Positions 1-64,000 of a DNA stretch of 64,000 nt are shown piece after piece (within the stretch, counting starts at the first letter, position 1; each line of letters begins with the position of its first letter). The notes beneath the pieces were generated by a model. That model was not told the origin of the DNA. It made no database searches and saw only the letters and a list, made by a program, of their open reading frames with translations. The stretch comes from Selaginella moellendorffii (Eukaryota > Plantae > Lycopodiophyta). Location: the NCBI RefSeq assembly GCF_000143415.4, contig NW_003314356.1, positions 248,001 through 312,000 on the forward strand. The letters are read 5' to 3'. The translations under genes and the position numbers were made by a program.

Positions 1-2
1 GG

Positions 3-2277
3 AGAATCATTTATGGAGTCCCTTGAACCACATTCTACAGAATCAAAACTGAGTTCGAGGAACAAAGGGTTCAACAGGCAGTCCATGGGAACGACAGTAC
101 GCACAAAACCAGGGGTCATGTTGTATATGGAGAGGCAATCTTCAAGAGGTTTGTCGAGACATGTAGCGAGCAGCAACCACATAAAACCCGCCTCTTGGAA
201 GATGGAACACGAGACACCCAACGAGTTCTCCCTTCCATGTATACCAAGGGGGCCATATTGGAAGATGTGAATCGGGAACTCCAGAGTAATGGCTACAGGA
301 AGCTGAGCCAATCTAGATTTAGTAGATTATGGAGCAACAGGTTCAGGGATGTGAGTATAGGAAAGTACTCTAGCTTTTCAAAGTGTGACGAGTGCACTGC
401 TATCAAAATGGCTTTGTCGAAGAATTCTTGCAGCGCTCAAGAGCGAGAGATGTTGGTTAGAAGGCGGCTCGACCACAACATCGAGCAGAGAAGCTGTAGA
501 ACTGCATATTATCATAACAGGATTCTCTCCATGGAGAGACCTGACTCTTACCTCTGCATCATCCACGACAAAATGGACCAGAAAAAGACGTGCTTACTTC
601 GACTCAATCCTGCCCCCAAGCCAATCTCTTCATCCATGCAGCTGCCTGTGTCTCTGTTTGGCATAATCGCTCATGGGCATGGTGCCCAGAACTATGGGAA
701 CTTCTTTGTACCTCTATGGGGTGGCGGGGGTGCAAACATGATGATTGCGTCCCTAGCAAAACACTTAAGGTCTCTGCAAAGTGCGCAGACTGAGCTGAAC
801 GGCCAACCCTTGCATAAGGCCCTTGTCGATCGAACCCCATACAGGGTTAAGCTGGAGGAGGAGCAAAGGCTTGCAGTATCGCGTGGGGCCCCATGCCATC
901 CCAGTGAATATGTTGGCCGTCAGATTGTAGGGTTATCACGTGAGGCCTCATGCCATTCCGACGAGGCTGGTCGCCTGGTGAATGCACAGCCTCATCCAAA
1001 CGAAGCAGAATCTCAAGGAAGTTCTTGCGGCCGATGTGGCCTTCCACCCCATCTTCTGCTCCAAACAGACAATGCTGGCAGTGAGAACAAAAACATGTAC
1101 GTCTTCGCGTACTTGGCGATGCTTGTTGCCAAAGGCATATTTGAAACGGTTACACTTGGCTTTCTCATGGTTGGGCACACTCATGAAGACGTCGATGCCA
1201 TGTTCAGTCACCTGGCAGAGTCCCTCCGGCGATCCAATGTCCTCACCCTCCCACAACTTTACGATGAATTCCAAAATTGCATCAAAGGCACTGTTGAAGC
1301 TGCACTTCTGACAGAGGTTCCAGACTTTAAGGGGTTTGTAAGAGGCTACATCAGGGACGGATCCGAAATGCTGATTGGCCACTCCAAGCCTCTTCAGTTT
1401 CATTTCAGCATGTGTGACGGTGCTCCAGTGATGAGGTACAAGATGAGAGAATGGGACACAGTGTGGCTGCCAGTGGACGGCATTGAACTCTTCAAGAGAG
1501 ATCCCATAACTGGGGAACCTATGATTCCTCAAGGTTCCCCACGGCTGATGCACCCGGATGGACTCAAAGTCCAGGAAAGTATAGTGGCCGGGATTAGACA
1601 GCATATTGCCTTCTGGAAGAGGCGGTTGGTGTTTGGTGGAGAATCCTATTTTCAGAGGTGCAAGCCTTTGCTCGAATACTGGGAGAAGATTATATCTGCT
1701 ATCCAAAATGGGCCGGTTGTATATGAAGAATTGGAAGAGTCCTTTTGGCCAGAACCCAGAGCACCAGATAGTAGCGGAACAACGTCCTCTGGAAATGCAG
1801 TGATAGATAACGATGTTGAGGATCACTATTGTGGGCCGAGGAACAAGAAGCCGGATTCAGCATTCAATCCAGTACAGGTCTGCAAAGGAATGGTCGTGCT
1901 TGTCAGACCCAGTAATAAAAAACAAATGATATGGGTGGGGCGCTGCATCACTGATGCAGAGGAGGACGCGGAAACTAACTCCTTCAATGTAACTGTGGAG
2001 TGGTTCAAGCCAAGTTCCGGATATACGAAGGATTGCCTAGAAAAGAGATGGGTGCTGAATCCAAGGGATCCCAGCATGAGCATATCGGTGGATAATGTTG
2101 TGCATGGTTGGATGCGGAAGCAGAGTGCCACCATCACCTTGCCAGACCATGCAAGAGATGCAGCAAGAGCATTCATAACCCGGGTTCAAGGTGAGATTCA
2201 TTAATATTCCTTTACTAAGTTTCTAATGTATTTTATTTCAAGGTGAACAATCCGAATCTGAATCAGAGGAGGCGTGA
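3..2277 (+). pseudogene. Sola-like (DUF7869-type) transposase with one early in-frame stop and a probable short terminal exon
   Basis: Motifs FSKCDEC, IIHDKMDQ, LQTDNAGSENKN and FLMVGHTHEDVDAMFS (DDD triad). The frame of ORF 195-2204 runs upstream to a TGA at 24-26 within IYGVP*TTFYR, probably CGA>TGA. Splicing out 2191-2242 adds GEQSESESEEA*. Confidence 0.8.
2191..2242 (+). other. Putative 52-nt spliceosomal intron at the transposase 3' end
   Basis: CAAG|GTGAGA ... CTAAT ... TTTATTTCAAG|GT; AT-rich; removal skips the stop at 2202-2204. Confidence 0.6.
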
Positions 2278-3293
2278 TGGCATGTGGCCTTACGCCATTC
2301 CTAGGTGAGATGATACAAATAACAAGTATAAATTCTTAGTTGTTCTAGCAAATCTTACTTAAAGTTCAAGGTGAACAAGCCGAATATGAATTCATCGGAT
2401 TGTTATAACAAATTGCGAGGTGATGGCATGAGGCGATACGCCATTTGAGAGTGGTAGCCATTCCTATATGAGGTGAGTGAAATATTTATTAGAAATACCT
2501 CATTCAATTGTGCACTTCTAAGTCTTGGTCCACTCAGTACTGTTTGCATGTTTTTATTTTAATTCTTTCTCTAAAATGTTATTTAGCATGTGGCTTCATG
2601 CCATTGCTCTCCACAATCATGCATTGAATTTTTCTATCCTTGCATAATACTTCTCCATATATATAGCATGTGCGCACATATGATATGGTTCATTAGGCCT
2701 GATATAGTGTGTGAGGTAAAACAAAGATGATGTGACATATGCATTTACCAATCACACGTGCATAAATCTAATAATATGGCGTGTGGCCCATATTAATGGC
2801 ACATAAACCTATATTGTGGGCTTACGTGCTTTATGTACCATCATTCCCTTGCAGCGTGTGTGTTGGTTTCCTTTTATAACACAATGAACTCCATATTTTA
2901 GGGTGAAGAGCGTTCTCATGGCAAGCACAAAATCTGTAAGTGAGGCAGAAAAGGAGACGGAGAAGGAGATAGGTGAAGATGTAGAATATATAAGTCTTCC
3001 AAACTCCCCGTACTATACTCCAGGTGATCATTTTTTTGAACAAACGGCAACATTAACAACTATCGAGAACGCCCCAGTAACGTCAGAGACAACAATCCAA
3101 AGCAAAACAACTGACCCGGAGAAGGATGATAGTACCGCTGAGAGTACCAAAAAGGAGGTGTCCACTAGCGCTTAGGCTTATAATGGCGTGTGCCCTCGTG
3201 CCATTTATTGGATCACCAAATACCTTTTTCCCTTTGCACTAGTATATCTTAATACCGGTCTGAGAAATAGAATGGCATGTGCCCTCAGGCCTT
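2277..3293. repeat. Dispersed subterminal palindromes ATGGCRTG-N6-YRYGCCAT
   Basis: Copies at 2277-2298, 2423-2444, ~2583-2604, 3183-3204 and 3272-3293 (degenerate); a perfect copy at 63387-63408. Confidence 0.75.
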
Positions 3294-3811
3294 TTACTAA
3301 ATCACCTTTGAAAGAAATGCAAGCCTCTATGTCGTAAAAAAAAGGTACTAGAGAAATTCCTTAATAATATGAATGTTATTTAGTTTCATGAAAATACACT
3401 AAGGGTCAAATGAGTTAAATGACTTCTCTAGACTAGCAATGCCTCTTGCTACACCTTCACAATTAGATTCGTTAGAAAAAGATAACATTGAATAATATCT
3501 AAATGTTCTCACCATTAAGTTATATGTCTGGCTAATAGGAATGACGTTCATCTTGGAAAGCTCACCACATGCTCAATGAACAAACAAATAGTGTGTGCGT
3601 GCATGCCATCGCTCTTCTTTAGCTTCAGATTCGGCTTGTTCACCTTGACAATGAGATTTATTATACAACCAGATGGACTCAGTCTGGACATAAAGTCACC
3701 GCGCTAGTCACCATGCCCCAGATATGTCTAGCCCCTGGACAAAAAACATATAATTTCACGTCATTTTCAAATACTTGAAAATTTGTACCTAGTCCCATTT
3801 TACTGAATAAA

Positions 3812-3833
3812 TCCCACTTTAACGAAATAGAGC
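3812..3833. repeat. Putative terminal inverted repeat TCCCACTTTAACGAAATAGAGC
   Basis: 22/22 reverse-complement match to 63003-63024, where it abruptly interrupts an integrase reading frame. Confidence 0.8.
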
Positions 3834-4864
3834 ATGAGTCAAGTTCAAGGGAACAACTTGAAAGCTCAAGGATTACGAATCGAAGGAGGAGAAATTGAAG
3901 ATGGAATCACAATGGGCCAAGATTAAATACAGTAACAAACCTCAACTTTGATATTGAGGTCTAACGTCGAAACCCCAGCTTAGAGATACATATCACTCAC
4001 AACCAACAAGGAGGAGTGTGTCTAAGAATTCTCAACATTTTAAGGAGTATTTTAGGAGATCCTGTGTCAAGATTTCAAACTTATAATGCAAGAATATTAA
4101 TTGAGACTATACTCTAGGAAGTTCACGAAGCGATCGATTTTGATCTTGAAAGAGAACGTGCTATACGACAGAGGGAAGTTGAACAACTCCGGCAAGTACA
4201 GAATTAGGGAAATGAACCATCACAAAATCGAAGGCGATATGTAAAGTAGAACTAGTGAGTTAACAGAAGAAGTTAACAACATCAAAAATTCATTTGATAG
4301 ACACAAGACATTATAAAGTTGCACAACAACACATTAGATCAAAGAGATTTAACACTTGACAAGAGTGCTATACATGAACATACCTACCTCAAGATAAAGA
4401 AAGGACCTTAGAGAAAAGCACACTGGATAGATCCGTCACCTGAGACAAGAAACATATAAGAATTAGGACATTAAAAATACAACCACTGCTGTATTCAGCA
4501 TTTTCAAATATTACCATCGACTGGGAAACACAAATGCTCAAAGTGAGAGCTTACATTCTAGTACAGCCAACACATTGTAAGAGATAAAAATAATTGTTCA
4601 AGAGTTTAGACAAGATTGGACTACTAAAGAGATTTGCAATCGTTTGCATACCTGCTCAATCCCAAAGTTGGCGAGCAGTATCAAATACTACTAGCGAACA
4701 GCTATATCAATCAATTTATGATACAACCGACCTCCTTCCAACAAACAAAATCATGCTTACTTACACCGCCAGTTTTTCAAATACAAGACCTTTCTTGAGC
4801 TAGACTTAGGGAAGTGACCTCGAGAAGAAACTCAGGAAGAATCGAGAAAGAAAAAATTGATTGA

Positions 4865-5038
4865 AGACTCAAGACACAAGAGCTTGACTTCACATTTATA
4901 CAACAAAACCAAACTTGCAGGAGACTCAAGACACAAGAGCTTGACTTCACAATTATATGATAAAACCAAACTTGCAGAAGACTCAAGACTAAGAGCTCGA
5001 CTTTGCAATCTATGAAGAACAACATTTGACTCAAGACA
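4865..5038. repeat. 57-bp tandem repeat (~2.5-3 copies) upstream of gag
   Basis: AGACTCAAGACACAAGAGCTTGACTTCACA...AAAACCAAACTTGCAG starting near 4866, 4922 and 4979. Confidence 0.8.
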
Positions 5039-5432
5039 ACTTAGGCAAAACACAAATTCAGAAAACTTACCTCAACACTTAAGTTGAGAAGACTAAGCAA
5101 ACTGAATGTAGAAACACAAACCAGACCCAATCAAGATCTGGGAAAGAGATCTTTGACAAAAGAATCGAGAAGTGAAAAAGGAAGTGATAGAAAGAGAGAA
5201 ATTAGAATAACAGCAACAAATCTTAGAAACAATATTAGAGAAGTACGATAAAGAGGATAAACAAATTCAAGTTGCTGAGTTGAGCAACCCAGCCAAAGAT
5301 AACAAAGAACTAAATATCAAAGATGCCCCAAAGTTTGAGATATTTGAAGAATCAGAATACACAGCACTAGAGTTTTAAACAGATCCAAACTCACCAGAAC
5401 AACAACTCAACCAACAAAATCTACAACCACCA

Positions 5433-8400
5433 ATGGCAATCATCAACTCGATGAGTACAATTGGAAGCATGATTACATATATGATTTTCACAGGAAGTAA
5501 GTCAGAAGATTCAGAATTACATGTAAATCAATTCAACCAGATTGTCAAGATGAACAATCAAGAACAGCATCAAGCCATAATTTTCCCATACACACTTAAA
5601 GGAAAAGCTCTTGAGTGGTATAATACTCTAGAGGATTTTGTACCACATGACGAGAAACTTGAACAATTCAAGGAATAGTTCCCAGCCGGAGGAACACCAG
5701 AGGAGCATTATGAGCAAATTAAGAATATAAAACAGCGACCAAAGGAAGGAATTCAAGACTATACTAGACAATTCAAATTACATGCAAAGAAATGTAAAGA
5801 TTTAATCACCGACAAAGGCAAGAGTTTGTCTTACATACAAGGATTATGAGAAGCCTATTGCAACATGATAGCCTTGGCTGATACACCTGACAAAGAAAGT
5901 GTTGATTTACTATCTCAAGGAATCTTAAAACTTGAGAAACGGTTTAAGCAATTCACTAAAGGTGAATCTTCTCATGCTAATGATGACTCAGATGATGAAG
6001 AGGAAGAAATACTAATCAAAACCAAAAAGAAACAGACACAAGGTAAAGACATTAGACATGTATTGAAGACGTTAGCTTCAACTGAGCTTAAACAAGGAGT
6101 CTTTTGTACAAAATGCAAAAATGAAGGATATTCTGTTACAAACTGTAAATTCTATTTACCCAAATGTCAGATTTGTGATAGAGAAGGACATATAGCCAAG
6201 AATTGTCGATATAGAAATATACATATCGGCAAAACTTATATTAAGAGAGCTATCCTTGATGGAGGATCTGGGCTTAATATCATCGAATATGCACTATGCA
6301 AAGCTTTAGGATTGGGCAATATACAAACTGCACCATTCAATGTACGCATGGCTGACCAAATAGTTGTCAGACCAGCAGGCATTATATGTGATGTCTCTAT
6401 GACAGTCAAAGGACATAAATTTAAAGTTAACTTTGTTGTGTTAAAAATGCCAATTGAAGAATCTTTTTACGAAATCCTGCTAAGCAAACCTTGGCTTAAC
6501 AAAGCTGTTTCTACACAATATTGGATGGAACATGAGATATGTATACAATCTTAAAAAGGACAAACTAAAATATTAACATTGACAAGCAAGAAAATCTCAA
6601 AAAGTTTTTGACCAACACAAGTTCAAGAGTACAGCTGGCAAGAAGGTTTAGACAATCTTGAAGAAGCTAAATTATTTGAAGCATATCCTAAACTTAAGGC
6701 AATCCAATAAATTGACCTCAATAGAATACTTTCTGTATCCATGTGTCAAGACTATGAAAATTCAAAAAAACCAAATTTAAAGAAGACACATACAACAAAA
6801 ACCACTATACAAAAGCAAGGCCAACGATACAACCAAAACAACTACAAACTACAGAATATCACTTAGATATACAAAACGAACTAGCTCTCACCACTGAAAA
6901 TCAAGAATTCAAACTTCGCGTAAATATTAATGAAGACATTGAAGAATTAAATCTAGGGGTTCCCTCATATCCACAAAACATCTTAATAGCTACACAACTC
7001 GACAAACCTTTCAAACTTGACGCTACTGTGCTCTTTACAAAGTATAAAGATGTCTTTGCTTAGTCATATAAAGACCTCAAAGGTATACCACCTAATTTAT
7101 GTACACATCGAATCGAATTACTTCTAGGAATTCGACCCATTAAACAAACTCCTTATCAGATGAATCCAATGTTCATTGAAAAAGTAAAAGCTGAAATCAA
7201 CAAACTCCTTGAAGCAGGATTTATATATCCAATACAAAATGCCTAATGGCTATCACCTTTAGTCATTGTACCCAAGAAAAATGGGAAATTACGCATTTGT
7301 GTGAACTACAAGAAGTTAAATGATGCCACTACAAAAAATGCCTTTCCCATCCCATTTTCAGATGAAATACTCAATGCCATAGCCAATTATGAGATGTACT
7401 CATTTTTTGATGGTTTTTAGGCTTTAATCAAGTACACATAGTTGTCGAAGATCAATATAAAACAGCTTTCATAAGTCCTTGGGTACATGTGAATGCCATT
7501 TCGATTAACCAATGCCCCTTTACCTCTCAACGAATCATTACTGATACTTTCCAAGATTATCTCATAGATTTCATGTGAGTCTTTATGAATGACTTTAGTG
7601 TCTTTGGACCTAAAGACAAACACCTTGAATACCTCAAGAAATGTTTTATCAAATGCAGGCAAAACCAAGTTGCTCTTAATCTTGAAAAATGTACTTTCTT
7701 TGTTAAATCAGGAATACTACTTGGCTATATTGTTTCCACTTAGGCATTCAAATCGATAAAGCTAAAACCAACGTCATTATGAAATGCAACCACCTCAAAA
7801 TCTCAAAAGTCTATGCCAAAGTCTCTAAACCATTAACTGATTTACTCAAGAAAGACAAATTCTATCACTGGACTCAAGAATGTCAGCAAGCATTCTTGGT
7901 ACTCAAAGAAAAACTTATACAAGCACCAATTCTTGTCCAACAAAACTGGACTCAAGAATTTCTTGTACAAATTGATGCCTCTGACTATGTGCTAGGAGCA
8001 ATTCTTTGCCAAAGAAAAGACGATCATCATGATCACCCCATATATTATGCAAGTCGATGCCTTTCTCCACCCTAAATGAATTATATAACTACAGAGAAAG
8101 AAGCCTTAGGCATGATATGTGCCTTAGCAAAATTCTGACACTATTTACTTTCCAACAAAGTCAAAATATTTATTGATCATCAACCATTGATTCATCTACT
8201 TAACAAACACATCCTTAGCAGATGAATAGCAAGATGGTTTTTGTTATTACAAGATTCAATTTCAAAATAGTTCACAAACCTGGCAAATACCATGAACAAG
8301 TTGATCATCTCAGTAGAATTACAACTGGGGAAAATATACAAGACCCCAACAATGACTTATCTGATTCACATAATTTTAAGATTACTACCCACGATCACGA

Positions 8401-9640
8401 AATCTTTAATTATTTACCTACTACAAAAGTTCCCATATCATGTACCACGCAAGATCAAAGGAAACAATTTGTCTTGAGGACATGACGATACTCAGTAGTC
8501 GGAGGAAGACTCTATAGAATTGGACATGATAATATATTACGAAGATGTGTATGATCACAAGAAGAGATACACGAGTTACTAGAAGAAGCCCATGCCAGTT
8601 GCTCTGAAGGGCATTTTGCAGAAGAAATTACAGCAAGGAAAATATTGCAAGCAAGCCTATAGTGGCCTATATTATGGAAAGACACTTCACAGTTTTGTTA
8701 AACTTGTGATATTTGTTAGTGTACACAATTTCCACCCAAGAAACAAACACAAGAACTAAATCCGACTATAGCAATGGAACCTTTCCAAAGATGGGGCCTA
8801 GATTTTGTAAGACCCATACAAAAGAGCAGCAATGGAAATCAATATATTTTGGTGGCAACAGATTATATGACAAAATGGGCAGAAGCCCAACCACTCAAGA
8901 AAGCAACAGCAAAGAATACAGCTAAGTTTCTTTATGAAACAATTATCACAAGATATGGATTACCTCAAGAAATAGTAACAAATAGAGGAACACATTTCCT
9001 CAATGAAACAATCAACATTTTATTAGATGCATTCTTCATCAAACATAAGAAATCTACACCATATTATCCACAAAGCAATGGCCAAGTCGAATCCACAAAC
9101 AAAACACTCAAGAATATACTCAAGAAAATAGTGCAAACCAATCTTAAAGATTGGGATAATAGAGTTTATGATGCTCTTTGGGCATATAAAACAGCATATA
9201 AAGTTTCAACAAATTCAACTCCATTCAAATTAGCTTATGGACTTGAAGCTTTGACACCACTTGAATATACTGTACCATCTTTGAGAATGGCAATTCAGCT
9301 GCACATTAATCAAGAAGAATCAATCAAGAAAAGATTGGCTATGCTAGAAAAGCTAGATGAAGAAAGATTATATGCTTTATGGACAATTGAAGCTATACAA
9401 GCAAGAAGAAAAACTTATCACGATAGAAAACAGACTATAAAGAAAACTGATAGATTTGAAGCTGGAAATTTTGTTCTATGGTATAGAGGAAATGTCGACA
9501 AAATAGGAGGCAAATTGGTACATCAATAGGAAGGACCACTCAAGATCATAAGTATGCAAACACCTGGCACAGTTCACTTAGCAACACTCGATGATGAAGA
9601 AATTCAAATAGTCAATCTCAACAAATTGAGAAAATATCAA
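5433..9640 (+). pseudogene. Decayed gag-pol of a non-chromoviral Ty3/gypsy LTR retrotransposon
   Basis: Gag LKGKALEWY; two CCHC knuckles (CTKCKNEGYSVTNC, CQICDREGHIAKNC); protease ILDGGSGLN; RT VIVPKKNGKLRIC near 7260; RNase H QIDASDYVLGAIL; integrase last (gypsy order). Many stops and frameshifts. Confidence 0.92.
8774..9529 (+). CDS. Integrase core fragment (rve), probably non-functional
   Basis: PFQRWGLDFV, ATDYMTKWAEA, IVTNRGTHF (second catalytic D changed to N), STPYYPQSNGQVESTNK. Confidence 0.9.
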   Translation: MEPFQRWGLDFVRPIQKSSNGNQYILVATDYMTKWAEAQPLKKATAKNTAKFLYETIITRYGLPQEIVTNRGTHFLNETINILLDAFFIKHKKSTPYYPQSNGQVESTNKTLKNILKKIVQTNLKDWDNRVYDALWAYKTAYKVSTNSTPFKLAYGLEALTPLEYTVPSLRMAIQLHINQEESIKKRLAMLEKLDEERLYALWTIEAIQARRKTYHDRKQTIKKTDRFEAGNFVLWYRGNVDKIGGKLVHQ

Positions 9641-10064
9641 GAACCAAGCATAGCATATATGCAAGCCACGCACACCATGCTGAAATTGACTACCAATGAA
9701 ACCAGTACAACTCACATTGTACACCAAACAGGTCCACAACAATCCCAAACAACTCTACTCAAACAGAGACTTGGTGAAAATGCAAGAACACCATATGAAC
9801 GAAACATTAAAACAGAGTTAGCCCTAACCCTGACGGCGAGGAAGCATGTGTTGGAACATCATAAAGCTTGAGTGGCAAGCAAGTCTTGAGATCACAAGTG
9901 CGCTAGAGAGTGATTGTCAGCTAGGCGCTCTCACCCAAACACTCAAACAAGTGTATCAGATTCTAAGAAATGCACCAATCAAGAGAGACAAGAAGAAAGC
10001 AAGTAGAAAAGAGAGTGCCCAAAAAAGAACCAAGAAGAGTGTGTTCACGAATATAGAAAGAGCA

Positions 10065-13000
10065 GGGAAGCAGAACTACAGGAGAGGGAATTTGCGGCTT
10101 GGAGCTCCGGAGTGCGCACTCAGGAGGACTCATGGGCGGTAAACGAGAGGCTGCTGAACAGGGCCTTCTACAGAGGTATCCGCCCAGTCTCAGACTCACC
10201 ACCCATTCTTGGTCTCAAGGCAGAGGATGGAAAGTTGGTGGAGGATCAGCAAGGCATGCAAGAACTGGCACAAAGGTTCTACGAGCAGCTGTACACAGCA
10301 CAACCAGGGACTACAGCCAGAGCCCAGGCAGCAAAAAAGGTGTTGAAAACTCTGCGGAATAGAGTCCCACAGGAATGGAACAAACAACTCGTGGCAGATC
10401 TCACCATAGAAGACCTCCGCAAAGCCTTGGACAGATTGAGTGATGACAAAATGCCCGGGGTAGATGGACTGCCCCCGAGTTTCTTTCGGAGTAATTGGGA
10501 GGTGATTGGTCCGCTGATGATGGAGGCCTGGGCGAAGGCGCAGCAAGCAGGGCAGCTCCCGGCGGAGATACTGGAGGGCCAGATCGCACTGCTTCCAAAG
10601 AGAGGGGACCTTCAAGAGCTACGCAACTGGAGACCAATAACAATGCTCACCACAGCGTACAAAATCTACGCCAAGGCGATGGCGCTTAAATTGCAACCGG
10701 TGATGCCCATCATTATTCGAGAACAACAAACAGGCTTTGTACCAGGGAGACAGATTGCAGAGAATATCTGGACCTATCTCCTGGCCCAAAGATGGGCAAA
10801 GTCCTCGAGGCAGAATGTGGTGGCGTGGCTACTGGATTTCGAGAAGGCATACGACCGGGTGGACTGGGACTTCCTGGAGGACTGTATGAGACGGATAGGA
10901 ATCCCAGCGCCCATGGTAACACGCATCGCTCTCCTGTACCGGGGAGCATCAAGCAGGGTGGTCATCAATGGAGAAACAGGCCCGCGGTTTCGGCTAGGGA
11001 GGTCGGTGCGTCAAGGCTGCCCGTTGGCTCCGTACCTCTTCCTCATGGTTGCGGAGGCTCTAGGGGCATTCCTGGCGGAGGGTGAAGGAATCAGGGGCGT
11101 GGAGTTACCCAAGGAAAGACAGCAACTCCCCGGAACGCAAACGGTGGGAAGGGACCTGCTCGATAGCGCGTTTGCGGATGATACAGCACTCTTTCTGCTA
11201 GGTACCAAGGCTAACCTGGACACTGCAAGGGCCAGGCTAGAGGCCTTCAATGCAGCAGCAGGAGCGGCCATCAACTGGAACAAGTCGATAGGAATCAACT
11301 GGGGGGAATCTGACATAGAGGCGTGGGGACGCGACATCGACTTTCAGTGGCTACCACCAGGGGAGGACACACGCTACCTGGGAATTCAGGTAGGAGGTGA
11401 GTTCAAAGCTTCCACCCAGGACTCAGCACTGCTGCGGAGGACCAGAACAGCGATTCAGAAATGGGCGCCACGGAAACTGGGACTGCCGGCAAGGGTGGTG
11501 GTGGCGAAAAGCATCGTGTTGCCGTGTACGTGGTACCACCTCTCAGTATGGCCGGTTCTAGAGACTACACTCAAGCGCATAAGGTCCATGGTGCGCACGT
11601 ATGTGTGGAAGGGAGCGCTGGTCAGTGGCCGGACGATGGCCAAGGTGGCATGGCAGTCGACGGCGAGACCACGAGTTCTAGGCGGCTTGGGGATAATCGA
11701 CCCAAGTGACATGAGCAAGGCGCTGAGGTACAAAGTCATACTAATGGGCCTTCAACCGGGGGCCCAAGCTTGGAAGCTCTTGTTCAGGCAGAGCATGCTA
11801 GCCATCAGGCCGAAGCATGGATTCGCAAGAGTGTGGGATGAGGACCCCCGCTGGATGTTCGCGGAGGGCCAAACACAGGTGGTAGGGGGAGGCCAGTTGG
11901 TCCAGGGTCTCCATCGGCTCTGGAAGTCATTTCCAGTGACGCAGGTCATCCCGAACAGGGCAGAGGACTGGCTGAATCAGCCGCTATTTTTCAATGAGTT
12001 GTTCAAGGCAGGAGACAGGACACTAGGCCGAGAGAACCACTACACCATATGGAGGCGGGTACACCAAGGAGGCTTCAGGACAGTCAAACAACTAGTTGGA
12101 GTGGTAGATCCGGATCCACAGAAATCATCCCGGCGCTTCCAAGTTTTTGGGCCAGGGAAGTGGCGGGACGTGAAGTGGGATCTACTGAAGCTACTGCGGG
12201 CAGTGACAGAGGCACGGACAGTGGATAAATGGCCAGCAAGAAGACTACACGCTGGGGACTTTGTGGCAATTCAAAAGGAGGAAACGTCGGATGGCGAGCA
12301 AGTACCACTTGGGAAATGGACTCGAGCATTCACGATGCCAACCCCAGCATGGAATGAGGGGGAGATTGAGGTGTGGTTTGTGACAGAACCAGAAAAGAAC
12401 CTCGGTAGGCCTTTTCGTGTAGTGAGAGGCGACACACTCCTCGAGGCGGGGAATCCCCAACAGATGCCGCAGGTCACGGACGATGAAGTGAAAGGACGAA
12501 TCCGGGTTCTAAGACAGACAGCAACTCGGACAGAAGTGGTAGAGTCACCATGCTGGCTAGAAGGAGAGGGACGGCTAGTATGGTGGAGGAAAGAGTTAAT
12601 AGAAGACCTGGACTGGGACCCAGCAGCGTGGAGACGCGGGGCGAACAGCTTCTTCACTTACGAGGTCAAGGACGCGCGGAACGGTTTGATGGTGAACAGG
12701 GAATTTGAGAGAGAAGAAATCCCACGACTGTGGCAAAAGTGGATCACGCTAGGAGTGGAGGCGGACCAGGTGATTGACAATACTGTGGCGTTCTGGAAAC
12801 TACCGATCCAGGAAAAATCGAAGATAACCTCTTGGCTCGTGGCGACGAATGGGCTGCCAGTAGGCCAGCGATTTCAAGCGGAGAATGCTCGCAAGTGTCC
12901 GGAATGCGGGGAACTGGAGACGGTCACACACCTCCTCTGGGACTGTGACGTGGCCAAGGAGACGTGGCGGCAGGTAGCAAAAGCGACGAGGGAACTAGGG

Positions 13001-13656
13001 GACAAGCAGGACTTCGAAATTCGAGAAGGGGACGTCACCCAATGGTTTCCAGAGGCAAGGGGACCATGCACAGGAGCAGCTTGGCGGAAGATCGGGTGTT
13101 GGGGACGCTCAGGATGGGGCACCCGAGTTAGGTGGGACGCGGTAGGCGCCGAAGTTGGGACTACAGTGTGGGAGGCCCTTGGACGGGTGAGATGGGAGGT
13201 ATGGCGGGCTTCCGGGGTACAGGCACTCTGGGAGGCTCGGAACCGCAACCACTTCGAAGGGCAGTGCGCTCGGATTTCAGCGATCATGGCGATTTGGTGG
13301 AGGCTCACACTAGCTGCTATCCGCTTGAGGGATACGCTGCTCCAGGAGCATGGGAAAAACAGGGAGGCACTCACAGCTTGGCGACGACTATGGACTCCGT
13401 GCTACGGAACTGAACACGAGGGGGAGGTCAAGTGGAAATGGAGACCTTCGGACACGGTAACAAAGGAGGCTCGACGTGGCGATCTGGCGCTGGATGCACT
13501 GCGGAGGCGACGACCACAGCAGCCACGATTGGAGGGCAGCGATCACTACTAGGTGGAGAATTGCAAGACAGCGTAGTTGAGTGAACAGCGCTAAGGGATT
13601 CTTGCTTTTTTGTATCAGTCCCTAAGGGACTTGGAGAAATGTACATACACGTTGCA
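10065..13656 (+). mobile_element. 5'-truncated L1-clade LINE with 18-bp TSD
   Basis: ACGAATATAGAAAGAGCA at both 10047-10064 and 13657-13674; GC-rich insert in an AT-rich host; no endonuclease domain. Confidence 0.93.
10112..13552 (+). CDS. LINE ORF2 fragment: reverse transcriptase plus C-terminal zf-RVT
   Basis: KMPGVDG, NWRPITML, LDFEKAYDRV, SVRQGCPLAP, AFADD, RYLGI and CPECGELETVTHLLWDC in an uninterrupted 1146-codon frame. Confidence 0.95.
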   Translation: MRTQEDSWAVNERLLNRAFYRGIRPVSDSPPILGLKAEDGKLVEDQQGMQELAQRFYEQLYTAQPGTTARAQAAKKVLKTLRNRVPQEWNKQLVADLTIEDLRKALDRLSDDKMPGVDGLPPSFFRSNWEVIGPLMMEAWAKAQQAGQLPAEILEGQIALLPKRGDLQELRNWRPITMLTTAYKIYAKAMALKLQPVMPIIIREQQTGFVPGRQIAENIWTYLLAQRWAKSSRQNVVAWLLDFEKAYDRVDWDFLEDCMRRIGIPAPMVTRIALLYRGASSRVVINGETGPRFRLGRSVRQGCPLAPYLFLMVAEALGAFLAEGEGIRGVELPKERQQLPGTQTVGRDLLDSAFADDTALFLLGTKANLDTARARLEAFNAAAGAAINWNKSIGINWGESDIEAWGRDIDFQWLPPGEDTRYLGIQVGGEFKASTQDSALLRRTRTAIQKWAPRKLGLPARVVVAKSIVLPCTWYHLSVWPVLETTLKRIRSMVRTYVWKGALVSGRTMAKVAWQSTARPRVLGGLGIIDPSDMSKALRYKVILMGLQPGAQAWKLLFRQSMLAIRPKHGFARVWDEDPRWMFAEGQTQVVGGGQLVQGLHRLWKSFPVTQVIPNRAEDWLNQPLFFNELFKAGDRTLGRENHYTIWRRVHQGGFRTVKQLVGVVDPDPQKSSRRFQVFGPGKWRDVKWDLLKLLRAVTEARTVDKWPARRLHAGDFVAIQKEETSDGEQVPLGKWTRAFTMPTPAWNEGEIEVWFVTEPEKNLGRPFRVVRGDTLLEAGNPQQMPQVTDDEVKGRIRVLRQTATRTEVVESPCWLEGEGRLVWWRKELIEDLDWDPAAWRRGANSFFTYEVKDARNGLMVNREFEREEIPRLWQKWITLGVEADQVIDNTVAFWKLPIQEKSKITSWLVATNGLPVGQRFQAENARKCPECGELETVTHLLWDCDVAKETWRQVAKATRELGDKQDFEIREGDVTQWFPEARGPCTGAAWRKIGCWGRSGWGTRVRWDAVGAEVGTTVWEALGRVRWEVWRASGVQALWEARNRNHFEGQCARISAIMAIWWRLTLAAIRLRDTLLQEHGKNREALTAWRRLWTPCYGTEHEGEVKWKWRPSDTVTKEARRGDLALDALRRRRPQQPRLEGSDHY

Positions 13657-13743
13657 ACGAATATAGAAAGAGCACTCATATCTTTTCCTCTATTTGCATC
13701 ACAAGTGCAAGTGCATTCTCAACAGCGCCGAAGAGTTGACACA

Positions 13744-14898
13744 ATGCAAACCAAGCAAACACCCAAGACAGATCCCGTCATCCTCTCTCAAAATCTCGAG
13801 TGGCAATTCAATGCCAATGTCAAGCGTTGGACTCGTGCTCATGGCCTCTTCAACTTTGCAGAACGAATGGCGGGATATCTCATGAATCAAGTGAGCAATG
13901 AGAAGGCTCACTTGATGGATCTTGCACCGGCCAGGTTGAACTTGGAGTTGGCAGCAGCTCTATGTCTCCCAGCTGAAGGTGAGCGAGTCTCTGCTCAACG
14001 CACACAGGCTTTAAGTCATGACATCACTAAAGATCCCGGGGGCTACAACTCGGCACTTAGTTTGCAATTCTCCAACGTTAAGGACGAGCTCTACAAGATC
14101 TTCAAGTTCCTTGTTCTCAACCTGGAATTCCGGAAGACTACCACAACAATGAGCAGATCCATGGCCTTCATCTACGAGGATCTTCAAGCTAGGAAGAAAG
14201 TGGATTTAGTAGGATACGTGATCCCTAAGTTTTGCAAGGAACTTAAGAAGGTGACAGCAGATCTCAAAGCGGGGAGATGTGTGAAGACACTGGTACTACC
14301 GTATGTCCGAGCCATCATCACACATAGGAGTCAAGCCATGGTGATCTACAATCCACCACCTTTGCCTCCACAGAATGCAGCCATGAAAAGTTCAAAGCAC
14401 CAAGCTGAAGACAACTTGATGAACACCGAGAAGAAAAAGGTCCAGCGAAAGGCAGCAGCAACTCCACGAAGAAAGACATGGGGACAAGGCTGAAGAAACA
14501 TTGTGCCACCACAAATTGACAGTGACGACAGTGATGTGCAAACAATCCAGCACAAGGTGTTGACATGACAACAACCAACGAGAACCTCTAGCTCCAAAAA
14601 AACATGGCAACAAAGTTTAGCACCTACTCAGGCATCAACGAAGAGCTTGCAGCCTCCAACCTCACCACAGCCAGATTTGCCACCATCCCCACTGCACGAA
14701 CCGGCACCACCTCCATCTCCAATGACAACAATTCTGGTGGACAATCATTTTCCGTAGACACAAGATATTCTTGAAAATCCTGAGACAGTTACAATTCCAC
14801 CATCGGTTGTGCAAGGGCACATCGCTCTTCATGAGCCACCTGTGCAGCAGAAGCAGTCCGCCAAGCAACACCAGCCTCAGCAGCAGCAGCCTCCACTG
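13744..14898 (+). pseudogene. Extra ORF 3' of pol in the host gypsy element; unknown function, P/Q-rich tail, cut by the family A array
   Basis: Frame of ORF 13639-14493 (ATG at 13744 lies after the LINE TSD). Similar A/C-rich coding-like sequence continues to 14898 and resumes at 50478. Confidence 0.55.
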
Positions 14899-16578
14899 TG
14901 TGAGACACAAAATCCCTAGGCCCCAAAGTGGAGCCGGAAAGGGTGCCACGTGGTAGTGGCCGAAGCAAAAGCCAAACGAGCATAACACGTTTGGACTAAA
15001 AGCTTCGACTTGGAAGGTTGAGAGTGGGAGTGGAACTCCCAACAAAGTGCTCGAAGAGCAAGCACGAGGCAACCAATAGGTAAGGCTCCAAAAAGGGACC
15101 CAAAAAGGACCAACACATGACACGTGGAAGTGTCTGAGATGGAGTCCGAGGCAAACCTAAGTTCGAGTCCGAGATGGACCCGAAGTGGAGTCCAATATGG
15201 AGTCCGACATGGATTCCGAAGTGGAGTCCGAGATGGAGTCTGATATGGAGTCCGAGATGGACCCAAAGTGGAGTCCGATATGGAGTCCGAGATGGACCCG
15301 AAGTGGAGTCCGATATGGAGTCCAAGATGGACCCAAAGTGGAGTCCGATATGGAGTCCGAGATGGAGTCCGAGATGGACCTGAAGTGGATTCCGATATGG
15401 AGTCCGAGATGGAGTCCGAGATGGACCTGAGATGGAGTCCGAGATGGACCCGAGATGGAGTCCGAGATGGAGTCCGAGATGGAACCGAGACCGGGACCGA
15501 GACTGAGACCAAGACCGAGACCGAGACCGAGTCCGAGTCCGAGTCCGAGTCCGAGTCCGAGTCCGAATACTAATACAGGCAGTAGGGTGAAAGCCCAAAG
15601 CATTCGTCTCCCAGACCCTAGGGGGTTTGGTGAGCTCCAAAAGTATAGTAGGGGGGAGGACTGCAGTGGAGCTAGTTTGGCCAGGAAAGGCCAGTTTGGC
15701 CCAGGAAGGCTGGACCCAGTGTGGGTGATGAGCTGCCCACTGGGAAGTCCAAGACTAGAGTGAACACGGACCGACAAGCGGGGTAGCTTGGTGAAGTGTT
15801 CAAGAGCCGGCTCTAGTTCCCCCGGGAGATCGACTGGCCGATGCTCCCAGTCCAAGTGTGGGTGGCACTACCTACTTGGATACCTGTCATCGCTCAATGG
15901 AACCTCGCTCTAAGCCCATGGCTAGAGCACCTAAAGGCGGAAGGCGGGGAGAGTACCCAGGTGGCTCGCGTAAGGCCACAGTGTTTCGAAATGTTGTCCC
16001 AAAGGCCCAGACTGTGGAAAGGAAGAGGAGCAGTCCTCTGGGGTAGTGACCAAGGACACAGTCGTGTGGTGAGGAAGTCCCAGAGGACCGTGGGACTTAG
16101 TGGTCGGGCTTGTGGGCCTCGATCAAGTCGCAGTGTCGGCAAACACGGCCAGGGGCAGAAAGGGACTTAGTGGGGACTGGCAGAGGGATATTGGGGAAGG
16201 CTATTCCCCTTGTCGGTGGGCATCCTAAGGATGCTTAGGAGTGGATCTGAGATGACCACTCACAGATGGTTTGCCTAGTCTTGGAGAGCCAAGACTGTGA
16301 TGCAAGTGGTATTGGACTACCAGTGTGGCAAAGGTGATTGGGCATGGCCTTAGCGTAATAGGTTGCCATGTCGGTGGTACCTTTGAGTGTCGGTCGTGGG
16401 ATTGGACATGTGGAGCACTTGGACCAAGTGCAAATGTTGAGTGGCATGGATGCCATTCTCGGGGCTAGCAAGTCCCAAGTCCTGGATTGGACTTATGGAG
16501 GTTGTGAATGAGACTCCTCCAAGTGGTCAGAGGTGTGGTTAAGTGACTAAAGTAGAATGGAAAATTTAGTCGCTTACA
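14899..16578 (+). repeat. Family A LTR (1680 bp)
   Basis: TGTGAG...CTTACA termini; PBS follows. Confidence 0.92.
15136..15566. repeat. LTR minisatellite of mixed 12-mers (GATGGAGTCCGA) and 11-mers (GATGGACCCGA), then (GAGACC)n(GAGTCC)n; present in all long family A LTRs
   Basis: Directly visible; copy number differs between LTRs. Confidence 0.95.
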
Positions 16579-16581
16579 ATT

Positions 16582-16593
16582 TGGTATCGGAGC
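16582..16593 (+). promoter_or_regulatory. Primer-binding site for tRNAi-Met (TGGTATCGGAGC); also after the LTRs ending at 24029, 30603, 38256, 43939 and 49874
   Basis: 3 nt after the LTR CA end; one A>G difference from canonical TGGTATCAGAGC (G-U wobble possible). Confidence 0.9.
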
Positions 16594-19061
16594 TGTTCCT
16601 TAGTCCGACTTTTATTGGTGCTCAAGTATATCACCATTGATATTGGCATTGGAAGGTCCTAGGAGTGGGTTTATCCTTGAGGAGTAGCATGCTGAGAGGA
16701 CATGGCTCTCCACTCAAGTTCATACGTGACTTGGGTGCAATATGGTGGATAGAAAAGGGCCAATAATGGAACGACTTTGGGATCTTGGGAACAATATAAG
16801 GTCTCCTCAAAGAGCTGAGGATGTGATCCAAATGAGCATTTGACGCAGCAAACGGGCTAACGTAGTTGTGATAAACAACTATAATTGGGATCACGGGAAA
16901 GATGTAGACTCCAAAACAATAAAGGAGTCACTAGATTATCCTCATATAGTTGAGGTTGGTGCTCATGAATGTGAGACCAGAGGTAATGACCGTGGAAGGT
17001 CAAATACGGAAGAGGACTCAAGTCCTTGAAATGGTAGCCGGAGCTACCTTTAATAAATGCTGGAACAACCCAAGGAGTTGGGGGGTGTACTTAGAGATGA
17101 GTTGGTATTCTCATCACATGGACAAGTAGTTCTAAGGGGCAAAGGTTGCCCTCAGAGAACAAAATCAAGTGTCAGAGTAACATTTGTGAAAATAGTCCTT
17201 TTGAGTAGGACAGGAATGCAATAAGTGTATTCCAGTGAGCTAGTGCCTCACAAGTAGGACCTTACAGATCTGTGGATTAACCAAGTCCAAAACTGCTGGA
17301 TGACTCAAGTAGAGTCAAGGGATGGTCCTAAAAGGACTGATAGAAGCATTGGGACTGAGGTGTGTTGTACCCCACGAAGGATGGGGGGGGATCATAGGAT
17401 CCAAGGATGAGAACAGAGGGTATCTCATCGATGGCAAAATGTGCCATGCTAAAGTCGTGGGAAAGGTGTTCCCAAAAAGAAAACAACTTTGACACAAAGT
17501 TGTGTGTGACCTCTATGGTGCAGTGCTAACGGATGGTTGGCATGAGAAAGAGTGGTATTGGTCTTGACAAAGACTTAGACACAAAGAAGAAGTGTCATAG
17601 AGGTAGGCTCGTGGAGCTGATGGTGTGGAGACACCAAATGTGCCAAGGTGTGATACCTTGAGGCTATGTTGGTGGGTTCATGAGAACCCCTTGCCAAAGG
17701 AATCCCAATAGAAATGGGAATGGCATAGCCTAAGCTACAGAGCATGCAGTTGGAGTGTGGTGACCCAGATAATGATGGAGGTGTGGAAGCACCAGCAATG
17801 AGTTGTAGGACTTGACAACTATGAGGCAACTAAGCAAGAGGTGCAAAATAATTGGTTAAACGGGTAGAAGGTAGCTACCCAAGCCTTCTTAATGGCATAG
17901 GGAAGTGAATATACCCTTACGGGGGATAAGTTATTTATGTTGCGATATAGTAAGTCAATGTCATAAAAGGAAATACTCATTGTCAAGGAAGCCGTCATTG
18001 GGACACCCAAACACTCTAGAACACCAGGAGGTGGGGTTTGATGTCGCAAGGGCAGTAGATAAGGCCCAAGGGACTAAGTCCCTAGCGAATGATGGATAGT
18101 AGGTGCTATTCAAATGTCTAAGGTGGGGGAGACAGGAGAAGACTGTCTACTCGAATTGGACAAAGCCAAAAATGGAATTTTGGCAAGGCTAGCAATGGGC
18201 ATGCAAAGGCCCGTAAGCAACAACGTAATCCCGGTGTGTGGGATTATAGGGTGAGCATACCTGGATTGAGGAACCACTCCCTAGGCTATCGGGTAGGTTC
18301 ATCCCTAAGAATACTTGCTAAGGCATGATAGAAAGTGCAAAGCTATCCTCCTGGTCTGGAGGAGAATGACCGAAGGAAAGGTGTGAAGCCAAAAGAAAGA
18401 AGTAAGGGGATAGAACCGAACCATAGGAATCGAAAGGCATAACCAAGGTTGATTATGCCAGCTGGGAGTGGAAAATCAAGTGGGGGCTCGAGGGTGTTGC
18501 TGCTAGCAACCATGATGCCATGGAGAGTCTAAAATATGGAATTGTCCATGTTAGACTATATGGTAATTGGAAAGCTTGAAAAAACGGAGGCCTTAGCAAG
18601 CTAAGGGACAAAGTTCCTTCAAAGTTCCCAAAGAGGATTTTAGGTAGCTTAGTACCTAGAAAGGCCAAGCGTAAATGGTTCAAGGAACGCGCGAAATCAG
18701 AGTGGCGCAGCAGAAGCGTGGTCTTGAAGCTTGCCATGAGGCAAGGCTATCAAGGTTAGGGAAGTAGTTCCCGAGTGTTCAAAGAGAGGGCTTTGAACGA
18801 AAGTCGATGATCAAGGGCTTTCACGCTTATGCAGGAACCATGTTACAGTGGTCGGAGGACTTGCCAAAACGAGATTGGCAAGTCAGGGGAACAAATACCC
18901 TAGTTGAAGGTGATAACTTCAAAAAGGGTGGGCCATGAGGCCAAACATGAAGGAGTCCATGCATGATCACAGGCTTGTCAAGTGAGAGGACTTGGCAGAG
19001 GGGAGGAACTAGGTTCCTAAGCTGTGATCTATGGTGCGCTTTGAGTATAAGTTGGTACACC

Positions 19062-19461
19062 GGTGTGGGGAGTCACGCTAGGCATCCTAGGTGATGCCAT
19101 CCGTAGATGCATATACGGAGGTTGGGTTCGAGTCCCGACCCTCTAGTGCTTGGGTTCGAGTCCCAAATCACTAGGGCGTGGTGATGGTTTGGAATATGAG
19201 GACACTCATATTTCGGTGGTCATGGACTCTCAGTGTGGAGACTGGTTTGGGCACACCGCCAAGCGAGGGATGCCTCGGAGTCGTGATGCACAGTTAGATT
19301 GCTTAGTGTGAAAGCTCGGCATATCTAACTTGAACGCTTTGGTGCAAGTGGCACCAACGACGTGGTGAGTGAGATGGGGACACTTAATCTCAGTTGCTAT
19401 GAACCTTTGGCCGTAAGGGCTGGCTTGGGTGCACCGCGAAGTGTGGGGGATGCCCCCGGGG
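19062..19461 (+). ncRNA. Conserved multi-hairpin cis-RNA element with two T-loop hairpins (other copies ~26518-26917, ~33092-33491, ~40743-41142, ~46426-46825)
   Basis: Chain of about nine stem-loops; the homolog in family B (61739-61968, minus strand) shows compensatory substitutions. Confidence 0.7.
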
Positions 19462-20625
19462 TTATAGTCAACAATTTGAAGGTCTAGAAGACCAAGTACT
19501 TCTTGGCAACTCTGTTAAGGTGCCAAGGTGAGATCACTAGGTGATCGTATGGCCAAATAAGGACAAGGTCCTTGGTTGGCTAAGGAATGAAGTTCTTGGT
19601 TCAAAATGTTGAAATTGAACTGTTTAAGGTGGTGTGGCTTGGTCATGATGACCAAGTGGGAAGAGCACCTAAGGGAAATAAACTATGTCCATGCGATGGC
19701 ATAGTGAGTCCAAGGAAAGTAGTCTCTATAAGAGACCCATGGGAGGGTCACGAAGTTGGGCCGTGGATAGAGCCCATAGCAGAAGATGCTAAAAAGACGT
19801 ACTAGGGGTGAACATCCTCCGGACTTAGCAAAGAAGAGTCTTTGCTATGGAACCGAAAGGATACCTAAAAAATGGAGGTAGCGATCCTATGTTGCTGGGT
19901 GCAACAATCAAGGATAGGAGCAAAGGACTAGTGGCCAAGTTTGGGCCATGAAATTTAATGGAAGGGATCCAAATGGCAAAGTTAGCCAAGGAACGCTAAT
20001 GTGTTTGATGCTAACGACTTGTGGGAAAGGAAGTGGACTTCCAAGGATGGATTCCTAAGTGCTCTAATTTGGCAAAGTAAAAGCTCACGGTGAGGGAGCG
20101 GCAAAGTAGCCAAAAGATAGGGCCATGGACAGCCCTAGCACACAATATGATGACTGGAACTCAGTGCCCCAAGGTGGCATGAAATCGAACAGAGGATGAT
20201 GGTGCCCTCAAGTGGAGAACTTCCTAGGATGAGGAAGTGGAGTTGCACAATATGTGCAATGCAAGGTGTCGGAGACACCTAGGAAGTTGACTTCGAGAAG
20301 TCAGAATTAAAAGTTCCAAACTGCAAGGGTTATAGTGCTGGAAAGTGAGACCACTTGAGAACGAGTAGTGGGATCGAGTTAGAGAAGGTGTCTCTAACAG
20401 GTTTAGTGAGAACTAAACCAATAAAAAGAGAGAACCACCACAAGTGGTCAAATGAGCCTCTAAGTTGGAGAGGCTATGCTCCTTAGAGGATGGACAAGGC
20501 ATGGTGATCCTTTGGTGTCAAACCATAGACAGATATTGACTGGGTGCCAAGGATGGAAATGGTAACACATGCGGGTGTTACTTTATGAAAGGGTTTACTG
20601 TTTGATGAGGACATCGAACTTCGTC

Positions 20626-20640
20626 TATGGGTGGTGGAGT
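20626..20640 (+). promoter_or_regulatory. Polypurine-tract-like site ATGGGTGGTGGAGT (also before the LTRs at 28176, 34750, 42411, 48094)
   Basis: Abuts the LTR TG; identical to the family B site at 61660-61673 (minus strand). Confidence 0.85.
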
Positions 20641-21624
20641 TGTGAGACACAAAATCCCTAGGCCCCAAAATGGAGCCGGAAAGGGTGCCATGTGGTAGTG
20701 GCCAAAGCGAAAGCCAAACGAGCATAACACGTTTGGACTAAAAGCTTCGACTTGGAAGGTCGAGAGCGGGAGTGGAACTCCCAACAAAGTGCTCGAAGAG
20801 CAAGCACGAGGCAACCAATAAGTAAGGCTCCAAAAAGGGACCCAAAAAGGACCAACACATGACACGTGGAAGTGTCTGAAATGGAGTCTGAGGCAGACCC
20901 AAGTTGGAGTCCGAGATGGACCCGAAGTGGAGTCAATTATGGATTCCGAAGTGGAGTCCGAGATGGAGTCTAATATGGAGTCCGAGATGGACCCAAAGTG
21001 GAGTCCGATATGGAGTCCGAGATGGACCCGAAGTGGAGTCCGATATGGAGTCTGATATGGAGTCCAAGATGGACCCAAAGTGGAGTCCGATATGGAGTCT
21101 GATATGGAGTCCAAGATGGACCCAAAGTGGAGTCCGATATGGAGTCCAAGATGGAGTCCGAGATGGACCCGAGCTGGAGTCCGATATGGAGTCCGAGATG
21201 GAGTCCGAGATGGACCCGAGATGGAGTTCGAGATGGACCCGAGATGGAGTCCGAGATGGAACCGAGACCGGGACCGAGACCAAGACCGAGACCGAGACCG
21301 AGACCGAGTCCGAATTCGGGACCGAGACCGAGTCCGAGTCCGAGTCCGAGTCCGAGTCCGAGTCCGAGTCCGAGTCCGAATACTAATATAGGCAGTAGGG
21401 TGAAAGCCCAAAGCGTTCGTCTCCCAAACCCTGGGGGGTTTGGTGAGCTCCAAAAGTATAGTAGGGGGGAGGACTGCAGTGGAGCCAGTTTGGCCAGGAA
21501 AGGCCAGTTTGGCCCAGGAAGGCCGGACCCAGTATGGGTGATGAGCTGCCCACTGGGAAGTCCAAGACTAGAGTGAACACGGACCGACAAGCGGGGTAGC
21601 TTGGTGAAGTGTTCAAGAGCCGGC
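20641..21624 (+). repeat. Family A LTR, interrupted by a new LTR start at 21625
   Basis: Breaks at ...AAGAGCCGGC|TGTGAGACAC. Confidence 0.9.
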
Positions 21625-21699
21625 TGTGAGACACAAAATCCCTAGGCCCCAAAGTAGAGCCGGAAAGGGCGCCATGTGGTAGTGGCCGAAGCGAGAGCC

Positions 21700-22249
21700 C
21701 TATGACACATTAGGTGCAGAGGACGACACGGCTGGGGGATTCAGGTCCGGTGGGACACGACCGGGGCGGAGGTAGGAGTCCCCATGTGGGAGGCACTTGG
21801 ACATGCTCGATGGGCAATATGGCGAGCGACGGGAGTCCAGGCCCTTTGGGAAGCACGCAACCGGGCACACTTCGAAGGGACACAGGTCAGAGTATCACAG
21901 GTACTGGCAGAGTGGTGGAGACTTACACTGGCGGCAATACGGCTTCACCATGCTATCCTCCGGGACAGGGGGAAGCTCGTGAGGCTCGAGGAGTGGCAAA
22001 AAGCATGGCTGCCATGTTTTGGTAGAGGAGATCACAAGGAGGTTCGTTGGAGATGGCGCCCCCCGGAGTCGATCTTGCGATCAGCACGAAGGGGGGACGT
22101 GGATCTGGATGACATACGACGGAGACGACCGCAGCCGCTTCTACTGCAGGCCTAGTCTCACTTTAGATGAGGGAGATCACCACTAGGTAGCATGAGCTTT
22201 GGGCAGCATGCCCAATTTTTGTATTAGTCCCTATGGGACATTGGGGAAT
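21700..22249 (+). mobile_element. 550-bp 3' fragment of a related LINE, embedded between a 75-bp LTR start and a full LTR
   Basis: WEALGHARWAIWRATGVQALWEARNR...RRRRPQP matches the C-terminus of ORF 10112-13552; same 3' hairpin. Confidence 0.9.
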
Positions 22250-24029
22250 TGTGAGACACAAAATCCCTAGGCCCCAAAGTGGAGCCGGAAGGGCGCCACA
22301 TGGTAGTGGCCGAAGCAAGAGCCAAACGAGCGTAACACGTTTGAACCAAAAGCTCCGACTTGAAAAGTCAAGAGCGGGAGTGGAACTCCCAACGAAGTGC
22401 TCGAGGAACGAGCACGAAGCGAGCAAAAGGCGAGGCTCCAAAAAGGGACCCAAAAGGACCAACACATGACACGTGGGAGTGTCCGAGATGGACTCGAGTT
22501 GGAGTCCGAGATGGACTCAAGTTGGAGTCCGAAGTGGAGTCCGAGATGGACCCGAGTTGGAGTCCGAAGTGGAGTCCGAGATGGACTCGAGTTGGAGTCC
22601 GAAGTGGAGTCCGAGATGGACCCGAGTTGGAGTCCGAAGTGGAGTCCGAGATGGACCCGAGATGGAGTCCGAGATGGAGTCCGAAGTGGAGTCCGAGGTG
22701 GACCCGAGATGGACCCGAGTTGGAGTCCGAAGTGGAGTCCGAGATGGACCCGAGATGGAGTCCAAAATGGAGTCCGAGATGGAGTCCGAGATGGACCCGA
22801 GATGGAGTCCGAGATGGACCCGAGATGGACCCAAGATGGAGTCCGAGATGGAGTCCGAGATGGAGTCCGAAGTCGAGACCGAGACCGGGACCGAGACCGG
22901 GACCGAGACCGAGACCGAGATCGGGACCGAGACCGAGACCGAGGCCGAGGCCGAGACCGAGCCCGAGCCCGAGTCCGAGTCCGAATCCGAGTCTGAGTCC
23001 GAGTCCGAGTCCGAGTCCGAGTCCGGAGCCTGAGAGGGTGAAAGCCCAAAGCGTTCGTCTCCCAGACCCTGGGGGGTTTGGTGAGCTCCAAAAGTATAGT
23101 AGGGGGAGGACTGCAGTGGAGCCAGTTTGGCCAGGAAAGGCCAGTTTGGCCCAGGAAGGCCGGACCCAGTGTTGGGTGATGAGCTGCCCACTGGGAAGTC
23201 CAAGACTAGAGTGAACATGGACCGACAAGTGGGGTAGCTTGGTGAAGTGTTCAAGAGCCGGCTCTAGTTCCCCCGGGAGATCGACTGGCCGATGCTCCCA
23301 GTCCAAGTGTGGGTGGCACTACCTACTTGGACACCTGTCGTGGCTCAACGGAACCTCGCTCTAAGCCCATGGCTAGAGCACCTAAAGGCGAAAGGCGAGG
23401 AGAGTACCCAGGTGGCTCGCGTAAGGCCACGGTGTTCCGAAATGTTGTCCCGAAGGCCTAGACTGTGGAAAGGAAGAGGAACAGTCCTCTGGGGTAGTGA
23501 CCAAGGACACAGTCGTGTGGTGGGGAAGTCCCAGAGGACCGTGGGACTTAGTGGTCGGGCCTGTGGGTCTTGATCCAGTGGCAGTGTTGGCAAACACGGC
23601 CAGGGGCAGAAAGGGACTTAGTGGGGACTGACAGAGGGATATTGGGGAAGGCTATTCCCCTTGTCGGTGGGCATCCTAAGGATGCTAAGGAGTGGATCTG
23701 AGACGACCACTCACGGATGGTTTGCCTAGTCTTGGAGAGCCAAGACTGTGATGCAAGTGGTATTGGACTACCAATGTGGCAAAGGTGATTGGGCATGGCC
23801 TTAGTGTAACGGGCTGCTATGTCGGTGGTACCTTTGAGTGTCGGTCATGGGATCGGACACGTGGAGCACTTGGACCAAGTGCAAATGTTGAGTGGCATGG
23901 ATGCCATTCTCGGGGCTAGCAAGTCCCAAGTCCTGGATTGGACTTATGGAGGTGGTGAATGAGACTCCTCCAAGTTGTCAGAGGTGTGGTTAAGTGACTA
24001 AAGTAGAATGGAAAATTTAGTCGCTTACA
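22250..24029 (+). repeat. Family A LTR (1780 bp)
   Basis: TG...CA termini; PBS follows. Confidence 0.92.
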
Positions 24030-27000
24030 ATTTGGTATCGGAGCTGTTCCTTAGTCCGACTTTTATTGGTGCTCAAGTATATCACCACTAGTGTTGGCAT
24101 CGGAAGGTCCGAGGAGTGGGCCTATCCTTGAGGAGTAGCAAGTCGGGAAGACATGGCTCCCCATTACAGTTCATGTCTGAACTTGTAGACGAGGTGGTGG
24201 ATAGAAAAGGGCCAATAATGGAACGACTTTGGGATCTTGGGAACAGTGCAAGGTTTTCCTCATTGAGTTGACGATGTGATCCGGATGAGCATTTGTCTCA
24301 GCAAATTGGCTAAGGTTGTTGTGGTAAACAACTAAAGTTGGGATCACGGGAAAGATAGAGACTCCAAAACAATAAAGGAGTCACAAGATTATCCTCATAT
24401 AGTTGAGGTTGGTGCTCATGAATGTGAGACCAGAGGTAATGACCGTGGGAGGTCAAATACGGAAGAGGACTCAAGTCCTTGAAATGGTAGCCGGGGCTAC
24501 CTTTAATAAATGCTGGAACAACCCAAGGAGTTGGGGGGTGTACTTAGAGATGAGTGGTATTCTCATCGCATGGACAAGTAGTCCTAAGGGGCAAAAGTTG
24601 CCTCCAGAGAACAAAATCAAGTGTCGGAGTAACACTTGTGAAAATAGTCCTTTTGAGTAGGACAGGAATGCAAGAAGTGTATTCTAGTGAGCTAGTGCCT
24701 CACAAGTAGGACCTTACGGGTCTGTGGATTAACCAAGTCCAAAACTGCTGGATGACTCAAGTAGAGTCAACGGATGGTCCTAAAAGGACTGATGGAAGCA
24801 TTTGGACTGTGGTTTGTTGTACCCCACAAAGGATGGGGGGGGGGATCATAGGATCCAAGGATGAGAACAGAGGGTATCTCATCGATGGCAAAATGTGCCA
24901 TGCTAAAGTTATGGGAAAAGGTGTTCCCAGAAGAAAACAACTTTGACATAAAGTTGTGTGTGACCTCTATGGTGCAGTGCCAACGGATGGTTGGCATGAG
25001 AAAGAGCGGTGTTGGTCTTGGCAAAGACTTAGACACGAAGGGGAAATGTCATAGAGGTAGGCTCGTGGAGCCGATGGTGTGGAGACACCAAATGTGCCAA
25101 GGTGTGATACCTTGAGGCTATGTTGGTGGGTTCATGAGAACCCCTTGCCAAAGGAATCCCAATGGAAATGGGAATGGCATAGCCTAAGCTGTAGAGCATG
25201 CAGTTGGAGTGTGGTGACCCAGATAATGATGGAGGTGTGAAAGCACCAAAACAATGAGTTGTAGGACTGGACAACCATGAGGCAACTAAGCAAGAGGTGC
25301 AAAATAACTGGTTGAACGGGTAGAAGGTAGCTACCCAAGACTTCTTAATAGCATAGGGAAGTCGATACACCCTTACGGGAGATAAGTTGCTTGTGTTGCG
25401 ATATAGTAAGTCAATGTCATATAAGGAAATACTCATTGTCAAAAAAGCCATCATTGGGACACCCGAACACTCTAGAACGCCAAAAGGTGGTGTTTGATGT
25501 CGCGAGGGCAATGGATAAAGCCCAAGGGACTAAGTCCCTAGCGAATGATGGATAGAAGATGCTATCCTAATGTCCAAGGTTGCGGAGACAGGAGAGGACT
25601 GTCTACCCGAGTTGGACAAAGCCAAAAATGGAATTTTGGCAAGGCTAGTGATGGGCATGGAAAGGCCCATAAGCAACAATGTAATCCCAGTGTGTGGGAT
25701 TATAAGGTGAGCATACCCGGATTGAGGAACCACTCCCTGGGCTATTGGGTAGGTTCATCCCTAAGAATACTTGCTAAGGCATGATAGAAAGTGCAAAGCT
25801 ATCCTCCTGGTCTGGAGGAAGATAACCAAAGGAAACATATGGGGCCAAAAGGCAAGTAGCATTGGGATGGAACTGAACCATAGAAATCGAAGGGCATAAC
25901 CAAGGTTGGTTATGCCAGCTGGGAGTGGAGAATCAAGTGGGGGCTCGAGGGTGTTGCCGCTAGCAACCGTGATGCTATGGAGAGTCTAAAATATGGAATT
26001 GTCCATGTTAGACTATGTGGCAATTGGAAGGCTTGCAAAAAGGGAGGCCTTAGCAAGCTGAGGGACAGAGTTCCTTCAAGGTTCCCAAAGACGATTCTAG
26101 GTAGCGTAGTACCTAGAAAGGCCAAGTGTAAATGGTTCATGGAACGCGCGAAATCAGAGTGGCGCAGCAGAAGCGTGGTCTTGAAGCATGCCATGAGGCA
26201 AGGCTATCAAGGTTAGGGAAGTAGTTCCCGAGTGTTCAAGGAGAGGGCTTTGAACGAAAGTCGATGGTCAAGGACTTTCACGCTTATGCAGGAACCATGT
26301 TACAGTGGTCGGAGGACTTGCCAAGCGAGATTGGCACGTCGGGGGAACAAATACCCTAGTTGAAGGTGATAACTTCAAAAAGGGTGGGCCATGGGGCCGA
26401 GCATGGAGGAGTCCATGCATGATCACAAACATGTCAAGTGAGAGGACTTGGCAGTGTGGAGGAACTAGGTTCCTAAGCTGTGATCTGTAGCGCGCTTTAA
26501 AAATAAGTTGGTGCACCGGCGTGGGGAGTCACGCCAGGCATCTTGTGTGATGCCGTCCGTAGATGCATATACGGAGGTTGGGTTCGAGTCCCGACCCTCT
26601 AGTGCTTGGGTTCGAGTCCCAAATCACTAGGGCGTGGTGATGGTTTGGAATATGAGGACACTCATATTTCGGTGGTCATGGACTCTCAGTGGGGAGACTG
26701 GTTTGGGCACACCGCCAAGCGAGGGATGCCTCGGAGTCGTGATGCACGGTTAGATTGCTTAGTGTGAAAGCTTAGCATATCTAACTTGAACGCTTTGGTG
26801 CAAGTGGCACCAAGGTCGTGGTGAGTGAGATGGGGACACCTAATCTCAGTTGCTATGAACCCTTGGCCATAAGGGCTGGCTTGGGTGCACCGCCAAGTGT
26901 GGGGGATGCCCCCGGGGTTATAGTCAACAACTTGGAGGTCTAGAAGACCAAGTACTTCTTGGCAACTCTGTTAAGGTGCCAAGGTGAGATCACTAGGTGA

Positions 27001-27942
27001 TCTTATGGCCAGATAAGGACAAGGTCCTTGGTTGGCTAAGGAATGAAGTTCCTGGTTCAAAATGTTGAAATTGAACTGTTTAAGGTGGTGTGGCTTGGTC
27101 GTGATAACCAAGTGGGAAGAGCACCTAAGGGAAATAAACTATGTCCGTGCGATGGCATAGTGAGTCCGAGGAAAGTAGTCTCTATAAAAGACCCATGGGA
27201 GGGTCACGAAGTTGGGCCGTGGATAGAGCCCATAGCAGAAGATGCTAAAGAGACGTACTAGGGGTGAACATCCTCCGGACTTGGCAAAGAAGAGTCTTTG
27301 CTATGGAACCGAAACAATACCTCAAGAAGGGAGGTAGAGATTCGATGTTGCTTGGTGCAACAATCAACGGATAGGAGCAAAAGATGAGTGGCCAAGATAG
27401 GGCCGTGGAATCCCTTGGAAGGAATCCAAGTGACAAAGTTAGGCGAGGAACACTAATGTGTTGGACGCTAACAAGTTGCGGGAAAGGAAGTGTGTTTCCA
27501 AGGAGGGATTCCGAAATGCTCCGATTTGGCGAAAGTGGAAGCTCCAAGGGAGGGAGCGGTAAGGTAGCCAAATGATAGGGCCATGAACAGCCCTAGCACA
27601 AAGTATGATAACTGGAACTTTGGCACGAAATAGAAGAGAGGATGATGGTGCCCTCGAGTAGAGAACTTCCTAGGATGGGAAGTGGAGTTGCACAAAAAGG
27701 TGCAAGGCAAGGTGTCGGAGACACCTAGGAAATTGACTCCTAGAAGTCAAAATTCAAAGTTCAAAAGTGCAAAGGATATATCGATGGAAATCGAGACTAC
27801 TCGAGAAGGAGTAGTGGGATTGACTTAGAGAAGGGTCTCTAAGAGGTTTAGCGAGAACTAAACCAATAAAAGGAGAGAACCACTACATGTGGTCCAATCA
27901 ATCTCTAAGTTGGAGAGACTACCCTCCTTAGAGGATAGGCAA

Positions 27943-28066
27943 GGCATGGTGAGCCTTTGGTGTCAAACCATGGAGGCCTATGCAAAAGGCATGGTGAGCC
28001 TTCAATGTCAAACCATTGACGAATATGGAGAAGGCATGGTGAGCCTTCAATGTCAAACCATTGACA
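27943..28066. repeat. ~45-bp tandem repeat x3 near the 3' end of the internal region (x3 in copies 2-5, x1 in copy 1)
   Basis: GGCATGGTGAGCCTTCAATGTCAAACCATTGAC units. Confidence 0.85.
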
Positions 28067-28250
28067 AATATTGGCTAGGTGCCAAGGATGGAAATGGTAA
28101 CACACGCGAGTGTTACTTTATAAAATGGTTCACCGTTCGATGAGGACATCGAACTTCGTCTATGGGTGGTGGAGTTGTGAGACACAAAATCCCTAGGCCC
28201 CAAAGTAGAGCCGGAAAGGGCGCCATGTGGTAGTGGCCGAAGCGAGAGCC

Positions 28251-28800
28251 CTATGACACATTAGGTGCAGAGGACGACACGGCTGGGGGATTCAGGTCCG
28301 GTGGGACACGACCGGGGCGGAGGTAGGAGTCCCCATGTGGGAGGCACTTGGACATGCTCGATGGGCAATATGGCGAGCGACGGGAGTCCAGGCCCTTTGG
28401 GAAGCACGCAACCGGGCACACTTCGAAGGGACACAGGTCAGAGTATCACAGGTACTGGCAGAGTGGTGGAGACTTACACTGGCGGCAATACGGCTTCACC
28501 ATGCTATCCTCCGGGACAGGGGGAAGCTCGTGAGGCTCGAGGAGTGGCAAAAAGCATGGCTGCCATGTTTTGGTAGAGGAGATCACAAGGAGGTTCGTTG
28601 GAGATGGCGCCCCCCGGAGTCGATCTTGCGATCAGCACGAAGGGGGGACGTGGATCTGGATGACATACGACGGAGACGACCGCAGCCGCTTCTACTGCAG
28701 GCCTAGTCTCACTTTAGATGAGGGAGATCACCACTAGGTAGCATGAGCTTTGGGCAGCATGCCCAATTTTTGTATTAGTCCCTATGGGACATTGGGGAAT
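28251..28800 (+). mobile_element. Second, apparently identical copy of the captured LINE 3' fragment
   Basis: Same sequence and junctions as 21700-22249; identical ORF translations. Confidence 0.9.
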
Positions 28801-30603
28801 TGTGAGACACAAAATCCCTAGGCCCCAAAGTGGAGCCGGAAGGGCGCCACATGGTAGTGGCCGAAGCAAGAGCCAAACGAGCGTAACACGTTTGAACCAA
28901 AAGCTCCGACTTGAAAAGTCAAGAGCGGGAGTGGAACTCCCAACGAAGTGCTCGAGGAACGAGCACGAAGCGAGCAAAAGGCGAGGCTCCAAAAAGGGAC
29001 CCAAAAGGACCAACACATGACACGTGGGAGTGTCCGAGATGGACTCGAGTTGGAGTCCGAAATGGACTCAAGTTGGAGTCCGAAGTGGAGTCCGAGATGG
29101 ACCCGAGTTGGAGTCCGAAGTGGAGTCCGAGATGGACCCGAGATGGAGTCCGAGATGGAGTCCGAAGTGGAGTCCGAGGTGGACCCAAGATGGACCCGAG
29201 TTGGAGTCCGAAGTGGAGTCCGAGATGGACCCGAGATGGAGTCCGAGATGGAGTCCGAAGTGGAGTCCGAGGTGGACCCGAGATGGACCCGAGTTGGAGT
29301 CCGAAGTGGAGTCCGAGATGGACCCGAGATGGAGTCCGAAATGGAGTCCGAGATGGAGTCCGAGATGGACCCGAGATGGAGTCCGAGATGGACCCGAGAT
29401 GGACCCAAGATGGAGTCCGAGATGGAGTCCGAGATGGAGTCCGAAGTTGAGACCGAGACCGGGACCAAGACCGGGACCGAGACCGAGACCGAGATCGGGA
29501 CCGAGACCGAGACCGAGGCCGAGGCCGAGACCGAGCCCGAGCCCGAGTCCGAGTCCGAATCCGAGTCTGAGTCCGAGTCCGAGTCCGAGTCCGAGTCCGG
29601 AGCCTGAGAGGGTGAAAGCCCAAAGCGTTCGTCTCCCAGACCCTGGGGGGTTTGGTGAGCTCCAAAAGTATAGTAGGGGGAGGACTGCAGTGGAGCCAGT
29701 TTGGCCAGGAAAGGCCAGTTTGGCCCAGGAAGGCCGGACCCAGTGTTGGGTGATGAGCTGCCCACTGGGAAGTCCAAGACTAGAGTGAACATGGACCGAC
29801 AAGTGGGGTAGCTTGGTGAAGTGTTCAAGAGCCGGCTCTAGTTCCCCCGGGAGATCGACTGGCCGATGCTCCCAGTCCAAGTGTGGGTGGCACTACCTAC
29901 TTGGACACCTGTCGTGGCTCAACGGAACCTCGCTCTAAGCCCATGGCTAGAGCACCTAAAGGCGAAAGGCGAGGAGAGTACCCAGGTGGCTCGCGTAAGG
30001 CCACGGTGTTCCGAAATGTTGTCCCGAAGGCCTAGACTGTGGAAAGGAAGAGGAACAGTCCTCTGGGGTAGTGACCAAGGACACAGTCGTGTGGTGGGGA
30101 AGTCCCAGAGGACCGTGGGACTTAGTGGTCGGGCCTGTGGGTCTTGATCCAGTGGCAGTGTTGGCAAACACGGCCAGGGGCAGAAAGGGACTTAGTGGGG
30201 ACTGACAGAGGGATATTGGGGAAGGCTATTCCCCTTGTCGGTGGGCATCCTAAGGATGCTAAGGAGTGGATCTGAGACGACCACTCACGGATGGTTTGCC
30301 TAGTCTTGGAGAGCCAAGACTGTGATGCAAGTGGTATTGGACTACCAATGTGGCAAAGGTGATTGGGCATGGCCTTAGTGTAACGGGCTGCTATGTCGGT
30401 GGTACCTTTGAGTGTCGGTCATGGGATCGGACACGTGGAGCACTTGGACCAAGTGCAAATGTTGAGTGGCATGGATGCCATTCTCGGGGCTAGCAAGTCC
30501 CAAGTCCTGGATTGGACTTATGGAGGTGGTGAATGAGACTCCTCCAAGTTGTCAGAGGTGTGGTTAAGTGACTAAAGTAGAATGGAAAATTTAGTCGCTT
30601 ACA
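28801..30603 (+). repeat. Family A LTR (1803 bp)
   Basis: TG...CA termini; PBS follows. Confidence 0.92.
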
Positions 30604-33600
30604 ATTTGGTATCGGAGCTGTTCCTTAGTCCGACTTTTATTGGTGCTCAAGTATATCACCACTAGTGTTGGCATCGGAAGGTCCGAGGAGTGGGCCTATC
30701 CTTGAGGAGTAGCAAGTCGGGAAGACATGGCTCCCCATTACAGTTCATGTCTGAACTTGTAGACGAGGTGGTGGATAGAAAAGGGCCAATAATGGAACGA
30801 CTTTGGGATCTTGGGAACAGTGCAAGGTTTTCCTCATTGAGTTGACGATGTGATCCGGATGAGCATTTGTCTCAGCAAATTGGCTAAGGTTGTTGTGGTA
30901 AACAACTAAAGTTGGGATCACGGGAAAGATAGAGACTCCAAAACAATAAAGGAGTCACAAGATTATCCTCATATAGTTGAGGTTGGTGCTCATGAATGTG
31001 AGACCAGAGGTAATGACCGTGGGAGGTCAAATACGGAAGAGGACTCAAGTCCTTGAAATGGTAGCCGGGGCTACCTTTAATAAATGCTGGAACAACCCAA
31101 GGAGTTGGGGGGTGTACTTAGAGATGAGTGGTATTCTCATCGCATGGACAAGTAGTCCTAAGGGGCAAAAGTTGCCTCCAGAGAACAAAATCAAGTGTCG
31201 GAGTAACACTTGTGAAAATAGTCCTTTTGAGTAGGACAGGAATGCAAGAAGTGTATTCTAGTGAGCTAGTGCCTCACAAGTAGGACCTTACGGGTCTGTG
31301 GATTAACCAAGTCCAAAACTGCTGGATGACTCAAGTAGAGTCAACGGATGGTCCTAAAAGGACTGATGGAAGCATTTGGACTGTGGTTTGTTGTACCCCA
31401 CAAAGGATGGGGGGGGGGATCATAGGATCCAAGGATGAGAACAGAGGGTATCTCATCGATGGCAAAATGTGCCATGCTAAAGTTATGGGAAAAGGTGTTC
31501 CCAGAAGAAAACAACTTTGACATAAAGTTGTGTGTGACCTCTATGGTGCAGTGCCAACGGATGGTTGGCATGAGAAAGAGCGGTGTTGGTCTTGGCAAAG
31601 ACTTAGACACGAAGGGGAAATGTCATAGAGGTAGGCTCGTGGAGCCGATGGTGTGGAGACACCAAATGTGCCAAGGTGTGATACCTTGAGGCTATGTTGG
31701 TGGGTTCATGAGAACCCCTTGCCAAAGGAATCCCAATGGAAATGGGAATGGCATAGCCTAAGCTGTAGAGCATGCAGTTGGAGTGTGGTGACCCAGATAA
31801 TGATGGAGGTGTGAAAGCACCAAAACAATGAGTTGTAGGACTGGACAACCATGAGGCAACTAAGCAAGAGGTGCAAAATAACTGGTTGAACGGGTAGAAG
31901 GTAGCTACCCAAGACTTCTTAATAGCATAGGGAAGTCGATACACCCTTACGGGAGATAAGTTGCTTGTGTTGCGATATAGTAAGTCAATGTCATATAAGG
32001 AAATACTCATTGTCAAAAAAGCCATCATTGGGACACCCGAACACTCTAGAACGCCAAAAGGTGGTGTTTGATGTCGCGAGGGCAATGGATAAAGCCCAAG
32101 GGACTAAGTCCCTAGCGAATGATGGATAGAAGATGCTATCCTAATGTCCAAGGTTGCGGAGACAGGAGAGGACTGTCTACCCGAGTTGGACAAAGCCAAA
32201 AATGGAATTTTGGCAAGGCTAGTGATGGGCATGGAAAGGCCCATAAGCAACAATGTAATCCCAGTGTGTGGGATTATAAGGTGAGCATACCCGGATTGAG
32301 GAACCACTCCCTGGGCTATTGGGTAGGTTCATCCCTAAGAATACTTGCTAAGGCATGATAGAAAGTGCAAAGCTATCCTCCTGGTCTGGAGGAAGATAAC
32401 CAAAGGAAACATATGGGGCCAAAAGGCAAGTAGCATTGGGATGGAACTGAACCATAGAAATCGAAGGGCATAACCAAGGTTGGTTATGCCAGCTGGGAGT
32501 GGAGAATCAAGTGGGGGCTCGAGGGTGTTGCCGCTAGCAACCGTGATGCTATGGAGAGTCTAAAATATGGAATTGTCCATGTTAGACTATGTGGCAATTG
32601 GAAGGCTTGCAAAAAGGGAGGCCTTAGCAAGCTGAGGGACAGAGTTCCTTCAAGGTTCCCAAAGACGATTCTAGGTAGCGTAGTACCTAGAAAGGCCAAG
32701 TGTAAATGGTTCATGGAATGCGCGAAATCAGAGTGGCGCAGCAGAAGCGTGGTCTTGAAGCTTGCCATGAGGCAAGGCTATCAAGGTTAGGGAAGTAGTT
32801 CCCGAGTGTTCAAAGAGAGGGCTTTGAACGAAAGTCGATGGTCAAGGACTTTCACGCTTATGCAGGAACCATGTTACAGTGGTCGGAGGACTTGCCAAGC
32901 GAGATTGGCACGTCGGGGGAACAAATACCCTAGTTGAAGGTGATAACTTCAAAAAGGGTGGGCCATGGGGCCGAGCATGGAGGAGTCCATGCATGATCAC
33001 AAACATGTCAAGTGAGAGGACTTGGCAGTGTGGAGGAACTAGGTTCCTAAGCTGTGATCTGTAGCGCGCTTTAAAAATAAGTTGGTGCACCGGCGTGGGG
33101 AGTCACGCCAGGCATCTTGTGTGATGCCGTCCGTAGATGCATATACGGAGGTTGGGTTCGAGTCCCGACCCTCTAGTGCTTGGGTTCGAGTCCCAAATCA
33201 CTAGGGCGTGGTGATGGTTTGGAATATGAGGACACTCATATTTCGGTGGTCATGGACTCTCAGTGGGGAGACTGGTTTGGGCACACCGCCAAGCGAGGGA
33301 TGCCTCGGAGTCGTGATGCACGGTTAGATTGCTTAGTGTGAAAGCTTAGCATATCTAACTTGAACGCTTTGGTGCAAGTGGCACCAAGGTCGTGGTGAGT
33401 GAGATGGGGACACCTAATCTCAGTTGCTATGAACCCTTGGCCGTAAGGGCTGGCTTAGGTGCACCGCCAAGTGTGGGGGATGCCCCCGGGGTTATAGTCA
33501 ACAACTTGGAGGTCTAGAAGACCAAGTACCTCTTGGCAACTCTGTTAAGGTGCCAAGGTGAGATCACTAGGTGATCTTATGGCCAGATAAGGACAAGGTC

Positions 33601-34749
33601 CTTGGTTGGCTAAGGAACGAAGTTCCTGGTTCAAAATGTTGAAATTGAACTGTTTAAGGTGGTGTGGCTTGGTCGTGATGACCAAGTGGGAAGAGCACCT
33701 AAGGGAAATAAACTATGTCCGTGCGATGGCATAGTGAGTCCGAGGAAAGTAGTCTCTATAAAAGACCCATGGGAGGGTCACGAAGTTGGGCCGTGGATAG
33801 AGCCCATAGCAGAAGATGCTAAAGAGACGTACTAGGGGTGAACATCCTCCGGACTTGGCAAAGAAGAGTCTTTGCTATGGAACCAAAACAATACCTCAAG
33901 AAGGGAGGTAGAGATTCGATGATGCTTGGTGCAACAATCAACGGATAGGAGCAAAAGATGAGTGGCCAAGATAGGGCCGTGGAATCCCTTGGAAGGAATC
34001 CAAGTGACAAAGTTAGGCGAGGAACACTAATGTGTTGGACGCTAACAAGTTGCGGGAAAGGAAGTGTGTTTCCAAGGAGGGATTCCGAATTGCTCCGATT
34101 TGGCGAAAGTGGAAGCTCCAAGGGAGGGAGCGGTAAGGTAGCCAAATGATAGGGCCATGAACAGCCCTAGCACAAAGTATGATAACTGGAACTTTGGCAC
34201 GAAATAGAAGAGAGGATGATGGTGCCCTCGAGTAGAGAACTTCCTAGGATGGGAAGTGGAGTTGCACAAAAAGGTGCAAGGCAAGGTGTCGGAGACACCT
34301 AGGAAATTGACTCCTAGAAGTCAAAATTCAAAGTTCAAAAGTGCAAAGGTTATATCGATGGAAATCGAGACTACTCGAGAAGGAGTAGTGGGATTGAATT
34401 AGAGAAGGGTCTCTAAGAGATTTAGCGAGGACTAAACCAATAAAAGGAGAGAACCTCTACATGTGGTCCAATCAATCTCTAAGTTGGAGAGACTACCCTC
34501 CTTAGAGGATAGGCAAGGCATGGTGAGCCTTTGGTGTCAAACCATGGAGGCCTATGCAAAAGGCATGGTGAGCCTTCAATGTTAAACCATTGACGAATAT
34601 GGAGAAGGCATGGTGAGCCTTCAATGTCAAACCATTGACAAATATTGGCTAGGTGCCAAGGATGGAAATGGTAACACACGCGAGTGTTACTTTATAAAAT
34701 GGTTCACCGTTCGATGAGGACATCGAACTTCGTCTATGGGTGGTGGAGT

Positions 34750-36218
34750 TGTGAGACACAAAATCCCTAGGCCCCAAAGTGGAGCCGGAAGGGCGCCACA
34801 TGGTAGTGGCCGAAGCGAGAGCCAAACGAGCGTAACACGTTTGGACCAAAAGCTCCGACTTGAAAAGTCAAGAGCGGGAGTGGAACTCCCAACGAAGTGC
34901 TCGAGGAACGAGCACGAAGCGAGCAAAAGGCGAGGCTCCAAAAAGGGACCCAAAAGGACCAACACATGACACGTGGGAGTGTCCGAGATGGACTCGAGTT
35001 GGAGTCCGAGATGGACTCAAGTTGGAGTCCGAAGTGGAGTCCGAGATGGACCCGAGTTGGAGTCCGAAGTGGAGTCCGAGATGGACTCGAGTTGGAGTCC
35101 GAAGTGGAGTCCGAGATGGACCCGAGTTGGAGTCCGAAGTGGAGTCCGAGATGGACCCGAGATGGAGTCCGAGATGGAGTCCGAAGTGGAGTCCGAGGTG
35201 GACCCGAGATGGACCCGAGTTGGAGTCCGAAGTGGAGTCCGAGATGGACCCGAGATGGAGTCCGAAATGGAGTCCGAGATGGAGTCCGAGATGGACCCGA
35301 GATGGAGTCCGAGATGGACCCGAGATGGACCCAAGATGGAGTCCGAGATGGAGTCCGAGATGGAGTCCGAAGTTGAGACCGAGACCGGGACCAAGACCGG
35401 GACCGAGACCGAGACCGAGATCGGGACCGAGACCGAGACCGAGGCCGAGGCCGAGACCGAGCCCGAGCCCGAGTCCGAGTCCGAATCCGAGTCTGAGTCC
35501 GAGTCCGAGTCCGAGTCCGAGTCCGGAGCCTGAGAGGGTGAAAGCCCAAAGCGTTCGTCTCCCAGACCCTGGGGGGTTTGGTGAGCTCCAAAAGTATAGT
35601 AGGGGGAGGACTGCAGTGGAGCCAGTTTGGCCAGGAAAGGCCAGTTTGGCCCAGGAAGGCCGGACCCAGTGTTGGGTGATGAGCTGCCCACTGGGAAGTC
35701 CAAGACTAGAGTGAACATGGACCGACAAGTGGGGTAGCTTGGTGAAGTGTTCAAGAGCCGGCTCTAGTTCCCCCGGGAGATCGACTGGCCGATGCTCCCA
35801 GTCCAAGTGTGGGTGGCACTACCTACTTGGACACCTGTCGTGGCTCAACGGAACCTCGCTCTAAGCCCATGGCTAGAGCACCTAAAGGCGAAAGGCGAGG
35901 AGAGTACCCAGGTGGCTCGCGTAAGGCCACGGTGTTCCGAAATGTTGTCCCGAAGGCCTAGACTGTGGAAAGGAAGAGGAACAGTCCTCTGGGGTAGTGA
36001 CCAAGGACACAGTCGTGTGGTGGGGAAGTCCCAGAGGACCGTGGGACTTAGTGGTCGGGCCTGTGGGTCTTGATCCAGTGGCAGTGTTGGCAAACACGGC
36101 CAGGGGCAGAAAGGGACTTAGTGGGGACTGACAGAGGGATATTGGGGAAGGCTATTCCCCTTGTCGGTGGGCATCCTAAGGATGCTAAGGAGTGGATCTG
36201 AGACGACCACTCACGGAT
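34750..36218 (+). repeat. Family A LTR, 3'-truncated
   Basis: Homology ends at ...CTCACGGAT|CAATTAG. Confidence 0.9.
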
Positions 36219-36540
36219 CAATTAGCTGATGCAATAATTGGCATGAATGAGTGTTTGTTAGTCTTGCCATATTCATTTTGTTCTATTGATTATTGCTCAA
36301 GTTCGCTTTGATAGATTCGGATGTTATTTCTTTTGGATGATACATTTACGAGCATTTTGCTTGCCAGTCAATGATACTTTGAGTAAGTTTATTGGCATAC
36401 TGTTTGCCACGTTCGATAGTTAAGTTTCATCATTGAGTTTCCTTGATGATATACTTGCTCTTGAATTTTGTTGGATGGTGATTCCTATGTTTACCAATTA
36501 TGATGATCATGGTGGTTCCTATATTATAATACTAGTTTAT

Positions 36541-38256
36541 TGTGAGACACAAAATCCCTAGGCCCCAAGATGTAGCCAGAAGGGCGCCACAGCGTGTTGG
36601 CCGAAGCGAGAGCCAAACGAGCGTAACACGTTTGGACCAAAAGCTCCGACTTGAAAAGTCAAGAGCGGGAGTGGAACTCCCAACGAAGTGCTCGAGGAAC
36701 GAGCACGAAGCGAGCAAAAGGCGAGGCTCCAAAAAGGGACCCAAAAGGACCAACACATGACACGTGGGAGTGTCCGAGATGGACTCGAGTTGGAGTCCGA
36801 AGTGGAGTCCGAGATGGACCCGAGTTGGAGTCCGAAGTGGAGTCCGAGATGGACCCGAGTTGGAGTCCGAAGTGGAGTCCGAGATGGACCCGAGTTGGAG
36901 TCCGAAGTGGAGTCCGAGATGGACCCGAGATGGAGTCCGAGATGGAGTCCGAAGTGGAGTCCGAGGTGGACCCAAGATGGACCCGAGTTGGAGTCCGAAG
37001 TGGAGTCCGAGATGGACCCGAGATGGAGTCCGAGATGGAGTCCGAGATGGACCCGAGATGGACCCAAGATGGAGTCCGAGATGGAGTCCGAAGTCGAGAC
37101 CGAGACCGGGACCGAGACTGGGACCGAGACCGAGACCGAGACCGAGATCGGGACCGAGACCGAGACCGAGGCCGAGGCCGAGACGGAGCCCGAGCCCGAG
37201 TCCGAGTCCGAATCCGAGTCCGAGTCCGAGTCCGAGTCCGAGTCCGAGTCCGGAGCCTGAGAGGGTGAAAGCCCAAAGCGTTCGTCTCCCAGACCCTAGG
37301 GGGTTTGGTGAGCTCCAAAAGTATAGTAGGGGGGAGGACTGCAGTGGAGCCAGTTTGGCCAGGAAAGGCCAGTTTGGCCCAGGAAGGCCGGACCCAGTGT
37401 TGGGTGATGAGCTGCCCACTGGGAAGTCCAAGACTAGAGTGAACACAGACCGACAAGCGGGGTAGCTTGGTGAAGTGTTCAAGAGCCGGCTCTAGTTCCC
37501 CCGGGAGATCGACTGGCCGATGCTCCCAGTCCAAGTGTGGGTGGCACTACCTACTTGGATACCTGGTGTGGCTCAACGGAACCCGCTCTAAGCCCATGGC
37601 TAGAGCACCCAAGGGCAGAAGGCGAGGAGAGTACCCAGGTGGCTCGCGTAAGGCCACGGTGTTCCGAAATGTTGTCCCAAAGGCCCAGACTGTGGAAAGG
37701 AAGAGGAGCAGTCCTCTGGGGTAGTGACCAAGGACACAGTCGTGTGGTGAGGAAGTCCCAGAGGACCGTGGGACTTAGTGGTCGGGCCTGTGGGTCTCGA
37801 TCCAGTGGCAGTGTTGGCAAACTCGGCCAGGGGCAGAAAGGGACTTAGTGGGGACTGACAGAGGGATATTAGGGAAGGCTATTCCCCTTGTCGGTGGGCA
37901 TCCTAAGGATGCTAAGGAGTGGATCTGAGATGACCACTCACGGATGGTTTTCCTAGTCTTGGAGAGCCAAGACGGTGATGCAAGTGGTATTGGACTACCA
38001 GTGTGGCAAAGGTGATTGGGCATGGCCTTAGCGTAACGGGCTGCTATGTCGGTGGTACCTTTGAGTGTCGGTCATGGGATCGGACACGTGGAGCACTTGG
38101 ACCAAGTGCAAATGTTGAGTGGCATGGATGCCATTCTCGGGGCTAGCAAGTCCCAAGTCCTGGATTGGACTTATGGAGGTTGTGAATGAGACTCCTCCAA
38201 GTGGTCAGAGGTGTGGTTAAGTGACTAAAGTAGAATGGAAAATTTAGTCGCTTACA
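36541..38256 (+). repeat. Family A LTR (1716 bp)
   Basis: TG...CA termini; PBS follows. Confidence 0.92.
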
Positions 38257-41200
38257 ACTTGGTATCGGAGCTGTTCCTTAGTCCGACTTTTATTGGTGCT
38301 CAAGTATATCACCACTAGTGTTGGCATCGGAAGGTCCGAGGAGTGGGCCTATCCTTGAGGAGTAGCAAGTCGGGAAGACATGGCTTTCCATTACAGTTCA
38401 TGTGTGAACTTGTAGACGAGGTGGTGGATAGAAAAGGGCCAATAATGGAACGACTTTGGGATCTTGGGAACAGTATATGGTTTTCCTCAAAGAGTTGAGG
38501 ATGTGATCTAAATGAGCGTTTGACTTAGCAAACTGGCTAATGTAGTTGTGGTAAACAACTACAGTTGGGATCACGGGAAAGATAAAGACTCCAAAGCAAT
38601 AAAGGAGTCACAAGATTTTCCTCATATAGTTGAGGTTGGTGCTCATGAATGTGAGACCAGAAGTAATGACCGTGGGAGGTCAAATACGGAAGAGGACTCA
38701 AGTCCTTGAAAAGGTAGCTGGGGCTACCTCTAATAAATGCTGGAACAACCCAAGGAGTTGGGGGTGTATTAAGTGGATGAGTTGGTGTTCTCATCACATG
38801 GACAAGTAGTCCTAAGGGGCAAAGGTTGCCCCCAGAGAACAAAATCAAGTGTCGGAGTAACACTTGTGAAAATAGTCCTTTTGAGTAGGACAGGAATGCA
38901 AGAAGTGTATTCCAGTGAGCTAGTGCCTCACAAGTAGGACCTTACGGGTCTGTGGATTAACCAAGTCCAAAACTGCTGGATGACTCAAGTAGAGTCAACG
39001 GATGGTCCTAAAAGGACTGATGGAAGCATTTGGACTGAGGTGTGTTGTACCCCACAAAGGATGGGGGGGGATCATAGGATCCAAGGGTGAGAACAGAGGG
39101 TATCTCATCGATGGCAAAATGTGCCATGCTAAAGTTATGGGAAAGGTGTTCCCAGAAGAAAACAACTTTGACACAAAGTTGTGTGTGACCTCTATGGTGC
39201 AGTGCTAACGGATGGTTGGCATGAGAAAGAGCGGTGTTGGTCTTGGCAAAGACTTAGACACGAAGGGGAAATGTCATAGAGGTAGGCTCGTGGAGCCGAT
39301 GGTGTGGAGACACCAAATGTGCCAAGGTGTGATACCTTGAGGCTATGTTGGTGGGTTCATGAGAACCCCTTGCCAAAGGAATCCCAATGGAAATGGGAAT
39401 AGCATAGCCTAAGCTGCAGAGCATGCAGTTGGAGTGTGGTGACCCAGATAATGATGGAGGTGTGAAAGCACCAAGCAATGAGTTGTAGGACTTGACAACT
39501 ATGAGGCAACTAAGCAAGAGATGCAAAATAACTGGTTAAACGGGTAAAAGGTAGCTACCCAAGACTTCTTAATAGCATAGGGAAGTTGGATATACCCTTA
39601 CGGGGGATAAGTTGCTTGTGTTGCGATATAGTAAGTCAATGTCATAAAAGGAAATACTCATTGTCAAGAAAGCCATCATTGGGACACCCAAACACTCTAG
39701 AACACCAGAAGGTGGTGTTTGATGTCGCGAGGGCAATGGATAAAGCCCAAGGGACTAAGTCCCTAGCGAATGATGGATAGAAGGTGCTATCCAAATGTCC
39801 AAGGTTGCGGAGACAGGAGAGGACTGTCTACCCGAGTTGGACAAAGCCAAAAATGGAATTTTGGCAAGGCTAGTGATGGGCATGTAAAGGCCCATAAGCA
39901 ACAACGTAATCCCGGTGTGTGGGATTATAGGGTGAGCATACCTGGATTGAGGAACCACTCCCTAGGCTATTGGGTAGGTTCATCCCTAAGAATACTTGCT
40001 AAAGCATGATAGAAAGTGCAAAGCTATCCTCCTGGTCTGGAGGAGAATGACCAAAGGAAAGGTGTGAAGCCAAAAAGCAAGAAGTAAGGGGATAGAACCG
40101 AACCGTAGGAATCAAAGGGCATAACCAAGGTTGGTTATGCCAGCTGGGAGTGGAGAATCAAGTGGGGGCTTGAGGGTGTTGCCGCTAGCAACCGTGATGC
40201 CATGGAGAGTCTAAAATATGGAATTGTCCATGTTAGACTATGTGGCATTTGGAAGGCTTGCAAAAAGGGAGGCCTTAGCAAGCTGAGGGACAGAGTTCCT
40301 TCAAGGTTCCCAAAGACGATTCTAGGTAGCTTAGTACCTAGAAAGGCCAAGTGTAAATGGTTCATGGAATGCGCGAAATCAGAGTGGCGCAGCAGAAGCG
40401 TGGTCTTGAAGCTTGCCATGAGGCAAGGCTATCAAGGTTAGGGAAGTAGTTCTTGAGTGTTCAAAGAGAGGGCTTTGAACGAAAGTCGATGGTCAAAGAC
40501 TTTCACGTTTATGCAGGAACCATGTTACAGTGGTCGGAGGACTTGCCAAGCGAGATTGGCACGTCGGGGGAACAAATACCCTAGTTGAAGGTGATAACTT
40601 CAAAAAGGGTGGGCCATGGGGCCGAGCATGGAGGAGTCCATGCATGATCACAGACATGTCAAGTGAGAGGACTTGGCAGTGTGGAGGAACTAGGTTCCTA
40701 AGCTGTGATCTGTAGCGCGCTTTAAAAATAAGTTGGTGCACCGGCGTGGGGAGTCACGCCAGGCATCTTGTGTGATGCCGTCCGTAGATGCATATACGGA
40801 GGTTGGGTTCGAGTCCCGACCCTCTAGTGCTTGGGTTCGAGTCCCAAATCACTAGGGCGTGGTGATGGTTTGGAATATGAGGACACTCATATTTCGGTGG
40901 TCATGGACTCTCAGTGGGGAGACTGGTTTGGGCACACCGCCAAGCGAGGGATGCCTCGGAGTCGTGATGCACGGTTAGATTGCTTAGTGTGAAAGCTCGG
41001 CATATCTAACTTGAACGCTTTGGTGCGAGTGGCACCAAGGACGTGGTGAGTGAGATGGGGACACCTAATCTCAGTTGCTATGGACCCTTGGCCGGAAGGG
41101 CTGGCTTGGGCGCACCGCCAAGTGTGGGGGATGCCCCCGGGGTCGTAGTTAACAAATTAAAGGTCTGGAAGACCTAGTACCTATTGGCAAACCTGTTAAG

Positions 41201-42410
41201 GTGCCGAGGTGAGATCATTAGGTGATCTTGTGGCTAAATAAGGACAAGGTCCTTGTTTGGGTTAAGGAATAAGGTTCCTAGTTCAAAGTGTTGATTTGAA
41301 TTATTGATGATGGTGTGGCTTGGTCAAGGTGACCAAGTGGGAAAAGCACCCTAGGGAAATGAGCTATGTCATTGCGATGGCATAGTGTGTCCAAGGAAAG
41401 TAGTCTCTAAAGAGACCCATGGGAGGGTCACAAAGTTGGGCCGTGGATAGAGCCCACAGCAGAAGATGCTAAAGAGACTTACTAGGGGCGAACACCCTAG
41501 TCTTGGCAAAGCAGAGCCTTTGCTAAGGAATCACAAGAATACCTCAAGGAGGGAAGTAGAGTTTCGATATTGCTTGGTGCAACAATCAACGGATAGGAGC
41601 AAAAGATGAGTGGCCAAGATAGGGCCGTGGAATCCCTTGGAAGGAATCCAAGTGACAAAGTTAGGCGAGGAACACTAATGTGTTGGACGCTAACAAATTC
41701 CGGAAAAGGAAGTGTGTTTCCAAGGATGAATTCCGAATTGCTCTGATTTGGCGAAAGTGGAAGCTCCAAGGGAGGGAGCGGTAAGGTAGCCAAATGATAG
41801 GGCTATGGACAGCCCTAGCACAAAGTATGATAAATGGAACTTAGTGCCCAAGGTGGCACGAAATAGAAGAGAGGATGATGGTGCCCTCAAGTAATGAGCT
41901 TCCTAGGATGGGGAAGTGGAGTTGCACAATCTGTGCAATGCAAGGTGTTGGAGACACCTAGGAAATTGACTTCCAAAAGTCAAAAGAGTAAAAGTTCCAA
42001 GGTGCAAACGTTCAATAGATGGAAATTGAGACTACTTGAGAAGGAGTAGTGGGATTGACTTAGAGAAGGGTCTCTAAGAGGTTTAGCGAGAACTAAACCA
42101 ATAAAAGGAGAGAACCACTACATGTGGTCCAATCAGTCTCTAAGTTGGAGAGACTACCCCCCTTAGAGGATAGGTAAGGCATGGTAAGCCTTTGGTGTCA
42201 AACCATTGAGGAATATGCAAAAGGCATGGTGAGCCTTCAATGGCAAACCATTGACGAATATGGAGAAGGCATGGTGAGCCTTCAATGTCAAACCATTGAC
42301 AAATATTGGCTAGGTGCCAAGGATGGAAATGGTAACACATGCGGGTGTTACTTTATAAAATGGTTTACCGTTCGATGAGGACATCGAACTTCGTCTATGG
42401 GTGGTGGAGT

Positions 42411-42817
42411 TGTGAGACACAAAATCCCTAGGCCCCAAAGTAGAGCCGGAAAGGGCGCCATGTGGTAGTGGCCGAAGCGAGAGCCAAACGAGCGTAACAC
42501 GTTTGGACCAAAAGCTCCGACTTGAAAAGTCAAGAGCGGGAGTGGAAATCCCAACGAAGTGCTCGAGGAACGAGCACGAAGCGAGCAAAAGGCGAGGCTC
42601 CAAAAAGGGACCCAAAAGGACCAACACATGACACGTGGGAGTGTCCGAGATGGACTCGAGTTGGAGTCCGAAGTGGAGTCCGAGATGGACCCGAGATGGA
42701 GTCCGAGATGGAGTCCGAGGTGGACCCGAGGTGGAGTCCGAGATGGAGTCCGAGATGAACCCGAGATGGACCCAAGATGGAGTCCGAGATGGAGTCCGAA
42801 GTCGAGACCGAGACTGG

Positions 42818-42849
<32 letters not shown>

Positions 42850-43939
42850 TCGGGACCGAGACCGAGGCCGAGGCCGAGGCCGAGACGGAGCCCGAGCCCG
42901 AGTCCGAGTCCGAATCCGAGTCCGAGTCCGAGTCCGAGTCCGAGTCCGAGTCCGGAGCCTGAGAGGGTGAAAGCCCAAAGCGTTCGTCTCCCAGACCCTG
43001 GGGGGTTTGGTGAGCTCCAAAAGTATAGTAGGGGGGAGGACTGCAGTGGAGCCAGTTTGGCCCAGGAAGGCCAGACCCAGTGTTGGGTGATGAGCTGCCC
43101 ACTGGGAAGTCCAAGACTAGAGTGAACACAGACCGACAAGCGGGGTAGCTTGGTGAAGTGTTCAAGAGCCGGCTCTAGTTCCCCCGGGAGATCGACTGGC
43201 CGATGCTCCCAGTCCAAGTGTGGGTGGCACTACCTACTTGGATACCTGGTGTGGCTCAACGGAACCCGCTCTAAGCCCATGGCTAGAGCACCCAAGGGCA
43301 GAAGGCGAGGAGAGTACCCAGGTGGCTCGCATAAGGCCACGGTGTTCTGAAATGTTGTCCCAAAGGCCCAGATTGTGGAAAGGAAGAGGAGCAGTCCTCT
43401 GGGGTAGTGACCAAGGACACAGTCGTGTGGTGAGGAAGTCCCAGAGGACCGTGGGACTTAGTGGTCGGGCCTGTGGGTCTCGATCCAGTGGCAGTGTTGG
43501 CAAACTCAGCCAGGGGCAGAAAGGGACTTAGTGGGGACTGACAGAGGGATGTTAGGGAAGGCTATTCCCCTTGTCGGTGGGCATCCTAAGGATGCTAAGG
43601 AGTGGATCTGAGATGACCACTCACGGATGGTTTTCCTAGTCTTGGAGAGCCAAGACGGTGATGCAAGTGGTATTGGACTACCAGTGTGGCAAAGGTGATT
43701 GGGCATGGCCTTAGCGTAACGGGCTGCTATGTCGGTGGTACCTTTGAGTGTCGGTCATGGGATCGGACACGTGGAGCACTTGGACCAAGTGCAAATGTTG
43801 AGTGGCATGGATGCCATTCTCGGGGCTAGCAAGTCCCAAGTCCTGGATTGGACTTATGGAGGTTGTGAATGAGACTCCTCCAAGTGGTCAGAGGTGTGGT
43901 TAAGTGACTAAAGTAGAATGGAAAATTTAGTCGCTTACA
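42411..43939 (+). repeat. Family A LTR (1529 bp), shared between adjacent units
   Basis: PPT before and PBS after. Confidence 0.92.
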
Positions 43940-46900
43940 ACTTGGTATCGGAGCTGTTCCTTAGTCCGACTTTTATTGGTGCTCAAGTATATCACCACTA
44001 GTGTTGGCATCGGAAGGTCCGAGGAGTGGGCCTATCCTTGAGGAGTAGCAAGTCGGGAAGACATGGCTTTCCATTACAGTTCATGTGTGAACTTGTAGAC
44101 GAGGTGGTGGATAGAAAAGGGCCAATAATGGAACGACTTTGGGATCTTGGGAACAGTATATGGTTTTCCTCAAAGAGTTGAGGATGTGATCTAAATGAGC
44201 GTTTGACTTAGCAAACTGGCTAATGTAGTTGTGGTAAACAACTACAGTTGGGATCACGGGAAAGATAAAGACTCCAAAGCAATAAAGGAGTCACAAGATT
44301 TTCCTCATATAGTTGAGGTTGGTGCTCATGAATGTGAGACCAGAAGTAATGACCGTGGGAGGTCAAATACGGAAGAGGACTCAAGTCCTTGAAAAGGTAG
44401 CCGGGGCTACCTCTAATAAATGCTGGAACAACCCAAGGAGTTGGGGGTGTATTAAGTGGATGAGTTGGTGTTCTCATCACATGGACAAGTAGTCCTAAGG
44501 GGCAAAGGTTGCCCCCAAAGAACAAAATCAAGTGTCGGAGTAACACTTGTGAAAATAGTCCTTTTGAGTAGGACAGGAATGCAAGAAGTGTATTCTAGTG
44601 AGCTAGTGCCTCACAAGTAGGACCTTACGGGTCTGTGGATTAACCAAGTCCAAAACTGCTGGATGACTCAAGTAGAGTCAACGGATGGTCCTAAAAGGAC
44701 TGATGGAAGCATTTGGACTGAGGTGTGTTGTACCCCACAAAGGATGGGGGGGGATCATAGGATCCAAGGGTGAGAACAGAGGGTATCTCATCGATGGCAA
44801 AATGTGCCATGCTAAAGTTATGGGAAAGGTGTTCCCAGAAGAAAACAACTTTGACACAAAGTTGTGTGTGACCTCTATGGTGCAGTGCTAACGGATGGTT
44901 GGCATGAGAAAGAGCGGTGTTGGTCTTGGCAAAGACTTAGACACAAAGGGGAAATGTCATAGAGGTAGGCTCGTGGAGCCGATGGTGTGGAGACACCAAA
45001 TGTGCCAAGGTGTGATACCTTGAGGCTATGTTGGTGGGTTCATGAGAACCCCTTGCCAAAGGAATCCCAATGGAAATGGGAATAGCATAGCCTAAGCTGC
45101 AGAGCATGCAGTTGGAGTGTGGTGACCCAGATAATGATGGAGGTGTGAAAGCACCAAGCAATGAGTTGTAGGACTTGACAACTATGAGGCAACTAAGCAA
45201 GAGATGCAAAATAACTGGTTAAACGGGTAAAAGGTAGCTACCCAAGACTTCTTAATAGCATAGGGAAGTTGGATATACCCTTACGGGGGATAAGTTGCTT
45301 GTGTTGCGATATAGTAAGTCAATGTCATAAAAGGAAATACTCATTGTCAAGGAAGCCATCATTGGGACACCCAAACACTCTAGAACACCAGAAGGTGGTG
45401 TTTGATGTCGCGAGGGCAATGGATAAAGCCCAAGGGACTAAGTCCCTAGCGAATGATGGATAGAAGGTGCTATCCAAATGTCCAAGGTTGCGGAGACAGG
45501 AGAGGACTGTCTACCCGAGTTGGACAAAGCCAAAAATGGAATTTTGGCAAGGCTAGTGATGGGCATGTAAAGGCCCATAAGCAACAACGTAATCCCGGTG
45601 TGTGGGATTATAGGGTGAGCATACCTGGATTGAGGAACCACTCCCTAGGCTATTGGGTAGGTTCATCCCTAAGAATACTTGCTAAAGCATGATAGAAAGT
45701 GCAAAGCTATCCTCCTGGTCTGGAGGAGAATGACCAAAGGAAAGGTGTGAAGCCAAAAAGCAAGAAGTAAGGGGATAGAACCGAACCGTAGGAATCAAAG
45801 GGCATAACCAAGGTTGGTTATGCCAGCTGGGAGTGGAGAATCAAGTGGGGGCTTGAGGGTGTTGCCGCTAGCAACCGTGATGCCATGGAGAGTCTAAAAT
45901 ATGGAATTGTCCATGTTAGACTATGTGGCATTTGGAAGGCTTGCAAAAAGGGAGGCCTTAGCAAGCTGAGGGACAGAGTTCCTTCAAGGTTCCCAAAGAC
46001 GATTCTAGGTAGCTTAGTACCTAGAAAGGCCAAGTGTAAATGGTTCATGGAATGCGCGAAATCAGAGTGGCGCAGCAGAAGCGTGGTCTTGAAGCTTGCC
46101 ATGAGGCAAGGCTATCAAGGTTAGGGAAGTAGTTCTTGAGTGTTCAAAGAGAGGGCTTTGAACGAAAGTCGATGGTCAAGGACTTTCACGTTTATGCAGG
46201 AACCATGTTACAGTGGTCGGAGGACTTGCCAAGCGAGATTGGCACGTCGGGGGAACAAATACCCTAGTTGAAGGTGATAACTTCAAAAAGGGTGGGCCAT
46301 GGGGCCGAGCATGGAGGAGTCCATGCATGATCACAGACATGTCAAGTGAGAGGACTTGGCAGTGTGGAGGAACTAGGTTCCTAAGCTGTGATCTGTAGCG
46401 CGCTTTAAAAATAAGTTGGTGCACCGGCGTGGGGAGTCACGCCAGGCATCTTGTGTGATGCCGTCCGTAGATGCATATACGGAGGTTGGGTTCGAGTCCC
46501 GACCCTCTAGTGCTTGGGTTCGAGTCCCAAATCACTAGGGCGTGGTGATGGTTTGGAATATGAGGACACTCATATTTCGGTGGTCATGGACTCTCAGTGG
46601 GGAGACTGGTTTGGGCACACCGCCAAGCGAGGGATGCCTCGGAGTCGTGATGCACGGTTAGATTGCTTAGTGTGAAAGCTCGGCATATCTAACTTGAACG
46701 CTTTGGTGCGAGTGGCACCAAGGACGTGGTGAGTGAGATGGGGACACCTAATCTCAGTTGCTATGGACCCTTGGCCGGAAGGGCTGGCTTGGGCGCACCG
46801 CCAAGTGTGGGGGATGCCCCCGGGGTCGTAGTTAACAAATTAAAGGTCTGGAAGACCTAGTACCTATTGGCAAACCTGTTAAAGTGCCGAGGTGAGATCA

Positions 46901-48093
46901 TTAGGTGATCTTGTGGCTAAATAAGGACAAGGTCCTTGTTTGGGTTAAGGAATAAGGTTCCTAGTTCAAAGTGTTGATTTGAATTATTGATGATGGTGTG
47001 GCTTGGTCAAGGTGACCAAGTGGGAAAAGCACCCTAGGGAAATGAGCTATGTCATTGCGATGGCATAGTGTGTCCAAGGAAAGTAGTCTCTAAAGAGACC
47101 CATGGGAGGGTCACAAAGTTGGGCCGTGGATAGAGCCCACAGCAGAAGATGCTAAAGAGACTTACTAGGGGCGAACACCCTAGTCTTGGCAAAGCAGAGC
47201 CTTTGCTAAGGAATCACAAGAATACCTCAAGGAGGGAGGTAGAGATTCGATGTTGCTTGGTGCAACAATCAACGGATAGGAGCAAAAGATGAGTGGCCAA
47301 GATAGGGCCGTGGAATCCCTTGGAAGGAATCCAAGTGACAAAGTTAGGCAAGGAACACTAATGTGTTGGACGCTAACAAATTCCGGAAAAGGAAGTGTGT
47401 TTCCAAGGATGAATTCCGAATTGCTCTGATTTGGCGAAAGTGGAAGCTCCAAGGGAGGGAGCGGTAAGGTAGCCAAATGATAGGGCCATGGACAGCCCTA
47501 GCACAAAGTATGATAAATGGAACTTAGTGCCCAAGGTGGCACGAAATAGAAGAGAGGATGATGGTGCCCTCAAGTAATGAGCTTCCTAGGATGGGGAAGT
47601 GGAGTTGCACAATCTGTGCAATGCAAGGTGTTGGAGACACCTAGGAAATTGACTTCCAAAAGTCAAAAGAGTAAAAGTTCCAAGGTGCAAACGTTCAATA
47701 GATGGAAATTGAGACTACTTGAGAAGGAGTAGTGGGATTGACTTAGAGAAGGGTCTCTAAGAGGTTTAGCGAGAACTAAACCAATAAAAGGAGAGAACCA
47801 CTACATGTGGTCCAATCAGTCTCTAAGTTGGAGAGACTACCCCCCTTAGAGGATAGGTAAGGCATGGTAAGCCTTTGGTGTCAAACCATTGAGGAATATG
47901 CAAAAGGCATGGTGAGCCTTCAATGGCAAACCATTGACGAATATGGAGAAGGCATGGTGAGCCTTCAATGTCAAACCATTGACAAATATTGGCTAGGTGC
48001 CAAGGATGGAAATGGTAACACATGCGGGTGTTACTTTATAAAATGGTTTACCGTTCGATGAGGACATCGAACTTCGTCTATGGGTGGTGGAGT

Positions 48094-48733
48094 TGTGAGA
48101 CACAAAATCCCTAGGCCCCAAAGTAGAGCCGGAAAGGGCGCCATGTGGTAGTGGCCGAAGCGAGAGCCAAACGAGCGTAACACGTTTGGACCAAAAGCTC
48201 CGACTTGAAAAGTCAAGAGCGGGAGTGGAACTCCCAACGAAGTGCTCGAGGAACGAGCACGAAGCGAGCAAAAGGCGAGGCTCCAAAAAGGGACCCAAAA
48301 GGACCAACACATGACACGTGGGAGTGTCCGAGATGGACTCGAGTTGGAGTCCGAAGTGGAGTCCGAGATGGACCCGAGTTGGAGTCCGAAGTGGAGTCCG
48401 AGATGGACCCGAGATGGAGTCCGAGATGGAGTCCGAAGTGGAGTCCGAGGTGGACCCAAGATGGACCCGAGTTGGAGTCCGAAGTGGAGTCCGAGATGGA
48501 CCCGAGATGGAGTCCGAGATGGAGTCCGAAGTGGAGTCCGAGGTGGACCCAAGATGGACCCGAGTTGGAGTCCGAAGTGGAGTCCGAGATGGACCCGAGA
48601 TGGAGTCCGAGATGGAGTCCGAGATGGAGTCCGAGGTGGACCCGAGGTGGAGTCCGAGATGGAGTCCGAGATGGACCCGAGATGGACCCAAGATGGAGTC
48701 CGAGATGGAGTCCGAAGTCGAGACCGAGACTGG

Positions 48734-48765
<32 letters not shown>

Positions 48766-49874
48766 TCGGGACCGAGACCGAGACCGAGGCCGAGGCCGAG
48801 ACGGAGCCCGAGCCCGAGTCCGAGTCCGAATCCGAGTCCGAGTCCGAGTCCGAGTCCGAGTCCGAGTCCGGAGCCTGAGAGGGTGAAAGCCCAAAGCGTT
48901 CGTCTCCCAGACCCTGGGGGGTTTGGTGAGCTCCAAAAGTATAGTAGGGGGGAGGACTGCAGTGGAGCCAGTTTGGCCAGGAAAGGCCAGTTTGGCCCAG
49001 GAAGGCCAGACCCAGTGTTGGGTGATGAGCTGCCCACTGGGAAGTCCAAGACTAGAGTGAACACAGACCGACAAGCGGGGTAGCTTGGTGAAGTGTTCAA
49101 GAGCCGGCTCTAGTTCCCCCGGGAGATCGACTGGCCGATGCTCCCAGTCCAAGTGTGGGTGGCACTACCTACTTGGATACCTGGTGTGGCTCAACGGAAC
49201 CCGCTCTAAGCCCATGGCTAGAGCACCCAAGGGCAGAAGGCGAGGAGAGTACCCAGGTGGCTCGCATAAGGCCACGGTGTTCTGAAATGTTGTCCCAAAG
49301 GCCCAGATTGTGGAAAGGAAGAGGAGCAGTCCTCTGGGGTAGTGACCAAGGACACAGTCGTGTGGTGAGGAAGTCCCAGAGGACCGTGGGACTTAGTGGT
49401 CGGGCCTGTGGGTCTCGATCCAGTGGCAGTGTTGGCAAACTCGGCCAGGGGCAGAAAGGGACTTAGTGGGGACTGACAGAGGGATATTAGGGAAGGCTAT
49501 TCCCCTTGTCGGTGGGCATCCTAAGGATGCTAAGGAGTGGATCTGAGATGACCACTCACGGATGGTTTTCCTAGTCTTGGAGAGCCAAGACGGTGATGCA
49601 AGTGGTATTGGACTACCAGTGTGGCAAAGGTGATTGGGCATGGCCTTAGCGTAACGGGCTGCTATGTCAGTGGTACCTTTGAGTGTCGGTCATGGGATCG
49701 GACACGTGGAGCACTTGGACCAAGTGCAAATGTTGAGTGGCATGGATGCCATTCTCGGGGCTAGCAAGTCCCAAGTCCTGGATTGGACTTATGGAGGTTG
49801 TGAATGAGACTCCTCCAAGTGGTCAGAGGTGTGGTTAAGTGACTAAAGTAGAATGGAAAATTTAGTCGCTTACA
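48094..49874 (+). repeat. Family A LTR (1781 bp), shared; followed by an internal region truncated at 50477
   Basis: PPT before and PBS after; homology ends at ...GTCGGAGTA|TCCTTCG. Confidence 0.92.
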
Positions 49875-50866
49875 ACTTGGTATCGGAGCTGTTCCTTAGT
49901 CCAACTTTTATTGGTGCTCAAGTATATCACCACTAGTGTTGGCATCGGAAGGTCCGAGGAGTGGGCCTATCCTTGAGGAGTAGCAAGTCGGGAAGACATG
50001 GCTTTCCATTACAGTTCATGTGTGAACTTGTAGACGAGGTGGTGGATAGAAAAGGGCCAATAATGGAACGACTTTGGGATCTTGGGAACAGTATATGGTT
50101 TTCCTCAAAGAGTTGAGGATGTGATCTAAATGAGCGTTTGACTTAGCAAACTGGCTAATGTAGTTGTGGTAAACAACTACAGTTGGGATCACGGGAAAGA
50201 TAAAGACTCCAAAGCAATAAAGGAGTCACAAGATTTTCCTCATATAGTTGAGGTTGGTGCTCATGAATGTGAGACCAGAAGTAATGACCGTGGGAGGTCA
50301 AATACGGAAGAGGACTCAAGTCCTTGAAAAGGTAGCCGGGGCTACCTCTAATAAATGCTGGAACAACCCAAGGAGTTGGGGGTGTATTAAGTGGATGAGT
50401 TGGTGTTCTCATCACATGGACAAGTAGTCCTAAGGGGCAAAGGTTGCCCCCAGAGAACAAAATCAAGTGTCGGAGTATCCTTCGCACTATATAGGCTCAT
50501 GGACTCCCAACACCAAACACCTGCCGAGAATCTTTCAAGTTAGCACAGTAGTACCAACTCAACAATGCCCACCTAAACAAAGAAAACATGGAGCTCAAGG
50601 TCTAACTTCAAGTGCTCGAGACTGCCATTAAGAACTACACTCGCAATGAGCTCGAGGACTACAAGGAAGAACCAAAGGCTAACACCACAACTGCTACTAC
50701 TACCACAATGGAAGCTTGAGCCATAGAAGCTACTCAACTCTAGTCGTCAGAGAGTAGAGAGGTACATTCATTTTGCATCATGATTTTTGCACAAAGGCAT
50801 TTCCTAAGTTAGGAATTGAGATCAGGATTTCTCCCAGTCCAAATTTCTGACTTGGATGACTAGGCA

Positions 50867-51601
50867 TGTAATGGTTATATAGGCTAGTGATAGCACGCCA
50901 GACCTATCCCCTTTCTATCTTTTTATATCCTTGGCCATAATAACATACACTTCACTTGCTCAACATCTACTCTTCTCTTCCAAGCCTATCTTACTCACTG
51001 CCTTTTAAGGATCAAGGCTGTGAGATGTGCATTAATCTCAGCACCAACATCTTTGCAACAACACATGGCTAAATATTTCTTTCCTTTTTATGTTTGGATC
51101 TAGTTTAGATTAGAGAGGATTCACAAGATCATTGTAGAGGTGATTTTATAGTTCTTCAATAGTATAGAGCACTAGAAATATTCTGATTTCTAGAATATTC
51201 CTCTCTCTGTATAAAGCCCTATGAGTGAATGAGAGAGAGGGCATTTAGGGCAATCGGAAAGAGCTTGAGTTTGTGATAGAAGCCTTGAGAGCTAGAGATA
51301 GAGACGTTAGGAGATAGCCCTCATCTCCCAATAGGGTTGGTAGATCCCTATAATTCTTTAATTGCAAAAACTAATCTCCCAAAGTCATGTGTTACCTTGA
51401 CCATTGAACCACTAATTGCTATGCAATCAATCACAATACCACTAGTTGGGCAATAGAGCTCAAGCAAAACATGCATCACCGATTGAGATTAGTATTGATA
51501 CCCAGATAATGTGTTGTGGATGTTCTCATCCAAGTGATTTGGTATGATGTTAGTAGAGTTATTATATATAGCAAAACACATACAACACACTCGCTATTAT
51601 A
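50867..51601 (+). repeat. Possible 3' LTR of the host gypsy element
   Basis: TGTAATGG...CTATTATA imperfect inverted ends; TATAAA near 51210; no matching 5' LTR found. Confidence 0.3.
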
Positions 51602-51798
51602 AAAATCCTCATGTTTTTTTTATTATAAAACATATGGCAAATCCACATCATAACCTAAAAACTAAAACTCTTAGAGATAACACAAAACACTTCATGATTT
51701 CTTACCTTCTCTAGCATGTCTGGGACACCTTTGGTCTTGACCTCAACACTATCCATGATGTATCTAGAGGAGAACCTCTTGAAGTTTATTTCAATTGT

Positions 51799-51993
51799 TG
51801 TAAGTAACTAAAGAGAATGATTTGAGAGATGATTTATAAAGGTTCAAATATAAAGGGAAAGGGCTTATGAAAAATAGTGCATTCTTTTGTCCAATTAGTT
51901 AATGGATTTGGGATATTTGGGGTTAAATGTCTTTGGGTTTGAATAATACTAAGTTGGATGACATCCTGGGAAGTCCAAATTTAGGAGCTTACA
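51799..51993 (+). repeat. Short (195-bp) LTR remnant of another family, with a degenerate Met PBS
   Basis: TGTAAG...CTTACA followed by TTTGGTATTAGA. Confidence 0.55.
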
Positions 51994-52146
51994 TTTGGTA
52001 TTAGAAATGTCTTGGGTCCAACTCTATTGGTTTGTTTAGGGGAATTACACTATATGTTAAAATTGATATTTGGTAGGTCTAGTTTGCCTTTGGCTAGGCT
52101 CGACCCAAAAGGTAGGGTGTCAAGAGAACGGGGCTTTAAGAAGAGT

Positions 52147-54369
52147 TCTAAGCAACTAAATTTTCCATTCTTGTTTAATCACTTAACCACACCTCTAACC
52201 ATTTGAAGGAGTTTCATTCACAACCTCTATAAGTCTTATTCTAGACTTTGGGAACTTACTAGCCCCATGAATGGCTTGTATGCCACTTAGCCTTTGCACT
52301 TGGTCTGAGTGCTCCACGTGTCCAATCCCATGATTGACACCCAAAGGTACCACTGACATATCAACTTATTACATTAAGGCCATGCTCATTCACCCTTGTC
52401 ACATCAGTAGTCCAAAACCACTTACATCATAGTCCCATCTCTCAAAGACTGGGTCATCCGTCCATAAGTGGTCATCCCTTGACCACATCTTAGTGCCCTT
52501 AGGATGCCCAAAGATATGAGAAACACCATTTCCTAATGTCCCTTCTTCCATTCCCACCAAGTCCCTCTCCATCCACAGCTATGTTTGCTAACACTACCAC
52601 TGGGTCAAGGCCTAAAAGCCCAACCACTAAGTCTTATTGACATTTGAGACTTCCTCACCATATGACCGTATCCTTGGTCACTATACCAGAGGACTACTCC
52701 TCTTCCTTGACTTTGGGATGACATTTCAAAATATTGTGGCCCTACGCGACTCTCATGGGTACTCTCCCTACCTTCTACCTTTATGTGCCCTAACTATGTG
52801 GCTAGAGCAAGGTTCTAATGAGCCATACAAGGTCTCCAAGTAGGTAGTGCCACCCACACTTGGATTGAGAGCATCAACCATTTGATCTCCCGGGGAAGCT
52901 AGAGCTAACTCTTGAACACTTCACCAAGCTACCCCGCTTTTCTATCCATATTCACCCTAGCCTTGGACTCCTTAGTAGATATATCATTACTTAATATATG
53001 GGTATAGCCTTCCTTGATCACATTGGCCTTTTCTAGCCACACTGGCTTCACTAAAGTTCTCCCCCTATTATACTTTTGGAGCTCACCAAACCCCTCAAAG
53101 GCTAGGAGATGATTGCTTTAAGCTTTCACCCTCAATCTTAGACTTGGTCTTGGACTTGGTCTCGATCTTAGTATAGGTTTCGATCTCTATCTCGGTCTCG
53201 ATCTCGGCCTCTTTCTTGGCCTTGACCTCAGACCCCATCTTAGGTCCATCTTGGACTCGACCTCAAACTCCATCTTAGGTCCATCTCGAACTCCATCTCG
53301 GTTCCATCTTGGACTCCATCTTAGGTCAATCTCGGACTCCATCTTAGGTCCATATCAAACCCCATCTTGGACTCCATCTCAAATTCCTTCTTAGACTCCT
53401 TCTTAGACTCTTTTTCGCACTCATTCCTGACACTTCTATCTGTCATGACATTTGTCATGTGTCAGTCCTTCTTGTGTCCCTTTTTAGAGACTCATTCACC
53501 AATTGCTTCATGCTCATTCCTTGAGCACTTTGTTTAGAGTTCCACTCCCGCTCTCAACTTTCGAGTTAGAGCTTTTAGTCCAAACATGTTATGCTTGTTG
53601 GACTTCTGCTTTGACCACTACTATGTGGCACCCTTTTTGCTCCACTTTGGGGCTTAGAGATTTGTGTTTCACAATTCCACTACCCATAGACAAAGTTTGA
53701 TGTCCTCATCGATCAATAAACCATTTTTTAAAGTAACCTCATCATGAATTACCATTTTTCATCTTTCACACTAAGCTAATATTTGTCAATGGTTCGACAT
53801 TGAAGGCTCAACATGCCTTGCCCATCCTTTAAGGGGCGTAGTCTCTTCAACTTAAAGACTCATTTGATCACAAATGGTGGTCCCTCCCCTTTATTCATTT
53901 AGTTTTCACTAAACTCATTAGAGACACCTTCTCTATTTTGATTTTACTACTCATTTTGGAGTACTCTTAGCCTCTACTAACATAACTATCACATTTTAAA
54001 ACTTTAATATTGATACTTCTTTCTCAATTTCCTAAGTGTGTCCAACACTTTTCATTGCGTCGGTTATGCAAACACCACTTCCCCATCCTAGGAAGTTCTT
54101 TACTTGTGGGCGCCATCATCCTTTCTTTTCTTTTTTGCCACACTTGGCATTAAGTTTTACTTTTCAAAATTCGTACTAGGGTTATTTATGGCCCTATCAT
54201 TTGGCTACTTTGCCGCTCCATCTTTTAGAGCCTTCATCTTTACCAAATTGAAGCATTTAAGAATCTATTCTTGAAAATATATTTCCTTTTCCACAATCCA
54301 TTAGCATCCACCACATGGGTATTCCTTGCTTAACTTGTTGTTTGGATTCATTTCAATTATTTCCATGGC
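52147..54369 (-). mobile_element. Old, decayed family A copy: 3' LTR 52147-53673, PPT and internal region (continues at 58500-58843)
   Basis: Reverse complement of the family A LTR and internal 3' end, with many transitions. Confidence 0.9.
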
Positions 54370-57300
54370 TATTAGGTGCCAGCTTTAACCACGTGATCAA
54401 TGTCAGTCAAAAGGAGGCTCAATGGTATATTAAGGCATGTTAGGGTAAGGGACTTAACCTACCCTAAGGCTCATAGTGAAGCAGTGGCACAATAGAGCTT
54501 TTGAGGTAGCTTAAAGGTGGTTAGGTGGTGAGGAACCTCAAAAGGTGGCATAGCATAGTCTAGAGAGAATAAATCTTTATCTTTTTATGCCAGATCATAA
54601 CATTGGTATCAAAAAAGTTGGTTGCGATGGCCGACCAAGTTGAAAGCTGGAATCCTATTATCGATGGTGGTGCTAAAGATAGTGCCAATAGGGCTATGGA
54701 GGTTTGGACCATTCAAGATGTTGTTCAAAAGCTGCAAGCCCTTAATTGAAATCAGCAAAAGATGCAAGATGAGATGCATGGCATGATGGATACCATGCAT
54801 GAGCATGTTGAGGCACTCAAGGTTGGACATAGTAGCACTCCAAGTAAGCCTTCCTTGGTAGATTGACTCAAGATCTCAACCTTTTCCAATGATGGTGGTG
54901 TGGCTAGCCAATGTGAAAATGTTCTTGATTGCTAGGGGAACTCCAAATGTAGAGGCTTTACTAGCTATTCCAATGGTTTTGTGTGATGTGGTCTTTGGTG
55001 GTGGAATTAGTTTGAGGAGTCTCATGTTGCAGACAAGAAACCACTAGTGTCTACCATGGATGAGTTTGAGGTTGCTTTTCATTTACATTTTGCCCCTCAC
55101 TACAATGTGGAAAATGCTCGTACAAAACTTCGATATTTCAGCAAGGGAAAATGGATTATATTATTGAGAAGTTTACTCGCTTAATTAACTATGTTCCAAC
55201 GAAGGATCCAGATCAAAACAAGTCCTAGTTCATTGATGGCCTTCATAATGAGAACATGCGGCAACACTTGCATAATTCTCAACCTATAAAGAGTTTCGAG
55301 GAGCTATTTGATGCGGCTTGTTGACTTGATAATGTTAAGCACAAGTCTTGCAAGAATTTCAGGAGTCCTTCTATCAAGAATCGTCATGATGATTGCCATG
55401 GATACAAGGATGGGAACAAACACCACAAGTTGAAGTCTATGGTGACTACTTCAGATGCAAAGGGGTCAAAGAAGTAGAAGTTCTTTGTGAAGAATTATAG
55501 ACAGGGTTGTCATCATTGTGGCGAGCTTGAACATTACAAGGCTGATTGTCCACAGCTGAAAAACAAGCAGCAGGGCAAAATGAATGGCTAATCTTCTACT
55601 GACAGTACGTCAGATACTAAAAAGTTGCAAGCTTTGCAATGTGAAGATGACAGGGACGACCATTCCAATCGAAGGAAGAAGCTTTGAATTGTTGCTCATC
55701 AACTCAACTATGTGTGGAACAAGATGGACCTCAAGGATACTTGTGAATCAGCTTTAATGCTGGAGGGCATGTTCTGTGGCGATCTAGTGCAAATTTTACT
55801 TAATAATGGGAGTAATGGCAATTTTTTTTTAGCAAAGTTTGTTGCGGAGCATGGCTTGGTCACACAAGGAGTCCTTTCCTAAATGGTGGAAGGTGCAACT
55901 ACCTCTGCTTAGCATTTCAATGGTTGTGTAGAGAGGCTGGAACTATTGGTTGGCAAAACCACACTTCTAGAAACTTTTTATCTCATAGATATCCATCGTA
56001 TGGATCTCATTCTTGGGATGCCATGATTGGTGAAGGTGGATCTAGCAATAAAGTGGAGTATTAAACGTGTCTCATTGGAGTACAGTGGCATTAAAGATGT
56101 GTGGTTTGGAGAGGGAGTTTAACCTCTAGTTGTTATGTTGTTTGCTACATCTTTGAAGTGGGCTTGTCGTAATAGAAAAACACTTTCAAGTTACTTGCTG
56201 TTTATTCATGACTTGGGGGATTAAGGCACGTGTGGGGGAGAAGCAATAGTACGGGATATACTCGATAAGTTTTCTAATATTTTTCCATCTGAACTTCCTC
56301 GTGGGTTGCCTCCACTACGAGGTGTGGAGCATGGGATTATGTTGGAGCTAAGGATAAGGCCAATTTACCAGCATCCATTTCAGTTAAATTATGTAGAGGA
56401 GCAAGAAGTTCAATGACAAGTCAAGGAATTACTTGAGTTTGGATTTATTCAACCAAGTAAGTCTCTGTTTGGTACTCCAGTCTTACTTGTAAAAAAGAAG
56501 GATGATTCAATACGGATGTGTATTGACTACCATGCCTTAAGAAGACAATGAAGGATAAAATGCTGATGTCACATGTGAATGATATCTTAGACAAGCTTAG
56601 TGAAGCACGAGTGTTTACCAAGATTGATTTGAGGAGTAGATATCATCAAATTGTAATGGATGATGCATCTATCTCTAAGACAGCATTCAATACAAGCTTT
56701 GGACATTTTGAGTTTACAGTTATGCCGTTTGGTTTGACAAATGCACCAGTGACATTTACTCGATTAATAACAAGGTATTTAAGCATTATCTTTATGAGTT
56801 TATGGAGATTTTATTGGATGATATTCTTGTTTTCAGCAAGAATATGGAGGAGCATATGGTGCATTTGTGCAAGGTTCTTTTATTACTATATGACAACAAA
56901 CTTTATGCAAAAAAGAGCAAATATGAATTTGCAAAGTTGGAGGTGGAATATTTAAGCCATATTGTGACATCTAAGGGTGTCAAGACAGATCCAAGGAAGG
57001 TGGCTGTAGTGGAGAACTGGCCTACACCAACTTCAGTGGCTAAGTTACGCAATTTTCTTTGTATAGCTAGTTACTACTAATGTTTCTAGCATATACCAAT
57101 TCCTTTAACACAATTGTTATGCAAGAACATCCCATTCAAGTGGAAGAAGCCACAAGAAGAGAGTTTTGTGGCACTGAAACAATTATTGAGCAAGGCTCCA
57201 GTGCTTTGCATTGCTAATCCATCAAAACTTTATGAGGTGACATGTGATGTGAGTGGTTATGCACTAGGAGGAATTCTCATGCAAAAGGGACAACCTATTG

Positions 57301-58499
57301 TATATGAGAGTCAAACTTTGAATCTCATAGAACAGTGTTATTTCACATATGAGCCTCTATTGTTCATACTTTGCAAACATGGCGACATTATCTTTATAGT
57401 GCTATGTTTGTGGTGTTGACAGATCACAAACCACTTGTGTATCTTTTCACACAGAAGGAATTGAACACTAGGCAAGTTCGTTGGATGGTCAAACTCATGT
57501 ACTTTAGGGAGTTTCTTATTGAGCACCATCCTAGAAAATCAAATATGGTGGCATCTAGAGGCCAGTCATTTTGGGGGGAAGAAGATGTATGAGTTGATTT
57601 TTAGTGCAAGTGCAATTTTTATTGGAGGAATATGAAGGCTCTCGAGTATTGTAAATCATGCGAGCTTTGTCAATGAGTACAAGTGCCATAGGAGTTATTG
57701 ATGTAGTATCTCAATGGACTTCATCACTTAGTTGCCACGGTGGAATTAGGATTGCATTTGAGTAAGGATATTCAAGATAAGCTTAATTCTGAAATAACTG
57801 GTCTAGCCACCGAACTTGATGAGATTCTAATGGTGATTTGCAGGCAGCTCAGAATAAAGTGGAGAAGCTTGCTAATGAGCATTGCCAATTCCAAGAATAT
57901 AAAGTGGCTGATCTCGTCTTCATGCGAGTGATCTTTCCGTCATGTGAGCAGCAGAACACCTTCATGCCTTTATGGATAGGGAAGAGTGACAAACTTTCCC
58001 ATTGATATATTGGTCCATGTGAAGTGCTAGAGTGCATTTGTAAAGCAGCTTATTAGGTGTGACAACCAGCAGGGGTGAAAATTCATCCGATATTTAATGT
58101 TAGCTAGTTGAAAGGTGTATTATCTCAGAGTGATGGGCCCAATGCCTCCTTGATGTATATGGTTGTGGAAGATGGACCAAGAGCTTGAGTAGGGTTCCCC
58201 AAAAAGTGTGATCACTGGTACAACTCATCCTTGGGACAAGGACTTTGTTGGGGGGGGGGGGGCAATTGTTAAGTGCCAGCTTTGACCACATGGTCAATTT
58301 TGGTCAAAAGGAGGCTCAAGGGTATATCAAGGCATGTTAGGGTAAAGGATTTAACCTACCCTAGGGCTCATAGTGGAGCAACGGCGTAGTGGAGTTTTTG
58401 AGGTAGTTCAAGGGTGGTTAGGTGGTGAAGAACCTCAAGAAGTGGCATAGCATAGTCTAAGGAGACTAGATCTCTATCTTTTTGCACTAGATCTTAACA
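54370..58499 (+). mobile_element. Decayed Ty3/gypsy element (family C) with 233-bp LTRs at 54370-54602 and 58267-58499
   Basis: TSD ATGGC/ATAGC; PBS TGGTATCA; G-run PPT; CHHCGELEHYKADC knuckle; RT FTKIDLRSRYHQI, VMPFGLTNAP, LLDDIL; RNase H TCDVSGYALG; integrase largely deleted. Confidence 0.92.
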
Positions 58500-58843
58500 A
58501 TAGCCCATTCTTGACCACTAGTTTTTTGCTTCTATCTTTTGATTGTTGCACCATATAATATAGGATCACTACAACCATCCTTGAGGTATCCATTTTTGTT
58601 CCATAGCAAAGGCTCTATCTTGCCAAGTCCATATTCACCTTTAGTAAGTCTCTTCAACATTATTTGTTGTGGGCTCTACCTACGGCCCAACATTATGACC
58701 CTCTTATACATCTTTTTTAGAGACTTCTTTCTTGGACTCACCATATTAACACAACATATTTCCCTTAAGTTTCCTTCTCATTTGGTCACCTTGACTAAAT
58801 CACATTATTACTAATAATTCAAATCAACACTTTGAACTAGAAT

Positions 58844-59256
58844 GTAAGCGACTAAATTTTCCATTCTACTTTAGTCACTTAACCACACCTCCAACCACTT
58901 GGAGGAGTCTCATTCACAACCTCCATAAGTCCTATTTTAGACTTGGGCTTGCCAGTCCCAAGAATGGCATCCCTGCCATTCAACCTTTGCACTTGATCTT
59001 AGTGCTCCACGTGTCCGATCCCATGACCGACACCCCAAGGTACCACCGACATATCAACCCGTTACACTAAGGCCATGCCCCTTTACCTTGGTCACACTGG
59101 TGGTCTAACACCACCTGCATCACAGTCCCATCTCTCAAGGACTGAGCCATCTGTCCATGAGTGATCATTCTAGATCCACTCCTTAGCATCCTTAAGATGC
59201 CCACAAACATGGGGAATTGCCTTCCCCAATATCCCTTTTTTTAGTTTTCACCAAGT
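58844..59256 (-). repeat. 3' part of another family A LTR, abutting family A internal sequence and cut by family B
   Basis: TGTAAGCGACTAAATTTTCC is the reverse complement of the LTR end. Confidence 0.85.
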
Positions 59257-61659
59257 TGTAAGCCACAAATTTTTCCTTTCCAATTTGCTAGCTTACCTCA
59301 TCTATTTGTCCGACACTGCCTTGGCTTTTGCTAGGTTCCCTCGCCAAGGTTCTCGCCTATGGTACCAACTCCTACTTGATCCTACTTGCTTTCAGCTACT
59401 CACTGCACGAGCAACGGAGCGTTAGCCATCCATCCACGGATTCCCAATCTCTCCTAATCCACCTCCCCGGGTTAGACTGGACTTAAGGTTCAGCTACACT
59501 CCCCGCAAGCACAAGCAGCCAAGCACACTAAGCTTCCAGGTTTCTAACATCCCTTGGTACCACAAGACTTGATAATGGGACCCTCTAAATCCCAAGTCTT
59601 GAGTGCAACACTTGCTTTGGGACGCCGGGGCGAAACACCGTGGCCTAGCGGCCCGGTAAGGGTACCTCTACCGCCCCACTTCCATCCCGAAGGAAGGCCC
59701 AAGCCCCTACGAAGGGCGAGGACCAATGAGCCGCATGGTACTCAAGTGGGGCACCACTCCACATGAGCCGGGAGCACCGCAATCGGTTTCCCTTTCGGGA
59801 GTGGGAGCTGCTCTTGAGCACTTCCTTGGATGGCCCCTCCGGCACCAACCAAGTCCATGCTCACTCCCACCCAAGGCCCCTCGGTCCCAGTCCCAACCTC
59901 AAGTCGGTTTGGGAGCCCCACTGGAGAGTCCCTTCAAAACTGGTTCCTGAACCTCACTATCCCTACTATACTTTTGGAACCCCCTTGCAGCCCCCCCCCC
60001 CCCCTTTGGGACACGCACACTTTGGGCTTTCACCCCTTGACCCGTATTAGTATTTGGACTTAGTCTCTGGCTCGATCTCGGACCCGATTTCGGATCCGAC
60101 TTCGGATTCGGTTTTGGACTCGATCTCGGACTCGGTCTCGGACCCGATCTCGGACCCGATCTCGGACTCGATCTCGGACCCGACTTCGGACTCGACTTCG
60201 GACTCGACCTCGGACTCGACCTCGGACTCAGTCTCGGACCCGATTTCGGATCTCGGACTCCGTCTCGAACTCAGTCCCTGTTAGGTGCCAGCTTTGACTA
60301 CGTGGTCAACATCGGTCAAAGGGAGGCTCAAGGGTATATTAAGGCATGTTAGGGTAAGGGACTTAACCTACCCTAGGGCTCACAGTGGAGCGGTGGTGCA
60401 GTGGAGCTTTTGAGGTAGCTCGGGGGTGGTTGGGTGGTGAGGAACCTCAAGAGGTGGCGTAGCATAGTCTAGGGCAACGAGATCTTTGTCTTTTTGCGCC
60501 AGATCATAACATTGGTATCAGAGCGATAATTGGCGATGCTCATTGGCAAACTGAGTGTGTGAATCAGATGGTGGAGGATATGCTACGTTGTAGCATTGGT
60601 CAAAGGCAAGGACAGTGGGATCTATATCTTCCATTGGTGCAATTTGCTTACAACAATAGCCAACATAGTGGAACCAAGCTAAGTCCTTACTTTGCGATGT
60701 TTGGAAGGCATCCTCGAACAGCGGTGGAGTTGGGATTGCATTTGAGTAAGGACGTTCAATAAAAGCTTGATTCCGAGGCAACTGATCTGGCCACAGAACT
60801 TGATGAGATTTTGGTGGTGTGCAAACGGAATTTGAAGGCAGCTCAGGATAGAGCGGAGAAGTTTGCTAATGAGCATCGCCAATTCCGGGAATATAAGGTG
60901 GGTGATCTCGTCTTTGTGCGAGTGATCTTTCCATCAAGTGAGCGGCGGAACACCTTGGTGCCTTTATGGATAGGGAAGAGTGATAAACTCTCCCATTGAT
61001 ATGCTGGTCCATATGAAGTGCTGGAGCGCATTGGTAAAGCAGCTTATCGAGTGTGGCTGCCAGCTGGGGTGAAAATTCATCCGGTATTTTATGTCAGCCA
61101 GTTGAAAGGTGTACTATCTCGGAGTGACGGGCCCAATGCCTCCTTGATGTATACGGCTGTGGAAGATGGACTAGGAGCTTGAGCAGGATTCCCCAGAAAG
61201 GGTGCTCACCGGTACAACTCGTCCTTGGGACAAGGACTTTGTTGGGGGGGAAGAATTGTTAGGCGCCAGCTTTGACTACGTGGTCAACTTCGGTCAAAGG
61301 GAGGCTCAAGGGTATATTAAGGCATGTTAAGGTAAGTGACTTAACCTACCCTAGGGCTCACAGTGGAGCGGCGGCGCAGTGGAGCTTTTGAGGTATCTCG
61401 GGGGTGGTTGGGTGGTGAGGAACCTCAAGAGGTGGCGTAGCATAGTCTAGGGCAACGAGATCTTTGTCTTTTTGCGCCAGATCATAACAGTCCCCGAGTC
61501 GGTCTCGGACTCGATTCCGGACTCTATCTCGAACTCGGTCTCCGAGTCGGTCTTGGACTCGATCTTCGACTTGGTCCCATCCGATGAACTCTTTGTCATT
61601 TTGGTCATGCTTTCGGGATTCCTTTAGCCTACGACACCTCGGCGAGTTGGTTCCTTACA
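59257..61659 (-). repeat. 3' LTR of chromovirus family B (~1190 bp net of the nested family C insertion)
   Basis: TGTAAG...CTTACA on the minus strand; PPT at 61660-61673; GATCGAGTCCGA-type 12-mer repeats; shares GGGTGAAAGCCCAAAG and CCAAAAGTATAGTAGGG with the family A LTR. Confidence 0.88.
60279..61489 (+). mobile_element. 1.2-kb TRIM-like deletion derivative of family C
   Basis: LTRs 60279-60511 and 61257-61489 (7 differences counted by eye); TSD GTCCC; PBS TGGTATCAGAGC; G-rich PPT; internal sequence is the integrase 3' part only. Confidence 0.95.
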
Positions 61660-61738
61660 ACTCCACCACCCATCAAAGAAGTTCGATGCCCACATCGAAC
61701 GTCTCTTTTTTATCCTACAACTTGTTGACCATGTTTAT

Positions 61739-61968
61739 GGGGGCATCCCCCCACTTAGCGGTGTGCCTAAGTTAGCCTCCCCGGCCAAGAGCCCATGACA
61801 ACGGAATATAGGTGTCCCTATACTCCTCACCTCACCACGCCCTAGTATGGGGTCGGGACTTGAATCCAGCCTTGCTTTACTAGGGGGTTGGGACTCAAAC
61901 CCAACCTCCGTAGAATACGTCTACGGATTCGACATCCCCACAGGGAGTCGGGCGTAGCTCCCTACACC
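61739..61968 (-). ncRNA. Family B 3'-UTR structured element, homologous to the family A element
   Basis: Same hairpin order and loop sequences with different but still paired stems. Confidence 0.7.
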
Positions 61969-62445
61969 TGGTCGACCTAGCTAACCCATGCTAATTAGCT
62001 TACCTTCGGTGCACCTTCGGGTCCCAACATATGCCACTTGCTCAACTTTGCAAATTGATATTTTTAATTGAACTTTGCATAAGTACATAGAGTTCTGCCT
62101 TGCAGAAATTCCTCCACTAGATCTCACACGTTCGCTAGGTTCTCCTCCGGTTCCCATGTTGCTTCGCAGTGTGGAAATCCTTTCCACTTCACATGGAACT
62201 CTCTCACCTCGCGTCTTTGTCGCTTGCTCTTGCGCGCATTGAGGATGGCCTCGACTTCGTATTCCTCTTCCCCTTGGATAACCTCAGGTAAAGGTCTTAC
62301 TTGGTCCTTGCAAAGCGGATCCTCAAAGTACGGCTTGAGTAAGTTCACGTGGAACACTGGGTGCATCTTCCCCATCTCTCGAGGAAGTCGGAGTCGGTAA
62401 GCCACTTTACCGATTCGTGCCTCAATCTTGTAAGGCCCCGCGAAC

Positions 62446-62497
62446 CTGCTTAAGGAACTCAAGATCAATTCATTTATAGGAATACATGCATTTTTAC
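62446..62497 (-). other. Putative 52-nt GT-AG intron in the integrase
   Basis: CAAAG|GTAAAA...TTGAT...TTCCTTAAGCAG|GTTC; removal restores KLTQRFAGPY. Confidence 0.8.
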
Positions 62498-62915
62498 CTT
62501 TGGGTCAACTTTCGGCTGATCCCACTTGGTAGCCTAAGGTTCTTGGTGTTCAGCCACACCTTCTCCCCAGCTTGGAACTCTACATCTCGGCGCTTTAGGT
62601 TTGCATACTTGGTTTGCCTTTGTTGAGCCCGTTCCAAGGAATCCCTCACTAGATTCCAAATGTTGAATCTTTCCGCCGTGAATGCCTCCACTGCGGGTAG
62701 CTCTCCATGATACTCAGCCATGCCGAGTTCCACAGGACCTTCAATAGCTCGCCCATTGATGACTTCCCATGGACTCACCCCGATACTCGAATGTGGTGAG
62801 TTGTTATAACACATTTCCGCAAGTCCCAAATGACTTACCCAATCGGTCTGGTCTCCCTAGACATAGCATTGCAAATAATCCTCCAGCTGCCTATTCACCC
62901 TTTCCGTTTGTCCGT

Positions 62916-62962
62916 CTGTCAAGAAGTGTTAGTGTCACCAAACTTGACTTAATACCCCATAC
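62916..62962 (-). other. Putative 47-nt GT-AG intron in the integrase
   Basis: ACAG|GTATGG...CACTAAC..TTCTTGACAG|ACGGA; removal restores HPQTDGQTERVN. Confidence 0.85.
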
Positions 62963-63410
62963 CTGTCTGTGGGTGATAGGCTGTACTGAATTTCAACTTG
63001 AAGCTCTATTTCGTTAAAGTGGGAATTGTCATTATCCCACTTGTAAAATAAGGTTTCCAAACCTTTATATAGTATATAAATATAACAAAATTTAACTGCA
63101 TTGAGGCACATACCATTTTATTTTAAACAAGGAAATGTCTACTCAATCACTTCTCCTCCCCCTGCCACTGCTTCACCTCTCTCTTCTCCTTGTCATCGTC
63201 GTCCAATTTCTTTCCATCCTTTTAATATTGGCTCAGTTGCTCCGAGTCTAGGTGGAGCCCAAGTCCCCATTCAATCTTTACTTTCCCCTTATTAATAAAA
63301 CAACTTCGTAGACTTCCAATAACATGCTGTAACACTTCTAGTATAATGCAAATCCTCTCAAAGAATTGTCTTTTAATATTAATACAATGGCATGGAACCC
63401 CATGCCATAA

Positions 63411-63492
63411 TAAGTTACATTTTTAAATAAATACATGCCATCTCAGACTGTTAAGTTACATTTTTAAATAAATACATGCCATCTCAGACTGT
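63411..63492. repeat. 41-bp perfect tandem duplication
   Basis: TAAGTTACATTTTTAAATAAATACATGCCATCTCAGACTGT x2. Confidence 0.9.
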
Positions 63493-63999
63493 TATTTTTT
63501 TCCTCCAACGCTTATACAATAATCTTGGAATTTCATCACTCTCCACACTATCAGGATTTAAACCCAATAGTAATGCCATCTCTTCTCTAATACGTCCACG
63601 CTCATGTTCAGTGGTCAAAGAACCCATCCGGTTGAGCAGATTATGGAGATGCGGATAGTGCTTGGCTAGACAATATACATGCCATAAATGATGACTGGTG
63701 TCTGTCCGATCAAATGGCTTCTGATATACCGTTCCATCTGCCATTTGGTTGATTTCTGCAGCCACCTCCTGGACTGGCCGGTTCTCTATCACCATCGCTC
63801 CAAGCCATTTTGCAAGGTCCCCCAGAACATACGGTTTCTTCTCCCTAGTTTCCATATTGCAAGAGATGGGGTGCACTGCATATGTGTGCGTGTTCGCTGC
63901 AGTTTTAATCGGCGAGTCATCGATGATGAGGATTTCACTTGACCTAGCAGTCCGGTTCATCACTACAGCCTCTGGCTTGACGAAGATGGGCTTGCTACC
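63484..63999 (-). CDS. C-terminal part of an FCP1/NIF-like HAD phosphatase-domain protein (5' end outside the window)
   Basis: KPIFVK...EILIIDDSPIKTAAN...AVHP...L..WL resembles the C-terminal half of plant FCP1-homology domains; the frame is open to the window edge. Confidence 0.6.
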   Translation of the reverse strand, partial: GSKPIFVKPEAVVMNRTARSSEILIIDDSPIKTAANTHTYAVHPISCNMETREKKPYVLGDLAKWLGAMVIENRPVQEVAAEINQMADGTVYQKPFDRTDTSHHLWHVYCLAKHYPHLHNLLNRMGSLTTEHERGRIREEMALLLGLNPDSVESDEIPRLLYKRWRKKITV

Positions 64000-64000
64000 C

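Follow-up and report, generated by a model that had tools for sequence, protein, structure and literature searches.

Two likely spliceosomal mini-introns within the integrase of a high-copy Ty3/gypsy chromovirus of Selaginella moellendorffii

Retroelements replicate by way of RNA and are therefore expected to lose introns. Among plant LTR elements, a 2025 review singles out just two notable cases that depart from this rule, Ogre and EVADE (PMC12786077). At one end of the window analysed here (the whole stretch of 64,000 nt from Selaginella moellendorffii, contig NW_003314356.1, positions 248,001 to 312,000 of the forward strand), an LTR-retrotransposon integrase is interrupted by two short inserts with the ends of introns. 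A sequence-only reading of this locus had suggested that the family may need spliced mRNA to make its integrase while packaging unspliced RNA, which would make splicing a switch on transposition. The locus therefore raises the question of whether the inserts are genuine introns that are removed from RNA and shared by the family, and, if they are, what they might do for an element whose DNA copies retain them.

The feature lies on the minus strand and carries the hallmarks of a Ty3/gypsy chromovirus integrase: the HPQ(T/S)DGQ(T/S)E motif, a GPY/F (SH3-like) domain and a C-terminal chromodomain. Because Pfam places SH3_Tf2-1 (2e-15), Chromo (4.5e-14) and Integrase_p58_C (2e-6) on the third exon, we read the feature as the C-terminal half of such an integrase; the integrase core upstream of HPQT is absent from this copy. 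Its parts, given in the order of the element's own strand and with the basis of each assignment, are as follows.

62963..63000, minus strand: integrase exon 1 remnant, ...KLKFSTAYHPQT, which ends ...FSTAYHPQT at 62963 (translation).
62916..62962, minus strand: intron 1, 47 nt, GT..AG, phase 1, within an Asp codon, four codons upstream of the catalytic Glu (read and checked by script).
62498..62915, minus strand: integrase exon 2, (D)GQTERVN...KLTQ, with the catalytic Glu and a private in-frame TAG at 62857-62859 (translation).
62446..62497, minus strand: intron 2, 52 nt, GT..AG, phase 2, which splits the KLxxR|FxGPY motif of the C-terminal SH3-like domain (read and checked by script).
62127..62445, minus strand: integrase exon 3, (R)FAGPYKIE..., with SH3_Tf2-1 (GPY/F) and a chromodomain of group I type, ended by a private TGA at 62124-62126 (Pfam).
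62064..62126, minus strand: continuation of the frame past the private TGA (DLVEEFLQ...), to a TAA at 62064-62066 (tails of homologues).
61490..62063, minus strand: 3' untranslated region together with the initial portion of the 3' LTR (directly adjoins the coding sequence; 12-nt repeat at 61479-61593).
59240..60278, minus strand: the remaining 3' LTR region past a nested element, with an uncertain lower boundary (tandem 12-nt repeat, 60040-60262; 14 consecutive C, 59991-60004).

The copy in the window has long been dead and survives as a fragment, with a truncated 5' end, two private stops and another element nested in its LTR. Homology breaks at 63000/63001, where 28 DNA contigs and one RNA-type contig continue into sequence that is not found in the window; this contig sequence past 63000 reads as further integrase core. 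In sister copies, a sense codon stands in place of the TAG at 62857-62859 in 97% of DNA contig depth and in place of the TGA at 62124-62126 in 95%, so both stops are private to this copy. The reading frame of the family probably ends about 20 codons past the TGA, at the TAA at 62064-62066; homologues share a tail, ...EPEENLxNAxxxxxE(F/Y), with the frame end of the window copy. Read on the element's own strand, the 14 C at 59991-60004 form a poly-G tract. The 64-kb window holds no second copy of the integrase of this family, and an Rfam search of the window gave zero matches.

The nested element that interrupts the LTR region (60279-61489; 1,211 bp) is flanked by a 5-bp duplication, GTCCC. It belongs to a small gypsy element that is present twice in the window and whose 233-bp LTRs match the published SM-Fogey in size (PMC3350952). 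The nested copy is internally deleted, its LTRs are 97% alike, and TGGTATCAGAGC follows its 5' LTR; the other copy, at 54370-58499, is 4.1 kb long and has its reverse transcriptase at 56548-56955. Just past the truncation point of the integrase fragment, an AT-rich stretch contains a perfect 41-nt tandem duplication (63411-63492), and beyond it an ORF of 159 aa on the minus strand (63484-63963) includes ILIIDDSP. A weak pointer (0.92) leads from this ORF to NIF/CTD-phosphatase-like proteins; Pfam found no match in it, and an exact look-up of the ORF at the window end found none either. Possibly this ORF represents a host-gene exon beside the point of truncation.

The rest of the window is also rich in repeats. 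Mobile-element remains in its AT-rich left part include an ORF of 669 aa with DUF7869 (195-2201, plus strand) and one of 251 aa with an integrase core, rve (8774-9526, plus strand). They are followed by an uninterrupted LINE ORF of 1,146 aa (10112-13549, plus strand; RVT_1 and zf-RVT), which has 74% identity to a Selaginella moellendorffii protein, the next matches being at 31-39%. Over about 36 kb, from 14000 to 50000, the plus strand is strongly purine-rich, with a GC skew of 0.2-0.28. Within this region are eight arrays of a 12-nt unit, GTCCGAGATGGA; its reverse complement is the 12-nt repeat found at 60064-60255 in the LTR region. Within the 36 kb, blocks return at intervals of 5.7-7.6 kb and show an 86% match in reverse to 58843-59236, and it is solely the arrays that contain long ORFs. 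These blocks may be non-coding elements with related LTRs.

The sequence of the two inserts fits introns in several respects. In intron 1, a CTAAC would place the branch A 14 nt upstream of the 3' end, and in intron 2, TTGAT is a candidate branch-point motif. By script check, the AT content is 60% in intron 1 and 69% in intron 2, against 47-50% in exons 2 and 3. Translation into intron 1 reaches a stop after four codons, and translation into intron 2 does so immediately. Removal of the inserts rejoins HPQT to DGQTE and KLTQ-R to FAGPY, and each insert by itself breaks the integrase frame. For a random insert, the chance of GT...AG ends is 1/256, and for two inserts about 1.5e-5, with frame restoration not counted in these figures.

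The protein relatives give the same picture. A homologue search with the exon 3 ORF gave a best identity of 53%, an exhaustive search of representative proteins with exon 2 gave 48%, and the protein matches were ordinary intronless chromoviruses throughout. In all of the intronless relatives that we examined, HPQTDGQ(S/T)ER and KLxxR(F/Y/W)xGP(F/Y) are contiguous and equally spaced. Another gypsy family in the window (family C) reads KLSH*YAGPY, without an insert. What the sequence-only reading had described thus holds at each point open to checking: reading of the minus strand and a script both returned AT-rich inserts of 47 and 52 nt with GT...AG ends and the motifs CTAAC and TTGAT; their exact removal restores the conserved integrase motifs with the motif spacing of the intronless relatives; translation places the first insert four codons before the catalytic Glu and has each insert break the frame; and family C has no insert at the position next to GPY.

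We also considered an origin of the inserts as introner-like elements, that is, as mobile intron copies, and rejected it: introns 1 and 2 are dissimilar, and neither matched elsewhere in 86 kb (the window together with a second Selaginella locus, L001). Locus L001 has no copy of the intron-bearing family.

We then examined DNA from sister copies. A DNA run (X1) contributed 11,544 contig pieces that match a 1-kb stretch at a likeness of at least 85%, most of them 90-100% alike. Summed depth was 0.78 million in the bin of intron 2 and 0.68 million in that of intron 1, and 0.57-1.28 million in the exon bins; sister-copy DNA contigs thus cover both inserts at about exon depth, which answers the question, raised with the first description, of whether the inserts are private. 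Polymorphisms lie within the inserts too. Two sites in intron 1 have frequencies of about 50-60%, so intron 1 is present in both major variants of the family. Among the best 15 of 23 joints in the DNA contigs there were no skips of 47 or 52 nt. These best 15 of 23 are single contigs with depths of 126-294, and an intronless subfamily of any size would outrank them. Rare intronless DNA copies may exist, the joint survey being of the best 15 of 23.

RNA-type sequence lacks the inserts. One contig of 734 nt (record 9) in X15, a 31-million-letter assembly presumed by guess to be RNA, joins 62112-62443 straight to 62496-62897, a skip of 52 nt. Since AC stands at both edges, the cut is ambiguous by 2 nt, and the skip gives the same product as removal of 62446-62497. 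Another X15 contig (record 11) joins 62839-62915 straight to 62963-63000, so that intron 1 is skipped exactly. In the bin that lies within intron 2, X15 has a depth of 0. The exact skip of intron 1 was also seen in the raw reads of X22, a declared RNA-seq run, where the binned depth of one read resolves to 62812-62915 and 62963-63000; this read has 142 nt on the stretch and 8 nt past 63000. Two contigs of presumed RNA and one raw read therefore lack the inserts exactly across the junctions, where a search for spliced RNA had been proposed. The outcome that had been named as pointing to chance repair fillers, inserts confined to one copy and no spliced reads, is not what we found: the inserts are present in sister DNA and are skipped in RNA.

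More widely, 11-39% of exon words were found in nine RNA-type assemblies from five studies. Matches to raw RNA-seq reads were few, with five reads in X22 and two in X23 in about 12% of each run, that is, very low expression. Three raw RNA reads (one from X22, two from X23) retain the 5' part of intron 2. These may be unspliced RNA, or carry-over of DNA from a repeat of very high copy number. At the sites that match 62533, 62724, 62736 and 62751, the RNA has rare alleles, which account for 0-6% of the depth in DNA. They include a premature stop at the site that matches 62751 and are shared by X15 and X22, which come from two separate studies. Because of these rare alleles, we assign the spliced RNA to a decayed sister copy, and one such copy seems to be the main source of the family's RNA in the X15 and X22 samples. 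From this RNA it is clear that both introns are recognised by the spliceosome; as the product of a decayed copy, it is not evidence of expression of an active element.

To ask more of the family as a whole, we turned to the exons, and classified the codon changes at the best 40 of 156 variable sites, in contigs that are short and whose depth is not equal to copy number. At family polymorphisms in exons 2 and 3 (sites at which DNA depth is split 10-90%), 13 changes were synonymous and 1 was nonsynonymous. The chance expectation for synonymous changes at such sites is 22-34% (binomial p 7e-7 to 7e-6). At the differences in the same exons that are private to the window copy (judged against at least 90% of depth), only 4 were synonymous and 9 nonsynonymous, both stops being among the nine; the contrast between family and private sites has a Fisher p of 0.0013. 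Exons 2 and 3 have been under purifying selection since the intron-bearing variants diverged, and the window copy has decayed neutrally. Since they are under such selection, exons 2 and 3 are translated, and their translation needs splicing, which is the sole way to join them to the rest of pol.

A published family matches this element in its description. SM1-Galahad has hundreds of copies that are about 95% alike, none of them intact; in its reconstruction, ORF1 ends after the integrase core and is followed by two short ORFs, the last of which (113 aa) holds a group I chromodomain with a substituted chromo-box, and its LTRs are longer than 1 kb with poly-G tracts of 11-25 bp (PMC3350952). The window copy shares with it the chromovirus type and the group I chromodomain, and its ORFs at 62494-62829 (111 aa) and 62124-62468 (114 aa, with the chromodomain) fit the three-ORF layout. 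The 14 C at 59991-60004 and the thousands of DNA contig pieces, most of them 90-100% alike, may correspond to its poly-G tract and its many similar copies. The family is therefore probably SM1-Galahad, matched by description rather than by the sequence of the reconstruction. Where we differ is in the reading of the breaks: PMC3350952, whose text never uses the word intron, takes them to mean that intact copies are lacking. The two introns would account for the unexplained three-ORF layout of SM1-Galahad. For SM2-Galahad, the nearest relative, a single unbroken ORF spanning integrase and chromodomain has been published (PMC3350952), which makes a gain of the introns within the SM1 lineage probable. 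Recent gain, which had been put forward as an alternative, is no rival to a reading of the inserts as spliced introns. Their sizes of 47 and 52 nt fit the host, since the intron length distribution of Selaginella is fungus-like (short) and stands apart from that of other land plants (PMC6157073).

We consider it very probable that the inserts are genuine U2-type spliceosomal introns, present family-wide in a high-copy Ty3/gypsy chromovirus of Selaginella, most likely SM1-Galahad. From the reading frames, translation of unspliced RNA is predicted to stop a little short of the catalytic Glu of the integrase. RNA that lacks intron 1 only would give an integrase ending KLTQR*, without the SH3-like and chromo domains, and a full integrase with its chromodomain would come solely from doubly spliced RNA. 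The proposal that spliced mRNA is needed for a complete integrase thus gains support from three sides: the frames, the insert-lacking RNA and the selection on the exons.

Several other explanations have to be weighed against this one. That the inserts are chance fillers private to one decayed copy is almost certainly wrong, as we found no point in its support, thousands of sister DNA contig pieces cover both inserts with variants of their own, and the published reconstruction of the family has the same breaks (PMC3350952). Insert-less contigs of RNA type could in principle also stem from rare insert-free DNA copies, without any splicing. The RNA nature of X15 is a guess and the joints seen are the best 15 of 23, which leaves some room for such copies. 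However, those best 15 of 23 include no skip of 47 or 52 nt where exon depth reaches hundreds of thousands, X15 has no depth inside intron 2, in contrast to the DNA, where the form with the introns predominates, and the skip of intron 1 also occurs in a read from a declared RNA-seq library; we therefore regard this origin as highly improbable. Scarcely better placed, and in our judgement very unlikely, is a non-autonomous, disabled lineage, in which the inserts arose in a master copy that was multiplied in trans by an intact relative such as SM2-Galahad, the GT..AG ends being incidental and the splicing cryptic. The authors of PMC3350952 found no intact copy, a closely related intact family is present in the same genome, and the spliced RNA seen here stems from a decayed copy, all of which would suit such a lineage. 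Selection on exons 2 and 3 is unexpected under it and speaks against multiplication of a dead lineage in trans alone: 13 of the 14 common polymorphisms are synonymous, and intron 1 is in both major variants. It would also have to account for canonical ends, exact restoration of the frame and exact removal in each of two independent inserts.

The remaining alternative accepts that the introns are real and spliced, and denies that they act as a switch on integrase supply; they would be kept for expression or export, as a shield from silencing, or as tolerated passengers. This we hold to be possible, if doubtful. The data establish the presence of spliced and possibly of unspliced RNA rather than regulation, and there is a precedent in the surveillance of intronless mobile elements, which is reportedly known from another system (HUSH). 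Against it, unspliced and half-spliced RNA would give truncated integrase, so that splicing would limit output anyway; with both introns so placed that partial splicing truncates the integrase, splicing limits integrase output whatever else it does. This alternative and the main reading part only over the reason for the retention of the introns, which may be dosage control, improved expression or export, or a shield from the silencing of intronless transcripts.

If the introns are genuine, as we think, a mechanism can be outlined. Because new DNA copies keep the introns, unspliced RNA must presumably be the template for reverse transcription, and spliced RNA would somehow be excluded from it. 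The element would then need two pools of RNA, as Ogre and retroviruses do, and the share of spliced RNA could set the amount of integrase. Splicing may in this way act as a regulated switch on transposition, coupled to the packaging of unspliced RNA, as the sequence-only reading had proposed. A more elaborate version is that the family reached very high copy number in dependence on splicing by the host at two integrase sites, and that differential splicing of three RNAs, yielding no active integrase, an integrase without the targeting chromodomain, or the full enzyme, sets both the rate of integration and the choice of target, spliced RNA being barred from reverse transcription by a linked mechanism. 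We offer this version as speculation and think it unlikely to hold in full.

The closest known system is Ogre, a Ty3/gypsy element of the Tat lineage in pea and Medicago; as cited in PMC6317226 and PMC12786077, it has an intron in the coding sequence of its polyprotein that is removed from part of the transcripts and kept in DNA copies, and its removal lets the entire polyprotein be translated. The family in the window would work likewise but is no member: it is a lycophyte chromovirus with a chromodomain, and both of its introns are in the integrase. These two are also much smaller than the Ogre intron, and lie before the catalytic Glu and between the core and the SH3-like/chromo part. In the Ty1/copia elements EVADE, BARE and copia, splicing yields a short GAG mRNA (PMC12786077), and there too it parts the element's RNA into pools of differing coding capacity. 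However, splicing in those elements removes coding sequence for the sake of more Gag, and their unspliced RNA already encodes the complete polyprotein, whereas here the unspliced RNA would lack a complete integrase. In retroviruses and in Cer1 of C. elegans, the RNA that stays unspliced is the genome, and some products are made from spliced messengers, according to PMC10309623; splicing there opens extra genes (env, CERV), and in the window family it would repair the pol frame itself.

In full-text searches, we found no report of introns inside the integrase of an LTR retrotransposon. What is new here is a chromovirus with two mini-introns inside its integrase, the enzyme that completes transposition, which are kept in a large family whose downstream exons are under selection. 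Annotation pipelines that require one open frame would score such families as dead. The family offers a natural system for asking how spliced RNA stays out of reverse transcription, and, further, whether the host can throttle transposition via splicing.
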